NCBI GenBank assembly: GCA_020432165.1
Contig: JAGQGU010000003.1
Location: forward strand, 4,357 to 68,356
Source: Thermomicrobiales bacterium
GTDB taxonomy: Bacteria; Chloroflexota; Chloroflexia; Thermomicrobiales; UBA6265
Length of the DNA stretch: 64,000 bases
Direction of reading: 5' to 3'
Shown: positions 1 to 64,000 of the stretch, piece after piece
Layout of the letters: each line of letters begins with the position of its first letter
Position numbering within the stretch: the stretch's first letter is position 1
The notes under the pieces: generated by a model
Told to the model about the DNA's origin: nothing
What the model saw: only the letters and a program-made list of their open reading frames with translations
The model's database searches: none
Made by a program: the position numbers and the translations under genes

Positions 1-954
1 CGCGATCCCTCTGGCCAAAGCACGTCGTATCTCGATGGCAATAGTGTCGGCATCCGCGCAGTGATCACCGACATCAGCAGTGTTGGTTTCTTTGCTGCTG
101 GTCGCGTGGTGGTGGTGGAGAATCTCCTCGCGCGGCTTGGCAAGCAGGGCGCAAAGGATGGGGGAAATCCACCTGAATGGGCAAATCTCTTCGCGTCAGT
201 ACCGGATGCGAGCACGTTGGTTCTACTCGATCCGACGATTGCCGAGATGGGCGCACTCGCCAAAAAGGCCCTTCCCAAACACGCCATCGTCGAGCACAGC
301 AAACCACCGCGCGGTCCGCAACTTATCGCCTGGATTCAGGATGCTGCCAAGGCTGCCGGCGGCGACATCGACAAACAAGCCGCGCAACACCTGGCAATGC
401 AACTCTTTCCGCAAGGATGGGCATCCGAACCGCGCAATCCGATGTATGACCGTCCACCAGATATGGTCATGCTGGAGAACGAGATTCAGAAACTGGTGCT
501 GGCAGCTTATCCGGACAGAATCACAACGCAGCTCATATCAGAGATGAGCCCCAGGGAACAGGATGACAAGATCTTCCAGTTCCTTGATGCAGCAGCGGCT
601 GGCAATGTGGCTGATGCCCTGCGCGAGATGGATAAGCTGATCGCTAACGGCGAGGACCCTGCCAAGCTGCTGGCTCAACTCAGCACCAATCTGGAGCTAA
701 CCACACCGATTTCCGCCGCCGGGCGACGCGCCGGTGATGCGATCGCCAGCGATATCGGCGGCGTTGCGGCCAACAGGGTGAGTGCGCTTCAACGTGGACT
801 TCAAGGGATGAGCCCAGGCATTGCCCAGCGTCGATCTGGTGTCGCTGCAGAAGCTGATCGCAAGTTCAAGACAGGTCAACTCAAGGAACCACTGGACGCA
901 CTCTACGAGACAATTCTGCACATCGCCGAAATGCGCCACTCAGCCCGCCGATAA
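1..954 (+). CDS. holA: DNA polymerase III delta subunit (HolA), 5'-truncated by window edge
   Basis: Frame 1 is open from base 1, with no stop before the ORF-track start at 61. The C-terminal helical region resembles delta subunits (DKIFQFLDAAAAGNVADALREMDKLIANGEDPAKLLAQL). The holA/rpsT neighbourhood is the classic arrangement. Confidence 0.8.
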   Translation, partial: RDPSGQSTSYLDGNSVGIRAVITDISSVGFFAAGRVVVVENLLARLGKQGAKDGGNPPEWANLFASVPDASTLVLLDPTIAEMGALAKKALPKHAIVEHSKPPRGPQLIAWIQDAAKAAGGDIDKQAAQHLAMQLFPQGWASEPRNPMYDRPPDMVMLENEIQKLVLAAYPDRITTQLISEMSPREQDDKIFQFLDAAAAGNVADALREMDKLIANGEDPAKLLAQLSTNLELTTPISAAGRRAGDAIASDIGGVAANRVSALQRGLQGMSPGIAQRRSGVAAEADRKFKTGQLKEPLDALYETILHIAEMRHSARR

Positions 955-956
955 CT

Positions 957-994
957 GAAAAACGGGAAATCCGGCCGAGTGACTCGACCGGATT
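957..994 (-). terminator. Rho-independent terminator downstream of rpsT (hairpin also usable by holA)
   Basis: On the minus strand: AATCCGGTCGAG-TCA-CTCGGCCGGATT hairpin followed by TCCCGTTTTT. Confidence 0.6.
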
Positions 995-1021
995 CTCTTC
1001 GCGTTTGACAGCGATGTGTTC

Positions 1022-1291
1022 CTACGCAGCGAATGCAGCGTTGAACTTCGCCTGCAGACGGCTCTTGCGGCGCGCGGCGTTGTTCTTGTGGATCACGTTC
1101 TTGCTGTTGGCACGATCCAGCATCTGGACCGCACGACCAACCGCTACAGTGGCCTCAGCCTGATCGCCAGCGGCGATGGCCAACTCGGCCTTCTTCACCA
1201 GCGTGCGGGCGGCGGAACGATACGGGCGATTCTGAACACGATTGCGCTCATTAACGCGAATGCGCTTGCGCGCGGACTTGTTATTAGCCAA
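1022..1291 (-). CDS. rpsT: 30S ribosomal protein S20
   Basis: 89 aa starting MANNKSARKRIRVNERNRVQNRPYRSA..., the typical S20 N-terminus and size. Confidence 0.95.
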   Translation of the reverse strand: MANNKSARKRIRVNERNRVQNRPYRSAARTLVKKAELAIAAGDQAEATVAVGRAVQMLDRANSKNVIHKNNAARRKSRLQAKFNAAFAA

Positions 1292-1441
1292 GGTAGAAAC
1301 CTTCTGATTTCAGCACGCCATCGTGACAATTGAGAGGATGGTCACATCGGCGCAATTCAAGACACACAAATAGCACCCTCAGACACAAAGGGCTCCGGTG
1401 ATTGTAGCGTGGTTTCGCCCCACGATTCAAGCGAAATTCGC

Positions 1442-2800
1442 CTAGGAAACACTCTCCAGAGGAGAGACATAGGCGATATCGCCGCGACGCTCCTCGAAGT
1501 CAGCGCGAGCTGCTGCGCGAAGATCGGCATCGGTCATCAGATCGTAGGCCATGCGCGCCATCACCTTGGCAGCACCATCCACCGCCTTGCTCCCAATCGA
1601 CATGCCACCACATGCCGTCACCGGCCAGGTGTGCATACCGATACCCAGCGGCACGGAGGGATAATTGAACCAAACGGTGGGTGTACACCAGCTGACATCA
1701 CCAACATCGCTACTGCCGCCCATGGTGGAGGGTGGCGTGATTGGTTCAACGCTGGTTGCAAGCCCGGTATCCGGAATACCAAAGTTGCGCTGAATCTCGC
1801 GGGCAAAGTCTTGCTCGACGTCTGTCCATTGCGGCACACCAATCGCCTCAAGGTGCTTCTGGCAGTTCTCGACCAACGGCGTGTTCGCCATCATGTCGTA
1901 CATACCAAAGGTCACCTTGAAGTCGGCGCGGGTCTGCGTGCCCATCGCAGCGCCTTCGGCCAGCGATCGTGACCAGGTCGTTAGCGCATCTACACCAGCA
2001 CGATCGATATCGCGCAGGTACATGAAGAGGCGGGTGTAATCCGGCACGATATTCGGGGCACCGCCACCCGACTGAATCACGTAGTGCATACGCGCGGTGG
2101 TGGGGACATGCTCGCGCATGAGGTTGATGCCATGAGTAAAGAGTTCCAGTGCATCGAGCGCACTACGACCCTCCCATGGATTCGCACCGGCATGGGCAGT
2201 CTTGCCATGGAACTCGAGCACAATATGGTTAACCGCCGCAGAGCGGACATAGCCGGTGCTGGCCTTCGATCCTGAATGCCAGGCGATGCAAACATCGATA
2301 TCATCGAAGTAGCCATCGCGTGCCATGTAGACCTTGGCACCAGTCGTTTCCTCGGCAGCACAGCCATAGACACGCACCAGTCCGGGGAGACCTTCCATCT
2401 CCATCGTGAACTTGAGGGCAATGGCGGCACCTGTGCAGGCGGCACCCAACAGATTGTGGCCGCAGCCATGACCAGCGGATTTCCCGTTCGGTGCGGCAGC
2501 CTGATCGGCAGATGCCGAGTTACCGAGGTCGGGCAAGGCATCGTATTCCGGCAGGAAACCGATCCGCGGTCCATCGCTCCCCTGCTCCCATTCAGCGATG
2601 AACGCGTTTGGTCGACCACTTGTCTCCAGACTGGTGATCGTGAATCCGGCTGCCTCCAATTCGCGGATGTGTACCTTGGCCGATTCCGATTCCTCATTCG
2701 AAACCTCAGCCAGCATCCACACTTCCTTGTTGATGCTCTCCATCGCCTCGCCCGTGCGATCGACCGAGAGATCAATTGTTCCGTAATCCCGTACCGTCAT
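1442..2800 (-). CDS. M20 family amidohydrolase, AbgB-like (aminobenzoyl-glutamate hydrolase subunit B-like), copy 1
   Basis: 452 aa with M20 metal-site context (GHGCGHNLLG, EETTGAKV) and AbgB-like length and architecture. Confidence 0.8.
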   Translation of the reverse strand: MTVRDYGTIDLSVDRTGEAMESINKEVWMLAEVSNEESESAKVHIRELEAAGFTITSLETSGRPNAFIAEWEQGSDGPRIGFLPEYDALPDLGNSASADQAAAPNGKSAGHGCGHNLLGAACTGAAIALKFTMEMEGLPGLVRVYGCAAEETTGAKVYMARDGYFDDIDVCIAWHSGSKASTGYVRSAAVNHIVLEFHGKTAHAGANPWEGRSALDALELFTHGINLMREHVPTTARMHYVIQSGGGAPNIVPDYTRLFMYLRDIDRAGVDALTTWSRSLAEGAAMGTQTRADFKVTFGMYDMMANTPLVENCQKHLEAIGVPQWTDVEQDFAREIQRNFGIPDTGLATSVEPITPPSTMGGSSDVGDVSWCTPTVWFNYPSVPLGIGMHTWPVTACGGMSIGSKAVDGAAKVMARMAYDLMTDADLRAAARADFEERRGDIAYVSPLESVS

Positions 2801-2834
2801 ATCCGTATCCTTCCTTCATTCGTTTTCTGCGATG

Positions 2835-4193
2835 TTACGACACGTTATCCAGCGGCGAGATGTACTTAACATCACCGCGACGTTCGATGAAATCCGCGCG
2901 AGCGGCAGCGCGCAACTCAGCATCCGTCATGAGGTCATAGCCCATACGCGCCATGATTTTGGCGGCGCCGTCAACAGCCTTGCTGCCAATGGACATACCG
3001 CCGCAGGCGGTGACCGGCCAGGTATGCATACTGACCCCTTGTGGCACCGATGGGTACCAGAACCATATCAAGGGAACGCACCAGCTGACATCACCGAGGT
3101 CGCTGCTACCACCCTGCACCGACGGCGGCGAGATCGGCCTGACGTCGGTGGCCATTCCCTCCTCGGGAACACCGAAGTTGCGTTGGCAGTCACGTGCGAA
3201 CGCCTGCTCTGCCTCCGTCCATTGGGGAGCACCAACCTCCATCATGTGTTTGTAGCAATTCTCGACCAGCGGAGTATTGTTGATCGTCTCGCTCATCCCG
3301 TAGGGCACGTGAAACTCGGCTCGAGTCTGCGTGCCCATCGCAGCACCCTCAGCCAACGCCCGCGCCCAGGTGGTCAACGCTTCGACACCTGCACGATCCT
3401 TGTCCCGGAGGTACATATACAGACGCGTATAGTCCGGCACAATATTCGGAGCGCTACCTCCAGCCTGAATCACATAGTGCATGCGGACGGAGGTCGGCAC
3501 ATGTTCGCGCATGAGGTTGATGCCATGCATGAAGAGTTCCAGTGCATCGAGCGCGCTACGGCCCTCCCATGGACTCCCGCCGGCATGGGCGGTTTTGCCA
3601 TGGAACTCGACCACCACATCACTCATGGCTGATGTGGAGACGTATCCAGTGCCCGCATACGTTTGTGGATGCCAGGCGATACAGACATCGATATCATCAA
3701 AGTAGCCATCGCGCACCATGTAGACCTTGGCACCCGAGGTCTCTTCAGCGGCGCATCCATACACTCGCACCAGGCCAGGAATGCCCTCCATCTCCATGGT
3801 GAACTTCAGAGCAATAGCGGCACCTGTGCAGGCGGCACCCAACAGATTGTGGCCACAGCCATGGCCGCTGGTTTTGCCATTAGGAGCAGCGACCTGCTCT
3901 CCCGATGCAGCGTTACCGAGATCCGGCAGGGCATCGTACTCCGGCAGGAAGCCGATGCGGGCTCCGCCTTCCCCTTGCTCCCATTCCGCGATGAAGGCTG
4001 TCGGGCGACCGCTGGTACCAACACTGGTGATCGTGAATCCGGCCGCTTCCAGTTCCCGCATATGGACTTTGGCCGATTCCGATTCCTCGTTGGAGATCTC
4101 GGCAAGCATCCAGACTTCCTTGTTGATGCTTTCCATCGCCTCGCCAGTACGATCGACGGACAGGTCTATGGTTGCGTAGTCCCGCGTTGTCAT
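2835..4193 (-). CDS. M20 family amidohydrolase, AbgB-like, copy 2 (tandem paralogue)
   Basis: 452 aa, collinear with the 1442-2800 product and identical at most positions by eye (DLSVDRTGEAMESINKEVWMLAE.SNEESESAKVH). Confidence 0.8.
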   Translation of the reverse strand: MTTRDYATIDLSVDRTGEAMESINKEVWMLAEISNEESESAKVHMRELEAAGFTITSVGTSGRPTAFIAEWEQGEGGARIGFLPEYDALPDLGNAASGEQVAAPNGKTSGHGCGHNLLGAACTGAAIALKFTMEMEGIPGLVRVYGCAAEETSGAKVYMVRDGYFDDIDVCIAWHPQTYAGTGYVSTSAMSDVVVEFHGKTAHAGGSPWEGRSALDALELFMHGINLMREHVPTSVRMHYVIQAGGSAPNIVPDYTRLYMYLRDKDRAGVEALTTWARALAEGAAMGTQTRAEFHVPYGMSETINNTPLVENCYKHMMEVGAPQWTEAEQAFARDCQRNFGVPEEGMATDVRPISPPSVQGGSSDLGDVSWCVPLIWFWYPSVPQGVSMHTWPVTACGGMSIGSKAVDGAAKIMARMGYDLMTDAELRAAARADFIERRGDVKYISPLDNVS

Positions 4194-4326
4194 TCCTCAC
4201 TCCACCTCCGGATCAAATGTCTATCACTCTGGATACGTTACCCCACCTCGCAGAACTTGGGTATCCACATCTCCTCACTCGCGGTACCATGCTTCAAAGA
4301 ACCGGTTCGACATTCCAGCATGAGAA

Positions 4327-5799
4327 ATGGGAGCTACCATGACCGATACAGCCACAATTCAGACAGAACAACTGATCATCGCGGGGCAACGCGTCAATGC
4401 GATCGATGGCGAGACATTCGATGTCATCAATCCTGCTACCGACCAGGTGATTGCCCGAGTCGCCAAGGCAGGCCTCCCCGATGTCGAGGCGGCCGTCGCT
4501 GCGGCCCGCAAAGCATTCGATGAAGGTCCGTGGCCGCGCATGGCACCGTATGAGCGCGGACGCATCATCCAGAAGATCGCAGATCGCATCCGGGAGCGCG
4601 CCGATGAGCTCGCCGCCGTGGAGAGTGCTAACACGGGCAAGCCTATGGCACGAGCCAAAGGCGAGATCCTCAGCGGTGCGGTCGTCTTCGATTACTACGC
4701 CGGGGCTGGTGACAAGTTCTTCGGCGAATCAATTCCCCTGGGCGACAAGGTGCTGGATGTCACGTTGCGCGAGCCGGTGGGTGTGGCAGCGCAAATCGTC
4801 CCCTGGAACTTCCCCTTCAGCATGGCGACCTGGAAAGTCGGTCCCGCATTGGCTGCTGGCTGCTGCGTCATCCTCAAACCTGCCAGCCTGACACCGCTAA
4901 CGGCGTTGCTGCTTGGGGAGATCTGCTACGAAGCCGGCGTACCCGAGGGCGTGGTCAATGTGCTACCGGGTCCTGGTGGACTCATTGGAGAGGCCCTCTC
5001 CGCACATCCGCTGGTCGACAAGGTGGCATTCACCGGTGAGACGACAACTGGAGCCGCCATCTTGAGAGCCGCCTCTGACACGATCAAGAAGGTCTCGCTG
5101 GAGTTGGGTGGCAAGAGCCCGAATATCGTCTTTGCGGATGCGGATTTGGCGAAGGCAGCCGCATCGGCGGTACCGGCTGGATTCGGCAACAGTGGTCAGA
5201 CCTGCACGGCACGCACACGCGTTTTCGTGAGCAATAGCGATCACGATAACTTCCTGCAGCAGCTGGTCGATCACACCGCGCGATATAGCGTTGGTGACCC
5301 CACCGCAGCTGGTGTGCAGATGGGTCCGCTTATCTCACAGGCGCAGAAAGATCGGGTCAATAACTACGTGCAGATCGGGAAGGATGAGGGAGCGGAGCTC
5401 GCTTACGGCGGGATGACACCCGCAGATCAGCCGGTGGGAGCATTCCTGCAGCCGACGATTTTCGGTGCGGTCAGCAACGATATGCGCATTGCCCGCGAGG
5501 AGATCTTTGGCCCGGTTATCTCTGTGATCCCGTTCAAGGATGAAGCGGATGTTATCCGGGAGGCCAACGCCAACGATTACGGTCTGGCTGGCTCGGTATG
5601 GACACGCGATATCGGACGTGCGCTCCGCGTGGCCAAGGGCTTGCGGACAGGCATGGTCGCGATCAACTCAAACGGTGGCGCAGGTGTGTTTGGACCGTTT
5701 GGCGGCTACAAGCACAGCGGCCTTGGACGAGAGCTGGGCATGCATGGCCTGGAACTCTACACCGAGGTCAAGAACATTTACATCGATCTGGAGGATTAG
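4327..5799 (+). CDS. NAD(P)-dependent aldehyde dehydrogenase
   Basis: 490 aa with ALDH motifs ([24 protein letters not shown]). The alternative ATG at 4339 has a better GGGAG Shine-Dalgarno. Confidence 0.9.
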
Positions 5800-5825
5800 T
5801 CGGACACCAGTAAGGCTCACACCAC

Positions 5826-5851
5826 GTAGGGGCGCATCTCGAAGCGAATGC
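5826..5851 (+). repeat. REP-like element (GTAG head plus hairpin)
   Basis: GTAGGGGC followed by GCATcTCG-AAG-CGAATGC hairpin, in the intergenic gap between convergent genes. Confidence 0.45.
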
Positions 5852-5879
5852 TGAGAGTATGTGCCCGAAATGAGCGCGC

Positions 5880-7085
5880 CTAAACCACAAATCCGGGCTC
5901 CTGGCGCTTCACCAGTCGCACCAGGGCCAGTAAACACACCGAAGCGGCGAGACTCAGGACGATACTGAGTACCAGTGCGGTGTTGGCGCCTTGCCGCTCC
6001 AGAATTCTCGCGAAGATCGGCGGCGCGGCTGCGAAGGAGAGATTCAACGGTAGCGCCAGTCTTGCCGATGCGCGCGCGTATGCTTGTGGTGGGAACATCG
6101 TCAATGGCAAAGTCGCGCGCACGATCGACATGAGACCGCCTGCCAATCCATAGAGCAGGACGAAAGTTGCCGCCACCACAACCGAACCCCCCAGATAGAG
6201 CAGGATGAACGAGAAGAGCATGGTGGAAGTCGAAGCGATTGCGGATCGCAACGGCGACCAATTGCCCAGCACATCAATCGACCGAGCGGCTATCGAGATC
6301 AGTCCGATCAGCGATGCCAGTGTCACCGCCTGACTATTTTCCAGCCCCTTTTGTGTCAAAAGCGGAATAAGCGTGAGTGAGAATCCCCAGGTGATGAAAC
6401 CATTGAGGGCGGTCACACCTGCAACCAGCATGAAGCGGATCGGATCCAGACGCTGTTGATCCGTTGATTTGGCATCATCAGTAATCTCCCGAGTACGCGG
6501 CGATTTTGCTGCGGCCACAGCTACCAGCGGCATATAGATCAGCAACATCGATACCGCTAAAAGCGCAGTAACGGTGCGCCAACCGGCAGCGCCATCGATA
6601 CGCGAGACAATTGGCCAGAGGATTGTGTTGGAGAGACCGCTTACAAGCGAAAGCGCACTGATCGCCTGACGGGCACGGTCATCGAAGACCTCCGCTAACG
6701 CGATCTGGGCAGCAGTCGAAAGAGATGCGGCTCCACCGATGCCGAAGAGCAGCCACACCGCAAGGAAGAGATAGACAGATTGAGCGAAAGTGATCGCCAG
6801 CAGTCCGACTGTCATCACGATCGCGCCGCCGAGCATCATCTTACGCGCACCAATGCGCTCGAAGAGTGGCGCTGTCCACCAGGAGACGATGGCGAGCATG
6901 GTCAGCATCACCGTCGGTCCGAGCAGAATCACATCCAGCGAGGCGTCGAATGTATTGGCGATGGAGGTGCCGATCACCCCCGTCAGATTGAACGTTGCAC
7001 CCCAGCCGATGATCTGACAGATGCCGATGGCAAGCACAGTAGGTGCCATTCTGCGGGCGGGTTGGGTTGTCGCCGTCATTGCCAC
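5880..7085 (-). CDS. MFS transporter
   Basis: 401 aa, about 12 hydrophobic segments, MFS-like loop composition. Confidence 0.8.
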   Translation of the reverse strand: MAMTATTQPARRMAPTVLAIGICQIIGWGATFNLTGVIGTSIANTFDASLDVILLGPTVMLTMLAIVSWWTAPLFERIGARKMMLGGAIVMTVGLLAITFAQSVYLFLAVWLLFGIGGAASLSTAAQIALAEVFDDRARQAISALSLVSGLSNTILWPIVSRIDGAAGWRTVTALLAVSMLLIYMPLVAVAAAKSPRTREITDDAKSTDQQRLDPIRFMLVAGVTALNGFITWGFSLTLIPLLTQKGLENSQAVTLASLIGLISIAARSIDVLGNWSPLRSAIASTSTMLFSFILLYLGGSVVVAATFVLLYGLAGGLMSIVRATLPLTMFPPQAYARASARLALPLNLSFAAAPPIFARILERQGANTALVLSIVLSLAASVCLLALVRLVKRQEPGFVV

Positions 7086-7188
7086 CTCAATCGATCCAAC
7101 GTATCAATTACCAGAACGCATGATCTAGCGCTGCTGGTAGCTTACACCGAAGGATGAATACCGGGTAGGGGTATATGGAGATTGAGAG

Positions 7189-7677
7189 CTATGAAAGCCC
7201 GATGGCCCGGCCGACAGCCCTCACAACATCCAGCCAGAACTGACCGCCGAGTAGAACGATCCCGGCAAAACTGGCGGCAATGACCACAGCATCAATGCTC
7301 TGTCGCCCCTGTTTGGCCCAGTAGACATCCTTCAGGTGCAACCAGAGCGCGAACTCGTCTAGCGTGAGGGCGGCTCCAATCCCGTACATAATCGCGATGA
7401 AATCCCGGCGATGATTCGGAGCAAGACCGATACCCAGATAGCCACTCAGCAGAAGCAGGAGAATACCTGGAACGAGATGATGGAGGTGGGTACCGCCCGG
7501 ACCCTTCACGTTGTGGAAGATGTGCGTGAAACGTCCAGCGCGAATGGAGTGGGTTATGAATCTCACCAGGAGGAATGTCAACAGAAAAGAGACCAGAATT
7601 AACGCCTGCGGCTGTTTGTGTGCATCCAGGATATTGCGCTGATAGGACTCAGCGATATCGTTGAGGAGTCGATGCAC
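7189..7677 (-). CDS. Hypothetical integral membrane protein
   Basis: Hydrophobic segments are present. The track ORF extends to 7758, but that N-terminus overlaps the tRNA-His fragment. The in-frame GTG at 7677 preceded by GGAAG is the more plausible start. Confidence 0.55.
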   Translation of the reverse strand: MHRLLNDIAESYQRNILDAHKQPQALILVSFLLTFLLVRFITHSIRAGRFTHIFHNVKGPGGTHLHHLVPGILLLLLSGYLGIGLAPNHRRDFIAIMYGIGAALTLDEFALWLHLKDVYWAKQGRQSIDAVVIAASFAGIVLLGGQFWLDVVRAVGRAIGLS

Positions 7678-7688
7678 GGCGCTACTTC

Positions 7689-7761
7689 CAATATCCTTGA
7701 TTCTATGGGTTTTTCGGGGGTACCTACCGGGTTTCGAACCCGGAACCTCTTGTTCCACAGA
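7689..7761 (-). repeat. attL: 73-bp direct repeat containing the displaced 3' part of tRNA-His (anticodon loop to acceptor end)
   Basis: Matches 14451-14525 apart from one 2-nt indel and one substitution. The 45-bp core 7717-7761 is identical to 14481-14525. The fragment ends ...GGTACCCCC, so it encodes no CCA. Confidence 0.9.
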
Positions 7762-7861
7762 AAAGAGCTTAGGTGTTTCCCCGTGCTACCCCGTATCGAG
7801 ACGCGTTGATGAAAACCCCATATCCATAGGACTTCTTGAGATTCCGTGCTCCGAAATGCCG

Positions 7862-7908
7862 TATAATTCTGTGTAGTGGCGTGTCGTCCACACGCCACAC
7901 ACACGCCA
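7862..7908 (+). promoter_or_regulatory. Candidate int promoter -10 plus ACACGCCAC operator/arm-type sites
   Basis: TATAAT at 7862-7867. Perfect inverted repeat GTGGCGTGT-N5-ACACGCCAC at 7876-7898, plus an 8/9 direct copy at 7901-7908, directly upstream of the int ATG at 7920. Confidence 0.5.
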
Positions 7909-7919
7909 AGGGAGCTAGC

Positions 7920-9278
7920 ATGGCAGTCCAACCACGATACGCGTTTACGACGAACATTGAGACCGGCAAACGTGAGCCGGTATACGAAGTCGATAAATCT
8001 GGAGCAATCAAACTGGACAAGGACGGGAATCCGATACGAAAAGTCCTGAACTGGAAAGTAGAAGTGTACGATACCGACCCAGTGACCGGGAAGCAGAAGC
8101 GAAAGGTCATTGGAACCTTTCCAGCTAAGGGCGGGAAGGATGAAGCAAAGGCTGCTGACGTTGCTGCCAAGGCGGCAATTCGAAAAGGGTCCTTCCAGTG
8201 GGACGATCCGGAACCAGAGCCAGAGCCAGCACCGATTCCGACGGTGCAGCAAGCGTGCGAGCAATGGATAGCGGCAAAACGGGTTGAGACCAATAAATGG
8301 GGGCGTCCCCTCTCTGACAATCACATAGCAGGGTACGAATCCAGCCTGAAGATTCATGTTGGTCCAGCATTCGGAGACAAACTCGTCACCGAGGTGACCA
8401 CAAAAGGGATACAAGCCGTTGTTCAGGACTGGCTCACTGCGGTGGAAGGCGAGAGGAAGGCAAAGCACGCCCAAACGGTACGAAGGGCGATGATTGTGCT
8501 CCGTGGTGCGCTCGAAATGCAATTGATTGATGACGATGGCATCGGGTTCCTCAGTCGCAATCCTGCCGCAGATAGAAAGCTGATACTACCGAAAGTCGCC
8601 AAACAGAAGCAAGTTGTGAAGCCACTAGACGAAAAGCAAATGGATAAGTTCCTAGAGGAAGCTGAGTCCCATCCGTGGTTTGCCGCGTGGTTGCTGGCGG
8701 AAGTTGACGGTCTACGCCGTGCTGAGATTCTTGGAGGGCAATGGACTGACACACGTGGGGTAGATGATCCTGATGCACCGATCATATGGAGTGTCGGGCA
8801 AACATGCGTCGCGGATCAGCGCAATGGAGGCCGTCCGAAAATCCAGCCAAACCCCAAAACCGAAGGGTCTCGAAGGGAAATCCGTCTGAGCGCCATGTCA
8901 TCGCAGGCGTTGCGACGCCACCACGACAAGCAAGCGTTTCAACGCAAGTCCGCTGGTGCCGAATGGATAGACAATGGCCTGATATTCTGTAATGAGGTTG
9001 GTGAACCAATACGTCCGGATTCGTTTAGCGTTCAGACCAAGAAGATGCTGGATAGCCTGGGATTCGGCAATTTGGGGCCACACAAGCTAAGGCACCACGC
9101 AGCAGGGCGAATGCTACGGAATGGCGTGCCTATCGCGCTTGCAGCGGAGAAGCTGGGTCACTCTGACGTGTCTCTGACCTACGCAACCTATGGAAATCTG
9201 GACGAAAGCTCACAGGAACCAGTGAACTCAGCTATTGATCGCGTGCTCGATAAAGTTGGGACCAGGCATTCAGGTTAG
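7920..9278 (+). CDS. int: Tyrosine-type site-specific integrase
   Basis: C-terminal catalytic region HKLRHHAAGRML...LGHSDVSLTYATYGNL (H-x-x-R ... Y). N-terminal arm-type and SAM-like regions. ATG 7920 follows AAGGGAG; the track ORF start at 7836 is probably too long. Confidence 0.9.
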   Translation: MAVQPRYAFTTNIETGKREPVYEVDKSGAIKLDKDGNPIRKVLNWKVEVYDTDPVTGKQKRKVIGTFPAKGGKDEAKAADVAAKAAIRKGSFQWDDPEPEPEPAPIPTVQQACEQWIAAKRVETNKWGRPLSDNHIAGYESSLKIHVGPAFGDKLVTEVTTKGIQAVVQDWLTAVEGERKAKHAQTVRRAMIVLRGALEMQLIDDDGIGFLSRNPAADRKLILPKVAKQKQVVKPLDEKQMDKFLEEAESHPWFAAWLLAEVDGLRRAEILGGQWTDTRGVDDPDAPIIWSVGQTCVADQRNGGRPKIQPNPKTEGSRREIRLSAMSSQALRRHHDKQAFQRKSAGAEWIDNGLIFCNEVGEPIRPDSFSVQTKKMLDSLGFGNLGPHKLRHHAAGRMLRNGVPIALAAEKLGHSDVSLTYATYGNLDESSQEPVNSAIDRVLDKVGTRHSG

Positions 9279-9381
9279 CAGCGAACAGCGCATTAGTGAC
9301 CGCTCTTCAGTTTGCAGGAATCCAGCCTGACTGACCAACTGGATCACTTTACCTATAGTATACTTTGCGTATTATCGCCCT

Positions 9382-9408
9382 TTGTCATGCTGACTACTAT
9401 GGTATAAT
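9382..9408 (+). promoter_or_regulatory. Candidate sigma70-type promoter with extended -10
   Basis: TTGTCA (9382-9387), 15-nt spacer, TGgTATAAT (-10 at 9403-9408), in an AT-rich intergenic region. Confidence 0.4.
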
Positions 9409-9500
9409 CCTTGGTAAGGTGAGTTTGTACTTAGTTAGGCTATCACAATGCGAGTACATAAGTACCGGCTTGGACCGGACATAATTCAACACCTAGAGCC

Positions 9501-9531
9501 AGACCCGTTGCGCAAGCAGCGGGTCTTTCTT
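9501..9531 (+). terminator. Intrinsic terminator or attenuator hairpin upstream of xis
   Basis: AGACCCGTTGC-GCAA-GCAGCGGGTCT (11-bp stem, GNRA loop) followed by TTCTT, 33 nt before the xis ATG. Confidence 0.6.
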
Positions 9532-9563
9532 ATGCACGCTCATTCGTGTATTGGAGACGAACG

Positions 9564-9782
9564 ATGAACAGCACTCCAGAACTGATGAACGCTGAAGAGT
9601 TCCGAGTCCGACTTGGCATCGGTCGATCTCTGTTTTACGAGCAGGCGCGTACCGGAGGTCTACCAGTCCCGACACTGCGGATCGGCAGACGAATGTTTTT
9701 CAGCCGTCCGGCATTCGAGCGCGTGCTGGCCGGAGATATCGACCGCGTTCCGGGGTCACCAGAAGCGGACTGTAGCAACTAG
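9564..9782 (+). CDS. xis: Excisionase-family / MerR-like HTH DNA-binding protein
   Basis: MNSTPELMNAEEFRVRLGIGRSLFYEQARTGGLPVPTLRIGRRMFFSRPAFERVL matches the excisionase-type HTH pattern. GGAGA Shine-Dalgarno before ATG 9564. Confidence 0.75.
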   Translation: MNSTPELMNAEEFRVRLGIGRSLFYEQARTGGLPVPTLRIGRRMFFSRPAFERVLAGDIDRVPGSPEADCSN

Positions 9783-9840
9783 ACGAAATTGACGACGCCT
9801 CCCATATGCGACCGGGAGGCGTCAATCGAAGAGTGATATC

Positions 9841-11211
9841 ATGACATCCAAACTAATTATACCTCAGATTCCTGTGCATCTTCAGGGGACATTCACGTCG
9901 TTACCCACAGGCCCTCATTCGCCGCAGGCATTGGCCGCGATAGGGTTGGCATCGGCCAGATGGCAGATAGTTCCGCTCCTGATCAATGAAAAGAGGATTG
10001 ACGCCAGTACCGGCTTCCGTCACGGGCGGAAGCCCCACATCCCCACTCGTGAGGAAGTTATCGATCTCTGGATGCAAGAACCTGATCGGAATGTCGGGAT
10101 TGTTCCTTCCCCCGGCACGATCTGCGTTGACCTTGATAGCAAACATGGTGCCGACCTGAGCACATTGGATGCCTTGGGCCTGACCCATGAAACGTTGACT
10201 GAACGCTCACGTTCAGGCGGGTATCACTGCTGGTATCAATTGCCGCGAGGTTTCCGAGCATCGAAGTCCAGTACTGGCAACAGGCGATTGCCCTCGGGTG
10301 TCGATTTGCTATCCAGTTCAAGCCTTGTAGTCTCGCCTTGGTCACAGATTGATGGTAGTTGGTATCGCTACGATACCGATATCTGGACGATGGCGCGGAT
10401 ACCGGGCGATTGGCCGTGGCTTGATTTACTAGAGGACTCTGAAGCCATCCGGTTTGGCCGCATAACCCGTTCAGATCGGGAAGCGGCACGTAGGTTGCGT
10501 CATCGTCTACTAGAGCGCTCCGAGTTTCGACCTCGACTCAAAGGGCTGTTCGGCAAGAATTGGCAGACTGCGCTCACGGCATTAACCCCTACATCATCCG
10601 GCCAAAGTGAGAGTCATCGAGACTTCGCCTTTGCATTCTGCGCGACGCACTTTCTTCGCGACAATCCGCGTGCTCCACAGATTCTCGTGGCGTTGCTGTT
10701 GGATACGGGCTGGCCACAATCACGGTTTCGGGAACATCCGAAATCCGACCCGAACCAATACGCTCGCTCTGTCGTACGTCGCGCCATATCCGCTCGGACG
10801 GATAAGGACCTCGCTCGTCTCGAGGCTCTCTCCGACCGGTATGGTCTGGTACATACGGGTCTCGCTCACCAGACGCGCACTCCGTGCTATCTGGCTTCGC
10901 CAGACCCTGATGCCGCAAGCCTCGATATAGGGGTGGGAGGAAAGCCGACAAATGTGGAGATCATCGCAGATGTGATAGGTATGTTTGGGATCAAAGTGCA
11001 GGCGTTTGGTGATACGGAGTTCCTGAGGTCAGACGGTTACATACGGGTGCCTTGCGGGGATATAGCCAAGATTTGCGAAGTCAGCCCAGACACGGTTACA
11101 AGGGCGCTCAAGTTGGGTGAGCAGAGAGGGTGGTGGGTACGTTCCTCTGAACGGTATCGTCATGATGGTGCTCCACGGTGTGACTCGCTGGTGAAGATGG
11201 TACGAACGTAA
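9841..11211 (+). CDS. Bifunctional primase-polymerase (PrimPol) replicase with PriCT-like middle region and C-terminal wHTH
   Basis: The N-terminal region has a Prim-Pol pattern (VGIVPSPGTICVDLDSKHG ... RSGGYHCWY). The middle SESHRDFAFAFCATHF is PriCT-like. The C-terminus IAKICEVSPDTVTRALKLGEQRGWW is HTH-like. No Walker A helicase motif was seen. Confidence 0.8.
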   Translation: MTSKLIIPQIPVHLQGTFTSLPTGPHSPQALAAIGLASARWQIVPLLINEKRIDASTGFRHGRKPHIPTREEVIDLWMQEPDRNVGIVPSPGTICVDLDSKHGADLSTLDALGLTHETLTERSRSGGYHCWYQLPRGFRASKSSTGNRRLPSGVDLLSSSSLVVSPWSQIDGSWYRYDTDIWTMARIPGDWPWLDLLEDSEAIRFGRITRSDREAARRLRHRLLERSEFRPRLKGLFGKNWQTALTALTPTSSGQSESHRDFAFAFCATHFLRDNPRAPQILVALLLDTGWPQSRFREHPKSDPNQYARSVVRRAISARTDKDLARLEALSDRYGLVHTGLAHQTRTPCYLASPDPDAASLDIGVGGKPTNVEIIADVIGMFGIKVQAFGDTEFLRSDGYIRVPCGDIAKICEVSPDTVTRALKLGEQRGWWVRSSERYRHDGAPRCDSLVKMVRT

Positions 11212-11240
11212 GTTGCATCAGCATCGACTGGTTACTCATT

Positions 11241-11277
11241 CTGAACAACGTTCATCACATCTCTGAACGTTGTTCAG
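11241..11277. promoter_or_regulatory. Perfect 14-bp inverted repeat built from two TGAAC-N3-GTTCA palindromes
   Basis: CTGAACAACGTTCA (11241-11254), 9-nt spacer, TGAACGTTGTTCAG (11264-11277). Lies 30 nt downstream of the PrimPol stop with no T-tract after it. Confidence 0.5.
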
Positions 11278-11674
11278 GATAGATAGCACCGCCATGCTTC
11301 GAGGCCCGTCGTCATACACGCACCAATATGGAATGCACGGAGCCAGGTGACAGGATTGGATAAACGTGTACTACGCGCGTACCTGCGGCTCCCTGATCAC
11401 GATCAACGATTAAGGAACCGAGAGGCAGATAGGAGATGCTCAGGCATACGTACTCCCTCTCGGCACGAATGTGCGCACCTCCGAGGGGGGGTAGTCCATA
11501 TTCTCAGATAAGGCATCGAACCTCATATCGGAGGGTTGCCTCAGAATTTCGGGTGAATTTCCGATTTACTGTCAGACATCAACCTATCTCGCGAGCGACT
11601 CGCAGTACGTGTGATTCTGGGCAACTCCCGCTCCGATGGATCTGAACTGATCACTATATGTTGATAATCTGTCC

Positions 11675-12166
11675 TTATTCTCCAACTTCGTGCCAACCGG
11701 CAGGTACGATGAATGGCTCGTTCGCAACGAACGCCTCCACTATCTGGTCCGCTATATCGCGGTCGGTGGCTGTCCCCCACATCACATAGCCATTGCCGGT
11801 GCAGAAGAAAACCTGGATACCTACGTTCATCGGCCCCGAAAAGATGAACATCCGGCATCCCGCGGCGGTCTCTGTCTCGCCGATCAGCGGATACCCCACC
11901 TGCACAGCAAGATCGTCTGCGTCCACACTGGCGATGATCTCGGCATTGGTGCCGTCATCGGCCGCTATCTCAAAATTGACATAGTCCCAAGACGTCTCAC
12001 CTTCAATCTTCCAGGCTCCTGGTTGAATGCCCGTCTCCACAACTTCGGTTGCCAATATCTTTGAGCCGCTTCGCGAGGTGCGGGTGACCTCATCGCCATT
12101 TCCACCGAACACAGCCAGCATCACTGCGAGTACCAGAGCGCCAATGATTTGTCCCAAGTCTTCCAT
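11675..12166 (-). CDS. Hypothetical N-terminally membrane-anchored protein
   Basis: 163 aa with a single N-terminal hydrophobic helix (IIGALVLAVMLAVFGG). GAGGTGA Shine-Dalgarno upstream of ATG 12166. No family recognised. Confidence 0.6.
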   Translation of the reverse strand: MEDLGQIIGALVLAVMLAVFGGNGDEVTRTSRSGSKILATEVVETGIQPGAWKIEGETSWDYVNFEIAADDGTNAEIIASVDADDLAVQVGYPLIGETETAAGCRMFIFSGPMNVGIQVFFCTGNGYVMWGTATDRDIADQIVEAFVANEPFIVPAGWHEVGE

Positions 12167-12225
12167 GTCTCACCTCACGAACAATGAACATGCCTCGCGG
12201 CTGTCTTTATCTGCCGTTCCCATAT

Positions 12226-12248
12226 CTTAATGGAATTCCTCTATTAAG
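12226..12248. promoter_or_regulatory. Candidate operator in the divergent 163-aa/XRE intergenic region
   Basis: CTTAAT-GGAATTCC-TCT-ATTAAG inverted repeat. Confidence 0.3.
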
Positions 12249-12279
12249 GGAAATCCCACGTTCACTCCAGACTTCGCAT

Positions 12280-12573
12280 ATGAATGGGGCTCGTGACGAT
12301 GGAACCGGTCGAATACGGGAAAATGCTTTCGGGAATCTCGTATCCCGTCAGGATAGACAGAGGCTAGGTGCTCTTCTGCGCTCACTTCGTGAAGATGCTG
12401 GTCTCAAGCAAGGCGAGCTTTCCGAGAGAATCGGGATCGCACAACGCACTTTGTCGCGTATTGAGTACGGCGACCGTGAGGTCACCGTGCTGGAGTTGCT
12501 GGTTATCGCACGGGGACTCAATGTTTCTGCTGAATCGATAGTCACCCAGCTTAAGACCATGATCGATAGATGA
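12280..12573 (+). CDS. XRE-family HTH transcriptional regulator
   Basis: LRSLREDAGLKQGELSERIGIAQRTLSRIEYGDREVTVLELLVIARGL is a classic XRE HTH. The track start at 12184 would leave only 17 bp to the divergent gene, so the in-frame ATG at 12280 is preferred. The start remains uncertain. Confidence 0.7.
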   Translation: MNGARDDGTGRIRENAFGNLVSRQDRQRLGALLRSLREDAGLKQGELSERIGIAQRTLSRIEYGDREVTVLELLVIARGLNVSAESIVTQLKTMIDR

Positions 12574-12575
12574 GA

Positions 12576-12932
12576 TCAATACATGCGCGGATGCTCACCG
12601 CGCATACGCTGACCAGCGACCAGTTCTAGACGTCCGTCCGCAGTTATCCACACTTGGAGGATGGCGGTACCACGAGGGGTCAGATCGCCACGTATCGAGC
12701 CTATACAGAGCCGGTGGTTCTGGGTAGCCGATTCCTCAGCCAAACGCGCGACAGAGTGCGATGACGTACCCACAGATGCATACGGATACGCTCGCCGAAT
12801 CTCAGCACTTCCAGCTGCTATGAGAGCCGGTGCATGGTGCTTTATCCATGCGATGTATTGTTTGGCACGCTCGATTCCGATCTTTCCCGGTGGCGGTGGC
12901 CAATCTGGTAAGCGTTCCGTGGTTGCAAGCAT
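12576..12932 (-). CDS. Hypothetical protein, ERLPDWPP-motif family, paralogue A (translationally coupled to SRAP)
   Basis: 118 aa. Its start ATG overlaps the SRAP stop (TAATG at 12930-12934). Alignable along its length with the 13797-14216 product. Confidence 0.7.
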   Translation of the reverse strand: MLATTERLPDWPPPPGKIGIERAKQYIAWIKHHAPALIAAGSAEIRRAYPYASVGTSSHSVARLAEESATQNHRLCIGSIRGDLTPRGTAILQVWITADGRLELVAGQRMRGEHPRMY

Positions 12933-13654
12933 TAGGATATCTCCAATAGTGAGGCTTGCCGAACTTCAGGGACGGGTTTGATTAGCTCAGCATCATTGTT
13001 ACGGACATCGTTAACACGGCCACTGACGGGCCAAAATTCCAACTTGTCTGTTGGATATGGACTCAATAACGGGCGAATAAGCATCAGGTCACGAACGCTC
13101 CGGGAAAGCCACATGTCTACATTCTGCGGTTGAATGATGACCGGCATCCTGTCGTGAATATGGGCGATGCTCTCAGCAGGTGTGGTGGTGATCAGGCTGT
13201 ATGAGGCCTCGATTTCCCCGGACTGATTGAGCCAGGCATCGTAGATACCCGCAAGCAGAGAGATAGGGTCATCGATTAGCCGGATGTAGTATGGAACCCT
13301 TCTTGAGCCTTGCTTTTGCCATTCGTAATACCCAGATGTTGGAACTAAGCAGCGACGGGATGCGAGTAGACCGCGGAACGTTGGTAGGTCTTCGATGGTT
13401 TCAGCACGCGCGTTACTTGGCTTGTGGTGATGCGGTTTGCTCCAGGATCGCGACAATCCCCAACGCATAAGGCGTGGTTCGATAAGTCCGTCTCGATTCT
13501 CCACTAACACGAATTGGCTCATACCGGGTGCATGGTTGAAACTGGTTGTCATTGTGGCCATGATGCGTTCAAAATTCGCGACAAGTCTCGATGTTTGAGG
13601 CATCTCCTTTGCAACCTCTAGATCGTCATCGAATCGTCGTAGCCGCCCACACAT
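12932..13654 (-). CDS. SOS-response-associated peptidase (SRAP / YedK / HMCES family)
   Basis: Begins MCGR (catalytic Cys2). Conserved NARAET, GYYEW and HDRMPVI motifs are all present. The track ORF to 14146 is an upstream read-through of the same frame. Confidence 0.85.
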   Translation of the reverse strand: MCGRLRRFDDDLEVAKEMPQTSRLVANFERIMATMTTSFNHAPGMSQFVLVENRDGLIEPRLMRWGLSRSWSKPHHHKPSNARAETIEDLPTFRGLLASRRCLVPTSGYYEWQKQGSRRVPYYIRLIDDPISLLAGIYDAWLNQSGEIEASYSLITTTPAESIAHIHDRMPVIIQPQNVDMWLSRSVRDLMLIRPLLSPYPTDKLEFWPVSGRVNDVRNNDAELIKPVPEVRQASLLEIS

Positions 13655-13694
13655 CGCCATTCTCCATTCCAGAAGCCGAGCATCTAGTACTTGC

Positions 13695-13724
13695 ACTATA
13701 CAGAACATATGTTCTATTATGCAA
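13695..13724 (-). promoter_or_regulatory. SRAP promoter with embedded LexA-type SOS box
   Basis: Minus strand: TTGCAT (13724-13719), 18-nt spacer, TATAGT (13700-13695). The spacer contains the perfect palindrome AGAACATATGTTCT (13702-13715), which is GAAC-N4-GTTC. Confidence 0.6.
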
Positions 13725-13796
13725 TCAGAGGCCCCGAGTGTAAAAGCGCCTGAGGCCCTTCTATCGATTCGATGGTGGGGATAGAGTGGTGCTGAT

Positions 13797-14216
13797 ATGA
13801 AAGAGCGATTGCCTGACTGGCCGCCTGTCGATTTGGAGCTTATCGGTGAAGCGCGGGCGCGAGCATATGTTGATTGGATGCGCGCGCACATCGCACCCGT
13901 GATTGATCGCGCCAAGACTGATCTACGTCGCCAGTATGGTGATGATGTCGTCCTGACCACTGAGTCGATGAGTGTCGATACGCTGGCCGCGACTGTGTAC
14001 AACCGTATGGGGCCGCATTTCATCATCGGAAGCGTAAAGGCCGATATGGGCAAAGCGCGACCGGCAGAAATCTTTGTTGTGATCCAACCAGACGGTACCA
14101 TCGACCTCATGCCTGTCTGGCTCCCATTCACAGAAGCGAACCTCATGGATGATCTGCTGGCTAGCCTGGCCGAGCAGCAGGCCCATTCAGCAGACCAGGA
14201 TCAAAGCAATGAATGA
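13797..14216 (+). CDS. Hypothetical protein, ERLPDWPP-motif family, paralogue B (acidic C-terminal tail)
   Basis: 139 aa. Shares ERLPDWPP, W..H..P.I....RR.Y, IGS and DG..L blocks with the 12576-12932 product. Divergent from SRAP across the LexA-box promoter. Confidence 0.7.
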   Translation: MKERLPDWPPVDLELIGEARARAYVDWMRAHIAPVIDRAKTDLRRQYGDDVVLTTESMSVDTLAATVYNRMGPHFIIGSVKADMGKARPAEIFVVIQPDGTIDLMPVWLPFTEANLMDDLLASLAEQQAHSADQDQSNE

Positions 14217-14392
14217 AGGCTACCCATCCACCAGTCTCACGACGATTGGATTCCCATCTGTGACTGGTAAGTGATCTACTGCGCGAGATGTCCTGAGTTG
14301 CAGGAGGATGGCTGAGAAGGTGTTTTCAGGGTGGTTGGTGAGGTGTTTATGCATCCAAATCTCGACCTATATCTGACTGTGTCGAAATTCTC

Positions 14393-14412
14393 ACACGCCA
14401 CTCACACGCCAC
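14393..14412 (+). promoter_or_regulatory. Two direct ACACGCCAC copies near attR (candidate integrase arm-type sites)
   Basis: ACACGCCAC at 14393-14401 and 14404-14412 (11-bp phasing), the same 9-mer as at 7876-7908. Confidence 0.45.
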
Positions 14413-14423
14413 AGACCACACAA

Positions 14424-14449
14424 CGCAAAAGCCGCTAACTGCTAGCGGC
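14424..14449 (-). terminator. Element-supplied terminator downstream of tRNA-His
   Basis: Minus strand: GCCGCTA-GCAGT-TAGCGGC hairpin followed by TTTTGCG. Confidence 0.6.
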
Positions 14450-14450
14450 T

Positions 14451-14525
14451 CAATATCCTTGATTCTATAAGGGTTTTTCTGGGGTACCTACCGGGTTTCG
14501 AACCCGGAACCTCTTGTTCCACAGA
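14451..14525 (-). repeat. attR: 75-bp direct repeat overlapping the 3' part of the intact tRNA-His
   Basis: Partner of 7689-7761. It extends about 29 bp beyond the tRNA 3' end. Confidence 0.9.
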
Positions 14526-14555
14526 CAAGCGCTCTGCCGTTGAGCTATAGGTACC
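14480..14555 (-). tRNA. tRNA-His (anticodon GUG) with encoded G-1 and CCA
   Basis: Hand-folded cloverleaf: G-1, GTACCTA/TAGGTAC acceptor, GCTC/GAGC D stem, CTTGT-CTGTGGA-ACAAG anticodon arm, CCGGG-TTCGAAA-CCCGG T arm, discriminator C, CCA. 76 nt. Confidence 0.92.
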
Positions 14556-14568
14556 ATGTTCACGTAAA

Positions 14569-14910
14569 CGAGAAGGAGGTGTAAGCCGAGTTCTGTTCTA
14601 TATGGTCATCTCTCTCAATCCTGAGGACTGGTCACATCGTCGCCTCTGTGACGGCTCTCGACTTCCGGCCTTGGCGAGCAGCCTGCTGGCGGCCGAATCG
14701 GAGATTGCTGCGGGGAGGATTGCCCTTTTCACTCCGCGTTACCGCGGCTTCGTCTCTGTTGCTCTCACATGCTTGCGCATGTGCCAATCTGGACTGTCGA
14801 CCCGGTTACCCGAGCCTCCCTGGCTTTCACCAGGCACCCTTGCTCTCTGCAGCCCGGACTTTCCTCTGGTGACTTGCGATCACCAGCGACCATTCCCTTG
14901 CTTCCCGAAA
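14569..14910 (-). ncRNA. rnpB: RNase P RNA, bacterial type A
   Basis: Minus strand contains the universally conserved AGAGGAAAGTCCGGGCTGCAGAG (P4 5' strand), GCAACAGAGA, GGTAACGCGGAGTGAAAAGGG and ACAGAACTCGGCTTA (P4 3' strand). P1 (CGGGAAG..GGG / CCT..CTTCTCG), P2 (ATGGTC/GACCAT) and P3 (CTGGTGA-TCGCAAG-TCACCAG) can be paired by hand. Ends are approximate. Confidence 0.85.
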
Positions 14911-14919
14911 ACGTTCACA

Positions 14920-14948
14920 TTTAAAGGTGCGTTACTCACAAGGAGCAA
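14920..14948 (-). promoter_or_regulatory. Candidate rnpB promoter
   Basis: Minus strand: TTGCTC, 17 nt, TTTAAA, about 8-12 nt upstream of the proposed P1 5' strand. Confidence 0.35.
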
Positions 14949-15010
14949 CCTGCGGTCTCCCGACCGCGCGAGTAACTATAGCACAGTCACCAGCACCGTC
15001 CTAGCCCTCG

Positions 15011-16093
15011 TCAGGAGAGCAGTGCCCCAAGTCCGATCAGCGCCAGCAATCCACCAATTGGCACAATATGCCACCACTTATACATGACCATGATCGCGAT
15101 AATCTCACGGATGATGGCACTGGGAAGGTAATAGCGCGCAGTGCGACACCCCACGCCCTGCGCCTTCAGTCCCACCCTTCGAGAAATCAACGCAGTCCGG
15201 AAAACATGGTAGTTATTGGTCACAAAAACAACCTTGGATCCCTTGCCACCGCCACGGCGGGCGATGATGAATTGGCTGTTACGCATATTCTCGTCCGTAT
15301 CCGCCGATTGATCCTCAGGCACGATCAGTTCCGCCGGAATATCGTGTGCGAGGAGGTATTCGGACATCGCGCACGCCTCGGATCGCGGCTCGTCCTCCCC
15401 CTGACCACCGGAGGGGATGATAGTTGCGCGCTCCCCGCCCTTGCGCCATACCTCGATCGCTTTATCCAACCTCCGCGCCAGCAGCGGGGGTACTTCGCCT
15501 GCGATCAATCCCGATCCATGCACGATCACGAAATCGGGATCGCGCTCCTTCGGCATGGCCGTGTAGAGCCAGCCGTATACAATGGTGACGTAGGCATTTC
15601 CCAGGAAGTAGAGATAAGCAGCAGAGATCACGGAAACCAGTAGCATCAGCCATTCGGCAAGGCGATGCTGGGCATATGCCGTCATCACCAGCCCGATGAG
15701 GCTTGCAGCGACCAAAAGAAACGGGATCGCACCGACAACCGGTGCCAACATATGCCCCAGCGATATCCCCTCGCGCCGGGCCATCGTTCGTCCGTTCCAG
15801 ATAAGCGCCACGGATCCGATCAGATAGATCAACGGGAATCCAACAAAGGGGATCAGAATCAGAATGGCATAAAGCCAATCCGCCTCGAGTCGGTAAAAGG
15901 CAATCTCCACGATACCGAGATAACCAAATGCCAATGCCAGGCCAAAGATGCCAGCATTGAAGAGCGATCGCGGCTCTATCTTCCAGAGAATGATGAGGAA
16001 GACGAAGAGTATGGCGGAGATGTAGAGGAAGGGCGTCAATGGTACTCCTGCAGAACGTGCATCTATCTGCAGGAAGCATAATCCCGGCATCAT
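15011..16093 (-). CDS. YdcF/SanA/ElyC-family (DUF218) membrane protein
   Basis: N-terminal polytopic region plus a C-terminal DUF218-like domain (FVIVHGSG..., IIPSGGQG, FVTNNYHVFR). An alternative TTG start at 16039 follows AGGAG. Confidence 0.75.
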   Translation of the reverse strand: MMPGLCFLQIDARSAGVPLTPFLYISAILFVFLIILWKIEPRSLFNAGIFGLALAFGYLGIVEIAFYRLEADWLYAILILIPFVGFPLIYLIGSVALIWNGRTMARREGISLGHMLAPVVGAIPFLLVAASLIGLVMTAYAQHRLAEWLMLLVSVISAAYLYFLGNAYVTIVYGWLYTAMPKERDPDFVIVHGSGLIAGEVPPLLARRLDKAIEVWRKGGERATIIPSGGQGEDEPRSEACAMSEYLLAHDIPAELIVPEDQSADTDENMRNSQFIIARRGGGKGSKVVFVTNNYHVFRTALISRRVGLKAQGVGCRTARYYLPSAIIREIIAIMVMYKWWHIVPIGGLLALIGLGALLS

Positions 16094-16137
16094 ACGCCTG
16101 CATGCGCATCCGTCGTTTCCATGGGATAATCCGGGCT

Positions 16138-17799
16138 ATGAGTCAGGCCACGCAGGTCTTCGGACGCACGCCCACCACGCCATCATCTGAACCCGAGGAA
16201 CACGCCGGTATCGTCGCATCCGGCAGTGGCATGATGCGCAGCGCCGCATTTGTAGCCATTGCGTATGTGCTAAGTCGTATCCTGGGGCTTCTGCGGGAAA
16301 TGATCCTTGCCCGTCAGTTCGGCACCAGCCCGGACATGGATGCATACGTTATCGCGTTCAGGATTCCGGACCTGCTCTTTCTTGTGGTCATGAGTGGCGC
16401 GTTCGGTGCGGCATTCATCCCGGTCTTTGCCGGCTTCATTGATAAGGGAGAACGCGACAAGGCCTCGCGGCTGGCATCCTCCATCCTCACCTGGACCGGA
16501 ATTGGTGTGTTGGTTCTCTGCGCCGTTGCATTCGTTCTGGCTGATCCGCTCACAACTCTCGTCGCTTGGGGCTATGACGATTACACGCACGATCTCACCG
16601 TCGAGCTTATGCGCCCCTTGCTTCTCAGCCCGGTTTTCCTCGGTCTGGCGATTGCGTGCAAGGGCATTCTGGAAGCGCAGAATCTCTTTACCCTCCCCGC
16701 TTTTGCGCCGGTACTCTATAACATCACCATCATCATTGGCGCGGCGTTCTTCACCGATCGCTATGGCATTAAGGCGGTCGTTTGGGCCGTCATTATCGGC
16801 GCGCTGCTGCAGTTATTCTTGCAGGCACCAGCCGTTGTACGAACCGGCCTTGCGCTCAAGCCCACGCTTGATCGCACGGTAGAAGGCTTGAGTGAAGTTC
16901 TCAGGCTCCTTGGACCACGTGTACTCGGCCTGGCGGCATTCCAGCTCAACTTCATCTTCGTTAGCGCATTTGCGTCGACCCTGGGGCCACAATACGTCTC
17001 TGGTCTGAACTACGCCTGGTTACTGCTGATGTTGCCGCATGGCGTGTTGGCGTTGAGCATGAGCACGGTTGCGTTCCCCAGCCTGGCAGCGCTCTACAAT
17101 CGCGGCGATCAGGAGGGATTCGGCCGGTTGATGGATCGCACCATGCGTCCCCTGCTCTTCCTCAGCATTCCGGCGAGTGTCGCCCTGCTCATGATCGGCC
17201 GCGAAGTCATCATGATCATCTTCGAAGGCGGGCGTTTCACTTCGGAGAGTACCGATATCGTGGCAGGTGCCTTCCGATGGTTCGCTCTGGGATTGGTTGG
17301 ATATGGGCTCGCCGAGATCGTGACCCGGGTCTTTTACGCCATGAAAGACACCGTCACGCCAGTCATTACCGGCATTCTCACCGTGATTCTGAATGTGATT
17401 ATGTGCAAGCTGCTGATGGGTTCACTGCAAGCCGAGGGACTGGCAATATCGCTCAGCATCACCACGGCCTGCGAAGCGATCATTATGATGCTCTTCCTCC
17501 GCTATCGCACCGGCCAGATCTTCAGCGATGGCTTCTTCATGTGGCTGATGCGCACACTCGGTGCGACTCTGGTGATGGGAATCGTTATCGGTATCTCTCG
17601 TCCGTGGCTGGCCGATGTGCTCAACTCCGACACCAGCTTCATTATTCATGTCATCTACTTCGCCATCTGCTTTGGACTCTACGGAGCCACCTTTGTCTGG
17701 GCAGCATGGCTCTTCCGGATTCCGGAACTAATGGCAATACTGAACCGGATTGAAGGCATGATTCCCGCGAGCATCCGGGCACGAATTCCGGGGATGTAG
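16138..17799 (+). CDS. murJ: Lipid II flippase MurJ/MviN
   Basis: SRILGLLREMILARQFGTSPDMDAYVIAFRIPDLLF is the typical MurJ N-terminus, with about 14 TM segments. ATG 16138 is chosen over the track start at 16039, which overlaps the divergent gene. Confidence 0.9.
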   Translation: MSQATQVFGRTPTTPSSEPEEHAGIVASGSGMMRSAAFVAIAYVLSRILGLLREMILARQFGTSPDMDAYVIAFRIPDLLFLVVMSGAFGAAFIPVFAGFIDKGERDKASRLASSILTWTGIGVLVLCAVAFVLADPLTTLVAWGYDDYTHDLTVELMRPLLLSPVFLGLAIACKGILEAQNLFTLPAFAPVLYNITIIIGAAFFTDRYGIKAVVWAVIIGALLQLFLQAPAVVRTGLALKPTLDRTVEGLSEVLRLLGPRVLGLAAFQLNFIFVSAFASTLGPQYVSGLNYAWLLLMLPHGVLALSMSTVAFPSLAALYNRGDQEGFGRLMDRTMRPLLFLSIPASVALLMIGREVIMIIFEGGRFTSESTDIVAGAFRWFALGLVGYGLAEIVTRVFYAMKDTVTPVITGILTVILNVIMCKLLMGSLQAEGLAISLSITTACEAIIMMLFLRYRTGQIFSDGFFMWLMRTLGATLVMGIVIGISRPWLADVLNSDTSFIIHVIYFAICFGLYGATFVWAAWLFRIPELMAILNRIEGMIPASIRARIPGM

Positions 17800-17832
17800 A
17801 AACGGCCAGGCATGATGACCTGGCCGTTTCTT
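17800..17832. terminator. Bidirectional terminator hairpin
   Basis: AAACGGCCAGG-catgatga-CCTGGCCGTTTCTT between convergent murJ and the anti-sigma gene. Confidence 0.6.
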
Positions 17833-17836
17833 CACG

Positions 17837-18922
17837 TTACGCTCTGACCACTTGCCAATCGACACCGATAACGATCCATTGCCCGTTCGGGAATTTCTGG
17901 ATCAGTAGGTACCGAGGTTTGATATTGCTAGCGCCTCCTTGATCAACTGTATTCATCTCAACAACAGCAAGCTGACCCTCAAATTCGGGGAATACCCATA
18001 CTCCGGAATCACCCGATAGTGACCGCAATTCGACAGGTGGCGAGCCTACATCTTCTAGCGTCGTAAATGATGCGTTCCGGTTCTTTGAATATGGTTGGGG
18101 ACCAAGCTCTGTGATCACCTTGAGGACATCGGCCTCGGTTCGAAACACAGGATAGTAAGCCAAAAGCTCTCCCTGAACCAATTCTGGTGCCATCAATCCC
18201 CATACCTGGTACGACGTGCCGTACAACAGACAGTTCCAAAATTGGTCCGCAGCTTCCTTGGTTTCGGAGATCGGCGTATCAGTCTCCGTAGCCGAAACCA
18301 TCATGGAGAGATCGATAGCGGAGATCGCTGAGGAGCGCGGCTGCTCTGAAAACGTCCAGGGTTCGTCACTATAAGTGGCTTCAGGTTCACCAGTATCGGG
18401 CTCATGACTCAGACGCGCGTAGCCACGTTCTGGACCTTTCACCATGTTCATCACTTCATCTGCTGTGAGCGGCTCAGCGGTACACGAGTTTGCGATGGCG
18501 GTGGCCATTGGGGTGCTCACCAAAGGAGCATAGGCGATATTGTTGTCGTCCTTGACCAATGGCCCTGAGGGATGGATGGTCATGCGGAATGAGACGATAA
18601 CCAGAGCAATCGCTAATCCCGTAACCGCAACAGCCCACCAGCGTGATGCCTGGGCTAACGGAGTTCGCGTCGGTATACCAAGAGTCGTATCCACGGTTAG
18701 GCTCCTCTCATTCGCCGCCGACTTCAGGCGGCTTGCTAGATCCGGCCCGAATGCGCTCGGATCTGCAGTTTCCGACCGCATCTTCATTCCCGCGATATCT
18801 TTCATCACCCGGTCTTTGACGCGCTCAGATGGCATATCGGCTCTTTCCGTACGCCGGTGAGCACGATCAAACGCCGTGCCAAACATCTCGATGAAGCTTT
18901 CAGTTGAATCGAGATGGCTCAT
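17837..18922 (-). CDS. Putative anti-sigma factor (single-pass membrane protein with large extracytoplasmic domain)
   Basis: Start overlaps the ECF sigma stop by 4 nt (18919-18922). One TM segment (WWAVAVTGLAIALVIVSF). Position and topology are typical of anti-sigma factors. Confidence 0.55.
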   Translation of the reverse strand: MSHLDSTESFIEMFGTAFDRAHRRTERADMPSERVKDRVMKDIAGMKMRSETADPSAFGPDLASRLKSAANERSLTVDTTLGIPTRTPLAQASRWWAVAVTGLAIALVIVSFRMTIHPSGPLVKDDNNIAYAPLVSTPMATAIANSCTAEPLTADEVMNMVKGPERGYARLSHEPDTGEPEATYSDEPWTFSEQPRSSAISAIDLSMMVSATETDTPISETKEAADQFWNCLLYGTSYQVWGLMAPELVQGELLAYYPVFRTEADVLKVITELGPQPYSKNRNASFTTLEDVGSPPVELRSLSGDSGVWVFPEFEGQLAVVEMNTVDQGGASNIKPRYLLIQKFPNGQWIVIGVDWQVVRA

Positions 18923-19575
18923 AGTGCTTCTCCCTTCGATACAAGTCGGCGACGAATATTGGCGTAGGCGCGAACCTGAGAAGACTTGACGGCCGAGATG
19001 GAAAGATCCATGGCAGCAGCAATCTCGTTCGTGGAGAGACCCGCCAGGCGCAACTCGACGATGGTGCGATGTTTCTCGTTGAGTCGCTCCAGCAAATGCC
19101 GTAACTCCTCCATCTGCATCCGCGCCAACACCAGCTCTTCAGGACCAGGATCGGCATCGACAATATTGGTGATCTCCGCGAAGAGCGGAAGCTCGCGCCG
19201 GTGTCGACGCCAGTGATCCCGAACGGTGTTGCGGACCACGACGAACAGCCAGGCTCGAAAGCTGCCCTCATCCTGAGGTCGGTACTGATGCAATCGCTCA
19301 TAGACCGTCAGAAATGAGCGTGCAGCCAGGTCTTCCGCCACATCCACGCTGCCCACCGCCCGGTAGCACATGCGATAAACCGGCCGGATATACCGCTCGT
19401 ACAAAACAGAGAAACACTCCGAATCCTTGAGCACCGCGACAACGAGTTCATCGTCATTGAGCAGACGAAGATCCGATTCATTCATGCGGTCTTCATTGGC
19501 GGCATACACACGCGTCTCCTCTCCTCTCGCGCAGTACAACGCGGATCGTCGAGAATTAGTGGCGGTTTTCTTCAA
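18919..19575 (-). CDS. ECF-type RNA polymerase sigma-70 family factor
   Basis: Region 2 (FRAWLFVVVRNTVRDHWRR) and region 4 (LSTNEIAAAMDLSISAVKSSQVRA) are present. The start may be the internal ATG at 19485 (MNESDLRLL). Confidence 0.85.
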   Translation of the reverse strand: MKKTATNSRRSALYCARGEETRVYAANEDRMNESDLRLLNDDELVVAVLKDSECFSVLYERYIRPVYRMCYRAVGSVDVAEDLAARSFLTVYERLHQYRPQDEGSFRAWLFVVVRNTVRDHWRRHRRELPLFAEITNIVDADPGPEELVLARMQMEELRHLLERLNEKHRTIVELRLAGLSTNEIAAAMDLSISAVKSSQVRAYANIRRRLVSKGEAL

Positions 19576-19707
19576 AAGTGCTGAAGCATACCCGAATTTC
19601 CACGAAAACAGACTGAACTGGCTATACTTAGACGGTTATCTGCGGAGGCTTGCCTGCCGCACACGCTTTTGGCTGCCTTCTGATAGATACGGACTGAACC
19701 TCTTCGC

Positions 19708-21546
19708 ATGACCAGCCCAATTGACACGAGTCACATTCGCAATTTCAGCATCATCGCGCATATCGACCATGGCAAATCGACCCTGGCCGATCGTTTGTTG
19801 CAGGCAACCGGCACGGTCTCCGAGCGCGATCTGCACGAACAAATGCTGGATTCAATGGATCTGGAGCGCGAAAAAGGCATCACCATTAAGGCGCGGGCCG
19901 TGCGTATGCCCTACACTGCGCGCGATGGCCAGACCTACGAACTCAATCTCATCGATACCCCCGGCCATGTGGACTTCAGCTATGAAGTTAGTCGCAGTCT
20001 CGCCGCCTGCGAAGGTGCGCTGCTGGTGGTTGATGCCGCGCAAGGTATCGAGGCGCAGACGATGGCCAACGTCTATCTCGCGCTCGAACATGAGCTGGCG
20101 ATGATCGCGGTCATCAACAAGATCGATCTGCCGAACGCCGATCCCGAGCGCGTTGGCAAGGAAGTCGGCGACTTCATCGGTCTGATCGATGACGAGATCA
20201 TTCCCGCCAGCGCCAAGACTGGTCAGGGCGTGCCGGATATCCTGGAAGCAGTGGTCAAGTACATCCCGGCTCCAAACAATGAGGGGGCTAATCAACCACT
20301 CCGCGCGCTTATCTTCGACAGCCATTACGATGCCTTCAAGGGCGTGATCGCCTACGTGAAGGTGGTCGACGGCGAACTACATACCGATCAGCGCATCCGC
20401 ATTATGGGTACGAACAAGCATGCTGATATTCTGGAAATCGGCTGCTTTAGTCCCAATATGACAGCGGTGGATGTCCTGCGGACCGGCGAGGTCGGCTATA
20501 TCGCTACCGGCCTGAAGGTGGTGAAGGATGTACAGGTTGGCGATACGATCACGCTTTTCGATCATCCTGCTACCAAACCGCTCCCCGGATATCAGCCAGC
20601 CAAGGCGATGGTCTTCGCGGGACTTTATCCGGTCGATTCCGAAGCATTCCCCGATCTGCGCGATGCGCTGGAGCGACTGCAACTCAACGATGCCAGTCTG
20701 ACCTATGAGGCCGAAAGCTCGGCTGCACTCGGCTTCGGGTTCCGCTGCGGCTTCCTCGGCTTGCTCCATATGGAGATCATTCAGGAGCGACTCGAGCGCG
20801 AGTTCGATCTCGATCTGCTCGCAACCGCTCCGAGTGTGGAATACGAAGTCCAGCTCAATAGTGGCGAAGTTCGCAGAATCGACAATCCCTCGGATATGCC
20901 GGACTTTGGTCATATTTCCGAGATCCGCGAACCGTGGATGCATCTCAGCATCATCGCTCCCAGCCGCTATATCGGCACGATCATGGATCTGACCACGAAC
21001 AAGCGCGCGATCCCGGGCGATATGATCTATCTGGACGAAGATCGCGTGCAGCTGAAATACGATATCCCGCTGGCGGAGTTGATCGTGGAGTTCTACGACC
21101 AACTCAAGAGTCGCACCCAGGGGTACGCCAGCCTGGATTACCAATACGCAGATATGCGCGCGGCCGATCTGGTGAAGCTGGATGTGTTGGTAAACGGTCA
21201 GAGTGTGGATGCGCTCAGCATGATCTGCCACAAGGACGATGCCTACTACAAGGGTCGTGAGTTGGTGCAGGCACTGCGTAAGCTGATCCCGCGGCAGATG
21301 TTCGATGTGCCGATTCAGGCCAGCATCGGCAGCCGCATCATCAGTCGCGAGACTGTCAAGGCCATGCGCAAGAATGTGCTGGCCAAGTGCTACGGTGGCG
21401 ATGTCAGCCGCAAGCGCAAGCTTTTGGAGAAGCAGAAGGAAGGCAAGGCCCGCATGAAGATGGTGGGCAGTGTCGAAATTCCGCAGGAAGCATTCATGGC
21501 GGTTCTTAGCCTTGGTAGCAGCGCCGATAAGGCGGAAAAGAAATGA
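19708..21546 (+). CDS. lepA: Translation elongation factor 4 (LepA)
   Basis: [35 protein letters not shown], and the LepA-specific C-terminus. Confidence 0.97.
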
Positions 21547-22871
21547 CAGCCGATATCACTATTGTCGGACTCGGTCCGGGTTCGGCGGATCTACGTACCG
21601 CACGAGCGCAACACGCGCTGGATGCCGCACGGGTTATCTTTATCCGCGATCATGAGGGTACGAATTTCACAGATATCCTGTCGCGCCCTCATACCATCGA
21701 TCTCGCATCCTACCGCGCAGGAGCCACCGACAGAGATAGCCGCTGGCGTAGCTCGGCACAGGCCGTGGTCGATGAAGCCACCAACGGACCGGTCGTGGTT
21801 GCCGTTCCCGGGCACCCACGATATGGGGAGCTACTGGTAATCGACATTGTCGCATTGGCGCAAGAGCTAGGTCTCACTGTCGAGATTCTCGATGGCCTGT
21901 CGATGATTGATCTTCTCTGCACCGCGCTGGATATCGATCCGGTACGGCAGCGCGTGCAGCTTATGGACGGTCGCGATACCTCGCTGATCCAGAACGATGC
22001 GCCATTCGATGGCGGAGAACTCAACACTTCGCCGCGTTTGCCCATGCTGATCACTCATGTCTATAGCAACGAGATCATGCGTATGCTCAGCCAACAGCTG
22101 CTTCGCATTCTCCCGGGAGACCATCCGCTTACCGTGATCTCCCATGCCGGGTTGCCAGAGCAATCCCAACAGAGCCTGACACTGGCAGATCTGGCCAATC
22201 ACCCGGGTGGTCCGATGCTCGGTATCTATATTCCCGGGCTTGATGAACTCACCGCCACCCGCGCCGCCAACTCGCTGCAACACATCATGGCCAGACTCCG
22301 TCGTGAGGATGGCTGTCCGTGGGATCGCAAGCAGACGAACGCGTCCCTCGCACCAACGCTAGCCGACGAGGTCTATGAGATTGTCGACGCCATCAACATT
22401 GGGGATGACGCCAATCTGTGCGAGGAGCTCGGCGATCTGCTGATGTTGATCATGATGCACGCCCAGATCGCGGAAGAGCGCAATGCCTTTACACTGGAAG
22501 ACGTTTATCACGGCATCGTGACCAAGATCGTCCGGCGTCATCCACACGTCTTCGGCGATGATGCCGCAGCCAATGCCGAGGAAGTTGTGGGACTCTGGCA
22601 GCGGGTGAAGGCCGAAGAGAAGAAGACCTCCACCAAGCCGGAGAAAGCGGCCGATGGTCAGCCACACAGCATGCCCGGGCTCGATCGCGCGGTGCGGGTG
22701 CTGAAGAAGCATCCGGTGGATACACCCGAATCAACAGCAGATGCACGTCAGCAGGCGCTCTTCGCAGCTGTGGCCGCTGTCGTTGCTGCTGGCGACGATC
22801 CCAACGAAGTCTTGAAAGACGCACTCACTGATCATGTCACTGCTGGCGATGTTGCCAGCGACCGGAGGTAG
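21543..22871 (+). CDS. YabN-like bifunctional protein (tetrapyrrole-methylase-family domain plus MazG NTP pyrophosphohydrolase domain)
   Basis: N-terminal [15 protein letters not shown] (TP-methylase fold). C-terminal MazG-like region (CPWDRKQT..., EEVYE..DAI, ELGDLL, RHPHVF). Overlaps the lepA stop by 4 nt. Confidence 0.8.
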
Positions 22872-22873
22872 GA

Positions 22874-24667
22874 ATGTACGCTATCGATGTTCAGCCAGAA
22901 GTAACCGGCCGTATTACCTGTGGCTCGCTTCGCGCCGATAATGCCGGCGAGCATGTGACGCTAAAGGGTTGGGTGAATCGACGACGAGATCTGGGTGGAC
23001 TCATCTTCATCGATCTGCGCGACCGCTTTGGCATCACCCAGGTCGTCTTCAATCCGGAAGTCGATGCTGCTGCCCACGAGATCGCCAACAAACTGCGCAA
23101 CGAGTATGTGGTCGAAGTGCAGGGCATCGTTAATCATCGGCCTGAAGGGACCATCAACCCGAAGATGGTTACCGGCGAGATTGAGGTGGAGGCGCACCAC
23201 ATCGCCATTCTCAACGAGAGCAAGACCCCACCCTTCTATATCAATGAAGATGGGGATTACGATGAGGCAGTGCGTCTCAAGTATCGCTATCTGGATCTGC
23301 GCCGCCCGAGCATGCAGCAGATCGTACTCCTGCGTCATCGCATTGTGAAATTCATGCGCGATTTTCTCGATGAGCGTGGTTTCGTCGAGGTGGAAACGCC
23401 GCTACTGATCCGCTCCACGCCAGAGGGTGCACGCGATTTTCTTGTCCCCTCCTCCGCGCAACCGGGCGAGTTCTATGCGTTGCCGCAGAGTCCGCAGATC
23501 CTGAAGCAGTTGCTGATGGTGAGCGGACTGGATCGCTATTTCCAGATCGCCCGCTGCTTCCGCGATGAGGCGCAGCGTGCTGATCGACAGCCAGAGTTCA
23601 CCCAGCTCGATATCGAGATGAGCTTCATCAAACCAGACGATCTCATGGATCTGATGGAAACGCTGATGATCGAAATCACCGAGCGCTATACCGAGCGCCA
23701 GATTATGCAAAAACCTTTCCCGCGTATGACCTATCACGAAGCGATGGACAAGTACGGCAATGACCGACCCGATCTCCGCTTCGGGATGCAGCTGCAGAAT
23801 GTTGGCGCAGCGCTCCAGAACACCGAGTTCAAGGCGTTTGCCGGTGTGCTCGCCGCAGGAGGCGAAGTGAAAGCTATTGTCGTACCTGGTTGCGCCGACT
23901 ATACCCGCAAGCAGATAGACGAGATCACCGAAATCGCCAAGGCAAACGGGGCCAAGGGTCTGGCAACGATTCAGTTGACTGCCGATGGTCTCAAGAGCCC
24001 GATCGCCAAGTTCCTCAGCGAGGATGAGCAGGTTGCCCTCACAACCGGTATCGGTGCTGGCGAGGGTGATCTTGTACTCATGATCGCTGATCAGCCAGCA
24101 GTCGTCGCCAAAGCACTTTCGGCGCTGCGTGACGAGTTTGGCAAGCGCCTGAACCTGACCGATCCGAACGTGATGGCCTACGCCTGGGTGGTCGAGTTCC
24201 CGCTCCTCGATTGGGATGAAGAGGGCCAGCGCTGGGATGCCACTCATAATCCGTTCTGCGGTTACTTCGAGGAGGACGAGCATTTGCTGGAGAGCGATCC
24301 TGGCAACATCCGTTCGAAGCAGTACGATCTTGTCGCAAATGGCAATGAGCTCGGCGGCGGTTCCGTACGTAATCACAAACGCAGCCAGCAGGAGAAGGTT
24401 TTTGGTCTGATGGGTCTGAGTCCGGAGATTCAGGAGGATCGCTTCGGCAGCATCCTGACCGCACTAGAGTATGGCGCCCCGCCGCATGGTGGCATCGCCT
24501 TCGGCCTAGACCGCACCGTGATGTTGCTGGCGGGCGAGGAAAGCATCCGCGATGTCATCGCCTTCCCGAAAAACAACCGCGGTGTGGATGTGATGTTCGA
24601 GGCGCCAGCACCGGTCGAAACCGAGCAACTGGACGATCTTGGACTGGTACTGAAACCGAAGCAATAG
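22874..24667 (+). CDS. aspS: Aspartyl-tRNA synthetase
   Basis: 597 aa with an OB-fold N-terminus (GWVNRRRDLGGLIFIDLRD) and class II motifs (FRDE..R, GGGSVR, GLDR). Confidence 0.96.
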   Translation: MYAIDVQPEVTGRITCGSLRADNAGEHVTLKGWVNRRRDLGGLIFIDLRDRFGITQVVFNPEVDAAAHEIANKLRNEYVVEVQGIVNHRPEGTINPKMVTGEIEVEAHHIAILNESKTPPFYINEDGDYDEAVRLKYRYLDLRRPSMQQIVLLRHRIVKFMRDFLDERGFVEVETPLLIRSTPEGARDFLVPSSAQPGEFYALPQSPQILKQLLMVSGLDRYFQIARCFRDEAQRADRQPEFTQLDIEMSFIKPDDLMDLMETLMIEITERYTERQIMQKPFPRMTYHEAMDKYGNDRPDLRFGMQLQNVGAALQNTEFKAFAGVLAAGGEVKAIVVPGCADYTRKQIDEITEIAKANGAKGLATIQLTADGLKSPIAKFLSEDEQVALTTGIGAGEGDLVLMIADQPAVVAKALSALRDEFGKRLNLTDPNVMAYAWVVEFPLLDWDEEGQRWDATHNPFCGYFEEDEHLLESDPGNIRSKQYDLVANGNELGGGSVRNHKRSQQEKVFGLMGLSPEIQEDRFGSILTALEYGAPPHGGIAFGLDRTVMLLAGEESIRDVIAFPKNNRGVDVMFEAPAPVETEQLDDLGLVLKPKQ

Positions 24668-24680
24668 CGTCATCCCCAGC

Positions 24681-24705
24681 GTAGCCCCGTGGTTGATCCA
24701 CGGGG
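24681..24705 (+). repeat. REP-like element
   Basis: GTAG followed by CCCCGTGG-TTGAT-CCACGGGG. Confidence 0.5.
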
Positions 24706-24747
24706 TCATCCAACCGGGCCAGATATCGGTGGTCCTCAATCATCCGC

Positions 24748-24775
24748 GTAGGGGCGGATCCTGTAAGGTATCCGC
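24748..24775 (+). repeat. REP-like element
   Basis: GTAGGG followed by GCGGATcC-TGTAAG-GtATCCGC. Confidence 0.5.
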
Positions 24776-24904
24776 TGTCATTCCGATGCCGCAGGCGAGG
24801 AATCAGCCGAACGATTGGTATCGTGGCCACTCAAGGTATCGACGGCTCCGCTACCGATGATCTACTATCACTCGCAAAATCGTTGGGGATGAGTCCCCGA
24901 CCGA

Positions 24905-24930
24905 CCCCGGGGGGTCAACCCCGGGGCTAC
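24905..24930 (-). repeat. REP-like element
   Basis: Minus strand: GTAG followed by CCCCGGGG-TTGACC-CCCCGGGG. Confidence 0.5.
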
Positions 24931-24961
24931 GTCTGCGAGATGAGCGCCCGGGCTACGAAGG

Positions 24962-25342
24962 CTAATCGAAAATCGCGACCACGCCACCGACCGGGTCCTG
25001 AATCACCGCATACTTGCTGGTTCCCATTTCCCGGACCTCGCCGATGACCTTACCACCTCCTGCGAGCACACCAGCTACCGATTCATCCACGCTGGCTACC
25101 CGAAAACAGACAACCCATTGATTCGCGGGTTGGTTAACATTGGGTCCGCGCAAGTAGCAGACTCCCGCAGCTGGTTCACCATCTGACGTCATCATCATAT
25201 AGTCGTCGTAGTCGCCCATCGCGACGGGGCTTGGTTGCCACCCCATGACACTGGAGTAAAAATCGCGTAACTCGTCGGCATGTTCTGTCGTGATATCTGC
25301 ACTGATGATACTGCCGACCGGCGGCGGGGTATAATCGCTCAT
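24962..25342 (-). CDS. VOC (glyoxalase/bleomycin-resistance) family protein
   Basis: 126 aa, single VOC-fold-like pattern (…FYSSVMGW…, …AVIQDPVGGVVAIFD). Confidence 0.7.
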   Translation of the reverse strand: MSDYTPPPVGSIISADITTEHADELRDFYSSVMGWQPSPVAMGDYDDYMMMTSDGEPAAGVCYLRGPNVNQPANQWVVCFRVASVDESVAGVLAGGGKVIGEVREMGTSKYAVIQDPVGGVVAIFD

Positions 25343-25492
25343 CGAAAACTCCCTCTCTATCGTGATGGTTGCTGATTTACTCTAGCGTAAAGACGCCAAA
25401 TTCGATACTGGCTCTGTTGCCGATGCAATCACGATGGAGAATGGCGATAGTCAATATCCTGGCCAATTGTCGAGAGAGTTCGGGAGATAGCC

Positions 25493-25846
25493 GTGACAGT
25501 AAACGACCATGACACCTACATCGCCGCAGCACCGGAGGCTTTCCAGCCATCGCTGAGAAGGCTACGTGAGATCTTGCGCGACGCATTGCCGGAAGCAGAA
25601 GAGATCGTGGCTTACAACATGCCGGGGTTCAAGATCGGCGATGTGATCGTCGCGGGTTACGCAGCATTCAGCAAGCAGTGTGGGTTGTATCTCCAGCCTG
25701 GCGCCATCTCGGAACACGCTGAGGAAATCGCTGCCGCTGGCTTCAAACCCACCAAGACCGGTATCACCTTCTCACCGCGCAAACCGATCCCGGATGATCT
25801 TGTTATCCGACTGGCGCGGGCATCGCGGAAGGCTGCCGAGGCATGA
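25493..25846 (+). CDS. DUF1801 (YdhG-like) domain protein
   Basis: DTYIAAAPEAFQPSLRRLREILRDALPEAEEIVAYNMPGFK... matches the DUF1801 pattern. GTG start. Confidence 0.7.
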   Translation: MTVNDHDTYIAAAPEAFQPSLRRLREILRDALPEAEEIVAYNMPGFKIGDVIVAGYAAFSKQCGLYLQPGAISEHAEEIAAAGFKPTKTGITFSPRKPIPDDLVIRLARASRKAAEA

Positions 25847-25962
25847 CGGTGTTATCGGGTCGGTGACACCTGAGGTCATCATCTTGCTATCTCATTCTCG
25901 TTAACCCGTCCCATTCACTCTGGCGCTGGAGTTGCGTAGCGCCTACTTTGGTGATAATCTAA

Positions 25963-25980
25963 CTTCGATATTCATCGAAG
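25963..25980. promoter_or_regulatory. Candidate ArsR-family operator
   Basis: CTTCGAT-ATTC-ATCGAAG perfect 7-bp inverted repeat overlapping the RBS of the ArsR-like gene. Confidence 0.35.
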
Positions 25981-25989
25981 GAGTATCTC

Positions 25990-26631
25990 ATGGTGGACAA
26001 CACAACAATCCAGGGCCGGGTCATTATGCTCAAGGCGATAGCCGACGAAACCCGACTACGAATTCTGGGGCTGCTTGCGGAGGAGCCGAGAACCGGCAAA
26101 CAGTTGGCAGACGCCCTCCAACTTACCGCGCCCACTATCAGCCATCACATGCGTCGGCTCATAGATGTTGGAGTGGTAATGGAGGAGCGTGATGCCCAGC
26201 GGCACATCTATGCGCTGAATGGAGCTTTACTCCGATCAGTCCGCTCCGAGGCCACAGAGGAATCAGTCAAGGCCAATAGTGAGCGTGCCCGGGTAATGAA
26301 GCATTTCTTCAAGGATGGGAAGCTGACCACTATCCCTGCCAATCGCAAGCAACGCGTGCATGTACTGCACTACCTGCTGGAACAGTTCGAACCGGGTCGG
26401 CAGTATCCGGAAAAAGAAGTGAACAAGATCCTGACCGCGTTCAACGAGGACTACGCCACGCTACGGCGGGAGTTGGTCAACTATGGCTATCTGAATCGTG
26501 ACAAGGGGATCTATCAGGTAGCGACGTCGCTCCCAAAACGTTCACGCAACCTGCAGCAGGAATTGCCTGCTAATGAGGCCGACTGGTTGCGTGCGCTCAT
26601 ATCGGCCTCAATCATGATCAAGGCTGACTAG
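25990..26631 (+). CDS. ArsR-family HTH regulator fused to a DUF2087-like C-terminal domain
   Basis: LKAIADETRLRILGLLAEEPRTGKQLADALQLTAPTISHHMRRL (ArsR HTH). The C-terminus FFKDGKLTTIPANRKQR...ATLRRELVNYGYL is DUF2087-like. Confidence 0.8.
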   Translation: MVDNTTIQGRVIMLKAIADETRLRILGLLAEEPRTGKQLADALQLTAPTISHHMRRLIDVGVVMEERDAQRHIYALNGALLRSVRSEATEESVKANSERARVMKHFFKDGKLTTIPANRKQRVHVLHYLLEQFEPGRQYPEKEVNKILTAFNEDYATLRRELVNYGYLNRDKGIYQVATSLPKRSRNLQQELPANEADWLRALISASIMIKAD

Positions 26632-26637
26632 GAAGTT

Positions 26638-26661
26638 GGTGCCCATAAAGGGCACCACTAC
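26638..26661 (-). repeat. REP element, core subfamily
   Basis: Minus strand: GTAG-T-GGTGCCC-TTTAT-GGGCACC. Near-identical to 45472-45495. Confidence 0.65.
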
Positions 26662-26698
26662 CGATATCTGCCCGTTGTCTCCGCCATCAGGCAGAAGG

Positions 26699-27250
26699 CT
26701 ATTTCGCCCGAAGTCTGACTTCGGCAACCAATTGATCCAGCAATGTCTGTGCTGATTCGTTCTTGCGCTCGTTGGGTTTGACGGTGCCATCGGCTTCAAA
26801 ATCGGTAAAGCCATTGAGTCCAACCTGGGCGCGGAGATCGAACATCGAGAAGTTGGCCAGAATCTGTCGCCACTGCTCGATTGCGCGCGAGCCATCGACA
26901 GATCCGTAGCCAACAAAGCCAACCGGCTTGTTCACCCACTCCGGGGCGATGCTATCGACCGCATTCTTGAAGGCACCGGGTACACCATGGTTGTACTCGG
27001 CAGTCACGAAGACAAATCCGTCGCAGGCATCAATCGCTTCACTCCAGGCCCGAACGTTTTCGCTCTCATATTGGCGCTTCGCCATCATCGGGTGAACTGG
27101 TGATGTGAGTAATGGGACATCAAAGGATTTCAGATCAATCAGCACATACTCCGCATCGTCGCGGGTTTTGGTCTGCTCCTGCATCCACTCACCGACGTGG
27201 ATACCCTTGCGACCTTCACGAATAGAACCAACCACAATACCAATCTTCAT
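26699..27250 (-). CDS. NAD(P)H-dependent FMN reductase family oxidoreductase
   Basis: MKIGIVVGSIREGRKG..., FVFVTAEYNHGVPGAFKNAVD. Confidence 0.85.
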   Translation of the reverse strand: MKIGIVVGSIREGRKGIHVGEWMQEQTKTRDDAEYVLIDLKSFDVPLLTSPVHPMMAKRQYESENVRAWSEAIDACDGFVFVTAEYNHGVPGAFKNAVDSIAPEWVNKPVGFVGYGSVDGSRAIEQWRQILANFSMFDLRAQVGLNGFTDFEADGTVKPNERKNESAQTLLDQLVAEVRLRAK

Positions 27251-27326
27251 CTACGTCACTCCTGTCAGACCGCGATTGCGGTACGCTTTTCCTTGATGAC
27301 TGTAGCATTCTCGAAAGGACCCTGGC

Positions 27327-28034
27327 GTGATGGATGATGAGATCGATATTCAACCGTGGCCGGTACTTGAACTCATCGGGCGCGCGGTGGCGCTCACCTC
27401 GGTTGCCCAGCGCGGTCTGATCGAGATGGATGATGACAGCGATGTCTTCACGCGCGAGACCGACCGATTCGAACTCAGCACCTGGGCACGCACCGAGTTG
27501 ACGAACTGGATCACCGATGCCGAGCTGGCGATCCTGAACACGCCGATCGGCAATCTCAGCGATGAACAACTGCTTGGCGCAGACGAGGCGCTCTACGCAG
27601 CTGGTGCTGTGGCGTGGGCACTGCGCGCGGTACGCGATGAGTACATGCCGGTACCTGATAGTGATGCGTTCAACGCCGCCGTGATGGCGTGGGCACCTGG
27701 TCCGTGGGATCAGGTGCGCAAACTGCAAAAACAGGTGCGACTACGCAGCGATGAGGATCTGGCGGGAGAACGCGAACGGATGGAGCTCTGGTATTGGCGC
27801 GGAGGCGATGTCTCTGCGGAAGATCTCGTCGACGTCGTAGCCGAGATCGAAGCTGCCGATCTCATGCCAACCGTGAATGGCGATCTGGCTGTCGGCGGCG
27901 GAATCGCGTTTGGATCTCTCTCTGAAGACGAGCAGGACGAAATTACGTGGATCGCAGAGCAACGATTGCGTGCGCTGAACTGGGTCTGCGGATTCGGCGA
28001 TTCGTGGGAAACCGCACCGTTGGAGATTGATTAG
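27327..28034 (+). CDS. Hypothetical acidic protein (possibly DUF4272-like)
   Basis: 235 aa, coding-like composition. The family assignment is from memory only and is weak. Confidence 0.5.
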   Translation: MMDDEIDIQPWPVLELIGRAVALTSVAQRGLIEMDDDSDVFTRETDRFELSTWARTELTNWITDAELAILNTPIGNLSDEQLLGADEALYAAGAVAWALRAVRDEYMPVPDSDAFNAAVMAWAPGPWDQVRKLQKQVRLRSDEDLAGERERMELWYWRGGDVSAEDLVDVVAEIEAADLMPTVNGDLAVGGGIAFGSLSEDEQDEITWIAEQRLRALNWVCGFGDSWETAPLEID

Positions 28035-28069
28035 TCCAAATGCGATTGGTTCGCCAGATGCCTGGGTCG

Positions 28070-28112
28070 GTAGAGGGGCAGCGAGCTGCATCCTGCCGTA
28101 CCCAGGCCTACG
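28070..28112. repeat. REP/BIME-like element (GTAG ... CTAC)
   Basis: GTAG at 28070-28073, GGCAG/CTGCC hairpin, inverted head CTAC at 28109-28112. Confidence 0.4.
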
Positions 28113-28124
28113 GTGGTACTCGGT

Positions 28125-29318
28125 CTAGTTGGCGTTGAGGTAATCCATGGCGGCGGTGGCCATAACAGCCATACCGTTCACAAAACCCTCTTCCTCAACA
28201 TCGAACTTGGGATGATGGTGTCCCCACACGATCCCACGTTCCTCGTTGCGGGTACCGCAATAGAAGAAACAACTCGGCACTTCAAGACTGAAGTAACTGA
28301 AGTCCTCGCCACCGAGTCCGAGTGGGTTCTCGACTACATTCTCCTCGCCCGCAATCCGCACCGCGGCATCGCGCACGATTTCGGTGACAAGAGCGTCGTT
28401 CTGAATGCTGGGGTAGCCCGAGATCCAGGTGACATCGGCTTCACCGCCCATGGTTTCAGCAATACCGCGGAAGATTTCGGGCACACGCTTCGCCATCCGC
28501 TCGCGTGTCTCCGGTGAAATCGTGCGTACTGTGCCACGCACCTCTGCGGTATCCGGAATCACATTGAAGGCATCACCGGCAATGACAGCTGTCGTACTCA
28601 CCACAGCACCATCCATCGGGTCGGTTTCGCGGGCTACCAGCGTCTGCAGCGCCATGATCGTTTGCGCAGCGATCACTACCGGATCGACAGCCGCTTGCGG
28701 ACGAGCGGCATGACCACCTCTCCCCTTGATAACGACCCGAAACCGATCGGAGCCGGCCGAGCCGGGACCAACGCGCCAGGAGATCCGGCCGGCCGGTGAA
28801 TCCGCAGCAACATGCAGCCCGATGGCGGCATCCACTTGCGGATCCTGAAGCGCGCCGTCCTTGATCATGGCCTGCGCGCCGCCAGGAGGAACTTCCTCAG
28901 CGGGCTGGAAGAGTACTTTCACCGCACCCTTGAAGTCAGCCTTGTGTTGCATGAGAATCCGGGCCACACCCAGCAGCATTGCGGTGTGGGCATCGTGACC
29001 ACAAGCATGCATCTTGCCATCGATCTTGCTGGTGTAATCGGCCTGCACCTCTTCGAGAATCGGAAGTGCATCCATATCGGCACGCAGCATGACGACATTG
29101 CCATCACCACATTCGCCACGAATAATACCCGTCACCCCAGTGCCGCCGACACCCGTTTTGATATTCTCCACCCCGAGTTCCTGCAACCGGGCAGTTACAT
29201 AGGCAGCCGTCTCGATCTCCTCGAAGGCAAGCTCCGGATGCTCGTGGAAGTGACGTCGATCAGCCACGACCCCTGGCAAGATCTCATCGAATTCGGGTTT
29301 GAGTGTCGCTGTTGCCAT
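28125..29318 (-). CDS. M20D-family amidohydrolase (N-acyl-amino-acid / hippurate hydrolase-like), tandem paralogue 1
   Basis: ADRRHFHEHPELAFEE, LRADMDALP, MHACGHDAHTA, HHHPKFD. Confidence 0.9.
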   Translation of the reverse strand: MATATLKPEFDEILPGVVADRRHFHEHPELAFEEIETAAYVTARLQELGVENIKTGVGGTGVTGIIRGECGDGNVVMLRADMDALPILEEVQADYTSKIDGKMHACGHDAHTAMLLGVARILMQHKADFKGAVKVLFQPAEEVPPGGAQAMIKDGALQDPQVDAAIGLHVAADSPAGRISWRVGPGSAGSDRFRVVIKGRGGHAARPQAAVDPVVIAAQTIMALQTLVARETDPMDGAVVSTTAVIAGDAFNVIPDTAEVRGTVRTISPETRERMAKRVPEIFRGIAETMGGEADVTWISGYPSIQNDALVTEIVRDAAVRIAGEENVVENPLGLGGEDFSYFSLEVPSCFFYCGTRNEERGIVWGHHHPKFDVEEEGFVNGMAVMATAAMDYLNAN

Positions 29319-29323
29319 GTCCT

Positions 29324-30529
29324 CTATCCTTTCGTGTTTTCGTGCAACCAGGCTAGCGCAATGCTGGTCATCGAGCGCACACCGATCGCGAGCGAGTCTT
29401 CATCGACATCGAATTTGGGGTGATGGTGACCATAATTGACACCATCAACCTCGCTATAGCAACCAACTACATAATACGCACCGGGTCTGGCGCGAAGCAT
29501 ATGCGAGAAATCCTCGCCGCCCATAACAGGATCGGCGGTACGAACTGCCTCTTCCCCGAGTTCGGCGATCAATGCCTGGCGTGCGAGCTCCGCCATGGCA
29601 TCGTCGTTGACCGTTGGTGGATAGCCACGCAGAATCTCAACCTTTGCCTCGCAGCCAAGACCAGAAGCACAATCGGTAGCGATCTCGGTGAGCCGTTTCT
29701 CGATACGCTCACCCGTTTCGAACTGGAAGTAGCGGAACGTACCACCAATCTCGACGGTATCCGGGATGACATTGAATGCCTCGCCACCGTTGAAGGTGCA
29801 AACGCTCAGAACCGCCCGATCCATAGGATCGATATTGCGGCTGACGACACTCTGGAGTTCAACAATAGTCGCCGCAGCGGCAATAACGGGATCGACGCTC
29901 TCGTGCGGTTCGGCAGCGTGCCCGCCCTTCCCCTGAAAGATGATGCGGAAGAGATCGCCGCCAGCCATGACCCCGCCGGGGGCGATGGCCACTGTACCGG
30001 TCGGCATCTGTGCTGCCATATGTAGCGCGAAGACGGCGTCAACACCCTCCAACGCACCATCCTGAATCATGCCGATGCCACCGCCAGGCGGAAGCTCTTC
30101 GGCTGGCTGGAAACAGAGTGTCACCGTGCCTGCGAATTGATCGCGCAGATCGGTGAGCACACGGGCAACGCTGAGCAGAATCGCCGTGTGGGCATCGTGA
30201 CCGCAGGCGTGCATGACACCCGGATTCACCGAGGCAAACTCGACCGGTGTTTCCTCCAGGATCGGTAGCGCATCCATATCTGCACGCAGGAGGACATTAC
30301 CGCCGACTCCGGAAGCGGTACCGCGAATAACGCCGGTCACGCCTGTTTGACCAACACCTGTGCGAATGTTCTCAACGCCAAGTGATTCAAGCCGTTGGCG
30401 GACAAACTCCGCGGTTTCGTACTCCTGAAAGGCAAGCTCCGGATGTTGGTGGAGATGCCGACGATCGGCGACGAGTCCAGGTTCAATCTCCGCCACGATG
30501 TTGTCGATGCGTTGGTGGATAGTGGTCAA
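29324..30529 (-). CDS. M20D-family amidohydrolase, tandem paralogue 2
   Basis: Same motif set. The TTG start at 30529 follows GGAGA and aligns with the paralogue N-termini. The track ORF runs to 30574. Confidence 0.85.
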   Translation of the reverse strand: MTTIHQRIDNIVAEIEPGLVADRRHLHQHPELAFQEYETAEFVRQRLESLGVENIRTGVGQTGVTGVIRGTASGVGGNVLLRADMDALPILEETPVEFASVNPGVMHACGHDAHTAILLSVARVLTDLRDQFAGTVTLCFQPAEELPPGGGIGMIQDGALEGVDAVFALHMAAQMPTGTVAIAPGGVMAGGDLFRIIFQGKGGHAAEPHESVDPVIAAAATIVELQSVVSRNIDPMDRAVLSVCTFNGGEAFNVIPDTVEIGGTFRYFQFETGERIEKRLTEIATDCASGLGCEAKVEILRGYPPTVNDDAMAELARQALIAELGEEAVRTADPVMGGEDFSHMLRARPGAYYVVGCYSEVDGVNYGHHHPKFDVDEDSLAIGVRSMTSIALAWLHENTKG

Positions 30530-30576
30530 ATGTTGTCTCCATATGCGAACACCGCGTATAAAACGCGGTGCCACGT

Positions 30577-31767
30577 TCAGGAATTAAGGTAATCGATAGC
30601 GACTTGCGCAAGGGCAGCAACGCCAATGCCGAGTGCATCTTCATCCAAATCGAACTTGGGATGGTGGTGTGGCCAAACGATACCTTTAGCCTCATTGCCG
30701 CAGCCGGTCATGAAGTAGCAGCCGGGGCGTTCGAGGAGGAAGTAGCTCATATCCTCGGCCGGCATGATTGGCCGCATCTTCATCACATTCTCTTCGCCAA
30801 CAACCTTAGCCAGCGATACCTCAGCGAGTGCCGCCATCTCGACATCGTTGATTGTGGGTGGGTAGCCTCGATCGTATTCGATCGTGACTGTCGCTCCGTG
30901 AGCGGCAGCGATACCCGTGGCGACTTCCTTCAACCGGGTTTCGGCCAGATCGCGATTCTCCGGGCTGAAGGTGCGCACAGTACCGGTGAGTTCGGCGGTA
31001 TCCGGGATGATATTGCCAGCCGTGCCGCTGTGGAATGTACAGGGGCTGACGACGACCGGATCGAGTGGATCGACATTCCGCGAAACGATCTTGTGGAGGC
31101 CGCTAACGATATCCGCCGCGATCATGATCGGATCGATGCTGGTGTGCGGCATGGCGCCGTGACCACCCTTGCCCTGCACGGTGATCTTGAACGCATCAGC
31201 ACTCGCCTGAATTGGGCCGCCATTCACCCAGATCTCGCCGGTGGGACGATCGCTCATGACGTGTTGGCCGAAGCAGGCATCAACGTGCGGATTCTCCAAC
31301 ACACCGGCTTCGATCATGGGGCGAGCACCACCCTCATTCGCTTCTTCACTGGGCTGGAAGCAGAGTTTGACGGTACCTGCAAACTGATCCTTGCGTTCCT
31401 GGAGGATACGGGCAACACCCATCAGCATCGCCGTATGACCATCGTGACCGCAGGCGTGCATCACGCCGGGTGTCCTGGAGGCGAACTCGACCGGTGTCTC
31501 CTCCGTTAGTGGCAACGCATCCATATCGGCACGCAAGAGCACACATTTACCCTCGCCTTTACCGCCATGGATCAGCGCCGTGATACCAGTACCAGCGATT
31601 CCAGTCTGGATATCCTCGGCACCGAGGGCTGCCAACCGCTCGGCCACAAATTTCGAGGTCTCATGCTCCTGAAAGCCAAGCTCCGGATGCTCGTGGATAA
31701 AGCGACGATCCGCGATGACACCGGGAACGATCTCATCGACATCTGCTGGGAGGGTTGGAAGTACCAT
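30577..31767 (-). CDS. M20D-family amidohydrolase, tandem paralogue 3
   Basis: Same motif set (ADRRFIHEHPELGFQE, MHACGHDGHTA, HHHPKFD). Confidence 0.9.
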   Translation of the reverse strand: MVLPTLPADVDEIVPGVIADRRFIHEHPELGFQEHETSKFVAERLAALGAEDIQTGIAGTGITALIHGGKGEGKCVLLRADMDALPLTEETPVEFASRTPGVMHACGHDGHTAMLMGVARILQERKDQFAGTVKLCFQPSEEANEGGARPMIEAGVLENPHVDACFGQHVMSDRPTGEIWVNGGPIQASADAFKITVQGKGGHGAMPHTSIDPIMIAADIVSGLHKIVSRNVDPLDPVVVSPCTFHSGTAGNIIPDTAELTGTVRTFSPENRDLAETRLKEVATGIAAAHGATVTIEYDRGYPPTINDVEMAALAEVSLAKVVGEENVMKMRPIMPAEDMSYFLLERPGCYFMTGCGNEAKGIVWPHHHPKFDLDEDALGIGVAALAQVAIDYLNS

Positions 31768-31837
31768 GTGTGTGCTCCTTGTGGCCGCCCTGTGAAGGTG
31801 TTCCTACCGTGGCCTAATCCGGGGAGTGGTGGCCTGG

Positions 31838-31861
31838 GTCGCCCACAAGGGGCGACGCTAC
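31838..31861 (-). repeat. REP element, core subfamily
   Basis: Minus strand: GTAG-C-GTCGCCC-CTTGT-GGGCGAC. A second CACGGTAG head lies at about 31814-31822. Confidence 0.65.
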
Positions 31862-31936
31862 CGTGCCAGTCAGGACTCACCCCCCGGCATTTTCCGTAAC
31901 CCCGGGGTGATTTCGACCGAGGGCGAGCCCCAATCG

Positions 31937-33130
31937 TTACGAATTCAGATAGGTCAGCGCCACATTCACCATTGTCTTGATACCGTGGCTCATGCCATCT
32001 TCGTCAACATCGAAACGCGGGTGATGGTGTGGCCAAACGATGCCGCGCTCTTCGTTGCGAGTACCAACATTCCAGAAGCAACCCGGTCGATTCTCAAGGA
32101 AGTAGCTGAAGTCCTCAGCACCCATCCCGGGTTCGCCGACCTTCACCATATCCTCACCGACTGCCTCAATCGCAGCGAGACGAACCAACTCGGACATCTC
32201 GGCATCGTTGATCGTGGCTGGATAACCACGATGGTAGTTAACTGTGGCCGAGCCACCAAAGGACTTGGCGACGGTCTCCGCGATGGTGGTGAGACGATCC
32301 TGCGCGAAATCGCGCAGCTTCGGATCGAAGGTACGCACCGTACCACCAAGTTCGCAGGTATCCGGAATCACGTTGTCAGCGAATCCGGAATGGATATTGC
32401 AGACCGAGACAACTGTCTGAGCCATCGGATCCACACCGCGAGAAACGATCGTCTGCAGCGCGTTGATGATATTGGTGGCAATGATGATGGGATCGACGGT
32501 CTGGTGGGGTGCAGCACCGTGGCCACCCTTACCGTTGATCGTAATCTTCCAGCTATCCGCCGCGGCACCGTTCGGACCAGGAGCAACATGAATCTCACCG
32601 GTGGGATCACCAGAGGAGACGTGCTGACCGAAGACGGCATCCACATGCGGATCCTCAAGCACGCCCTGCTCGATCATTGGCAAGGCACCACCGGTCCCCT
32701 GCTCCTCGCTCGGCTGGAAGAGGAGCTTCACGGTACCCGAGAAGGTGTCCCGGTTATCCATGAGCACGCGAGCGACGCCGAGCAGCATGGCGGTGTGAGC
32801 GTCGTGGCCACAGGCGTGCATCACGCCCTTGTTCTGAGAGACGTAATCGACCGCGTTCTCTTCCACGATCGGGAGCGCATCCATATCCGCGCGGAGCAGC
32901 ACGCACTTGCCTTCACCAGGCTTGGTGCCATGGACCAGAGCCGTCACACCTGTGACCGCGAGGCCGGTGCGGATATCGTCGACGCCCAGCGCCTGGAGAC
33001 GTTCGATAACGAACTTGCTCGTCTCGTTCTCCTCAAATCCCAACTCGGGATGCTCATGGAGGTGACGGCGATCTGCAACAACGCCTGGCAGGATTTCATC
33101 GATTTCGTTCTTGATTGTGTCTGTGATCAT
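31937..33130 (-). CDS. M20D-family amidohydrolase, tandem paralogue 4
   Basis: Same motif set. ATG 33130 (MITDTIKNEIDEILPG) aligns with the paralogues. The track extension to 33253 runs through a BIME. Confidence 0.88.
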   Translation of the reverse strand: MITDTIKNEIDEILPGVVADRRHLHEHPELGFEENETSKFVIERLQALGVDDIRTGLAVTGVTALVHGTKPGEGKCVLLRADMDALPIVEENAVDYVSQNKGVMHACGHDAHTAMLLGVARVLMDNRDTFSGTVKLLFQPSEEQGTGGALPMIEQGVLEDPHVDAVFGQHVSSGDPTGEIHVAPGPNGAAADSWKITINGKGGHGAAPHQTVDPIIIATNIINALQTIVSRGVDPMAQTVVSVCNIHSGFADNVIPDTCELGGTVRTFDPKLRDFAQDRLTTIAETVAKSFGGSATVNYHRGYPATINDAEMSELVRLAAIEAVGEDMVKVGEPGMGAEDFSYFLENRPGCFWNVGTRNEERGIVWPHHHPRFDVDEDGMSHGIKTMVNVALTYLNS

Positions 33131-33151
33131 GTAACTGTCTCCAAGTACCTG

Positions 33152-33201
33152 GTAGCAGGGCAGCTTGTCTGCCCTTTGGCGCACACAAGGTGCGCCGCTA
33201 C
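33152..33201. repeat. BIME-like pair of inverted REPs (tail-to-tail)
   Basis: GTAG-CA-GGGCAG-CTTGT-CTGCCC (33152-33174), then GGCGCAC-ACAAG-GTGCGCC-G-CTAC (33178-33201). Confidence 0.7.
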
Positions 33202-33369
33202 CTTGCTGATAGTCCGCGAGCATTACCCGGGCATAAGGGCCGCAAGCGGCCACCTTCGGTAACCCGGCCCACGTGTGAGGGTCAAAGGATCATCCCTGGG
33301 ATCGGTCCATAGCGCCCGACAGCATTTTGGACCGGCTTCGCCGGGGGGTCCTTCACCTCCGGTTCAGGA

Positions 33370-34566
33370 TCAATCCTCGAGATAGGTCAATACGCCCATC
33401 GCCATGGCGGTGAGGCCGTGGCCCATGCTCTCTTCATCGATATCGAACTTCGGATGGTGGTGTCCCCAAACGAAGCCCTTCTCCTCGTTTTTGGAGCCGA
33501 CGAAGAAGTAACTGCCTGGCTTCTCTTCGAGGAAGTAGCTGAAGTCCTCAGCGCCCATGGCCGGCGGACGTGTAACCACGTTCTCTTCACCGACAACAGC
33601 GGCACCAGCCTGACGGGCAAGCTCGGTCATGGCTTCGTCATTGACCGTTGGCGGATAGCCACGAACGTATTCGACCTTGGCGGTCGCGCCGAGCGCAGTA
33701 GCAATATCCGTCGCAATTTCGGTGATGCGCTTCTCCATGAGATCGCGCGTCTCCGGCTTGAAGGTGCGTACGGTGCCCTTCAGCACGGCTGTATCCGGAA
33801 TAACATTGAAAGCTTCGCCGGACTGGAAGACGCAGTTGCTCACCACCGCAGAGTCCATCGGATCGGTGTTGCGACTGACAACTGTCTGCAGCGCCACCAC
33901 GATCTGCGCGCCCACGATCACCGGATCGATGCAGCCATGCGGATAGGCGCCGTGGCCACCCTTGCCGCTGATGGTAATGGTGTAGCCATCGGCAGCAGCC
34001 ATGACCGGTCCGCTACCAACGATGATCTTGCCAACCTGCTCCTGATTGGCCATATGCAGACCAAAGACAGCCTCAATCGGAGGATCGTTAAGCACACCCT
34101 CCTTAATCATGGCCTGCGCGCCTCCTGGCGGCAGCTCTTCGGCGGGCTGGAAGCAAAGCTTCACGGTGCCGCTGAACTTGTCCTTGTTGTCACTCAGATA
34201 ACGGGCGAGGCCCATGAGAATGGCGGTGTGGGCATCGTGACCACAAGCGTGCATGACGCCGGGGTTCTGGCTCTTGTACTCGACATCGTTCTCTTCGAGA
34301 ATCGGCAGCGCATCCATATCGGCACGGACCAGCACGTTCTTGCCCGGACCGGGCTTGGTGCCCGTGATGAGGCCGGTCACGCCAGTGACACCGATGCCGG
34401 TGCGGATATCTTCCACACCCAGCTGCTCCAGTCGCTGCCGCACGAACTCGGCGGTCTCGAACTCCTGGAAGCCGAGTTCCGGATGCTCGTGGAGGTGACG
34501 ACGGTCAGCGACGAGCCCGGGCATAAGCTCGTCCACTTCCTTACGAATCTCTTCAACCTGGGGCAT
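33370..34566 (-). CDS. M20D-family amidohydrolase, tandem paralogue 5
   Basis: Same motif set. ATG 34566 (MPQVEEIRKEVDELMPG) aligns with the paralogues. The track extension to 34758 is unsupported. Confidence 0.88.
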   Translation of the reverse strand: MPQVEEIRKEVDELMPGLVADRRHLHEHPELGFQEFETAEFVRQRLEQLGVEDIRTGIGVTGVTGLITGTKPGPGKNVLVRADMDALPILEENDVEYKSQNPGVMHACGHDAHTAILMGLARYLSDNKDKFSGTVKLCFQPAEELPPGGAQAMIKEGVLNDPPIEAVFGLHMANQEQVGKIIVGSGPVMAAADGYTITISGKGGHGAYPHGCIDPVIVGAQIVVALQTVVSRNTDPMDSAVVSNCVFQSGEAFNVIPDTAVLKGTVRTFKPETRDLMEKRITEIATDIATALGATAKVEYVRGYPPTVNDEAMTELARQAGAAVVGEENVVTRPPAMGAEDFSYFLEEKPGSYFFVGSKNEEKGFVWGHHHPKFDIDEESMGHGLTAMAMGVLTYLED

Positions 34567-34685
34567 GGGGTGTCCTTTCAGACAGTTCACAAACGGAGGG
34601 CACGCCCGAGCGCACCCGCAACAAACTCCACGTCGTTGTGTCGTTACTGGTAGCATCATCACAAGAATGAGCGGATTTCGCAAGG

Positions 34686-34973
34686 ATGGGATGGGTATGC
34701 ATGACTGATCTGCCACTACTCGATGAAACCACCAGTTACGCGCTGGTAATGCAGGCACTGGAGAGCATCGGCGGACCAGCGAAGGTTTATCGCAATCCTC
34801 GCATGGCGTTCGCGTTCAACAGCGTCCGCCATTTGGTGGTGGAGGGGCAGGATATCGAGATTCGCTATGGCGAAATCAGCACACCCGCCATCGCAACCGT
34901 GCAGGGTTGGGTGTGGGAAATCCACGATGAGGATATCGAGCTGCTGATGAAACCGATTAAGAAGAAGGCGTAG
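34686..34973 (+). CDS. Hypothetical protein
   Basis: 95-aa ORF (alternative ATG at 34701), no recognisable family. Divergent from the amidohydrolase array. Confidence 0.4.
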   Translation: MGWVCMTDLPLLDETTSYALVMQALESIGGPAKVYRNPRMAFAFNSVRHLVVEGQDIEIRYGEISTPAIATVQGWVWEIHDEDIELLMKPIKKKA

Positions 34974-35025
34974 CGCCGCTCCCGAAGCGCGTCAGCGCGA
35001 AGTGGACGGCGAGATAGCCCATTTC

Positions 35026-35049
35026 GCCGCATGTGAAATGCGGCGCTAC
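35026..35049 (-). repeat. REP-like element
   Basis: Minus strand: GTAG-C-GCCGCAT-TTCAC-ATGCGGC. The TAG of the head is the stop codon of the 35046-35405 CDS. Confidence 0.55.
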
Positions 35050-35405
35050 GATACGCATGCCTCATCCGGGGCATCTTCGACCGGCTCAATGTGCCAGATG
35101 ACTTCGCTGCCGCCGCTCCACCCCAACTCCACGAGAAAATCGTGCAAATTGACGGCGGGGATGTAGTAGGTGTTCTCGTGCGGGATCGGAATCTGCTCGG
35201 TTTCGCTACGAGTCCGCACCAGATAGTATGGCGGACGCGCGGCAATCGCCTCGGCCAATGGTTCGCCGTGACAGTAGTGATACCGGCTTCCCTGAACGGC
35301 GCTGACCCAATCGATATCCGCCCAGCCGCTCCCGTCCGGATTGTCCGGAATCCACAGTTTGTGCAGCGTTTCGGCATCGCTCCAGCCGCTGTCGCCGCTC
35401 ATCAA
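35046..35405 (-). CDS. Hypothetical protein (coupled to MerR-family gene)
   Basis: 119 aa, W/D/G-rich. Its start overlaps the stop of the upstream MerR-like gene by 4 nt. Confidence 0.55.
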   Translation of the reverse strand: MMSGDSGWSDAETLHKLWIPDNPDGSGWADIDWVSAVQGSRYHYCHGEPLAEAIAARPPYYLVRTRSETEQIPIPHENTYYIPAVNLHDFLVELGWSGGSEVIWHIEPVEDAPDEACVS

Positions 35406-35845
35406 TTCGCTCCGCTATCCAGATCATCCAGCACCGAGCGGGCGTATTCGATGATGAGATCGAAGGCGAGCTCATGCGTGCTCTGACGATCCGATTGCTC
35501 ACGCTCGCGCACCTGGATGACGAAGTCGGGATGAAGCTGATGGTGTCGCCACATGGCCACTTCTGGCTGGACATGGGTATTGATCATCATGGCGAGGTCG
35601 TCGGTGGTGAGTTGCTCAAGCTCGGCGCGGATATCGCGCAGCGGCTTGCGTTGCTCTTTCAGTCGACCGATAGCCTGCAATCGGAGGAGATGGTCGTGAT
35701 CATACGTCGCACTCGGACCACGCCCATAGGCGGGCATCAGCAAGCCCTCGGTGATGTAGTATCGGATGGTGCGACCGTTGATTCCGGTCATCTCCTCCAA
35801 TTCGGAGAGCGTGTACCGATCTGGTCGTTTGTGCGACTGTGCCAT
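35402..35845 (-). CDS. MerR-family transcriptional regulator
   Basis: YTLSELEEMTGINGRTIRYYITEGLL...HLLRLQAIGRLK is a MerR N-terminal HTH. Confidence 0.8.
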   Translation of the reverse strand: MAQSHKRPDRYTLSELEEMTGINGRTIRYYITEGLLMPAYGRGPSATYDHDHLLRLQAIGRLKEQRKPLRDIRAELEQLTTDDLAMMINTHVQPEVAMWRHHQLHPDFVIQVREREQSDRQSTHELAFDLIIEYARSVLDDLDSGAN

Positions 35846-35905
35846 ATTCCGTCCGTGTCCGAAGTGTTGCCAGTTTCCGACAGTTAGTATAGCCGCTGGA
35901 AAGGG

Positions 35906-36124
35906 ATGATAGCGATGTACGTGACATTTGCATTATGGATCGCTGTCGCTTTGGGCGCACTTGCCTTTGCCGCGTCAGGGTTCTGGTCCAGCTGGAACAG
36001 GGGCACACCCAGACCCGCGCTGGCCGACAGTTCATCGCTTCGGTTCGCATTGGCGATGCTCGTTTTCGCAGCCTGTGCCATCGCGAAAGCCATTCAAATG
36101 TGGCCGTTCGCCAATCTCTGGTAA
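35906..36124 (+). CDS. Hypothetical small membrane protein
   Basis: 72 aa with two hydrophobic helices. Weak support. Confidence 0.35.
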   Translation: MIAMYVTFALWIAVALGALAFAASGFWSSWNRGTPRPALADSSSLRFALAMLVFAACAIAKAIQMWPFANLW

Positions 36125-36220
36125 CGCTCACATCCAGTCCGCGCAATTTCAGCAGCATTCGTGGGATAATGGGCAGGTGCAACCGTGGTTTTGACATCGC
36201 GGTGTAGAGGTGTGCCGATC

Positions 36221-38299
36221 ATGGCGCGTGATTCCAACGAACCCGAGGAGGCTCTTTTGGCCAACGCCACCCTTGTCAATAACGCAATCAATTCGATCCG
36301 CACCCTCTCCATGGATATGGTGCAGAAAGCGAACTCCGGTCACCCCGGACTCCCGCTTGGTGCAGCCCCCATGGCCTATGCCCTGTGGCAGAACAGCCTG
36401 GTGCACAACCCGAAGAACCCCCATTGGTTCAACCGGGACCGGTTCGTGCTCAGCGCCGGTCACGGCAGCGCCCTCCTCTACTCTCTGCTTCACCTCACTG
36501 GTTACGATCTTTCTATTGAAGACCTCAAGAACTTTCGGCAGATGCACAGCCGCACCCCGGGTCACCCGGAGCGGCTGGACACCCCGGGCGTAGAAGTGAC
36601 CACCGGTCCGTTGGGCCAGGGTCTCGCCAACGGTGTCGGCATGGCCATTGCTGAGGCCTTCCTCGCTGCTACCTTCAATACCGATGCTCATACCGTCATC
36701 GATCATCACACCTATGGCATCGTCTCCGATGGCGATGTAGTCGAAGGCGTGGCGATGGAAGCGGCGGCGATTGCCGGTAACCTGAAGCTGGGCAAACTCA
36801 TCTACCTCTACGATCAGAATCACATCACTCTGGCCGCCAGCGCCAATGTGAGCATGAGCGAGGATGTCGCCAAGCGTTTCGAGGCGCTTAACTGGCACGT
36901 CCAGACGATCAACGGTATGGATATCGATGAGGTCAATGCCGCGCTGGAGGCTGCTCGCGCCGAAACCGGCAAGCCGAGCATCATTTGCGCCCAGACCACC
37001 ATCGGCTTCGGTTCGCCGAAGAAGGCTGGCACCTTTGGCGCCCACGGCTCGCCGCTGGGTCCCGACGAAGTGAAGGCTACCAAGGAGAACCTTGGCATCC
37101 CGACCGAACCCGATTTCTATGTGCCGGAAGATGCCAGCGAGCATTTCCTGGAAGCGGTGGCCAAGGGTGCCGCCGCCGAGGCAGCCTGGAACGAAACCTT
37201 TGCCGCGTACCAGCAGGCCAATCCTGAACTCGCCGCCAAGCTGGAGCTCGCCATTGCGGGCGAGGTTGCGGCTGGCTGGGATGCTGATATTCCGGCCTGG
37301 AATGCTGGCGACAAGCCGGTTTCCACGCGCAAGGCGAGCGGCGATGTCATCGGTGGCTTCTGGAAGCACGTTCCTACCTTTATCGGTGGTTCGGCCGATC
37401 TCAATAGCAGCACGCTGACCGCGATGAAGGGCGGCGGCGACTTCGGTGATCCGAGCTTCAACGATTTCGAGAGCCAGGGCGCTGTTGGCGATACCTGGAG
37501 CTATGCCGGTCGCAATATCCACTACGGTATCCGCGAGCATGGTATGGGCGCAATCGTGAACGGCATGGCTGCACACGGCGGCGTGATTCCGTTCGGTTCC
37601 ACCTTCCACGTCTTCACCGATTACCTGCGTCCCAGCATTCGCCTGGCGGCACTCAGCCATCTCAAGAGCATCTTCGTGATGACGCACGATAGCATTGCTG
37701 TTGGTGAGGATGGCCCAACCCACGAGCCAATCGAGCAGACAATGAGTCTGCGCCTGATTCCGGGTCTGACCGTAATCCGACCGGCCGACGCCAATGAGAC
37801 CGCGGCAGCATGGCGACACGCGATCGAAAGCGACACCGCAACGCTGCTGGTGCTGAGTCGTCAGGATCTGGCGGTTCTGGATACCAGCGCGGCCAAGGGT
37901 AACCTGGAAAATGGTGCCTATATCCTCAGCGATGCCGAGGGTACTTCGGATGTTGTCCTGCTTGCGACCGGTTCTGAAGTGGAACTGGCTGTGGCAGCAC
38001 AGGGTGAGCTTGCCGGCAAGGGTGTTCAGGCCCGTGTGGTTTCCATGCCGAGCTGGGAACTCTTCCGCCAACAGAGCAAGGAATACCAGCAGAGCGTGCT
38101 GGGACCTGCCGGAACTGCCCGCGTCTCGATCGAAGCCGGTATCACCACTGGTTGGGCTGAATGGACGGGCGACAACAGCGCCCACGTCGGTATGACCACC
38201 TTTGGTCTCTCGGCACCGGGTAAGGAAGTATTGAAGCACTTCGGTTTCACAAGTGAGAACGTCACGGCGGTCGCAATGGAACTGCTTGGTCGCGGGTAA
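36221..38299 (+). CDS. tkt: Transketolase
   Basis: [46 protein letters not shown] 36221 ([10 protein letters not shown]) is preferred over the track start at 36185. Confidence 0.96.
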
Positions 38300-38320
38300 C
38301 GGAAAAGAAGAGGCAATATC

Positions 38321-39415
38321 ATGACAAACAATGTGAAGCAACTCGTCAACGAAGGCCAAAGCATCTGGCAGGATGACATCAGCCGCGAGCTGATCGAGAA
38401 CGGTGCCCTTAAGGCTGCCATCGACGAGACCGGTATCCGCGGTGTGACCTCGAATCCAGCCATCTTCCAGAAGGCACTTGCCGGTAGCGATACCTACGAT
38501 GCCGAAATCAAGGCGCTGTTGGCAGAAGGCAAGGATGCTGCCGAGGTTTTCCAGACCGTTGCAGTGAAGGATATTCAGGATACCTGCGATCTCTTCCGCC
38601 CGCTCTACGATGCTACCAACGGTGCTGATGGCTTCGTCAGCCTCGAAGTGCTGCCGAGCCTCGCCCGTGATACCGAGGGCACCATCGCCAACGCCCACAC
38701 ACTCTGGACCGCGGTTGATCGCCCGAATCTGATGATCAAGGTTCCTGGCACTGCCGAAGGTGTTCCTGCTATCAAGCAGCTGCTGACTGAGGGCATCAAT
38801 GTCAACATCACGCTCCTCTTCAGCCTGGCGAACTACGAAGCAGTGGCCACAACCTATATCGATGCATTGCAGGCGCGCGCCGATGCCGGCGAAGCGATCG
38901 ACCATGTCGCTTCAGTAGCGTCCTTCTTCGTGAGCCGCGTCGATACCGCCGCCGACAAGCAACTGGATGAGATCGGCTCCGAAGCCGCCGCGGCGCTGAA
39001 GGGCAAGGCTGCTATCGCCAACGCGGTGCTTGCATATGAGCGCTTCGAGGAACTCTTCGGTACCGAGCAGTGGCAGGCACTGGCCGCCAAGGGTGCACGG
39101 GTGCAGCGTCCGCTCTGGGCGAGCACCGGTGTCAAGAATCCGGCCTATCCGGATACGCTCTACGTGGATACCCTTATCGGTCCTGAGACGGTGAACACCG
39201 CGCCACCCAGCACGATTGTCGCCTTCCTGGATCATGGCACAGTCGCCCGTACGGTTGATGCCGACTATGCGGGAGCGCATCAGGTCTTTGCCGATCTGGC
39301 TGCTATTGGCATCGATATCGATGCCATCACCGCCAAGCTTGAGGAAGATGGTATCGCCAGTTTCATGACCAGCTACGATGATTTGCTGGCCAGTGTCGAG
39401 AGCAAGAAGGCCTAA
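38321..39415 (+). CDS. tal: Transaldolase (long actinobacterial/cyanobacterial type)
   Basis: GQSIWQDDISRELI, RGVTSNPAIFQKA, MIKVPGT, NVNITLLFS. Confidence 0.93.
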   Translation: MTNNVKQLVNEGQSIWQDDISRELIENGALKAAIDETGIRGVTSNPAIFQKALAGSDTYDAEIKALLAEGKDAAEVFQTVAVKDIQDTCDLFRPLYDATNGADGFVSLEVLPSLARDTEGTIANAHTLWTAVDRPNLMIKVPGTAEGVPAIKQLLTEGINVNITLLFSLANYEAVATTYIDALQARADAGEAIDHVASVASFFVSRVDTAADKQLDEIGSEAAAALKGKAAIANAVLAYERFEELFGTEQWQALAAKGARVQRPLWASTGVKNPAYPDTLYVDTLIGPETVNTAPPSTIVAFLDHGTVARTVDADYAGAHQVFADLAAIGIDIDAITAKLEEDGIASFMTSYDDLLASVESKKA

Positions 39416-39489
39416 TCAGGGGCTATGTTGCACTGCCGGAGCTTCCGCCCATGGTCGCTCCGGCAGTGGCGTGATTGGGGAGGAATCAG

Positions 39490-40932
39490 ATGAGCACTGG
39501 AAAGAGCCACATCGGCGTCGTTGGTCTGGCGGTGATGGGCGAGAATTTGGCACTCAATATCGCCCGCAACGGTTTTGCGCCGGTTGTGTATAACCGCACC
39601 ACAGCAGTGACCGACGAGTTCATGGCCGGTCGTGGCCAGGGCACGGGTATCACCGCAGCCACCACCATTCAGGAGCTGGTCGACAGCCTGGAGACACCAC
39701 GACGCATCATTCTCATGGTGAAAGCCGGTGCACCGGTTGATGCGGTGAAGGATGAACTCGCACCGCTGCTGGAGCCTGGCGATATTGTGATCGATGGTGG
39801 CAACAGCCTCTTCACGGATACCGAGCGCCGCTCGGCGGAGTATGAGACCCAGGGACTGAACTTCGTCGGCATGGGTGTCTCCGGTGGCGAGGAGGGCGCC
39901 CTCTGGGGTCCCAGCCTGATGCCAGGCGGCTCAGAAGTCGCCTGGAAGGCGCTGCAGCCGGTTCTGGAAGCGATCGCTGCCAAGAGCGATTCTGGCCCGT
40001 GCGTGACCCATATCGGACCGGGCGGTTCCGGTCACTACGTCAAGATGGTGCACAACGGTATTGAGTATGGCGATATGCAGCTCATTGCCGAGACGTACGA
40101 CATCATGCGCAACAGCCTGAAGATGAGCGCTCCGGAGATCGGTAAGGTCTTTGAGACGTGGAACAAGGGCAAGCTGAGCAGTTTCCTGGTGGAAATCACC
40201 GGCATTGTGCTGCAGTACATTGATGAGGATACCGGTCTACCGCTGGTCGACTTTATCCGCGATCAGGCAGCGCAGAAGGGCACTGGTCGCTGGACGAGTA
40301 TCAACAGCTACGAGCTTGGCACCCCGATTCCGGTGATCGATGCGGCCGTCGTCGCGCGTTCATTGAGCTCCATGGCTGCTGATCGTGACGCCGCTGAGGT
40401 TGTGCTGCAGGGTCCAGCCAATGTCGCGGATCTCAGCGATCAGAAGCAGACGGTTATCGATCAGCTCGAGAATGCGCTCTATGTTGCCAAGGTTATCTCC
40501 TACACCCAGGGAATGGCGCTGCTCCGCACCGCCAGCGAAACCTACAACTGGAACCTGCATTTGAGTGAACTGGCCCGCATCTGGAAGGCTGGCTGCATCA
40601 TTCGCGCGCGGCTCCTTGATCCGATTATGAAGGCCTTTGCCGAAGATCCGGATCTACGTAATCTCATGCTCAGCCCCTATTTCCGCGACGATGTGAATGC
40701 CTGCGTGCCTGATCTGCGTAGCGTGCTCACGGTGGCGATCCAGAGTGGTGTACCGACGCCTGCGTATAGCGCCGCGCTGAACTATTTCGATACAGTTCGT
40801 GATACGCACCTCCCGGCCAACCTGATTCAGGAGCTGCGCGATTACTTCGGGGCGCATACCTTTGAGCGCACAGACAGGCCCGGTACATTCCACATCGAGT
40901 GGATGACGGTCGACAAGAGTGCTGCTGAATAG
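39490..40932 (+). CDS. gnd: 6-phosphogluconate dehydrogenase, decarboxylating
   Basis: IGVVGLAVMGENLALNIARNGF, GMGVSGGEEGA, HNGIEYGDMQLI. GGGGAGGA Shine-Dalgarno before ATG 39490. Confidence 0.95.
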   Translation: MSTGKSHIGVVGLAVMGENLALNIARNGFAPVVYNRTTAVTDEFMAGRGQGTGITAATTIQELVDSLETPRRIILMVKAGAPVDAVKDELAPLLEPGDIVIDGGNSLFTDTERRSAEYETQGLNFVGMGVSGGEEGALWGPSLMPGGSEVAWKALQPVLEAIAAKSDSGPCVTHIGPGGSGHYVKMVHNGIEYGDMQLIAETYDIMRNSLKMSAPEIGKVFETWNKGKLSSFLVEITGIVLQYIDEDTGLPLVDFIRDQAAQKGTGRWTSINSYELGTPIPVIDAAVVARSLSSMAADRDAAEVVLQGPANVADLSDQKQTVIDQLENALYVAKVISYTQGMALLRTASETYNWNLHLSELARIWKAGCIIRARLLDPIMKAFAEDPDLRNLMLSPYFRDDVNACVPDLRSVLTVAIQSGVPTPAYSAALNYFDTVRDTHLPANLIQELRDYFGAHTFERTDRPGTFHIEWMTVDKSAAE

Positions 40933-40968
40933 AGCACCTGCTCTTATTCACTCGCTCTCGAGTACGGG

Positions 40969-42642
40969 ATGGGACGGATGACAGAGAATATCAACAATCC
41001 AGCCGAAGGTGGATACAACTTTGCTGTGGACAGCACCGGCTATGGCGACGCAACCGATCATGTGGGGCATCAGTTCGATCTCACGGAAGCACTCAGCAGC
41101 GTAGCGGCGAATCCTCTCCGCGCTGGTCTCCAAATGGATCGTATGCCTGAGTCCTGTGTGATGGTGATCTTCGGTGTAACCGGCGATCTCACCGCGCGCA
41201 AGCTTATGCCAAGCCTCTACGATCTCGCGATCGGACATCCATTGCCGGAGGGCTTCAGCATCGTTGGTGTCAGCCACCGCGACTGGAGCGATGACGACTT
41301 CCGCAACGAGATGCGCGCTGCAGTGGAGCGAGGTGCCCGCACACCGGTAACGGAAGAAGGCTGGAAGCTCTTCAGCCAGGGCCTCTTCTATGTAAAGGGC
41401 GATTTCGATGGCGAAGAAACCTACACCCGTCTGAAGGAACGACTCGAGCAGGTCGATGCCGAACGCCGGGCGCATGGCAATCGCCTCTTCTATCTGGCTA
41501 CCGCACCCCGCTTCTATGCACCCATCATCCATCACCTGGGAGCGAGCAAGATCGGTCACCGCCAGGATATCTACTTCGATAAGGAAGCTGGCTGGAATCG
41601 TGTCGTTATCGAGAAGCCGTTCGGACGCGATATCAACACCGCCCGTCAACTGAACGCGGAGATCGGATCGGTTTTCAGCGAGCGCCAGATCTATCGTATC
41701 GATCACTACCTCGGCAAGGAGACCGTGCAGAACGTTCTCGCATTCCGCTTTGCCAATACGCTCTTTGAGCCTGTCTGGAATCGACAGTATGTCGATCACG
41801 TACAGATCACCGTGGCGGAGAGCCTGGGTGTGGAAGAACGCGCTGGCTACTATGAGGAAGCAGGTGCTTTGCGCGATATGGTGCAGAGCCATATCCTGCA
41901 GCTGCTCGCCGTGATCGCGATGGAACCGCCTGCCCTCTTCAACGGCAATGCCCTGCGCGACGAGAAGGTCAAGCTGCTACGCGCAGTGGTACCACCGTCT
42001 CGCGAAGAGTTGATGACAAGAACTGTTCGCGGTCAGTACGACGAAGGTTTCATGAGCGGCCGCAAGATGCCGGCCTATCGCGACGAGAAGGGCGTCAAGC
42101 CCGGCTCCAAGACAGAGACCTATGTCGCGATGCAGTTGGAGGTCGATAACTGGCGCTGGGCGGGTGTTCCTTTCTATCTGCGTACAGGCAAGCGACTGGC
42201 TCGACGTGTCACCGAAATCGCGATCACCTTCAAGCAGGTACCTCACCTGATGTTCCAGAGTGTGGGCGATGTGGATCTCAGTCCAAACGTGATCACCATG
42301 CGCATTCAGCCAGATGAGGGTATCTCGCTCAAGTTCGCCGCCAAGGTGCCGGGTCCGACAACACAGCTGCGACCAGTACGTATGGACTTCCTCTATGGTT
42401 CCTCCTTCGGTGAAGCCGGACCGGATGCCTACGAACGATTGCTGCTGGATGCCATGCTCGGCGATCCTACCCTCTTCGCCCGTCGTGATGAGGTGGAGAC
42501 CGCCTGGAGCCTGATGCAGCCGATTCTGGATGGATGGCAGGATATGGCATTGCCGGTCTATCCGTACGAATCCGGCTCCTGGGGACCATCCAAGGCCGAT
42601 ACGATGCTGCGGCGTGAAGACCGCGAATGGCGTCGACCATAA
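40969..42642 (+). CDS. zwf: Glucose-6-phosphate 1-dehydrogenase
   Basis: [26 protein letters not shown]. Alternative start at ATG 40978. Confidence 0.95.
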
Positions 42643-42659
42643 GCCAGAGGGGTTCACAG

Positions 42660-43877
42660 ATGGCTGAACAACAGGAATATCGTAACAAGGTCGTGGTGCG
42701 CCACAATTGGGATACCGATATTGTCGATACCGGTGCTATCCACGATGAATTCAACCGCATGTGGAGCGAGGTTGCGCCCAGCCGGATCGTGAGTGGTCCG
42801 TATGGCGAGCAGAAGGTCACCGGCCACACAGCCGCACCCGACATCATGCGGGCAAACACATTGAATCTGGTATCGGTGGCGGATAGTCTCGAGATCGCCG
42901 AGATGATTCTGCAGACGGTGAGTCAGCTGAAGGATTTTCTCCCCAGCCGCACGATCATCGTCATCAATGATCCCCATCTCCAGCGCCCGAAGGCCTGGCA
43001 TATTGATCTCCAGATCAATGAGACGTCAACGAAGGATGATAGCCACCACGGCATCCTCTTCGAAACTATCACCATCTGGACCGACCAATCCAGCGCGGGT
43101 GTGCTCAGCAGTATCGTGGCTCCGCTCCTGATTTCAGAGCTACCCTCGTTTCTGTGGTGGCCGCGCGGTGAATTCAGCAACAACGCCATTTTCGAGGATC
43201 TCTCCCAGGTAGCGGACCGCCTCGTATTCGATAGTGCCCGTTTGGGTAACGATGCCCATGCCGTGGCCGATTATCGCTCGCTCATCGATGAGCCCACCGA
43301 TCCGATCGTTGGCGATTTTACCTGGCTCCGACTCGCCCCGTGGCGGCAATTGATCGCCCAGTTCTTCGATCCGGTTACGACCCATCGCAGCCTGGAGCAT
43401 ATAGATAGCGTCAATATCGCCTACGCGCAGGAGCGCCAGGATCACAGCTCCGGCTTCGCGGCAGCGTTGATGGTGCTTGGCTGGCTGGGGAGCCGGTTGA
43501 AGTGGGAAGTAATCGAACCACTGGAAGCCCGCAAATCCGGCGGTTGGACAGCCTTCATGGCAGCAACGGACAGTACCGGTCGCGCCCACGAAGTGCAGAT
43601 TCGGCTGACGCCGGATTTCGTCCCCGGGGCCAAGTTCAGCCTGCGCAGCGTCGAAATTGTCACCAACGATGGCAGCTCCGGCCGATACATCATCCAACGC
43701 ACAGATCACGATGACCTCGTAACGAGTTCAGAGACCGCCACGACCCCACTGGTAAGTCGTATGGTCTTTAGTCGCCGCCATTCCACCGTGGAGATGTTGG
43801 GACAGGAACTCCAGAGATTCGGACCGGATCGCGTCTTTGAGGATTCGATTCGCCTCGCCACGCAGTTGCTACCGTAA
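42660..43877 (+). CDS. opcA: Glucose-6-phosphate dehydrogenase assembly protein OpcA
   Basis: Position immediately after zwf, about 400 aa, OpcA-like blocks (LPSFLWWP...). ATG 42660 follows GAGGGG. The track start at 42627 overlaps zwf. Confidence 0.8.
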   Translation: MAEQQEYRNKVVVRHNWDTDIVDTGAIHDEFNRMWSEVAPSRIVSGPYGEQKVTGHTAAPDIMRANTLNLVSVADSLEIAEMILQTVSQLKDFLPSRTIIVINDPHLQRPKAWHIDLQINETSTKDDSHHGILFETITIWTDQSSAGVLSSIVAPLLISELPSFLWWPRGEFSNNAIFEDLSQVADRLVFDSARLGNDAHAVADYRSLIDEPTDPIVGDFTWLRLAPWRQLIAQFFDPVTTHRSLEHIDSVNIAYAQERQDHSSGFAAALMVLGWLGSRLKWEVIEPLEARKSGGWTAFMAATDSTGRAHEVQIRLTPDFVPGAKFSLRSVEIVTNDGSSGRYIIQRTDHDDLVTSSETATTPLVSRMVFSRRHSTVEMLGQELQRFGPDRVFEDSIRLATQLLP

Positions 43878-43897
43878 GCGCATTTCAGGAGCGATAC

Positions 43898-44671
43898 ATG
43901 ACGGATACAGTGAAGGTTCTCGATTTGGGGGTGCATGGCACCGTTATCGTTGTTACCGATGGCGAGGCACTTGCCCGTCATGCCGCCGAAGAGATCATCG
44001 CGGTATCGCAAGCGGCCAAGGCCGAGTCGCGTATCGCCCTGGTTGCACTCTCGGGCGGTTCAACCCCCAAGCGGATGGGCCAGTTACTCTCCACCGCCGA
44101 GTATGGTGATCGGGTAGCCTGGGATGCCTTGCATCTCTTCTGGGGCGATGAGCGCTTCGTTCCGCTCTCCAGCCCGGAGAGTAATGCCGGTGAAGCACTG
44201 CGTGCCTTTATCGACGCTGCACCCATTCATCCGGAAGATGTCCACACTTGGGAAACAGACGATGGCATCAGCCCCGCAGAATCAGCAACGCGATACGAAG
44301 CCGAGATTCGCGAAGTAAGTGGTGTTGCCGAAGGCACACCGGTTTTCGATCTCATCCTGTTGGGCATGGGTGACGATGGTCATACCCTCAGCCTCTTCCC
44401 AGGTACTGCTGCTATCCATAACAATAGTGACATCGTGTTGGCGCATCACGTAGCCAAGCTGGATGCGGATCGCCTCACCTTCTCACCACTCCTTGCCAAT
44501 GCCGCGGCCAGGGTTGTTTTCCTGGTCGGTGGCGCAGGCAAGGCCGAGACGCTCGTACGTGTGTTGCAGGGTGATGAGGATGTGGACACGCTGCCATCGC
44601 AAGTCATTCGCCCGACCAATGGCGACCTTGTGTGGCTGGTAGATGAGGCCGCCGCTGCCAATCTGAGGTAG
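43898..44671 (+). CDS. pgl: 6-phosphogluconolactonase
   Basis: ALSGGSTPK, WGDERFVP, DLILLGMGDDGHTLSLFPG. Confidence 0.92.
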   Translation: MTDTVKVLDLGVHGTVIVVTDGEALARHAAEEIIAVSQAAKAESRIALVALSGGSTPKRMGQLLSTAEYGDRVAWDALHLFWGDERFVPLSSPESNAGEALRAFIDAAPIHPEDVHTWETDDGISPAESATRYEAEIREVSGVAEGTPVFDLILLGMGDDGHTLSLFPGTAAIHNNSDIVLAHHVAKLDADRLTFSPLLANAAARVVFLVGGAGKAETLVRVLQGDEDVDTLPSQVIRPTNGDLVWLVDEAAAANLR

Positions 44672-44673
44672 AG

Positions 44674-45363
44674 ATGTCGCTGACAACGCAGGAACTGCTC
44701 ACACTCATCGGAACACACGCTGCCAATCTGGTTGAAGATGGCATGGTCGTAGGGCTCGGCACAGGTAGCACCGCCGCCGCCATGGTCGATGCTCTTGGCG
44801 CACGCGCGCAGGATGGCTTGCGCGTGACTGGTGTCGCCACCAGCATCTTTACCCAACAGCAAGCAGAGTCCTATGGAATCCGGGTCGTTGATCTGGCTGA
44901 TGTTGATCGTCTCGATCTCTGCATCGATGGTGCGGACGAGATTGATCCGGCCCTGAATCTGGTCAAGGGTCGCGGCGGAGCACTGCTTTTTGAAAAACTG
45001 GTGGCACGCCAGGCCGATCATTACGTGATCATTGCCGCGGCGGACAAGCTGGTCGATCGACTTGGTGTGCGTATGCCCCTGCCCGTGGAGATTGTTCCTA
45101 TCGGCTGGAATCATACCGCTGCACGTATCAGTGATCTCGGGCTGCAACCAACACTCCGTATGGATGGCGACGAGATGTATCTCACCGATGGTCGACACGC
45201 GATTGTCGATTGTACCTGGCCAGAAGAAGGACTTGATCCGGTGCAACTCGCTCACGATCTCAAGGCGATTACCGGTGTCGTGGATCATGGCCTCTTCATC
45301 GGTATGGCCGATGTCGCTGTCACCGTCGACAAGGATGGTGTGATCAGCGAGCGTCGCAGTTAA
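44674..45363 (+). CDS. rpiA: Ribose-5-phosphate isomerase A
   Basis: VGLGTGSTA, IDGADE, KGRGGALLFEK. Confidence 0.93.
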   Translation: MSLTTQELLTLIGTHAANLVEDGMVVGLGTGSTAAAMVDALGARAQDGLRVTGVATSIFTQQQAESYGIRVVDLADVDRLDLCIDGADEIDPALNLVKGRGGALLFEKLVARQADHYVIIAAADKLVDRLGVRMPLPVEIVPIGWNHTAARISDLGLQPTLRMDGDEMYLTDGRHAIVDCTWPEEGLDPVQLAHDLKAITGVVDHGLFIGMADVAVTVDKDGVISERRS

Positions 45364-45411
45364 TCTATCATCTGGTAAACGTTCCAACGGAATCTGATCG
45401 TGTTTCGGACG

Positions 45412-45495
45412 GTAGTGGCGTGCCTTGTGCACGCCTGCAGAGAACTGCCGGATGCTAATCATCCGCCACCAGGTGGCCATAAAGGCCACCACTAC
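45412..45495. repeat. BIME-like pair of inverted REPs, core subfamily
   Basis: GTAG-T-GGCGTGC-CTTGT-GCACGCC (45412-45435) and GGTGGCC-ATAAA-GGCCACC-A-CTAC (45472-45495), separated by a GGATG-ctaat-CATCC hairpin. Confidence 0.7.
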
Positions 45496-45542
45496 CGATG
45501 AAGCAGGCAATTCTCGTGAACCGAAATTGCTATAGAAAACCC

Positions 45543-45578
45543 AAAGAGCCTCGGCGGACTGATCCGCCGAGGCTCTTT
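45543..45578. terminator. Bidirectional terminator between rpiA and amt
   Basis: AAAGAGCCTCGGCGGA-ctga-TCCGCCGAGGCTCTTT, a perfect 16-bp stem with A/T runs on both sides. Confidence 0.8.
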
Positions 45579-45585
45579 CGCGTTA

Positions 45586-46806
45586 CTACAGGCGATAAGC
45601 CAGCTCGCCGTGCTGGGTGGTATCGAGGCCGAGTACTTCCTCTTCCTCCTGCACACGGAGTCCAACTACCGCATCAATCACCTTGAGGATGATGAAGGTG
45701 ACAACACCGCTGAAGGCGATGGCGGCGACCACTGCCACAAACTGAATCCAGAGCTGCTCCGGATTGCCATAGAAGAATCCATCGGCGACATCGTTCACGG
45801 CGACGGTGGCGAAGAGTCCGGTTGCGAGCGCACCCCAGATACCGCCAACACCATGTACCGCAAAGACATCCAGGGCGTCATCCAGCTTGACGACATTCTT
45901 GAGCAGATCAACCGCGAAGAAGCAGAATCCACCAGCGCCGAGCCCAATGACAATCGCGGCCCACGGCTCCACGAATCCAGCAGCCGGCGTGATTCCCACC
46001 AGACCAGCCACAGCACCACAGGCAGCACCCATGACACTCGGGTGGCCGTGTCGCCACCAGCTAATGCCCAGCCAGGTGATCGCGGCCGCGGCAGCAGCAA
46101 TGTTGGTGACCACAAACGCATGCGCAGCCAGGCCATTCGCGGCCAACGCGGAACCGGCATTGAAGCCGAACCAACCGAACCAGAGCAGGCTGGCGCCAAG
46201 CACGGTCATGGTGAGGTCGTGGGGATCAGTCTCGGGTGTACCGAAATCCTTGCGCTGACCGAGCATACGAGCAGCCACCACCGCAGCAACACCAGAGGAG
46301 ATGTGAATAACGGTACCACCGGCGAAGTCCAGCGCACCCATATCACCGATCCAGCCACCACCCCATACCCAGTGGCAGAGTGGTGCGTAAACCAGCGTCA
46401 CCCAGGCCACGGTAAAGAGCAGATAGGCTTTGAAGCTCTTGCGCTCAGCAAATGCACCGGTAATGAGCGCCGGCGTGATGCAGGCGAACATCATCTGGAA
46501 AGCCACAAAAGCCAATGCGGGAATGTTATCGGCGTAGGGGCCTGGTTCCTGGCCAACACCACGCAGGCCGAAGAATTCCAGACTGCCGATAAGCCCACCT
46601 TTGTCCGAGCCAAACGCGAGGGTGTACCCCCAAAGAACCCAGACGACGCTGACGAGACAGAACGTAAAGAAGGAGTGCATGAGTGTGCTCAGCACATTCT
46701 TACGCCGTACCAGTCCTCCATAAAAGAATCCGAGTGCCGGGGTCATGATCATGACCAATGCTGCACTCATGAGTACCCAGGCTGTATCGCCCGCGCTGAT
46801 TTCCAT
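45586..46806 (-). CDS. amt: Ammonium transporter
   Basis: DTAWVLMSAALVMIMTPALGFFYGGLVR, DFAGGTVIHISSG, about 11 TM segments. Confidence 0.95.
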   Translation of the reverse strand: MEISAGDTAWVLMSAALVMIMTPALGFFYGGLVRRKNVLSTLMHSFFTFCLVSVVWVLWGYTLAFGSDKGGLIGSLEFFGLRGVGQEPGPYADNIPALAFVAFQMMFACITPALITGAFAERKSFKAYLLFTVAWVTLVYAPLCHWVWGGGWIGDMGALDFAGGTVIHISSGVAAVVAARMLGQRKDFGTPETDPHDLTMTVLGASLLWFGWFGFNAGSALAANGLAAHAFVVTNIAAAAAAITWLGISWWRHGHPSVMGAACGAVAGLVGITPAAGFVEPWAAIVIGLGAGGFCFFAVDLLKNVVKLDDALDVFAVHGVGGIWGALATGLFATVAVNDVADGFFYGNPEQLWIQFVAVVAAIAFSGVVTFIILKVIDAVVGLRVQEEEEVLGLDTTQHGELAYRL

Positions 46807-47038
46807 TCCAATCCCCTTTCAGCGTTGCCGCATTTGGCCCTGAACAAAAGCATGGCAGCACCGTAGAGAGCACCGCTGTTGTACAGTTTGCTCACGGATC
46901 AGGGCAGTGATAACGGCGTGGTATCACAAATTCGAAGACCCCAACTGTTCACTCTGCACATATTCCGTTGTACGACGTATCCCCGGTTCTGCTATCAGTG
47001 AATCACTTGGATGAATTGCACAATGAAAGGCCCAGACA

Positions 47039-47950
47039 TTGATCAAGTACGCCCAGCTTCCCGTGTTTGATGTGCAGCCAACACTATTGGTTGATCTACC
47101 CTGCGATACTGGCGAGGGTCCACTTTGGGATGATCGCACCAACACACTCACCTGGAACGACATTCCTGTCGGCACACTTTATCGCTACGATCCAATGGAT
47201 GGTACGAATCGGGTGGTATATCAGCATCACGCGGCAATCGGAGGGCATGTACTGCAGGAGGACGGAAGCCTGGTGCTCTTCTGTGCAGATGGTCAAATTC
47301 TGGCATTGCACCCGAACGGCACGATCGAGACGATTATCGATCACATTCCGGCGGTGATAGGGAGCCGCTTCAACGATGTCATCGCCGACTCAACGGGCAG
47401 TGTCTATGCTGGCACCATGCCGCTCGGCGCGAATGGCGATCTCCCCGCTCATCTCTACCGACTTCATACCAATGGTTCACTCGAGTTGGTTTGGGATGAT
47501 CTTGGCCTCGGCAATGGTATGGGGTTTAGCCCCGATGAGCGCACATTTTATCACTCAGATTCGAACAACCGGGTCGTCTATCGCGCAGATTACGATGCTG
47601 GCACAGGCGCGATCGCTAACCGCTCGGTGCTCTTCGCCCTCGACGATGATGTCGCTGTGCCAGATGGCATGACCGTCGATGCCAATGGGGATATCTGGTT
47701 GGCTGTGTGGAATGGGAGTTGCCTGCTCCACTACTCCGCTGAAGGTGAGCCGCTGGGACGTGTGCCGTTTCCGGTGAAGAAGGTGAGCTCGATCAACTTC
47801 GGCGGCGATGATTTCGGTACCGGATTCGTCACGACTGCTGGTGGCCTCAATCGCGATGGTGATGATGGTGATCTGGCAGGATCATTGTTCGCGGTCAAGA
47901 TTCCCGGCGTATTCGGGAAGAGCGACTATCGCAGCAAGATCGGGCTGTAG
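47039..47950 (+). CDS. SMP-30/gluconolactonase/LRE-family protein
   Basis: GEGPLWD, six-bladed propeller repeat pattern, PDGMTVDANGDIWLAVW. Non-ATG (TTG) start. Confidence 0.8.
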   Translation: MIKYAQLPVFDVQPTLLVDLPCDTGEGPLWDDRTNTLTWNDIPVGTLYRYDPMDGTNRVVYQHHAAIGGHVLQEDGSLVLFCADGQILALHPNGTIETIIDHIPAVIGSRFNDVIADSTGSVYAGTMPLGANGDLPAHLYRLHTNGSLELVWDDLGLGNGMGFSPDERTFYHSDSNNRVVYRADYDAGTGAIANRSVLFALDDDVAVPDGMTVDANGDIWLAVWNGSCLLHYSAEGEPLGRVPFPVKKVSSINFGGDDFGTGFVTTAGGLNRDGDDGDLAGSLFAVKIPGVFGKSDYRSKIGL

Positions 47951-47990
47951 GCCGGGTACCCGGCTTCGGAATAACGACCATTCGGACCAC

Positions 47991-48031
47991 AAAGAGAATG
48001 AGCCCCGAGATAATCCCGGGGCTCACTCTTT
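47991..48031. terminator. Bidirectional terminator hairpin
   Basis: AAAGAGaaTGAGCCCCG...CGGGGCTCACTCTTT between convergent genes. Confidence 0.6.
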
Positions 48032-48040
48032 GCCTGCTAA

Positions 48041-49831
48041 CTATCGATTCCGATTACGCGGGTCGAAGCCGATATCGTCATCCCAATCGTCCAGTTCTGG
48101 CTCGACGACCGGTTCAGAGCGGCGAATAGTGGGTGGTTTCGGCATTGTTGGCGGCTGAGGCATGGGCGCCTCGTAAGGATCATCCATCTCCTGCGGCTGC
48201 ACCGGGCGTTGACGCCGGGTTGGCTGCGCCTGCTGTTGAGATTGAGGCTGCGCCGGACGCTGCTGCCGTGGTCGAGGTTGCCGTGGTGCGAACTCCTGCT
48301 CAATCTCCTCAAATTCCGTGAACTCCTCCGGCGCTGGTCGACGCTGACGCTGCTGCGCTCCACGTTGCTCCTGTCGTGGTGGCGGTGCCTCCCCACGCTG
48401 TCGCTGTCGTGGCCGTTGATCCTGTCCGCGACCCTGCTGTCGTCGCTGATTCGGTTCGCCAGCACTGGCTGGTGTCGCGCCCGGGTCATCATCGGTGGCG
48501 CCAGGAAGGCGACCGAAGACCTGGTAGAGGATGATGGAACCAAAGGTGCCGAGCGCAATGCCATTCAGCGCGAAATCGCCGATATGCATCGTCAGATCAG
48601 CGGCACCGACCAGCAAGGTCACGGACGCCAGGAAGAGATTGATACCCTTGCTGAAATCGACGCGGTTATCGATCCAGATACGGATACCGGCAGCGGCAAT
48701 GAGACCGAAGAGGACAACCGCAACACCACCGAGAACGCCAGCAGGGATGGACTGCACAAGTGCGCCGAACATCGGGCTGAAGCCCAGCAGCAAGGCAACA
48801 CCGGCAGCGATAACGAAGATCGCCGTGGAGTAGACCTTGGTGACAGCCATCACGCCGATATTCTCGGCATACGTGGTGACACCGGTACCACCGCCAAAGC
48901 CAGCGACCATGGTGGCCACACCATCGCCAATAAACCCGCGGCCGAGGAACGGCATCAGGTTACGACCGGTCATTTCGGAAACAGCCTTGATGTGACCGGT
49001 GTTTTCAGCCACGAGAATAACAGCAACCGGCGCGATCAGGCCGATAGCGTTGCCTTCAAACTTGGGAGCAGTGAAATTGGGAAGGCCGAGGATGGCGGCC
49101 TCTTTCACGGCCGTCAGATCGACACCCTGGAAATGGATGCCGAGCACATCGCGTCCTGCCGAGGTCGTTCCGCCCAGTATCAAGGCGACAAGATAACCGG
49201 CCAGTGTACCGATGAGAATCGGCAATCGACCAATCAGCCCTTTGCCCATAATCGCAACGGTGAAGATCGCAAGGATCGTGATAATCGCCAGAGGCATGTT
49301 GCTTTCGGCCAGAGGCTTGGCGCCAGCCGTGGCGAGATTCAAACCGATGATCGCCACCACACCACCGGTAACAATCGGAGGCATGAGCGCATCGATCCAT
49401 TCGGATCCATAGAAGGCCACAGCCACACCAATAAGTGTGTAGATGAGACCACAGATAACAATGCCACCGAGTGCGTACGGTATCCGCGCGGGATCGTTAC
49501 CCAAACCGCCAGCCACAGCGGTAACTGTCAACACTGGTGCAATGAACCCAAAGCTGGAACCGAGGTAGCTCGGAATCTGTCCGCCAGTAATGATGAAGAA
49601 GAGCAATGTACCAATACCGCTGAAGAAGATTGCGGTATTCGGGTCGAAACCCATCAGGATCGGTGCCAGCACGGTGGAGCCAAACATGGCCAGCACGTGC
49701 TGCAAACCCATCACTGTGGTATCGCCCCATGGCAATCGTTCGTCCGGCTGAATCAAGCCGGAGCGACGCTCGCGCCAGGAGAAAAGATTGCGGAAGTAGT
49801 CCTGAACTGCCGCAACGTCGAACTGTTGCAT
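48041..49831 (-). CDS. NCS2-family nucleobase (uracil/xanthine-type) permease with long low-complexity C-terminal tail
   Basis: NCS2-like TM core (GLQHVLAMFGSTVLAPIL, ...ENTGHI...). ATG 49831 follows GGGGAGGG. The last ~170 aa are rich in Q/R/P/E. Confidence 0.85.
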   Translation of the reverse strand: MQQFDVAAVQDYFRNLFSWRERRSGLIQPDERLPWGDTTVMGLQHVLAMFGSTVLAPILMGFDPNTAIFFSGIGTLLFFIITGGQIPSYLGSSFGFIAPVLTVTAVAGGLGNDPARIPYALGGIVICGLIYTLIGVAVAFYGSEWIDALMPPIVTGGVVAIIGLNLATAGAKPLAESNMPLAIITILAIFTVAIMGKGLIGRLPILIGTLAGYLVALILGGTTSAGRDVLGIHFQGVDLTAVKEAAILGLPNFTAPKFEGNAIGLIAPVAVILVAENTGHIKAVSEMTGRNLMPFLGRGFIGDGVATMVAGFGGGTGVTTYAENIGVMAVTKVYSTAIFVIAAGVALLLGFSPMFGALVQSIPAGVLGGVAVVLFGLIAAAGIRIWIDNRVDFSKGINLFLASVTLLVGAADLTMHIGDFALNGIALGTFGSIILYQVFGRLPGATDDDPGATPASAGEPNQRRQQGRGQDQRPRQRQRGEAPPPRQEQRGAQQRQRRPAPEEFTEFEEIEQEFAPRQPRPRQQRPAQPQSQQQAQPTRRQRPVQPQEMDDPYEAPMPQPPTMPKPPTIRRSEPVVEPELDDWDDDIGFDPRNRNR

Positions 49832-49963
49832 CGAAGGCCCTCCCCAGAGACATCGTGTTTTGCAAGACAGTACCTGCACGCTCTATTGTGACGGGCGCAA
49901 GGCATCTGCACAAACGAACGTACACCAGGAATATCCGGGGAGAGGAACAAATGATGAAAATGT

Positions 49964-49999
49964 GTAGTGAAGCCCGGGTGAGCCCCTGGGCTTCACTAC
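49964..49999. repeat. REP-like hairpin with GTAG/CTAC at both ends; likely terminator of the 50007-50873 gene
   Basis: GTAGTGAAGCCC-gggtgagcccct-GGGCTTCACTAC. Confidence 0.5.
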
Positions 50000-50006
50000 A
50001 AAAAGC

Positions 50007-50873
50007 CTAGAGGAACCTGCGAGCGGTGGCGATGCCATCCAGGATACCGTCCACGGGTTCGGCGAAACCCTCGAACTCGATCGAGACGTATCCCTGATAG
50101 TTCACCTTATCCAATACCTGGCGAATACGAGCGTAGTCCAGGCCTGGCACACCGACACGGCTACCACCCAGATACATCTTGGCATGCACCATAGCGAGAT
50201 CCTCGGTGAAGACCTCCATCTCGGCGTATTGATCTTCCAGATGGAAGAAGTTGCCGGTGTCCAGCACGAACTTCAGATAAGGCGAGGCCACGGCATCGTG
50301 GATCTCTTTGGCACCGGCGGCGGTACCGGTGGGACCCCAATGATTCTCGAGAACGAGTGTGATGCCCTTCTTGCCCGCGTACGCAGCGGCATAGCGCAAG
50401 CTCGTGGTCGTCCAGGCGAGGCCATCCTCATGAGTGTAGCCTTCGGCCGGTGGCTCACCACCGTTATTCGCTGTCAGCTGTGCGAAATCGGTGACTGTAT
50501 TCCAGCGGCCGCCAAGCACACGCACGAATGGCGCGCCGAGGATATCTGCCCAATCAATATGCTGGATAAGCTGCGCCAGATCGTCAGCACGATCAGCCGC
50601 GCTCGTCTTGAGGGCATTGTTGCTGGCGGCCAGTGTGACGACACGGATTCCCCGGATGGCTGCGTACTGAGCCAACTCGGCCAACTTCTCTGGCGTGGTG
50701 ACATCGCTCAGCGTGAGATGCTCGTTCAGAAACTCAATGCCATCAACTCCCCATGCGACGCAGTGATCGATCATCTGGAAGACATCCGGCACATCTGTGA
50801 AATCGTATTTTGTGTGACCATCGCCCTTCATACCGCTGAAGGAATAGGAGGAAATCGCAATCTTGACTGTCAC
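50007..50873 (-). CDS. Sugar-phosphate isomerase/epimerase (xylose-isomerase-like TIM barrel)
   Basis: 288 aa with the typical AP-endonuclease-2/TIM pattern (GVDGIEF, LENHWG, DTGNF, SIEFEG). Confidence 0.8.
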   Translation of the reverse strand: MTVKIAISSYSFSGMKGDGHTKYDFTDVPDVFQMIDHCVAWGVDGIEFLNEHLTLSDVTTPEKLAELAQYAAIRGIRVVTLAASNNALKTSAADRADDLAQLIQHIDWADILGAPFVRVLGGRWNTVTDFAQLTANNGGEPPAEGYTHEDGLAWTTTSLRYAAAYAGKKGITLVLENHWGPTGTAAGAKEIHDAVASPYLKFVLDTGNFFHLEDQYAEMEVFTEDLAMVHAKMYLGGSRVGVPGLDYARIRQVLDKVNYQGYVSIEFEGFAEPVDGILDGIATARRFL

Positions 50874-51088
50874 AGGTAACCCGCCTCTATGCTTTATCCG
50901 CTGAGCGCACCATTGCGCCCATTAGCGCTAACTGCAACACGGATCGGGCTACTCGTCAATCGGGAATTAGGGCAGTTATCGCCGTTCCTGTCCTGTGGTG
51001 GTGACCTTCATAGTCCCCTCGCAAGGATTGGTTGCAGTCACGAATCTTCCCGGGGTGGCCACAAGTGCCACCATTACCAATTATCTCT

Positions 51089-51664
51089 CTATTCGAAGTC
51101 CAGGTACTCCGGATGCAATTCCCGAAACTCATCTATGGTCATGCCATAGAGCAGGAGATCGTGAAACTGACCGTTGCTGTAACCATGCCAGCGACGACAT
51201 CCTTCCTCGATAAATCCCAGCTTTTTGTGCAGCGCGATACTGGCGTCGTTGAAAGCAAAGACACCAGGTTCCGCCTTGCGATAGCGGAGTTCGAAGAAGT
51301 AGTAGCGCAGTACAAGCAGGATCGCTTCGCTGGCATAGCCACGGCCGCGATACTGTTCCCGGACACTCAATCCGTACTCGAATGTTCCCTGCCGGGGATT
51401 GCAGTGGTGCGTATCGATGGAACCGACATGCTCACCAGTCTCAAGCACCTCTATCTGGAAGAGAAATTCATTGTTGTTGCGGAAGCCCCCTTCAATAGCG
51501 GCTTTCTCAGTCCAGGCCATTTGGCTCGCACGACTGGTTGGCGGGTAGACGAACTCCAAACTGCGATCGACATCCCGTTCCTGGTTGAGAAGATAGAAAT
51601 GCTCTCCATCGCCAGGCTCGGTTGCACGCAGTCGCACGAGGTTACCTTCCCAATATGGTTTCAT
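51089..51664 (-). CDS. GNAT-family N-acetyltransferase (RimJ/RimL-like)
   Basis: LRATEPGDGE..., QYRGRGYASEAILLVLRYYF, NDASIALHKKLGF. ATG 51664 follows AGGAAAA. The track ORF to 52003 is an unsupported extension. Confidence 0.85.
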   Translation of the reverse strand: MKPYWEGNLVRLRATEPGDGEHFYLLNQERDVDRSLEFVYPPTSRASQMAWTEKAAIEGGFRNNNEFLFQIEVLETGEHVGSIDTHHCNPRQGTFEYGLSVREQYRGRGYASEAILLVLRYYFFELRYRKAEPGVFAFNDASIALHKKLGFIEEGCRRWHGYSNGQFHDLLLYGMTIDEFRELHPEYLDFE

Positions 51665-51731
51665 GGTGATTTTCCTCATCAATATCGACGACGCTATCGT
51701 CGATGCGGGCGGATACGCACGGCGATCCGCC

Positions 51732-52121
51732 CTACGTATATTGCTCACATTCGTGCGGATGTTGTTCGCACCACGGTGTATCGCCGGGTAACCTGCGCCG
51801 ATTGTTGGCGATGACCCGGTAGACCGCTTGCCCCACCTGTCGCACCCCGGGAAGTGTACCAAGGCGCCAGGGCCACCAGTTGTTCCACATAACTGCAAGA
51901 ATGAGAAAGGCCGCATCCGAGCCATAGGCGATATGACCATCGTCACCAACAGCCCACACAGCCCGAGCGCAATCGGCTGGCCGTATCTCATGCCAGCCGC
52001 CATCCGGAATCGTTTGACATGGGCGAAAGGTCAATACATGGCGCTTGTCGTGCTCGCGGAGAAAGCGAATGGTACGCGTACAAACGCCACACTCGCCATC
52101 GAAAATCACCGTTACCTTCAT
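51732..52121 (-). CDS. Thiol-disulfide oxidoreductase DCC-family (DUF393) protein
   Basis: VIFDGECGVCTRTIRFL has the CxxC motif at the DUF393-typical position. Confidence 0.8.
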   Translation of the reverse strand: MKVTVIFDGECGVCTRTIRFLREHDKRHVLTFRPCQTIPDGGWHEIRPADCARAVWAVGDDGHIAYGSDAAFLILAVMWNNWWPWRLGTLPGVRQVGQAVYRVIANNRRRLPGDTPWCEQHPHECEQYT

Positions 52122-53401
52122 CCGCCTTCTCCACCAACGAGCTTGCCGGTCACGATATCCTCGATGAGATGGTCGGATGCATCAACACCGCTCTCGCCAT
52201 CGTATTCACCTTCGACAGAGGCAACGATAATCACCCCCACGCCCGACAGCTGACAGCTCGTAACCCCACCCGGAAGCGTCACCGTTGGCACAATACCGCT
52301 CACGCGTTCGGAAACGGTGCAGCCATCGGGCGCGGCGATACTCTTATAGGCGGCAGAAGCGATCCGATCCACCGACCAATCGGCGCTGAGTGTACCCTGC
52401 ACAATCTGTACTGCCGCGGTAACCTGATTGTTGGGTACGGCATCGGTATAAAGGGGTAGCACGACGACGGTCATGCGAGCACCATTGGGGCCAACATAAA
52501 TCGCACCCAAACCGGAGTATGGGAAGACCTGGGCATTCAGATCGGCACTCCCAAGCACCGAATCCGAAGATCCGCTGCGCAGTCGCGTCCAACCCGTACC
52601 AAGAGCACTTTCATCCGGCAAAAACGGTCGCATATCGATACGGACCTGGGTGAGGCCATCGCCAGTCTGTACCACATTCGCGATCTCGCCACTCCCCTGG
52701 CTGATGCGGAGAACACCCACCATGCCCTGCTGTTCGTGGCCAGGCACCGAACAGTAGAAATTGATGGTCGTGCCGGGTTGGGTCTCGCTCGGCACCCGCA
52801 CCAACACCATATCGCCAGGAGCGATTGTCTGATTGATCTTCCAGTCATCCACAACAAAATGATGGGAAATGACACCGGTGTTGACTATTTCGATCAATGT
52901 CCCGGGTGCGACAGAAACGATAGCTGGCTGAAAGGTGAAATCGTCCAGCGCCTCTATCCGCACTCGCGCCTGGGGTTGTGTCGGCTGCAAGGTGGTATTG
53001 AGCAGAAGCCCGGCCAGGATATCCTCCGGACTCACCACCGTCAGCGTACCCACAAGTCCGCCCTCCCGATCTCCCGGAATGCTGCTATAGAACTCCACGG
53101 TTGACCCAACCGCAACGTCACTGGGAATGGTGTAATCGACTGGCTGAAGCGATGCGAGGCTGATATCCACCGACCAGGCGTCGATGGTGAACGTATGGCG
53201 CGAGACATCGCGATTGGTGATGGTAATCGTTTGTCCCGGTGCAGCCGAAAGATCGGTACTGCTCCAGACATAGCCTTCCAACACATCAAGGGTGATGGGC
53301 GGGAGTGTGGTTTCCTGGGTGCTCGCGTTCAGGGGAATCATCATCCATGCGGTGATGATGGCTATGAGGAATAGTCGTGGTGCTCGCGATATGCGGAGCA
53401 T
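52118..53401 (-). CDS. Secreted tandem-cupredoxin protein (one intact type-1 copper site)
   Basis: Signal-like N-terminus and two cupredoxin-like repeats. Repeat 2 has HHF...FYCSVPGHEQQGM (H, C, H, M ligands). Repeat 1 has FYSSIPGDREGGL at the same positions. Confidence 0.7.
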   Translation of the reverse strand: MLRISRAPRLFLIAIITAWMMIPLNASTQETTLPPITLDVLEGYVWSSTDLSAAPGQTITITNRDVSRHTFTIDAWSVDISLASLQPVDYTIPSDVAVGSTVEFYSSIPGDREGGLVGTLTVVSPEDILAGLLLNTTLQPTQPQARVRIEALDDFTFQPAIVSVAPGTLIEIVNTGVISHHFVVDDWKINQTIAPGDMVLVRVPSETQPGTTINFYCSVPGHEQQGMVGVLRISQGSGEIANVVQTGDGLTQVRIDMRPFLPDESALGTGWTRLRSGSSDSVLGSADLNAQVFPYSGLGAIYVGPNGARMTVVVLPLYTDAVPNNQVTAAVQIVQGTLSADWSVDRIASAAYKSIAAPDGCTVSERVSGIVPTVTLPGGVTSCQLSGVGVIIVASVEGEYDGESGVDASDHLIEDIVTGKLVGGEGG

Positions 53402-53409
53402 CTGCTCAC

Positions 53410-53859
53410 CTACCCCGTACTGGATAAACGCTGCATGCGGAGAAATGCTGTAGCCATGCGCAATACGCTGCGTACCTCGGCCTTGGCCTGAGCGGATATC
53501 GCATCATCATTCAGAAGCATGACGAGATCGACCATCGAAGGATCGTCCCACAGCTCCGAGCGAAATCCGGCAGAAGCCAGCAAACGATCGCGATCCATCG
53601 CCGGAAGTACCATGGCATCCGCGATCTGGATGATGCTCAACCGCTCCGGAGCGCGCTGCCCGGCCTCGAAGCGGGTAATAGAACTGGGATCAAGTCCAGC
53701 CTTCTTGGCGAGATCGGCTTTGGATAGGTTGCGCTCCTCGCGTAACTTCCCCAAAAGCTCAGGAAAAGTCCGAGCAATCAAACGGCGATCAGCGACTGGT
53801 GCGGTATCCGCCCGCAGCAGTTCGTTCATACCCGTTTGACTAATTACCCGATCTTCCAT
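53410..53859 (-). CDS. XRE-family HTH protein
   Basis: LREERNLSKADLAKKAGLDPSSITRFEAGQRAP. ATG 53859 follows GGAGGG. The track ORF to 54069 overlaps the response regulator. Confidence 0.75.
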   Translation of the reverse strand: MEDRVISQTGMNELLRADTAPVADRRLIARTFPELLGKLREERNLSKADLAKKAGLDPSSITRFEAGQRAPERLSIIQIADAMVLPAMDRDRLLASAGFRSELWDDPSMVDLVMLLNDDAISAQAKAEVRSVLRMATAFLRMQRLSSTG

Positions 53860-53941
53860 CGATACCCTCCACGTACATATGGGTGCAAGGATACCGTTTT
53901 CCGAATCGTAAATGGGGAAATGGCAGTCACTGCCGGCAGAA

Positions 53942-54601
53942 TCAGCGTTCGTCCTCACCCAGGCGGAGGAATGTGAGCACAGCCAGAACCCGACGATGCA
54001 TGGTCTCGGCATCCTCCAGTTCGAGCTTGGAGAAGATACCCCGAATGTGCTTCTCCACCGTTCCTTCACTCACATAGATCTGATCGGCGATGGCGGCATT
54101 GGTCTTGCCTTCAGCCATAAGCGCGAGTACTTCGTGCTCGCGTGGTGTCAGGGCATCGAGACGATTATCGGTGCGACGGCGCGTGACGAGCTGAGTCACC
54201 ACCTCCGGATCCAGTACCGTACCGCCGCCAGCTACCTGCTTGATGGCGCGGATAAAATCGCGCACGTCAGCGACGCGATCCTTCAGCAAATACCCCACGC
54301 CATTGGTGCCACTTTCGATGAGCTCGGCGGCGTAGCGCTCTTCCACGTACTGACTGAAGACCACGATGGGGGTATTTGGAATCTCCTTGCGGATGGTTAC
54401 GGCAGCGCGCAATCCTTCATCACGGAAGCTCGGTGGCATACGCACATCGACGATCGACACATCAGGGCGATGCTCTCGCACCGCCGAGATCAAATCGTCG
54501 CCATTGTCTACAGCGGCAACAATCTCGAACCCCTGCTCTTCCAGCAGGCGGATGAGTCCTTCGCGCAGGACTACAGAATCTTCGGCTATGACGGCTCGCA
54601 T
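53942..54601 (-). CDS. NarL/FixJ(LuxR)-family response regulator
   Basis: REC domain (VIAEDSVVLREG...DVSIVDVRMPP) plus a LuxR HTH (LTPREHEVLALMAEGKTNAAIA). Confidence 0.93.
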   Translation of the reverse strand: MRAVIAEDSVVLREGLIRLLEEQGFEIVAAVDNGDDLISAVREHRPDVSIVDVRMPPSFRDEGLRAAVTIRKEIPNTPIVVFSQYVEERYAAELIESGTNGVGYLLKDRVADVRDFIRAIKQVAGGGTVLDPEVVTQLVTRRRTDNRLDALTPREHEVLALMAEGKTNAAIADQIYVSEGTVEKHIRGIFSKLELEDAETMHRRVLAVLTFLRLGEDER

Positions 54602-55983
54602 GGGATCTCCACGATGATACGCGTGCCATTACCAGGCGGACTGGCGAAGGCGAACGTCCCCTCTAGCGCGTAGATACGATCTCGCAAGCCCCGCATACCA
54701 GTGCCTCGCTCCAGATCGGCACCTCCGCGCCCATTATCGGTCACAGTGATTCTAAGCCAATTTCCATCTCTCTGAATGCTCACTCGCGCCCGGGTGGCAC
54801 CAGAATGCTTGGCAACGTTGGTCAAGGCCTCCACCACCACGAAATATGCGGTACCTTCTACTTCCTCAGACAAACGCTCGTGCAGATGCACCGCGACATC
54901 GACAGGTATCGGGGAGCGACTCGCCACCGCAGAGACGGCAGCATCGAGTCCACGATCGGTGAGCACCGCAGGATGAATACCACGCACCAGTTCACGCATC
55001 TCGGTCATGGCACGTTTGGCACGCTCGTGGCTCTCTTCGATAAGCTCGCGCGCACCTTCCGGATCATCCTCCAGCTTCTCCCGCGCGCGCCCAAGATCCA
55101 TCGCCAGCGCCACCAACTGCTGCTGAGCACCATCGTGGAGATCGCGTTCAATACGTCGACGTTCCAAATGCATGGCGCGCATGACGGCGGAGCGACTCTC
55201 TGTGAGCTCGGTGACACGTTCGGTCAGGACCTCCTCCTGCGTGGTACCGAGCAGGAGCAGACCAAGCTGCCCGTGTAATCTGGTGGCCAGATGGACAAGC
55301 GCTGCCATTGGCACCGCCAACATGATCCCCAGCGCAAGGATGAAGAGTGCCATCAGGGGATTGGAAATCTGCATTCCCCACATACCCTGGCCCTCGCCAA
55401 AGATAAAGTAGAAGAGAGGTCTCCAGATAAGCTGAAGCGGCCAGACCACCAATCCCAATTCGATAATGCCAATGGGAAAGAGCAGCGCCATATAGAGGAA
55501 ATCACGCCAGACCTGGGGTGATTTAACCAGCTGCCAAACACGCTTCGCGACGTTGCCGGATGTGACGTCCCACGGATGTTGCTGGGAGACATTGATCTGG
55601 AGGAAGGCGGAGAGGCGGCTGCGTTCGATCTGCGCACCCCAGAGCATGAGTGCGAAGGTCCATGCCAGGATAGCCACCCCAATACCGATGAAGGAGAGAC
55701 CAAAGCCGACGGCCAACCCTACGACAGAAACAACGAAGAATACGAGTCCGATAGGAAAACTGGTGAGGCAAAAGACGGCATCGCTCAGCACGCGCCAATT
55801 GCGCACGCCGGGGATACTGCGAAGAATGGCCCAAAGCCAACTGGTATCCTCCAGCTTGCGCTGAATGGAAGCATCCAGGTTCCCGAACGGGGCAAGACGA
55901 TTCTCCTGTGGGAGTGGTTCGTCCAACCAGGCATCGTCGTACTCGTATTCGTATTCATCCAACACTGGCTGCTGCCGCGGCAT
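54586..55983 (-). CDS. Sensor histidine kinase (HisKA_3/NarX-DesK type)
   Basis: Multiple TM segments, H-box ERRRIERDLHDGAQQQL, and a HATPase C-terminus. Overlaps the regulator gene by 16 nt. ATG 55983 preferred. Confidence 0.9.
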   Translation of the reverse strand: MPRQQPVLDEYEYEYDDAWLDEPLPQENRLAPFGNLDASIQRKLEDTSWLWAILRSIPGVRNWRVLSDAVFCLTSFPIGLVFFVVSVVGLAVGFGLSFIGIGVAILAWTFALMLWGAQIERSRLSAFLQINVSQQHPWDVTSGNVAKRVWQLVKSPQVWRDFLYMALLFPIGIIELGLVVWPLQLIWRPLFYFIFGEGQGMWGMQISNPLMALFILALGIMLAVPMAALVHLATRLHGQLGLLLLGTTQEEVLTERVTELTESRSAVMRAMHLERRRIERDLHDGAQQQLVALAMDLGRAREKLEDDPEGARELIEESHERAKRAMTEMRELVRGIHPAVLTDRGLDAAVSAVASRSPIPVDVAVHLHERLSEEVEGTAYFVVVEALTNVAKHSGATRARVSIQRDGNWLRITVTDNGRGGADLERGTGMRGLRDRIYALEGTFAFASPPGNGTRIIVEIPCEPS

Positions 55984-56135
55984 GCAGAAACCTCCATCCT
56001 CATCTGCAAGTATGACGAGTAATGGCAAGATGCACTATGCCGCCTATCCGGCGATAGACGGTAGGGTTAACCGGAACAACAGCAAAGCCCGGATTGCCAC
56101 CCGGGCCTTGCTTGAGATATCGAATGTTTGCGGCG

Positions 56136-57935
56136 CTAACTGGCGCTGGTCTGAATCGGCGGCAGATAGTCCTTGGGATCAACCGTGACACCGTCCACGC
56201 GCACCATGAAGTGAACGTGGGGACCGGTGCTCAGGCCCGTACTACCAACCTTCCCGATCTGCTGTCCCTGCGTCACCTGCTGGCCCACACTCACCATCGG
56301 CTGCTCCATCTGGTGACCGTAGATGGTGTGAACACCATTGCCGTGATCGATTTCGACATAGTAACCGAGACCGCAATCGCACCATCCGGAGACGACGACT
56401 GTACCATCGGCAACCGCGTAGATTGGTGTGCCCTGAGTGGCGGCGAGATCGACACCATCGTGAACGGAGCATCCCCAATCGGGATCGTAGCTGTAGAATC
56501 CGAGATTGCTGCAGCCATAGTCCTGGGTAAAGCGATAGGTCTGCAGCGGCATGATGAATCCGGCGGTGCTCGTATCACCAGTATCCGAGACAGTTGTGTC
56601 TGTGCCCGATACCTTGCGCTCAAGCAAGTCCGCGCGCACCCAGCCATCGAGATCGTCGCTACTTACTTCGTACCAGGCATTGCCATCGTCATCGGTCTCG
56701 GGACCCGAGACGATATCGACATTGGTGCCATCCGGCAGCTGGCCAAGAACATCAGCATCGGAGCTGGCACTGGCGCGCACATTCACACCAGCATCGGATT
56801 CGGACTTGATGACAGCCACATCGCCTGCCGTCATGGCATCGGTTTCCACCGGTTCGGCGGTCGCGGTCGAGACAGCCGCTGGTGTAGGTGTCGGATTCGC
56901 TGCAGTGCCATTCGCACGTACCGGGGCGGTACCGGCGGTCAGGAGATCACCAGGGACGTATCCCTGCAGGGTATCCCAACGAACTTCGTACCAGCCATTG
57001 GGAGCCTGTGCGATCACCTCCACCAGCGCCATATGCGGTGCGGTGCCTACAACTTCCGCGTCTGTGTTGGCCTCGGCGTAGACATTGGTGCGGCCTTCAT
57101 CGGCAGTACGAATCACGGCCCAGTCGCCAGCGATATAGACGTAGTCGCCATCATATTCGGTAGTCGGTGTCGTACCCGACTGATCAGAGGTGCCCGGCGT
57201 AATGAGGTAGTTTCCACTCACCCAGCCTTCGTAACCGTCATACTCCACCGGCCACCAGCGCGTACCGTCGCTGTCGTAGACGGTGTCGACATCAGCGATG
57301 CGGAGATTGACGATGGTGCCTTCAGCGAGGCTCACGACAACATCGGCATCGGCAGATGGCTCGGCGCGCATCTTGAGACCATCGCCATTGGCACTCACCT
57401 GGGCGGTGGCATTCGCGAGATCGCCTGTGTAGTCAAAGGGTGTGCCGTTAGTCGCAGTCGTGGTCGCGGTACCGGTGGAGTCATCCACAATAGCCGAATA
57501 GGCCGCATAGTCTTCCGGAGACATCAGGGAGCGACCGTTCATCCAACCAGTCGTGCCATCGATATCGACTGGCCAGTAACGGTCGCCATTCTCGGTGGTC
57601 ACAGAATCCTTAACATCAATCAGCAGGAGAACCGTGGTGCCATTCTCCACATCCTTCAGCACCTCAGCATCCGGATCGGGTTCTGCCAGGAGCGGTGCCG
57701 TGGTACCCGGAGCCACCACAACCGCGGTGATATTCACCAACCCACCAGCGGCATCAACATCGAATGCATCGGCGCTGGAAAGTGCAGGTTCGCTGCTGGC
57801 AGTTGGGGTAGACTCCCCCGTATCGGCATAAACGGTGGCTACCATCGGCAGCACCGACGCGAGCGCGAGTGTGCCGGCCAACGCGAGAGTGCGCATCTGT
57901 GCAGCGATGGTTTGAGATTTCCGTGCGGTATACAC
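56136..57935 (-). CDS. M23-family metallopeptidase with multiple SH3b-like repeats
   Basis: C-terminal HDGVDLAA...GYYVEIDHGNGVHTIYGHQ...GPHVHF. Repeated WY/W.PV...GW(V/M) SH3b-like modules. GTG start after AGGAGG. Confidence 0.9.
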   Translation of the reverse strand: MYTARKSQTIAAQMRTLALAGTLALASVLPMVATVYADTGESTPTASSEPALSSADAFDVDAAGGLVNITAVVVAPGTTAPLLAEPDPDAEVLKDVENGTTVLLLIDVKDSVTTENGDRYWPVDIDGTTGWMNGRSLMSPEDYAAYSAIVDDSTGTATTTATNGTPFDYTGDLANATAQVSANGDGLKMRAEPSADADVVVSLAEGTIVNLRIADVDTVYDSDGTRWWPVEYDGYEGWVSGNYLITPGTSDQSGTTPTTEYDGDYVYIAGDWAVIRTADEGRTNVYAEANTDAEVVGTAPHMALVEVIAQAPNGWYEVRWDTLQGYVPGDLLTAGTAPVRANGTAANPTPTPAAVSTATAEPVETDAMTAGDVAVIKSESDAGVNVRASASSDADVLGQLPDGTNVDIVSGPETDDDGNAWYEVSSDDLDGWVRADLLERKVSGTDTTVSDTGDTSTAGFIMPLQTYRFTQDYGCSNLGFYSYDPDWGCSVHDGVDLAATQGTPIYAVADGTVVVSGWCDCGLGYYVEIDHGNGVHTIYGHQMEQPMVSVGQQVTQGQQIGKVGSTGLSTGPHVHFMVRVDGVTVDPKDYLPPIQTSAS

Positions 57936-58265
57936 TCCGCGTTCCCTCCTGGTTCCCCAAACGGGGAAGAACCGTGATTAGCATTGAATTGCCGCCTGCG
58001 GCATTCGCGAGCTTCCGGAGAACAGCCATTTCCTGAAAGCAACTCCGGGCGGCAAGACCATGTACGGTCAGTGCTATCAACCCACTGCATGGAAGGTACC
58101 AGACTGGACGGAGGTTGTACAACATGTACGTACGCTTAGTCCGTGCAAAGTTATCAACTCGGGTTTCTTCGCCCTCCAATTGGTGCTGATTTTCCGGGTA
58201 ATGGCCGTCAAATCACACTATGCAGAGGCACCCTGTTATCCGCTATACTTGGCGGCTGATGACAT

Positions 58266-58290
58266 GACCGTATCGACGGTCGTTTTGTTG
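58266..58290 (+). terminator. Orphan intrinsic-terminator-like hairpin in the tig upstream region
   Basis: GACCGT-ATCG-ACGGTC followed by GTTTTGTTG, about 150 nt upstream of the tig start. Confidence 0.45.
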
Positions 58291-58436
58291 TGCAATCCCG
58301 GAACTTCCGGGCAATGAACACTGCTCAGTACGCCCATGTGGCCCAGGTCATCGGGGCAATCGCAGATGATGTCTCCCTCCGGAGCGCATCGGCCTCCGTG
58401 CGACGCAGTGTGTATATAAGGAAGGAACGCGCAAGC

Positions 58437-60116
58437 GTGAAACTCACCACCGAACGCAAGCCTGGCAGCATTCTGGAACTGAACATTACGGCGGACGATG
58501 CCGAGTATCAGAAAGCTATCGACGACGCGATCTCGCGCCAGAGCCGCAATGTGCAAATCCCGGGCTTCCGCAAGGGCAAGGCTCCTCGACACATGGTCGA
58601 GCGCTTCTATGGTGGTCGCGAAGTCTTCGCGCAGGATGCCGCCGAGAAGCTGATGGACAAGCTGTACCGCGAGGCCCTGGAGCAGGAAGAGGTCAACCCG
58701 GTTGGTGATCCTGAGCTGACAAGCATGGAACTCGATCCAAGCCTGGTCTTTGTCGTAGCAGTGCCGGTGTACCCGGAGATTGAACTGGGCGACTACACCG
58801 CGGTGCGGGTTGATCCAGTTGACGCTGCCGTCACTGATGAGGATGTGGAAGAAGTCATCACCCGTCTCATCCGTCAGCAGGGCACCTGGAAGGATGTTGA
58901 AGGTCGTAAGCCAATCGAGGGCGACCAGGTCACCATCGACTACACCGTCCATGAGGGCGAGGAAGAGTTCCAGGAACCAGTTGAAGACGCCGTTTGGGTC
59001 ATCGGTGAGACCAATCTGCTCGAGCAGCTCAAGGAGCGCATCGAGGAATTGGAGCCGGGTGAGACTGGCGAGTTCGAGATCTTCTTTGAGGAAGATGATG
59101 AGAGCGCTGATCCGAGCGTGCGCGGCAAGCAGCTGAAGTACAACGTTACGCTGAAGGGTCTCAAGGAGCGCGAGCTCCCTGAGCTCACCGATGAGCTGGC
59201 GAAGGAAATCGGCGATGTCGAAACCGTTGCCGCACTCCGCGAGCAGATCTTCGAGGAGATTCATCAGGGCAAGACTGGTGATGGTCGCAACGAAGTACTG
59301 AACAAGATCGTTGAGGCTGTTGGCGCCGATACCACAATTGATCTGCCTGAGGCGATGATCGAGGAAGAAATCGAGCATCAACTCAGCCACCGCAAGCAGG
59401 ATCTGCAGCGTCAGGGTATCAACTGGGATCAGATGGTGTCAGCCGGCATCATTAATGAAGAGACCTTCAAGGCTGAGTTGCGACCCGATGCTACCCAGCG
59501 CCTGACAAACACACTCATCCTGCAAGAGATCGCTCGTCGCGAGAATATCGAGATCAGCGATGAAGACGTCGATGCCGAGATCGAGAAGATCGCTGGCCCA
59601 ATGCCAGAGGGCGACGATGCTGAGGCCGTGGAACGCGCCAACCGCATGCGCGAGGTCTACAACGGCGATTACTTCCGCAATGTGCTGAAGAATGACCTGT
59701 ACGAGCGCACGTTGACCGATCGCATCATCGATATCGCCACAGAGGGCCAGGGTGCTGTGCTCAACGGCTGGGTGCCGACCGAAAGCTCTGAAGAGAGCGA
59801 AGCCGCCAGCGAGACCAAGCCAACCAAGAGCAGCAAGATGCCGCAGGACGGCGAGGGTGTCGATTGGGTGCCAGGTGATGGTGGTTACGATATCCCGGAT
59901 GGTTTCCCGATCAAGGGCAACGCCAGCAGCAAGATCTATCATCCGGAAGAATCACCGAACTACAGCACCACCATTGCCGAGATCTACTTCGCCAATGGCG
60001 AGGTAGCCGAGGCACATGGCTATCGCCTGCCGAAGACGCTGGAGAAGGCCGCCGCCGAAGCTGGTGAAGCCGCAGCGGATGCTGTTGCCGATCTGATTAA
60101 AGGCGACGACAACTAG
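58437..60116 (+). CDS. tig: Trigger factor with ~110-aa C-terminal extension
   Basis: GTG 58437 follows AAGGAAGGA. VKLTTERKPGSILELNITADDAEY...IPGFRKGKAPRHMVE is the canonical trigger-factor N-terminus. tig-clpP-clpX synteny. Confidence 0.93.
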   Translation: MKLTTERKPGSILELNITADDAEYQKAIDDAISRQSRNVQIPGFRKGKAPRHMVERFYGGREVFAQDAAEKLMDKLYREALEQEEVNPVGDPELTSMELDPSLVFVVAVPVYPEIELGDYTAVRVDPVDAAVTDEDVEEVITRLIRQQGTWKDVEGRKPIEGDQVTIDYTVHEGEEEFQEPVEDAVWVIGETNLLEQLKERIEELEPGETGEFEIFFEEDDESADPSVRGKQLKYNVTLKGLKERELPELTDELAKEIGDVETVAALREQIFEEIHQGKTGDGRNEVLNKIVEAVGADTTIDLPEAMIEEEIEHQLSHRKQDLQRQGINWDQMVSAGIINEETFKAELRPDATQRLTNTLILQEIARRENIEISDEDVDAEIEKIAGPMPEGDDAEAVERANRMREVYNGDYFRNVLKNDLYERTLTDRIIDIATEGQGAVLNGWVPTESSEESEAASETKPTKSSKMPQDGEGVDWVPGDGGYDIPDGFPIKGNASSKIYHPEESPNYSTTIAEIYFANGEVAEAHGYRLPKTLEKAAAEAGEAAADAVADLIKGDDN

Positions 60117-60129
60117 GATTCATTGATGC

Positions 60130-60170
60130 AACGCGGGTGGGGATAGTGCTCCTCACCCGCGTTGGTTGTT
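60130..60170 (+). terminator. Terminator after tig
   Basis: AACGCGGGTG-14 nt-CACCCGCGTT followed by GGTTGTT. Confidence 0.55.
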
Positions 60171-60225
60171 AATGGCCTCGGAGCAGTCGCATCTATGAAA
60201 TCGCTTGTGATAGCGTTGCGGAGAC

Positions 60226-60271
60226 GTAGACCCGGGCCTCGTGCCTGCGAAGCTGCACGAGTTGCCCGGGT
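60226..60271 (+). repeat. REP-like long hairpin with GTAG head
   Basis: GTAG followed by ACCCGGGCCTCGTGC-ctgcgaagct-GCACGAGttGCCCGGGT. Confidence 0.45.
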
Positions 60272-60472
60272 TCCGGCACTCAACAGACGACAACTCCGCC
60301 ATCCGTTCCGGAATTTCGTGATGGACGAAAACTGGAACCCGCCCGACTCGCCGCGACGTTCCGTCACCGGCGAGGGACGGGTCTACTCTTTGTTGCCAGA
60401 TTCTCCTTTCCAGGGATCCAGGCCATTGTGGGGGTCATCGAACACTCAGATGGCCGATACCCTCAGATACCT

Positions 60473-61654
60473 ATGACAGATTCTCTCTATCACTCCTATC
60501 AATGGCTCACGAGCGACGCTGGTACCGTGGCACTTGCCGAGGCGGCTGATCTACGCGCGCGTGGTCTTGGTGACCTCAAGATCGGTGAGGTGCTACGGTG
60601 CGCGCTGACAGCTGAACAAGCGGCGCTGGTATTGACCCAGCTTGATCTACGGGAACGTGCCCGGGTCAAATTCCGCCATGCGGAGCAAATGCTCTTCACG
60701 CGGGCTGGACTGGAGCAAGCAACAAGCGAGGAGATCGCCTCCTATCGGGCCAGGCGCTATGAGAATCAGCCCAACATCATCGATCTCTGCTGTGGCATTG
60801 GCGGCGATCTGATGGCGCTCGCCGCCACGAACACAGACTTAACGGCGGTCGATCTTGATCCGGTGCATCTCCTTCTGGCCGCGTATAACGTCGGTGTGGT
60901 TGCTCCCGGTCACGATCTGAACCTGCTGGAGATGGATGTGAGGAACGTGCCGATTGGTTCCGGCAACACGATCTTCATTGATCCGGCTCGCCGGAACGAC
61001 CGCGGCCGTATGCGTGGCTACGAATGCGAGCCACCGCTCGCATGGGCAATAGAACTCGCCGATCGGGCAGCGGGAGTTGGTATCAAAGCAGCTCCGGGCA
61101 TTCCGCATGAATTGGTGCCGGCCGATTGGGAACTGGAGCTGATCTCAATCGGCCACGATCTCAAGGAAGCGGTATTGTGGAGCCCAGAACTGGCTTCCGC
61201 GACCCGGCAAGCGACAACTGTTGAGGGTGGCACGATCCATTCCCTCCTGCCGGAGGCTGGAGATGAGGTATCGGTGCGTGCAGTACTGCCAGGAGACTGG
61301 CTCCTGGATGTCAATCCAGCGGTAACTAACGCTGGCCTCGTGCAAGATCTCGCTCGGCAGATCGGAGCGGAGCGAATTGATCCCGAGATTGGCTTCCTCG
61401 TTACCGAATCTGAACCAACCACACCGTTCGCCCATGCGTACCGCGTCATTGATGTTCTGCCGTGGCATGAAAAGCGGATCAAAGAAGCGATATCCCGCCA
61501 CGATATCGGTCCAATCGATATCCGTCGCCGCGGTTTACCGGGCGATGTCGACGCCATTACCAGACGTTTGCGCGGCAAGGGCAGTCGGCGCGCAGTGATC
61601 GCCATGACCCGCATGGATGGCGTGCCAACCGCTATCATTTGTGAAGCGCAATGA
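60473..61654 (+). CDS. Class I SAM-dependent methyltransferase (THUMP-like C-terminal region)
   Basis: IIDLCCGIGGDLMALA SAM-binding motif. ATG 60473 (MTDSLYH) preferred over the track start. Confidence 0.65.
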   Translation: MTDSLYHSYQWLTSDAGTVALAEAADLRARGLGDLKIGEVLRCALTAEQAALVLTQLDLRERARVKFRHAEQMLFTRAGLEQATSEEIASYRARRYENQPNIIDLCCGIGGDLMALAATNTDLTAVDLDPVHLLLAAYNVGVVAPGHDLNLLEMDVRNVPIGSGNTIFIDPARRNDRGRMRGYECEPPLAWAIELADRAAGVGIKAAPGIPHELVPADWELELISIGHDLKEAVLWSPELASATRQATTVEGGTIHSLLPEAGDEVSVRAVLPGDWLLDVNPAVTNAGLVQDLARQIGAERIDPEIGFLVTESEPTTPFAHAYRVIDVLPWHEKRIKEAISRHDIGPIDIRRRGLPGDVDAITRRLRGKGSRRAVIAMTRMDGVPTAIICEAQ

Positions 61655-61761
61655 GTGCCAGAGGTTGCCTCTGCGAGTATCATTAGCGATGAGAAACAAA
61701 CCACCCGCGATCATGCTTCACGCTTCTCCGTGGGTGTCGACTTGTTCTAGAAGGACACTCA

Positions 61762-62412
61762 ATGCAAAACCCCGATATCCACGCCTTGATTCCGATGGTG
61801 ATCGAAAGCACCAATCGAGGCGAGCGATCGTTCGATATTTATTCGCGCCTGCTCAAGGATCGCATTATCTTCCTCGGTACTCAGGTTGAGAGCCAAATGG
61901 CCAATCTGATGATCGCGCAGCTGCTCTTCCTGGAGCACGACGATCCGGAAGCCGATATTCATCTCTACATCAATTCGCCTGGTGGTGAGGTCTATAGTGG
62001 TCTCGCCATCTACGACACCATGCGCATGATCCGCCCGGATATCCGCACCTATTGCGTTGGCATGGCAGCCTCCATGGCTGCGGTGCTGCTGGCTGCAGGA
62101 ACCCCAGGCAAGCGGTTCGCGCTACCGAATAGCCGGATCATGATCCACCAGGGCAGCAGCGGCTTCCGCGGCGCTATTCCGGATATCGAGGTGCAGGCCA
62201 AGGAGACCTTCAGCGTCATCAACACGCTCACGCAGATCATGGCCGATCACACCGGTAATTCGTTCGACAAGGTGAAGGCCGATACCCAGCGCGACTACTA
62301 CATGACCGGCGAAGAAGCCCGCACCTACGGATTGGTCGATAAGGTCTTGACACCGGCCGCTCTCGATTTGAGCAAAATCGGTAAGCACGACGAAGTTTCG
62401 GCTGGCGAATAG
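61762..62412 (+). CDS. clpP: ATP-dependent Clp protease proteolytic subunit
   Basis: [38 protein letters not shown]. Confidence 0.97.
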
Positions 62413-62433
62413 CCGCTTCCACACGAGGTAGAT

Positions 62434-63675
62434 ATGCGATATCGCTGCTCATTCTGCAATAAGGGTCAGGAGGAAGTTCGCCGCCTGATCGCCGGACCAA
62501 ACGAGGTGTACATTTGCGACGAGTGTGTACAGCTTTGCAAGGAGATCATCAACGAAGAAGAGCCAAAGGAACCAACTTTTGAGCTCGCCGAAGCGAATGT
62601 GCCGACACCCAAGGCACTCTACGATCATCTGAACAACTACATCATCGGGCAGGATCGCGCCAAGAAGATCCTGTCGGTGGCGGTCTATAACCATTACAAG
62701 CGCATCAATGCCAATCTCGACGACGATATCGAGCTGGCCAAGAGTAATGTGTTGCTGGTTGGCCCTACCGGTTCGGGCAAGACTTACCTGGCACAGACTC
62801 TGGCCAAGGTGCTCAATGTGCCCTTCAGCATCGCCGATGCCACCGCTCTCACCGAGGCTGGCTATGTGGGTGAGGATGTCGAGAATATCCTGCTCCGGCT
62901 TATCCAGAATGCGGGCGATGTCGAGCGCGCCGAACGTGGCATCATCTATATCGATGAGATCGACAAGATCAGCCGCAAATCAGACAATCCCAGCATCACG
63001 CGCGATGTTTCCGGCGAAGGTGTGCAGCAGGCCTTGCTCAAGATCATTGAGGGTACGGTGGCAAATGTGCCGCCGCAGGCCGGTCGCAAGCATCCGCACC
63101 AGGAATACATCCAGATCGATACGAAGAACATCCTCTTCATTTGCGGTGGTGCCTTTGAGGGCCTGGAAGAGGTTGTCGAAAAGCGGCTCAACAAGCAATC
63201 GAGCATGGGCTTCGGCAATGTCCAGACCAAGGCCGACAAGGTCGAGAATCCGCTGGCGCATCTGACTCATGACGACCTGATGAAGTACGGTCTGATCCCC
63301 GAGTTTGTCGGGCGTCTGCCCGTTTCGGTCGCGCTCGATCACCTCACCGAAGAAGAATTGATGCGCATCCTCACCGAGCCAAAGAACGCTGTGGTGAAGC
63401 AGTATCAGAAGTTCTTTGATCTGGATGATGTGGAACTCGAGTTCACGGATGACGCCCTGCGCGCCGTGGCGAAGCAGGCCCAGGAGCGCAAGACCGGTGC
63501 CCGCGGACTCCGCACCGCCATCGAAGATGTGCTGCTGGATGTGATGTACGAGATTCCGAGCATGGAGAATGTCCGCAAGTGCGTGGTGAATGGTGATGTT
63601 ATCACCAACCACTCCCGCCCGCTCCTCATGACCGTGAACGATCAGCCGATCGAGTACGAACCACAGACCGCGTAA
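62434..63675 (+). CDS. clpX: ATP-dependent Clp protease ATP-binding subunit ClpX
   Basis: Zinc ribbon CSFCNK...CDEC, Walker [18 protein letters not shown]. Confidence 0.97.
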
Positions 63676-63701
63676 GCATCTGGCGCTTATCAGCAACACG
63701 A

Positions 63702-63734
63702 AAATGCCCTCAGGGATAATCCCTGAGGGCATTT
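63702..63734 (+). terminator. Terminator after clpX
   Basis: AAATGCCCTCAGGG-ataat-CCCTGAGGGCATTT, a perfect 14-bp stem. Confidence 0.65.
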
Positions 63735-63843
63735 CGGTATCCATCTATCAGCTACATACAGCAGCCACATTCCTCCGAACCTTCCTACAAAGAGACGGTA
63801 GAGGGGCTGCTGGTCTGCCCCAAAGGGGAAACTAACTCCCCTG

Positions 63844-64000
63844 CTACTCGTAACTCACGGCAATAGGTAGAGGACCCGTTGTCATGGCTGCCGCACCGAT
63901 CAGCGCACCAGCAGCCAACTGATCCCGGAGTTCTTGCCAGGACTGCAGCAATGTCAGCGGATCGCCCAAAGGATCACGCCAGGCGGCGATGGCTTGCTGG
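63844..64000 (-). CDS. 3' end of an unidentified CDS entering from beyond the window
   Basis: Minus-strand frame open from the window edge to TAG at 63846-63844 (…QQAIAAWRDPLGDPLTLLQSWQELRDQLAAGALIGAAAMTTGPLPIAVSYE*). Too short to identify. Confidence 0.3.
   Translation of the reverse strand, partial: QQAIAAWRDPLGDPLTLLQSWQELRDQLAAGALIGAAAMTTGPLPIAVSYE

Follow-up and report, generated by a model that had tools for sequence, protein, structure and literature searches.

A terminase-less integrative element at tRNA-His in an uncultured member of the Thermomicrobiales and its small, phage-satellite-like relatives

The window, a 64,000-nt stretch of DNA, comes from the metagenome-assembled genome of an uncultured member of the Thermomicrobiales (Chloroflexota) and contains a 6.8-kb element whose interior has a G+C content of 52–55%, against 57–59% in the flanks. 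The rnpB gene and a tRNA-His gene adjoin this low-GC island. The intact tRNA-His(GTG) gene (14480–14554, minus strand; Rfam score of 67 bits) is the integration target and the sole tRNA that ARAGORN finds in the 64 kb, with both G-1 and CCA encoded in the DNA. Repeat alignment identifies a direct repeat at each end of the element: one next to the integrase gene (7689–7769, minus strand), which consists of a displaced 3′ part of tRNA-His and 28 nt downstream of it, and one next to the tRNA (14451–14533, minus strand). An 83-column alignment of the two copies shows 94% identity and a single 2-nt indel. It includes a perfect 45-nt core (7717–7761 and 14481–14525) that begins in the anticodon loop and extends to the tRNA 3′ end; the five of 83 positions at which the copies differ all lie outside this core. 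The result is an identity block of the anticodon-loop type, with an intact tRNA at one end and a displaced 3′ fragment at the other. The final bases of the integrase-proximal repeat (..CACAGAAAAGAGCT) are derived from the element and disrupt the anticodon stem. An earlier note on this DNA gave the repeats as 73 and 75 bp, roughly in line with the 81 and 83 nt found here, and its boundary at 14525 coincides with the point where the perfect core stops. When related contigs are compared with the window by blastn, no copies other than these two are found in the 64 kb, so the repeats are not a dispersed family, an alternative that the note had raised.

The first gene of the element, int (7920–9278, plus strand), encodes a 452-aa tyrosine integrase (Phage_integrase, 3.5e-13; phrog_1, 7e-47) in which all of the catalytic residues, R267, K313, H388, R391, H414, and Y424, are present. 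It is followed by a 285-nt spacer (9279–9563, plus strand) with promoter-like, sigma-70-type hexamers at 9331–9375 and TGGTATAAT near position 9400; a hairpin of 11 bp lies at 9501–9526 (fold z-score of −2.7). The spacer had been proposed as a small RNA or attenuator; no Rfam family matches it, and we regard it as a candidate terminator of int or a candidate leader or attenuator for the xis-rep operon. By eye, the alignment of the relatives shows a hairpin and a T-run at the same spot. The next gene (9564–9782, plus strand) encodes a 72-aa Xis/AlpA-like protein. Its HTH_17 match is weak alone (9e-4, under the Pfam cut-off), but its homologs in related elements score as HTH_17, and it shares 35–48% identity with the HTH_17 genes located after int in the related loci L040, L041, L042, L054, and L144.

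The third gene (9841–11211, plus strand) encodes a 456-aa PrimPol-type replicase (Prim-Pol, 2.8e-14) with an AEP domain (DxD at residues 97–99, SGGYH at about 125–129, and D155) and a conserved middle region. Of the PrimPol-PriCT-wHTH architecture proposed previously, the PrimPol domain is thereby secured, the C-terminal wHTH gives a weak match only (HVO_A0261_N, 4e-3), and PriCT is not detected even at E = 10. This replicase family is rare, with 12 cluster representatives at E ≤ 1e-30 among 1.84 billion. Just past its stop codon, within a 463-nt noncoding stretch (11212–11674), lies a 17-nt inverted repeat (11238–11280) that might act as a terminator, an origin, or a packaging signal.

Beyond the noncoding stretch, a gene on the minus strand (11675–12166) encodes a 163-aa protein with an N-terminal hydrophobic helix. 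Domain searches recognize nothing beyond that helix, no homologs were found, and the AF2 model has a pLDDT of 49; the earlier note had described the protein as a membrane-anchored unknown. An XRE-family HTH regulator (12184–12573, plus strand; HTH_3, 4.5e-13) is 62% identical to its L054 counterpart and is a candidate repressor; its true start may be an internal Met at about 12280. The last three genes are u118 (12576–12932, minus strand), a member of the "LPDWPP" small-protein family; a 240-aa SRAP protein of the YedK/HMCES type (12932–13654, minus strand; PF02586, 1e-56, covered from 1 to 214 of 214; phrog_1599) with an MCGR start that supplies Cys2 and an intact HDRMP motif; and u139 (13797–14216, plus strand), a second LPDWPP paralog that is 36% identical to u118 and whose AF2 model (pLDDT of 84) has no significant structural neighbor. 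An LPDWPP homolog also adjoins the integrase of a real prophage, L048. The int, PrimPol, XRE, and SRAP assignments that the note had made from the sequence are all confirmed by Pfam or PHROGs. SRAP genes have long been known from temperate phages, where their role is without test (PMC3765255).

Together, u118, SRAP, and u139 make up an exchangeable cargo cassette (12582–14334). By nucleotide comparison, it is 93–95% identical to the far end of a related element, L054+L143, which is integrated in tRNA-Arg. Because this identity persists although the two integrases are only 43% identical, it points to recent exchange of the cassette between elements. The codon differences from L054/L143 are seven synonymous and no non-synonymous for SRAP, and those of u118 from L054 are 16 synonymous and two non-synonymous, a pattern that indicates purifying selection on both genes.

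Relatives of the element were reached via its integrase and PrimPol at 43–55% amino acid identity (43–52% for the integrase). This search for related int and PrimPol genes in other genomes, suggested by the earlier note, yields seven further elements, which range in size from 5.9 to about 10.6 kb; six are in tRNA-His and one is in tRNA-Arg. The family as known comprises these and the window element, eight in all, mostly from short contigs. Both L038 (6593 nt) and L042 (6616 nt, six samples) have tRNA-His fragments at the two contig ends, and L144 (5836 nt) begins in a tRNA-His fragment and ends in a P-arm motif just short of the tRNA. The fragment adjoins int in L039/L040 and L041, with no second att site within 10 kb in L039 or L041, and L054+L143 has the same layout in tRNA-Arg. 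The genes are arranged in common as int, xis, replicase, small genes, the gene for a ~160-aa protein, TerL-ATPase, TerL-nuclease, and further small genes. The window element fits this family: its related int lies beside the displaced tRNA fragment, and an HTH_17 gene and a replicase gene come next. The position of int at the displaced fragment had been called the less common polarity; it is constant across the whole family and no oddity of the window copy. Searches of 50,697 phage genomes and of IMG/VR found no related int or PrimPol, and full-text literature searches found no phage satellite described for the Chloroflexota. This family of small phage-parasite-like elements, compared with known satellites by description, is apparently undescribed.

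Conservation within the family extends to the attachment sites. The sequence CACAGAAAAGA adjoins int in the window element, L039, L042, and L144, the family motif TATAGGGTTTT is present beside the tRNA 3′ end, and bases 14451–14480 bear the family-conserved motif CCTTGATTCTATAGGGTTTT. Motif searches place the integrase-proximal attP arm at 7812–7898, with an inverted copy of TATrGGGTTTT (7812–7822) and two inverted copies of CACGCCAC (7876–7883, minus strand; 7891–7898, plus strand) that pair as a 9-bp hairpin directly before the start of int; these motifs are candidate arm-type integrase sites. The far arm (14394–14451, from motif and hairpin searches) has two direct copies of CACGCCAC 11 bp apart (14394–14412) and, ~30 nt past the tRNA, a 9-bp hairpin and then a U-rich run (14428–14451, read on the minus strand) that is likely a terminator supplied by the element. 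There are nine matches to CACGCCAC in the whole window, against 3.4 expected, and four of them are in the two arms. The arm motifs change together with the integrase: the window element and L042 have CACGCCAC, L054/L143 has ACGCCGACA, and L144 has a repeated ATGCAGCGC segment. The 11-bp spacing recurs in the far arm of the window element, L042, and L054/L143, whereas the integrase-proximal arm of the window element has the inverted pair instead.

Six of the eight family elements encode the conserved ~160-aa protein together with a large terminase whose ATPase and nuclease are encoded by separate genes. The split terminase matches phrog_7579 (2.7e-54) and phrog_27743 and shares 40% identity with the terminases encoded by Thermus phage Riverbug and by Meiothermus phages MMP7 and MMP17; in the IMG/VR contig L063, portal, protease, and major head genes come after the same split pair. 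On these matches, the family terminase is of the phage type. No portal or capsid gene is found in the completely bounded 6.6-kb elements, and none of their genes beyond the terminase matches a head, portal, or tail family (L038 and L042 were scanned directly, and the other loci were judged by precomputed Pfam marks). The label "satellite-like" given earlier to the window element is borne out by these relatives of its int, xis, or PrimPol, which carry a phage-type split terminase and no portal or capsid gene, and it is the gene content that makes the family as a whole look satellite-like.

The window element and L144 are the two exceptions. Family-specific HMMs for the terminase trio, searched against all six frames of 7600–14600, give neither a match nor pseudogene debris, with positive controls scoring 1e-70 to 1e-136, and L144 independently lacks the trio while retaining the genes on either side of it. 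The lack of a terminase thus stands for the window element but is not a rule of the family. None of the eight products of the window element matches a terminase, capsid, relaxase, FtsK/TraB, or coupling protein in any library searched, in agreement with the note on each gene class that it had listed as missing (translocase, relaxase, capsid, and terminase), and no packaging signal or oriT-like feature was identified on the element. Its description as a compact tRNA-His element with an integrase, a Xis-like gene, and a replicase, without transfer or virion genes, holds.

We favor, with moderate confidence, the interpretation that the window element is a replicative hitcher, a terminase-less member of a small phage-satellite-like family of Thermomicrobiales-type bacteria that works in a manner similar to PICMI. 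Judging from its genes, it is probably able to integrate, excise, and replicate; it could be mobilizable still or stranded already. The att sequences show that the tyrosine integrase recombined an attP carrying the segment from the anticodon loop to the tRNA 3′ end with tRNA-His, which left a rebuilt tRNA whose 3′ part and likely terminator hairpin are element-derived. Family conservation suggests that the paired 8–9-nt motifs on the attP arms serve as integrase arm sites and that the HTH_17 protein directs excision, and the domain content of the PrimPol-wHTH protein suggests that it replicates the excised circle. More speculatively, the XRE protein may silence the element, and SRAP, a sensor of abasic sites on single-stranded DNA, may link DNA damage to induction or shield the replicating DNA. 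Because the element has no packaging genes, its spread would depend on a helper phage or a terminase-encoding sibling that recognizes a packaging signal on it, as for PICMI, and without such packaging the window copy would be stranded. No helper phage lies within the 64-kb window.

The PICMI core genes are only int, alpA, and primase, with no terS, sid, or ppi homolog, and mobilization seems to rest only on a DNA motif that directs packaging (PMC10803314, PMC11389934). Like the window element, PICMI are about 6 kb in size and combine an integrase, an AlpA/Xis-type HTH protein, and a primase-type replicase with accessory or defense cargo, without terS, capsid-remodeling, or virion genes. The resemblance, drawn from gene content, is functional only: PICMI reside next to fis in Vibrionaceae, whereas the window element occupies tRNA-His in a Chloroflexota host and uses a rare-family PrimPol-wHTH replicase. 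The five core components of PICI are int, a regulator (alpA/merR/stl), a primase-replicase, a capsid-morphogenesis gene, and terS (PMC10085698). The window element has three of the five and is similar to PICI and cfPICI in its left half (int, alpA-like regulator, primase-replicase), small size, and far-end cargo; PICI add TerS and usually a capsid-morphogenesis gene, and neither terS nor capsid-related genes have a match in the window element in Pfam or PHROGs. The cfPICI encode capsid, protease, head-tail adaptor, connector, terS, and terL (SatelliteFinder definitions, PMC10085698). No such packaging or capsid component was found in the window element, and the new family differs from cfPICI in that its TerL is split in two genes with a ~160-aa partner but no capsid gene. 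Tycheposons and VEIMEs also feature tRNA-gene integration, primase- or PrimPol-type replicases, and variable cargo. They are proposed marine phage-satellite families with small, helper-dependent genomes, of which tycheposons have tyrosine recombinases of a distinct kind and VEIMEs package their genomes as concatemers (PMC12822802, PMC11389934). Their hosts are marine cyanobacteria and heterotrophs, and their likeness to the window element is by description only.

A possible though less probable explanation is that the window element is the remnant of a terminase-encoding ancestor whose packaging module was deleted or replaced, leaving a fixed, non-transmissible island that persists with its cargo by vertical descent and might still excise and replicate. 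Because six of the eight family members carry the trio, its absence is a derived state. All 13 metagenome contigs that contain the locus, from several samples, are occupied and 99.98–100% identical to the window at the nucleotide level, and the att copies have already diverged outside the core. However, all eight genes are intact with the catalytic residues in place, no debris of the trio is present, the 45-nt core is still perfect, and L144, also terminase-less, retains the genes that flank the missing trio. The recent cassette exchange with a very different element further argues against a remnant, since it places the lineage in genetic contact with active relatives. As a counterpoint to the hitcher reading, the 13 contigs revealed no empty attB, circular junction, or strain polymorphism, and the two terminase-less copies could be two deletions en route to decay. 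Separately, the locus gene order in the nearest GTDB species differs from that of the window, and L004 was rejected as an excised circle, its circle-like appearance being a k-mer graph break only.

An extension of the hitcher reading, which we consider doubtful, is that the window element and L144 are second-order parasites packaged by the split terminase of their siblings. The siblings would be Chloroflexota satellites that bring TerL and borrow helper capsids, and u118-SRAP-u139 would be traded cargo, either a DNA-damage induction trigger or a counter to abasic-site-based defense.

It is very improbable that the element is an IME or integrated plasmid that spreads by conjugation on borrowed ICE or plasmid apparatus, like an AICE after tra loss. 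An int-xis-rep backbone is shared with AICE and IME elements, and virion genes are absent here. The AICE/pSAM2-type elements of actinomycetes likewise integrate into tRNA genes, and some have Prim-Pol replicases. However, AICE are defined by an FtsK-like TraB, which is absent from the window element, and relatives on the same backbone carry phage terminases where AICE have TraB transfer. With no relaxase, FtsK/TraB, or coupling-protein domain in any product and no oriT-like feature, the "IME-like" option of the earlier note has no support, and an actinomycete-type, AICE-TraB framing is moot for a host of another phylum. Just as improbable is an origin from a full-size temperate prophage through a large internal deletion that spared both att sites. 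Prophages often carry members of the integrase, XRE, and SRAP families, and the LPDWPP homolog in L048 is in a prophage, but the closest relatives with both ends visible are only 5.9–6.6 kb and no related int or PrimPol was found in the phage genome and IMG/VR collections.

In gene content, the family would represent a further type, intermediate between PICI and cfPICI, with its own split large terminase and no capsid genes. The natural pairing of terminase-plus and terminase-minus elements on one backbone would offer a direct handle on the minimum functions of a hitcher and on parasitism of satellites by satellites, and SRAP with its two unknown paralogs, at 93–95% nucleotide identity, provides a dated cassette exchange across differing integrases, replicases, and tRNA targets. 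For annotation, the element accounts for the small low-GC island beside rnpB and tRNA-His.

The compact element in tRNA-His is almost certainly a site-specifically integrated mobile element. The sole tRNA gene of the 64-kb window, tRNA-His(GTG) at 14480-14554 on the minus strand, was called by ARAGORN and is supported at 67 bits by Rfam. A direct repeat pair (7689-7769 and 14451-14533; 94% identity over 83 columns, with one 2-nt indel) contains a perfect 45-nt block (7717-7761 = 14481-14525) that spans the tRNA from the anticodon loop to the penultimate base. The left copy is not itself a tRNA, as its element-side end, ...CACAGAAAAGAGCT, produces a mismatch in the anticodon stem. The earlier note had taken these repeats as att sites while allowing that they might belong to a repeat family; because blastn of related contigs against the window finds just two copies, the att repeat is not dispersed there and the former reading holds. 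The G+C content is 52-55% within the element versus 57-59% outside. RNase P RNA (14566-14906; class A, full-length model, E = 3e-28, its 94 bits just missing the gathering score of 100) is encoded immediately upstream of tRNA-His, also on the minus strand, and since this RNA occupies the locus, the metagenome-annotated 161-aa ORF at 14602-15087 is spurious.

NCBI assigns proteins MCA9832673-77 to the Thermomicrobiales bacterium MAG, and the nearest relatives by the MFS flank are Thermomicrobiales and Chloroflexota MAGs. All 13 contigs that cover the locus, from several assemblies, carry the element at 99.98-100% nucleotide identity to the window. A search for the empty site through the flanking 162-aa protein returned six contigs, each occupied or broken inside the element, and a look-up of the DUF218 flank with its 360-aa start gave no match. 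Relatives found by scanning genomes with the MFS flank were no closer than 70-72%. In these nearest species (contigs L012 and L013, from Thermomicrobiales/Chloroflexota MAGs), DUF218 adjoins MFS without rnpB, tRNA-His, or the 162-aa gene between them, and they are therefore uninformative on an empty site. Apparent circular forms, L004 (6779 nt) and L042 (6616 nt), have terminal overlaps of ≈15 nt and were rejected as evidence of circles, because a 45-nt exact repeat in a k=31 assembly graph yields the same. Elsewhere in the window, two M20-family peptidase paralogues lie in tandem (1478-2791 and 2871-4184; 76.6% nucleotide identity).

The gene set combines calls from identical metagenome contigs with four profile libraries. 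A tyrosine integrase (7920-9278; Phage_integrase, 3.5e-13; phrog_1, 7e-47) retains its R, K, H, R, H, and Y residues and is followed by a 72-aa HTH_17 protein of the Xis/AlpA type (9564-9782), weak by itself and supported by its homologs. The spacer between the two has no match in Rfam. The PrimPol replicase (9841-11211; Prim-Pol, 2.8e-14) has a weak C-terminal wHTH; the PriCT domain named in the earlier note is undetected even at E = 10. The non-coding stretch of 463 nt after PrimPol (11212-11674), a candidate origin, holds, directly 3' of the stop codon, a 17-nt inverted repeat (11238-11280; 94% complementary) whose arms are each near-palindromic. Beyond it lie u163 (11675-12166, minus), with an N-terminal hydrophobic helix and nothing further recognizable; an XRE regulator (12184-12573; HTH_3, 4.5e-13); u118 (12576-12932, minus); SRAP (12932-13654, minus; 1e-56), with an MCGR start and the HDRMP motif; and u139 (13797-14216). 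Both u118 and u139 belong to the small-protein family that we term LPDWPP. None of the three proteins named by length has a match in Pfam, PHROGs, NCBIfam, or PADLOC, and the structure model of u163 is unusable (pLDDT 49).

The PrimPol family is rare. An index of 5.8 billion proteins contains only two relatives (55% and 47% identity), and searching 1.84 billion cluster representatives exhaustively gave 12 matches at E ≤ 1e-30; PrimPol has no match in phages and one 27% fragment in plasmids, and its alignment finds nothing in IMG/VR or the JGI metagenomes. The integrase search gave five relatives at 45-52% identity, and its alignment against JGI and IMG/VR returned distant integrases only. The contigs of these PrimPol and integrase relatives, plus one reached through u118, yielded seven further elements. 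Two are bounded by a tRNA-His fragment at both ends, L038 (6593 nt) and L042 (6616 nt, in six samples). L144 (Logan SRR25400516, 1-5836; 5836 nt) starts in a tRNA-His fragment and ends in an arm motif just short of the tRNA. L039/L040 and L041, each more than 8 kb, have the tRNA-His fragment beside int; the element split over L054 (1-9729) and L143 (1-1130; Logan SRR8351384), about 10.6 kb, uses tRNA-Arg(TCG); and L037 (at least 5.6 kb) has ends that are not seen. In every element, int adjoins the displaced fragment and reads inward, and what had been described as the less common polarity is instead a family rule.

In the common gene order, int, HTH_17, and the replicase come first, followed by small genes, a conserved ≈160-aa protein, two terminase-type proteins of ≈250 aa each (Terminase_6N, then Terminase_6C-type), and more small genes. 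The replicase is not constant: the window element, L037, and L038 encode PrimPol, L040 a distant 447-aa form, L042 an AAA_25 protein, and L054 and L144 HTH_36 proteins. The window element shares about 43-52% identity with the family in int, 35-48% in xis, and 47-55% in PrimPol. Its membership in a satellite-like family is likely, the family consisting of eight elements, mostly on short contigs, with host taxonomy from the window's MAG alone.

The terminase halves match phrog_7579 (2.7e-54) and phrog_27743 (2.6e-23), and among named phages the closest matches, at 40% identity, come from Thermus phage Riverbug and Meiothermus phages MMP7 and MMP17, one of them annotated "terminase, ATPase subunit". 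The family terminase is a genuine phage enzyme encoded as two separate genes. In a phage contig (L063, 2984-12113; IMGVR_UViG_3300033066_000970), the same split pair (44% amino acid identity) precedes genes for portal, maturation protease, and major head protein; this contig is a model for the type of phage that was the source of the family's terminase, and a possible helper type. Nothing but small ORFs and the att site lies beyond the terminase in the completely bounded elements of 6.6 kb. Integrase, xis, replicase, and terminase without particle genes fit phage satellites, and on that basis we regard the family as satellite-like; by gene content, these elements are what one would expect of phage satellites.

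All members carry the terminase trio except the window element and L144, and so it is absent from two of the eight elements, in different replicase backgrounds. When six-member profile HMMs of the trio were run against six frames of 7600-14600, the best E value was 0.16, and L144 was likewise negative, with controls scoring 1e-70 to 1e-136. The "180-aa" and "99-aa" family genes, which border the trio in other members, are retained in L144. The idea that u163 might be the ≈160-aa family protein copied in inverted orientation was rejected, as the two show no similarity. Our favored reading, held with moderate confidence, is that the window element is a hitcher that works like PICMI, a phage-satellite class with a core of three genes, int, alpA, and primase, whose mobilization seems to need no more than a DNA motif that directs packaging (PMC10803314, PMC11389934). 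The window element is likened to PICMI by gene content; because it differs in host and integration site, we do not apply the name. By published core sets it also falls outside PICI and cfPICI (PMC10085698). Dehalococcoides IME1 (bioRxiv 10.64898/2026.09.15.751708), at 21-28 kb and filamentous-virus-like, was set aside as a different kind of element.

That the window element is instead a stranded derivative, most of its relatives having the trio that it lacks, is a less likely alternative; no terminase remnants were found in the 463-nt gap after PrimPol. Conjugative mobilization is unlikely, and so is a remnant of a full-size prophage. In the element's products, the four profile libraries detect neither relaxase nor FtsK-type domains, nor any of terminase, capsid, or portal, in keeping with the earlier note's claim that translocase, relaxase, capsid, and terminase genes are missing. 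The 64-kb window has no phage structural genes, and no helper phage lies within it.

The right-hand end appears to be exchangeable. The L054+L143 element combines the terminase trio with the far-end XRE (62% amino acid identity), u118, SRAP, and u139, and window 12582-14334 matches its block at 93-95% nucleotide identity, whereas elsewhere the two elements have integrases only 43% identical, unrelated replicases, and different target tRNAs. On this comparison, the right-hand module is evidently traded cargo. Codon differences between the two copies are 7 synonymous and 0 non-synonymous in SRAP, 16 and 2 in u118, and 9 and 9 in u139; this pattern places SRAP and u118 under purifying selection. 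The occurrence of SRAP in temperate phages was noted earlier, and a role in sensing damage for induction was suggested (PMC3765255). The u118 and u139 proteins are paralogs (36% identical, E = 5e-14) within a tiny family of about ten proteins found, and the u139 model (pLDDT 84) has no significant Foldseek neighbor in PDB or BFVD (best E ≥ 0.3). On L048, from the same sample series as L042, a full prophage encodes another LPDWPP protein, P0016 (110 aa), between its integrase and lysis genes (region 6182-8333). Other members bear other far-end cargo, such as the CBASS-like SMODS and SLATT pair of L041 (15960-17353). An N6/N4 methyltransferase-Mrr fusion gene follows L039 and L041 and could be the host's or the element's.

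Both attP arms carry paired short motifs, one pair immediately 5' of the int start and the other at 40-60 nt from the core; copies in the far arm of the window element, in L042, and in L054/L143 are separated by 11 bp. The window element and L042 have CACGCCAC as this motif, L054/L143 have ACGCCGACA, and L144 has a repeated ATGCAGCGC segment; the motif varies with the integrase, as expected for arm-type sites. A second motif, CCTTGATTCTATAGGGTTTT, directly borders the 3' end of the tRNA in the window element, L042, L143, and L144, the tRNA of L143 being a different one. This second motif occurs in both window repeats, including the presumed host side, where 7689-7716 carries the family motif CCTTGATTCTATGGGTTTTT; its presence on the host side of the int-proximal repeat suggests that an earlier element may have occupied the same tRNA-His. 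About 30 nt past the tRNA, the window element, L042, and L144 have a 9-13-bp hairpin with a U-rich tail, likely an element-supplied terminator. Upstream of int, two independent assemblies break at 7897 (the ends of contigs L008 and L010) inside another hairpin, GTGGCGTGT-cgtcc-ACACGCCAC (7876-7898), and one restarts 111 nt on, at 8009 (the start of L002); this break could reflect local variation or reduced coverage where the DNA is structured.

Follow-up and report, generated by a model that had tools for sequence, protein, structure and literature searches.

What do two small, mutually related proteins do on either side of a gene for an SRAP/YedK-type protein at the end of a mobile element? 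The locus that raises this question lies in a stretch of 64,000 nucleotides (the window) from a Thermomicrobiales (Chloroflexota) MAG, whose host is uncultured. A repeat search found direct repeats of 81-83 bp, 94-100% identical, that form the ends of a 6.8-kb integrative element at a tRNA-His gene (Table 1), and the GC content of the element is 52-55%, against 57-59% in its flanks. The repeats, the tRNA-His gene, the tyrosine integrase and the shift in GC content all agree with the first-pass annotation, made from the sequence alone, which had placed these genes on a mobile element. The trio formed by the SRAP gene and the two small genes sits at the attR end, the gene for the 139-aa protein being the last before attR. 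The XRE-type regulator gene, which is convergent with the gene for the 118-aa protein, likely has its true start near 12280. For the 163-aa protein, Pfam and PADLOC gave no match, and the NCBIfam (E 0.31) and PHROG (E 0.16-0.22) matches were at chance level.

Table 1. Features of the integrative element and its trio (positions in the window)
Feature	Position	Strand	Evidence and remarks
attL	7689-7769	none	Displaced copy of tRNA-His 3' part plus ~29 bp further; repeat match to 14451-14533
Tyrosine integrase	7836-9278	+	Pfam Phage_integrase E 4e-13, Phage_int_M
Small HTH_17 protein, AlpA/excisionase-like, 78 aa (tentative)	9546-9782	+	Pfam HTH_17 E 9e-4, under gathering score
Prim-Pol replication protein, 456 aa	9841-11211	+	Pfam Prim-Pol E 2.8e-14; identical to GenBank MCA9832674.1 (Thermomicrobiales MAG)
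163-aa protein, hydrophobic N-terminus	11675-12166	-	ORF list
XRE-type HTH regulator, candidate element repressor	12184-12573	+	Pfam HTH_3 E 2e-13 only
118-aa basic LPDWPP member, pI 9.9	12576-12932	-	TAATG overlap; family HMM E 6e-37; dN/dS 0.12
SRAP/YedK-type abasic-site processing protein, 240 aa	12932-13654	-	Pfam SRAP E 1.1e-56, PDB matches, motifs
Divergent control region, 142 bp	13655-13796	none	LexA box, two candidate promoters, GAGGCCC repeats, palindrome
Candidate promoter of 139-aa gene, TTGCAC-18-TATTAT	13691-13720	+	Hexamers read by eye, under scanner threshold
LexA-type box AGAACATATGTTCT	13702-13715		Perfect 14-bp palindrome GAAC-N4-GTTC, in control region
Candidate SRAP promoter, TTTACA-17-CATAAT	13744-13716	-	Promoter scanner
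Conserved GAGGCCC repeats	13728-13734 and 13752-13758		In control region
Palindrome ATCGATTCGAT	13763-13773		In control region
139-aa acidic LPDWPP member, pI 4.6, extra acidic C-terminal helix	13797-14216	+	BLASTP E 4e-15; AF2 model; dN/dS 0.30
attR	14451-14533	none	Direct repeat overlapping 3' part of intact tRNA-His
tRNA-His (GTG), integration target	14480-14554	-	ARAGORN; Rfam tRNA 67 bits

The middle gene of the trio is readily placed. Its product matches Pfam SRAP (PF02586) over the full length of the profile (positions 1-214 of 214), PHROG 1599 at E 1.4e-48 and the PDB structures of YedK and HMCES at E 1e-20 to 1e-21. The motifs MCGR at residue 1, NARAET at 81, GYYEW at 108 and HDRMPVI at 167 are all present and the active-site set (Cys2, Asn81, Glu111 and His167) is complete, so that the protein is a full-length member of the SRAP/YedK/HMCES family, to which prophage copies such as YoqW of SPbeta also belong. 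Cys2 of YedK and HMCES protects abasic sites in ssDNA by forming a thiazolidine crosslink, and the intact motifs lead us to predict that the window protein would crosslink abasic sites in the same manner. When dN/dS was computed against a second copy of the locus from another sample (94-98% identical), all three genes of the trio were under purifying selection, with a value of 0 for the SRAP N-terminus. The SRAP stop codon overlaps the start codon of the 118-aa gene in the sequence TAATG, an arrangement indicating translational coupling.

The first-pass annotation had described an SRAP with these four motifs, the TAATG overlap, a divergent 139-aa paralogue across a control region of ~140 bp and an acidic C-terminal tail on the divergent copy only, and each of these features was recovered. 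The two small proteins share 36% identity over 106 residues (BLASTP, E 4e-15), the net charge is -10 for the 139-aa protein and +5 for the 118-aa protein, and the acidic C-terminal helix is confined to the former. It had also placed both proteins outside any recognised family, and this too stood up to the searches: Pfam and NCBIfam gave no match, the single PHROG match (E 0.043) was at chance level, and sequence profiles against the PDB returned noise, the best being an apolipoprotein at E 0.23. PADLOC gave no match at E <= 1 for any protein of the trio or for the Zn-ribbon partners described below. The AF2 model of the 118-aa protein has a pLDDT of 91.5, and the predicted fold consists of an N-terminal LPDWPP arm followed by one long helix on a four-stranded antiparallel sheet. 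Foldseek searches of the PDB with both AF2 models, and of BFVD with the better of the two, found nothing below E 0.3 (best E 0.34-1.7), and the fold matched neither the antirepressors in the PDB, including YopT (2DLB), nor DinI. No conserved catalytic residues were found in the family alignment; since the near-invariant residues are limited to P, W, G and A, the LPDWPP proteins are likely to be binders and not enzymes, and we propose that each is a non-enzymatic alpha+beta binding protein. A recent tandem duplication of the pair was rejected, as a neighbour-joining tree, of low resolution, puts the paralogues in separate clades of the family. A role as recombination directionality factor was likewise rejected: the family is mostly acidic or neutral in charge, and an HTH_17 gene is already present on the element.

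The two transcription units of the trio diverge from a region that contains the sole intergenic GAAC-N4-GTTC in the 64-kb window, AGAACATATGTTCT. The probability of finding the 8-base core by chance in a 150-bp region is ~0.002. According to Fernandez de Henestrosa et al. in 2002, this is reportedly the LexA motif used in green non-sulfur bacteria, and here it overlaps the core promoter, adjoining the -10 element found by the promoter scanner. Gram-positive bacteria, too, use GAAC-N4-GTTC as their LexA motif (PMC3323433). From the sequence we infer that LexA binds at this box and that the trio is induced by DNA damage. A second GAAC-N4-GTTC, at 63433, was rejected as a chance occurrence inside the coding sequence of a 413-aa ORF; we take that ORF to be ClpX-like, from its translation and without a family-library test. 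A structured leader RNA 5' of the 139-aa gene was also considered and rejected, a small conserved hairpin being present with z-scores that were not significant.

The relatives of the small proteins allow the two parts of the locus to be considered separately. The LPDWPP family is rare: 1.8 billion representatives yielded ~60 clusters of it at 50% identity and ~94 members, some of them on long contigs of 43-194 kb. The members seen are all from Chloroflexota and lie solely on mobile elements or phage-like contigs, near integrases, XRE or HTH_17 regulators and terminases. There are ~13 independent contexts. Two lineages are linked to SRAP, that of the window and that of element L002, where the mirrored triad recurs with P0006 as the ortholog of the 118-aa protein in the matching position and P0007 as the ortholog of the 139-aa protein; although the triad proteins are only 48-60% identical to those of the window, the box (AGAACATAAGTTCT) and the divergent promoter layout are both kept, in agreement with the SOS wiring claimed at first pass. 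In five further contexts the LPDWPP gene follows a gene for an unrelated CxxCxGxG...CxxC Zn-ribbon protein, and both of those with a visible promoter have the identical LexA box: in L007, an integrative element, the 14-mer lies between the integrase and the Zn-ribbon/LPDWPP operon, and in L012-14, which are phage-like contigs, it lies beside terminase genes. L020 has a variant of the box with one mismatch. The remaining ~6 contexts have neither SRAP nor Zn-ribbon gene; most are solitary genes, several are divergent from an HTH_17 regulator, and no LexA box was found in any with visible upstream sequence. In these comparisons the predicted LexA box is conserved with the LPDWPP family and not with SRAP, and the family is tied to putatively SOS-controlled loci on phages and integrative elements at large, without being a SRAP-specific partner. 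The first-pass view of the small proteins as a SRAP partner family is thus not upheld, with two of ~13 contexts linked to SRAP: the linkage is conserved within the SRAP subclade and does not hold across the family as a whole.

Scanning IMG/VR with SRAP and with two alignments of the family turned up no such locus, and a tblastn search of 50,697 cultured phage genomes gave no match to the 118-aa protein, to P0023 or to one Zn-ribbon protein. A Zn-ribbon homologue was also sought within the 64-kb window and none was found. The exact promoter string AGAACATATGTTCTAGTCT occurs in two viral contigs, neither of which encodes an LPDWPP or Zn-ribbon relative, and these were set aside as chance matches; in L018, the match examined, the string falls within a long ORF of structural appearance in a low-GC phage. 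The alignment of the Zn-ribbon proteins is too variable for profile scanning.

This distribution bears on the possibility that the LPDWPP protein serves the ssDNA-lesion protein encoded upstream, be it SRAP or Zn-ribbon, as a stoichiometric subunit or as a regulator. It could, for example, target that protein to stalled forks or control release of the SRAP-DNA crosslink; the module would then be damage-tolerance cargo that aids the survival of the host and hence of the element. The stop/start overlap with the upstream gene, kept in every operonic case, fits such a role, as do the conservation of the SRAP triad in two diverged elements, an N-terminal CxxC...CxxC extension in one family member (P0011) and the record of SRAP neighbourhoods with uncharacterised Zn-ribbon proteins (PMC3765255). 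Other recorded SRAP neighbours are UmuCD, ImuA-ImuB-DnaE2, DinB, Ku/ligase and a RecD-like helicase (PMC3765255); unlike in those neighbourhoods and that of SPbeta, the LPDWPP family is present here. The family is missing at SRAP loci in cultured phages, such as that of SPbeta, where yoqW is followed by a ligase-like gene, which argues against a dedicated subunit. So does the presence of the same family behind SRAP and Zn-ribbon proteins that are unrelated to each other, and of ~6 members with no such partner. SRAP, moreover, acts alone in E. coli and humans. We consider this explanation unlikely, and the role of SRAP regulator or adaptor suggested at first pass is weakened; if they turned out to regulate SRAP after all, the LPDWPP proteins would be the first bacterial partners known to be dedicated to the YedK/HMCES family.

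The reading that we prefer, at a probability of about 0.35, is that the trio is an SOS locus of temperate elements with XRE repressors that lack a cleavage domain, in which SRAP, the first gene, has an accessory part and the LPDWPP proteins act as antirepressor-like effectors that are not enzymes. In the undamaged cell, one LexA dimer on AGAACATATGTTCT would block two overlapping divergent promoters. DNA damage would lead to RecA-stimulated cleavage of LexA and release both transcripts, the leftward one for SRAP and the 118-aa protein and the rightward one for the 139-aa protein. SRAP may be exchanged for the small Zn-ribbon protein in sister elements, while the LPDWPP protein would be the constant component that couples SOS to the life cycle of the element, most likely by inactivating its XRE-type repressor. 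The two paralogues could have distinct targets or form a basic/acidic heteromer. We infer the antirepressor function from this context. According to Pfam, the XRE regulators of the window, L002, L004, L007 and L008 consist of the HTH domain alone, with no Peptidase_S24, so SOS induction would need an intermediary; the combination of a small gene under an SOS box with a repressor that lacks an autocleavage domain is shared with the LexA-controlled antirepressor loci of phages. Element-induction sensing, one of the roles proposed at first pass, fits the context best.

Loci of this kind are known elsewhere. The Gifsy prophages have a LexA-controlled operon of a dinI homologue, a small antirepressor gene (gfoA/gftA) and irsA (PMC3121763), and SPbeta and phi3T have the LexA-controlled small antirepressors Sar/YopT (bioRxiv 10.1101/2025.11.27.690993). 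Like these loci and that of Tum in coliphage 186, the locus described here has an SOS box over the promoter of a small operon, belongs to a temperate element and is accompanied by a main repressor that is not self-cleaving. The LPDWPP proteins resemble LexA-controlled antirepressors in being small, non-enzymatic and fast-evolving candidate effectors, and as in Gifsy the effector stands behind an SOS accessory gene, dinI there and SRAP or the Zn-ribbon gene here. They differ from Tum, GfoA/GftA, AntC and Sar/YopT in having no sequence or fold similarity to them. The locus also differs from known antirepressor loci in that two oppositely charged paralogues diverge from a bidirectional promoter, and some family members have no SOS box. 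Only in Proteobacteria and Firmicutes is SOS induction by way of small antirepressor-like proteins well understood, and the trio is a candidate for an equivalent switch in the mobile elements of Chloroflexota, built from proteins for which neither a relative nor a fold neighbour was detected.

Further support for an antirepressor-like effector comes from the upstream gene being interchangeable while the stop/start overlap stays, and from both paralogue lineages being retained, under purifying selection, in two diverged triads. Several observations run the other way. The 118-aa protein is 98% identical between the window element and the related element L001, whose adjacent XRE regulators are only 64% identical, and the DNA shared by the two elements breaks off precisely where the 118-aa gene has its 3' end; coevolution would be expected if the two proteins were a strictly cognate pair. 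The ~6 family members with no recognisable upstream partner or LexA box do not fit easily, the fold is unlike that of any known antirepressor in the PDB, and the translational coupling suggests a stoichiometric complex with the SRAP or Zn-ribbon product and not with the repressor. The natural exchange of SRAP for a Zn-ribbon protein before the same family and under the same operator offers a ready-made comparative experiment.

Control by an SOS box of small, non-enzymatic proteins would also be expected if they bound RecA filaments or LexA, as DinI, PsiB and gp7 of GIL01 do, and tuned the amplitude or duration of the host SOS response for the element. The likeness extends to the acidic C-terminal helix of the 139-aa protein, which has a counterpart in the DinI/PsiB-type modulators of mobile elements and recalls the DNA-mimic helix of DinI (PMC3121763). 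The predicted topology is different, however, with no Foldseek match to DinI or any other PDB entry, most family members do not have the acidic tail, and identity between members is only 20-40%, lower than one would expect of proteins that bind RecA or LexA, both highly conserved. Modulation of the host response is in our view quite improbable.

The opposite charges of the paralogues, kept in both triads (+5/-10 and +5/-9), together with the placing of the genes as cargo at one end of the element, raise the possibility of a toxin-antitoxin, abortive-infection or anti-defence pair whose basic and acidic members neutralise each other until damage or infection tips the balance. LexA-controlled toxin-antitoxin modules do exist, and the basic/acidic split keeps the antagonist pair of the first-pass annotation in consideration. 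Most LPDWPP members are nevertheless single-copy, with no paralogue alongside; PADLOC recognised none of the proteins, and the divergent transcripts share one operator with no obvious differential control, and a pair of this kind seems very unlikely.

SRAP genes occur on temperate phages, and a role as damage sensor in induction has been proposed for them (PMC3765255). A new two-part damage sensor of Chloroflexota mobile elements might be built from such a reader of ssDNA lesions, SRAP or Zn-ribbon, co-translated with an LPDWPP protein as its output half, which is freed or activated only when the reader engages damaged DNA and then switches off the element repressor, the acidic paralogue serving as antagonist or timer of the basic one. 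We regard this combination as quite improbable; if it were true, SRAP would be a genuine signalling sensor for element induction via a new fold, as speculated in PMC3765255. The trio also provides a concrete, testable setting for the long-standing idea that phage-borne SRAP links abasic-site sensing to prophage decisions. The 139-aa protein is entered in GenBank as MCA9832678.1, a 'hypothetical protein'.

The trio of a SRAP gene (encoding a YedK/HMCES-type abasic-site processing protein), a 118-aa gene and a divergent 139-aa gene occupies the attR end of a 6.8-kb island that is enclosed by direct repeats of 81–83 bp (7689–7769 and 14451–14533), is inserted at the 3' end of tRNA-His and has a lower GC content than its flanks. 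The SRAP protein matches the Pfam profile over its entire length (E 1.1e-56), also matches the solved structures of YedK and HMCES, and contains NARAET at residue 81, GYYEW at 108 and HDRMPVI at 167 in addition to its N-terminal MCGR. The 118-aa and 139-aa proteins are paralogous, aligning across 106 residues with 36% identity (E 4e-15), and the acidic C-terminal helix of the 139-aa copy has no counterpart in the 118-aa copy. The first-pass annotation had described these ORFs, motifs, the TAATG overlap, the paralogy and the acidic tail, and all of its coordinates and features were correct. In comparison with a 94–98% identical copy from another sample, dN/dS was 0.12 for the 118-aa gene, 0.30 for the 139-aa gene and 0 for the SRAP N-terminus, indicating that all three genes are real and constrained. 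Exact-sequence look-up located Prim-Pol (MCA9832674.1) and the 139-aa protein (MCA9832678.1, 'hypothetical protein') in a GenBank Thermomicrobiales MAG, where a 242-aa variant (MCA9832677.1) represents the 90% cluster of the SRAP; the exact 240-aa SRAP was found in Logan and ENA only. Because the exact 118-aa sequence was also found only in Logan and ENA assemblies, its gene seems to have been omitted from the annotation of this MAG, in which the neighbours MCA9832674, 677 and 678 are annotated.

Features of the island, its control region and related loci
Feature	Position	Strand	Remarks
Island gene 1			Tyrosine integrase
Island gene 2			HTH_17 (excisionase-like) ORF, weak match
Island gene 3			Prim-Pol protein
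Island gene 4			163-aa protein, unknown
Island gene 5			XRE-type HTH regulator without peptidase domain; followed by the trio at the island end
118-aa gene	12576–12932	minus	ATG overlaps SRAP TAA stop (TAATG)
SRAP gene, 240 aa	12932–13654	minus	Starts MCGR; Pfam SRAP
139-aa gene	13797–14216	plus	Divergent from SRAP across 142-bp intergenic region
Candidate leftward promoter, TTTACA-17-CATAAT	13744–13716	minus	Promoter scanner
Candidate rightward promoter, TTGCAC-18-TATTAT	13691–13720	plus	Our own reading, under the scanner's threshold
L002 SRAP-coupled paralogue	1544–1897
L002 divergent paralogue	319–699
L007 Zn-ribbon gene	3611–3958
L012 Zn-ribbon gene	5732–6013
L008 Zn-ribbon gene	2–253
L015 Zn-ribbon gene	27–428
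L004 Zn-ribbon gene	7–240

The intergenic region of the trio contains AGAACATATGTTCT at 13702–13715, a perfect palindrome that fits GAAC-N4-GTTC, the LexA motif of Gram-positive bacteria (PMC3323433). This is the sole intergenic match in the 64-kb window. A second match lies inside a 413-aa ORF, which from its translation we take to be ClpX-like. The SOS wiring proposed from the sequence is upheld by this box, which also occurs in three other loci (L002, L007 and L012–14). The leader of the 139-aa gene (13728–13773) contains a pair of GAGGCCC direct repeats together with the palindrome ATCGAnTCGAT. They are kept in the equivalents of two further loci, L020 and L002, also across triads with only ~50% protein identity, and may form a second operator. 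The palindrome folds as a small hairpin immediately 5' of the ribosome-binding region, with folding z-scores that are not significant.

The cassette is mosaic. Two contigs, L001 and L020, carry a near-identical SRAP/118/139 cassette with 94–98% identity to the window (L001 1–452 and L020 compared with 12582–13033 and 13655–14450), in a larger element that has other backbone genes, including a Terminase_6N-like gene and another integrase, and adjoins a different tRNA. The breakpoint of the 95% DNA similarity between the window and L001 coincides with the 3' terminus of the 118-aa gene, and the adjoining XRE regulators of the window and L001 are only 64% identical. The middle of the promoter is replaced in L020, whose LexA box has one core mismatch (AGCACGAATGTTCT).

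Word-indexed searches with either small protein singly gave almost no matches. An exhaustive HMMER profile search found 60 proteins of the family, here called LPDWPP, at E <= 1e-3 among 1.84 billion representatives, and a profile search of a 5.8-billion-cluster set found 94, all unnamed or 'hypothetical', none with a Pfam domain, and with organism labels of Chloroflexota or Thermomicrobiales only; the genome-collection matches are Chloroflexia and Thermomicrobiales MAGs. Pfam, NCBIfam, PHROGs and PADLOC gave no significant family match (the best was a PHROG, E 0.043), nor did a sequence-profile search of the PDB or Foldseek against the PDB and BFVD, which agrees with the earlier description of these proteins as uncharacterised. 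The family is apparently uncharacterised and Chloroflexota-restricted. Its members are ~105–130 aa long and share the N-terminal motif (L)P(D)WPP...IG.ERAR..(V/I).W; since the near-invariant residues are just P, W, G and A, the sequences argue for a binding protein and not an enzyme. An AlphaFold2 model from a 31-sequence alignment (pLDDT 91.5, pTM 0.82) consists of an N-terminal arm, a long helix (20–48) and a four-stranded antiparallel sheet. The LPDWPP family is conserved, linked to SOS control and unannotated, and its high-confidence model has no fold neighbour; its importance is limited by narrow taxonomy, uncultured hosts and a function that is inferred only. A Chloroflexia MAG contains a ~60-aa LPDWPP gene fragment with no intact ORF (L006 2547–2726); it lies ~500 bp away from a tRNA-Leu and may be a decayed element remnant.

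The mirrored triad recurs on one metagenomic contig (L002/L003), with a divergent 126-aa acidic copy, a SRAP gene overlapping that of a 117-aa basic copy, and a convergent XRE gene. The proteins are 48–60% identical to those of the window, and the recognisably homologous intergenic region contains AGAACATAAGTTCT. In L004, L007, L008, L012–14 and L015 the family member overlaps not SRAP but a gene for a small, acidic Zn-ribbon protein with a C-terminal C-x2-C-x-G-x-G...C-x2-C (in full, C-x2-C-x-G-x-G-x3-D-x-D-G-N-x-R-x-C-x2-C). These proteins have no Pfam match beyond a weak DnaJ_CXXCXGXG similarity (E 0.012) and are a second uncharacterised family; in five loci their genes are always directly upstream of the LPDWPP gene and usually overlap it. 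In both Zn-ribbon loci with a visible promoter, a TTGAC(A/T) -35 element is followed by the same AGAACATATGTTCT box as in the window: in L007 the box lies directly between a divergent integrase and the Zn-ribbon/LPDWPP operon, and in L012–14, a phage-like contig, beside terminase genes. Further members have neither partner; most are alone, several being divergent from a ~175-aa HTH_17 protein, and one is within an operon of small unrelated ORFs (L017). No LexA box was present in L005, L009, L010, L016 or L017 where upstream sequence was visible; the contigs of one member, P0010, were assessed from gene maps alone. In L009 (436–966) and L016 (3–464) no LexA box separates the lone LPDWPP gene from a divergent, conserved 155–176-aa protein, in which an HTH_17/MerR-like domain at the N terminus precedes a coiled-coil-like tail. 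Given the SRAP, Zn-ribbon and partnerless contexts, what stays constant is therefore that the LPDWPP protein accompanies the regulatory region of a mobile element, frequently downstream of a LexA box; the gene upstream of it can be exchanged, SRAP being one of two that occupy this place. The conserved triad and family novelty of the first-pass interpretation stand together with its SOS wiring, while linkage to SRAP, the partner that it envisaged, is confined to one subclade, with Zn-ribbon or no partner elsewhere.

SRAP homologues shield abasic sites in ssDNA, and the SRAP of the trio, with its motifs intact, presumably does the same. LexA bound at 13702–13715 would cover both the leftward and the rightward promoter, and DNA damage would free both transcripts from repression. 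We consider the trio to be a SOS locus whose small proteins may be analogous to a LexA-controlled small antirepressor, a reading to which we give roughly one chance in three. This reading is weakened by LPDWPP members that have no SOS box, by the lack of co-variation of the 118-aa protein with the adjacent XRE regulator, and by translational coupling to the upstream gene; the coupling fits an alternative in which the LPDWPP protein serves the upstream lesion-binding protein as subunit or regulator. The basic and acidic paralogues may instead form a heteromer or antagonist pair, as a striking split in charge is kept in both triads: the copy coupled to SRAP has a pI of 9.9 in the window and 9.7 in L002 (basic, net +5), and the divergent copy a pI of 4.6 and 4.5 respectively (acidic, net -10 and -9). 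Outside the triads, family members are mostly mildly acidic, and the Zn-ribbon proteins coupled to them are acidic. In a quick NJ tree of low resolution, 118-type and 139-type proteins fall in separate clades, the 118-type neighbouring a Zn-ribbon-linked member.

For the antirepressor-like reading, the closest functional analogy is with LexA-controlled small antirepressors, such as Sar/YopT of SPbeta-like phages (bioRxiv 10.1101/2025.11.27.690993). Peptidase_S24 is missing from every XRE regulator in the elements of the LPDWPP family, which resembles the situation in Gifsy prophages, where LexA controls an operon composed of a dinI homologue, a small antirepressor gene and irsA, and whose repressors are not cleaved (PMC3121763). 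SRAP on temperate phages was proposed in 2013 as a possible damage sensor for induction, and the family is not among the SRAP neighbourhoods described there (PMC3765255); unlike the trio, SPbeta yoqW (SRAP) precedes a ligase-like gene and has no LPDWPP neighbour. Because the trio has the context of an antirepressor locus (SOS box, small gene, non-cleavable repressor) while the family shows homology to none of the known antirepressors or SOS modulators, we class it with the SOS-controlled effector loci known from temperate elements, its own effector family being uncharacterised.

In the excised circle (14216–14533 joined to 7770–7836) the 139-aa gene would precede the integrase gene by ~380 bp, in the same direction. 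As no terminator-like site was detected at 14216–14600, SOS-driven read-through from this codirectional gene across attP into int is conceivable. The chromosomal flank contains, on the minus strand, tandem paralogous genes for 452-aa M20-family peptidases (1442–2800 and 2835–4193) with 71% DNA identity across one 300-nt stretch.
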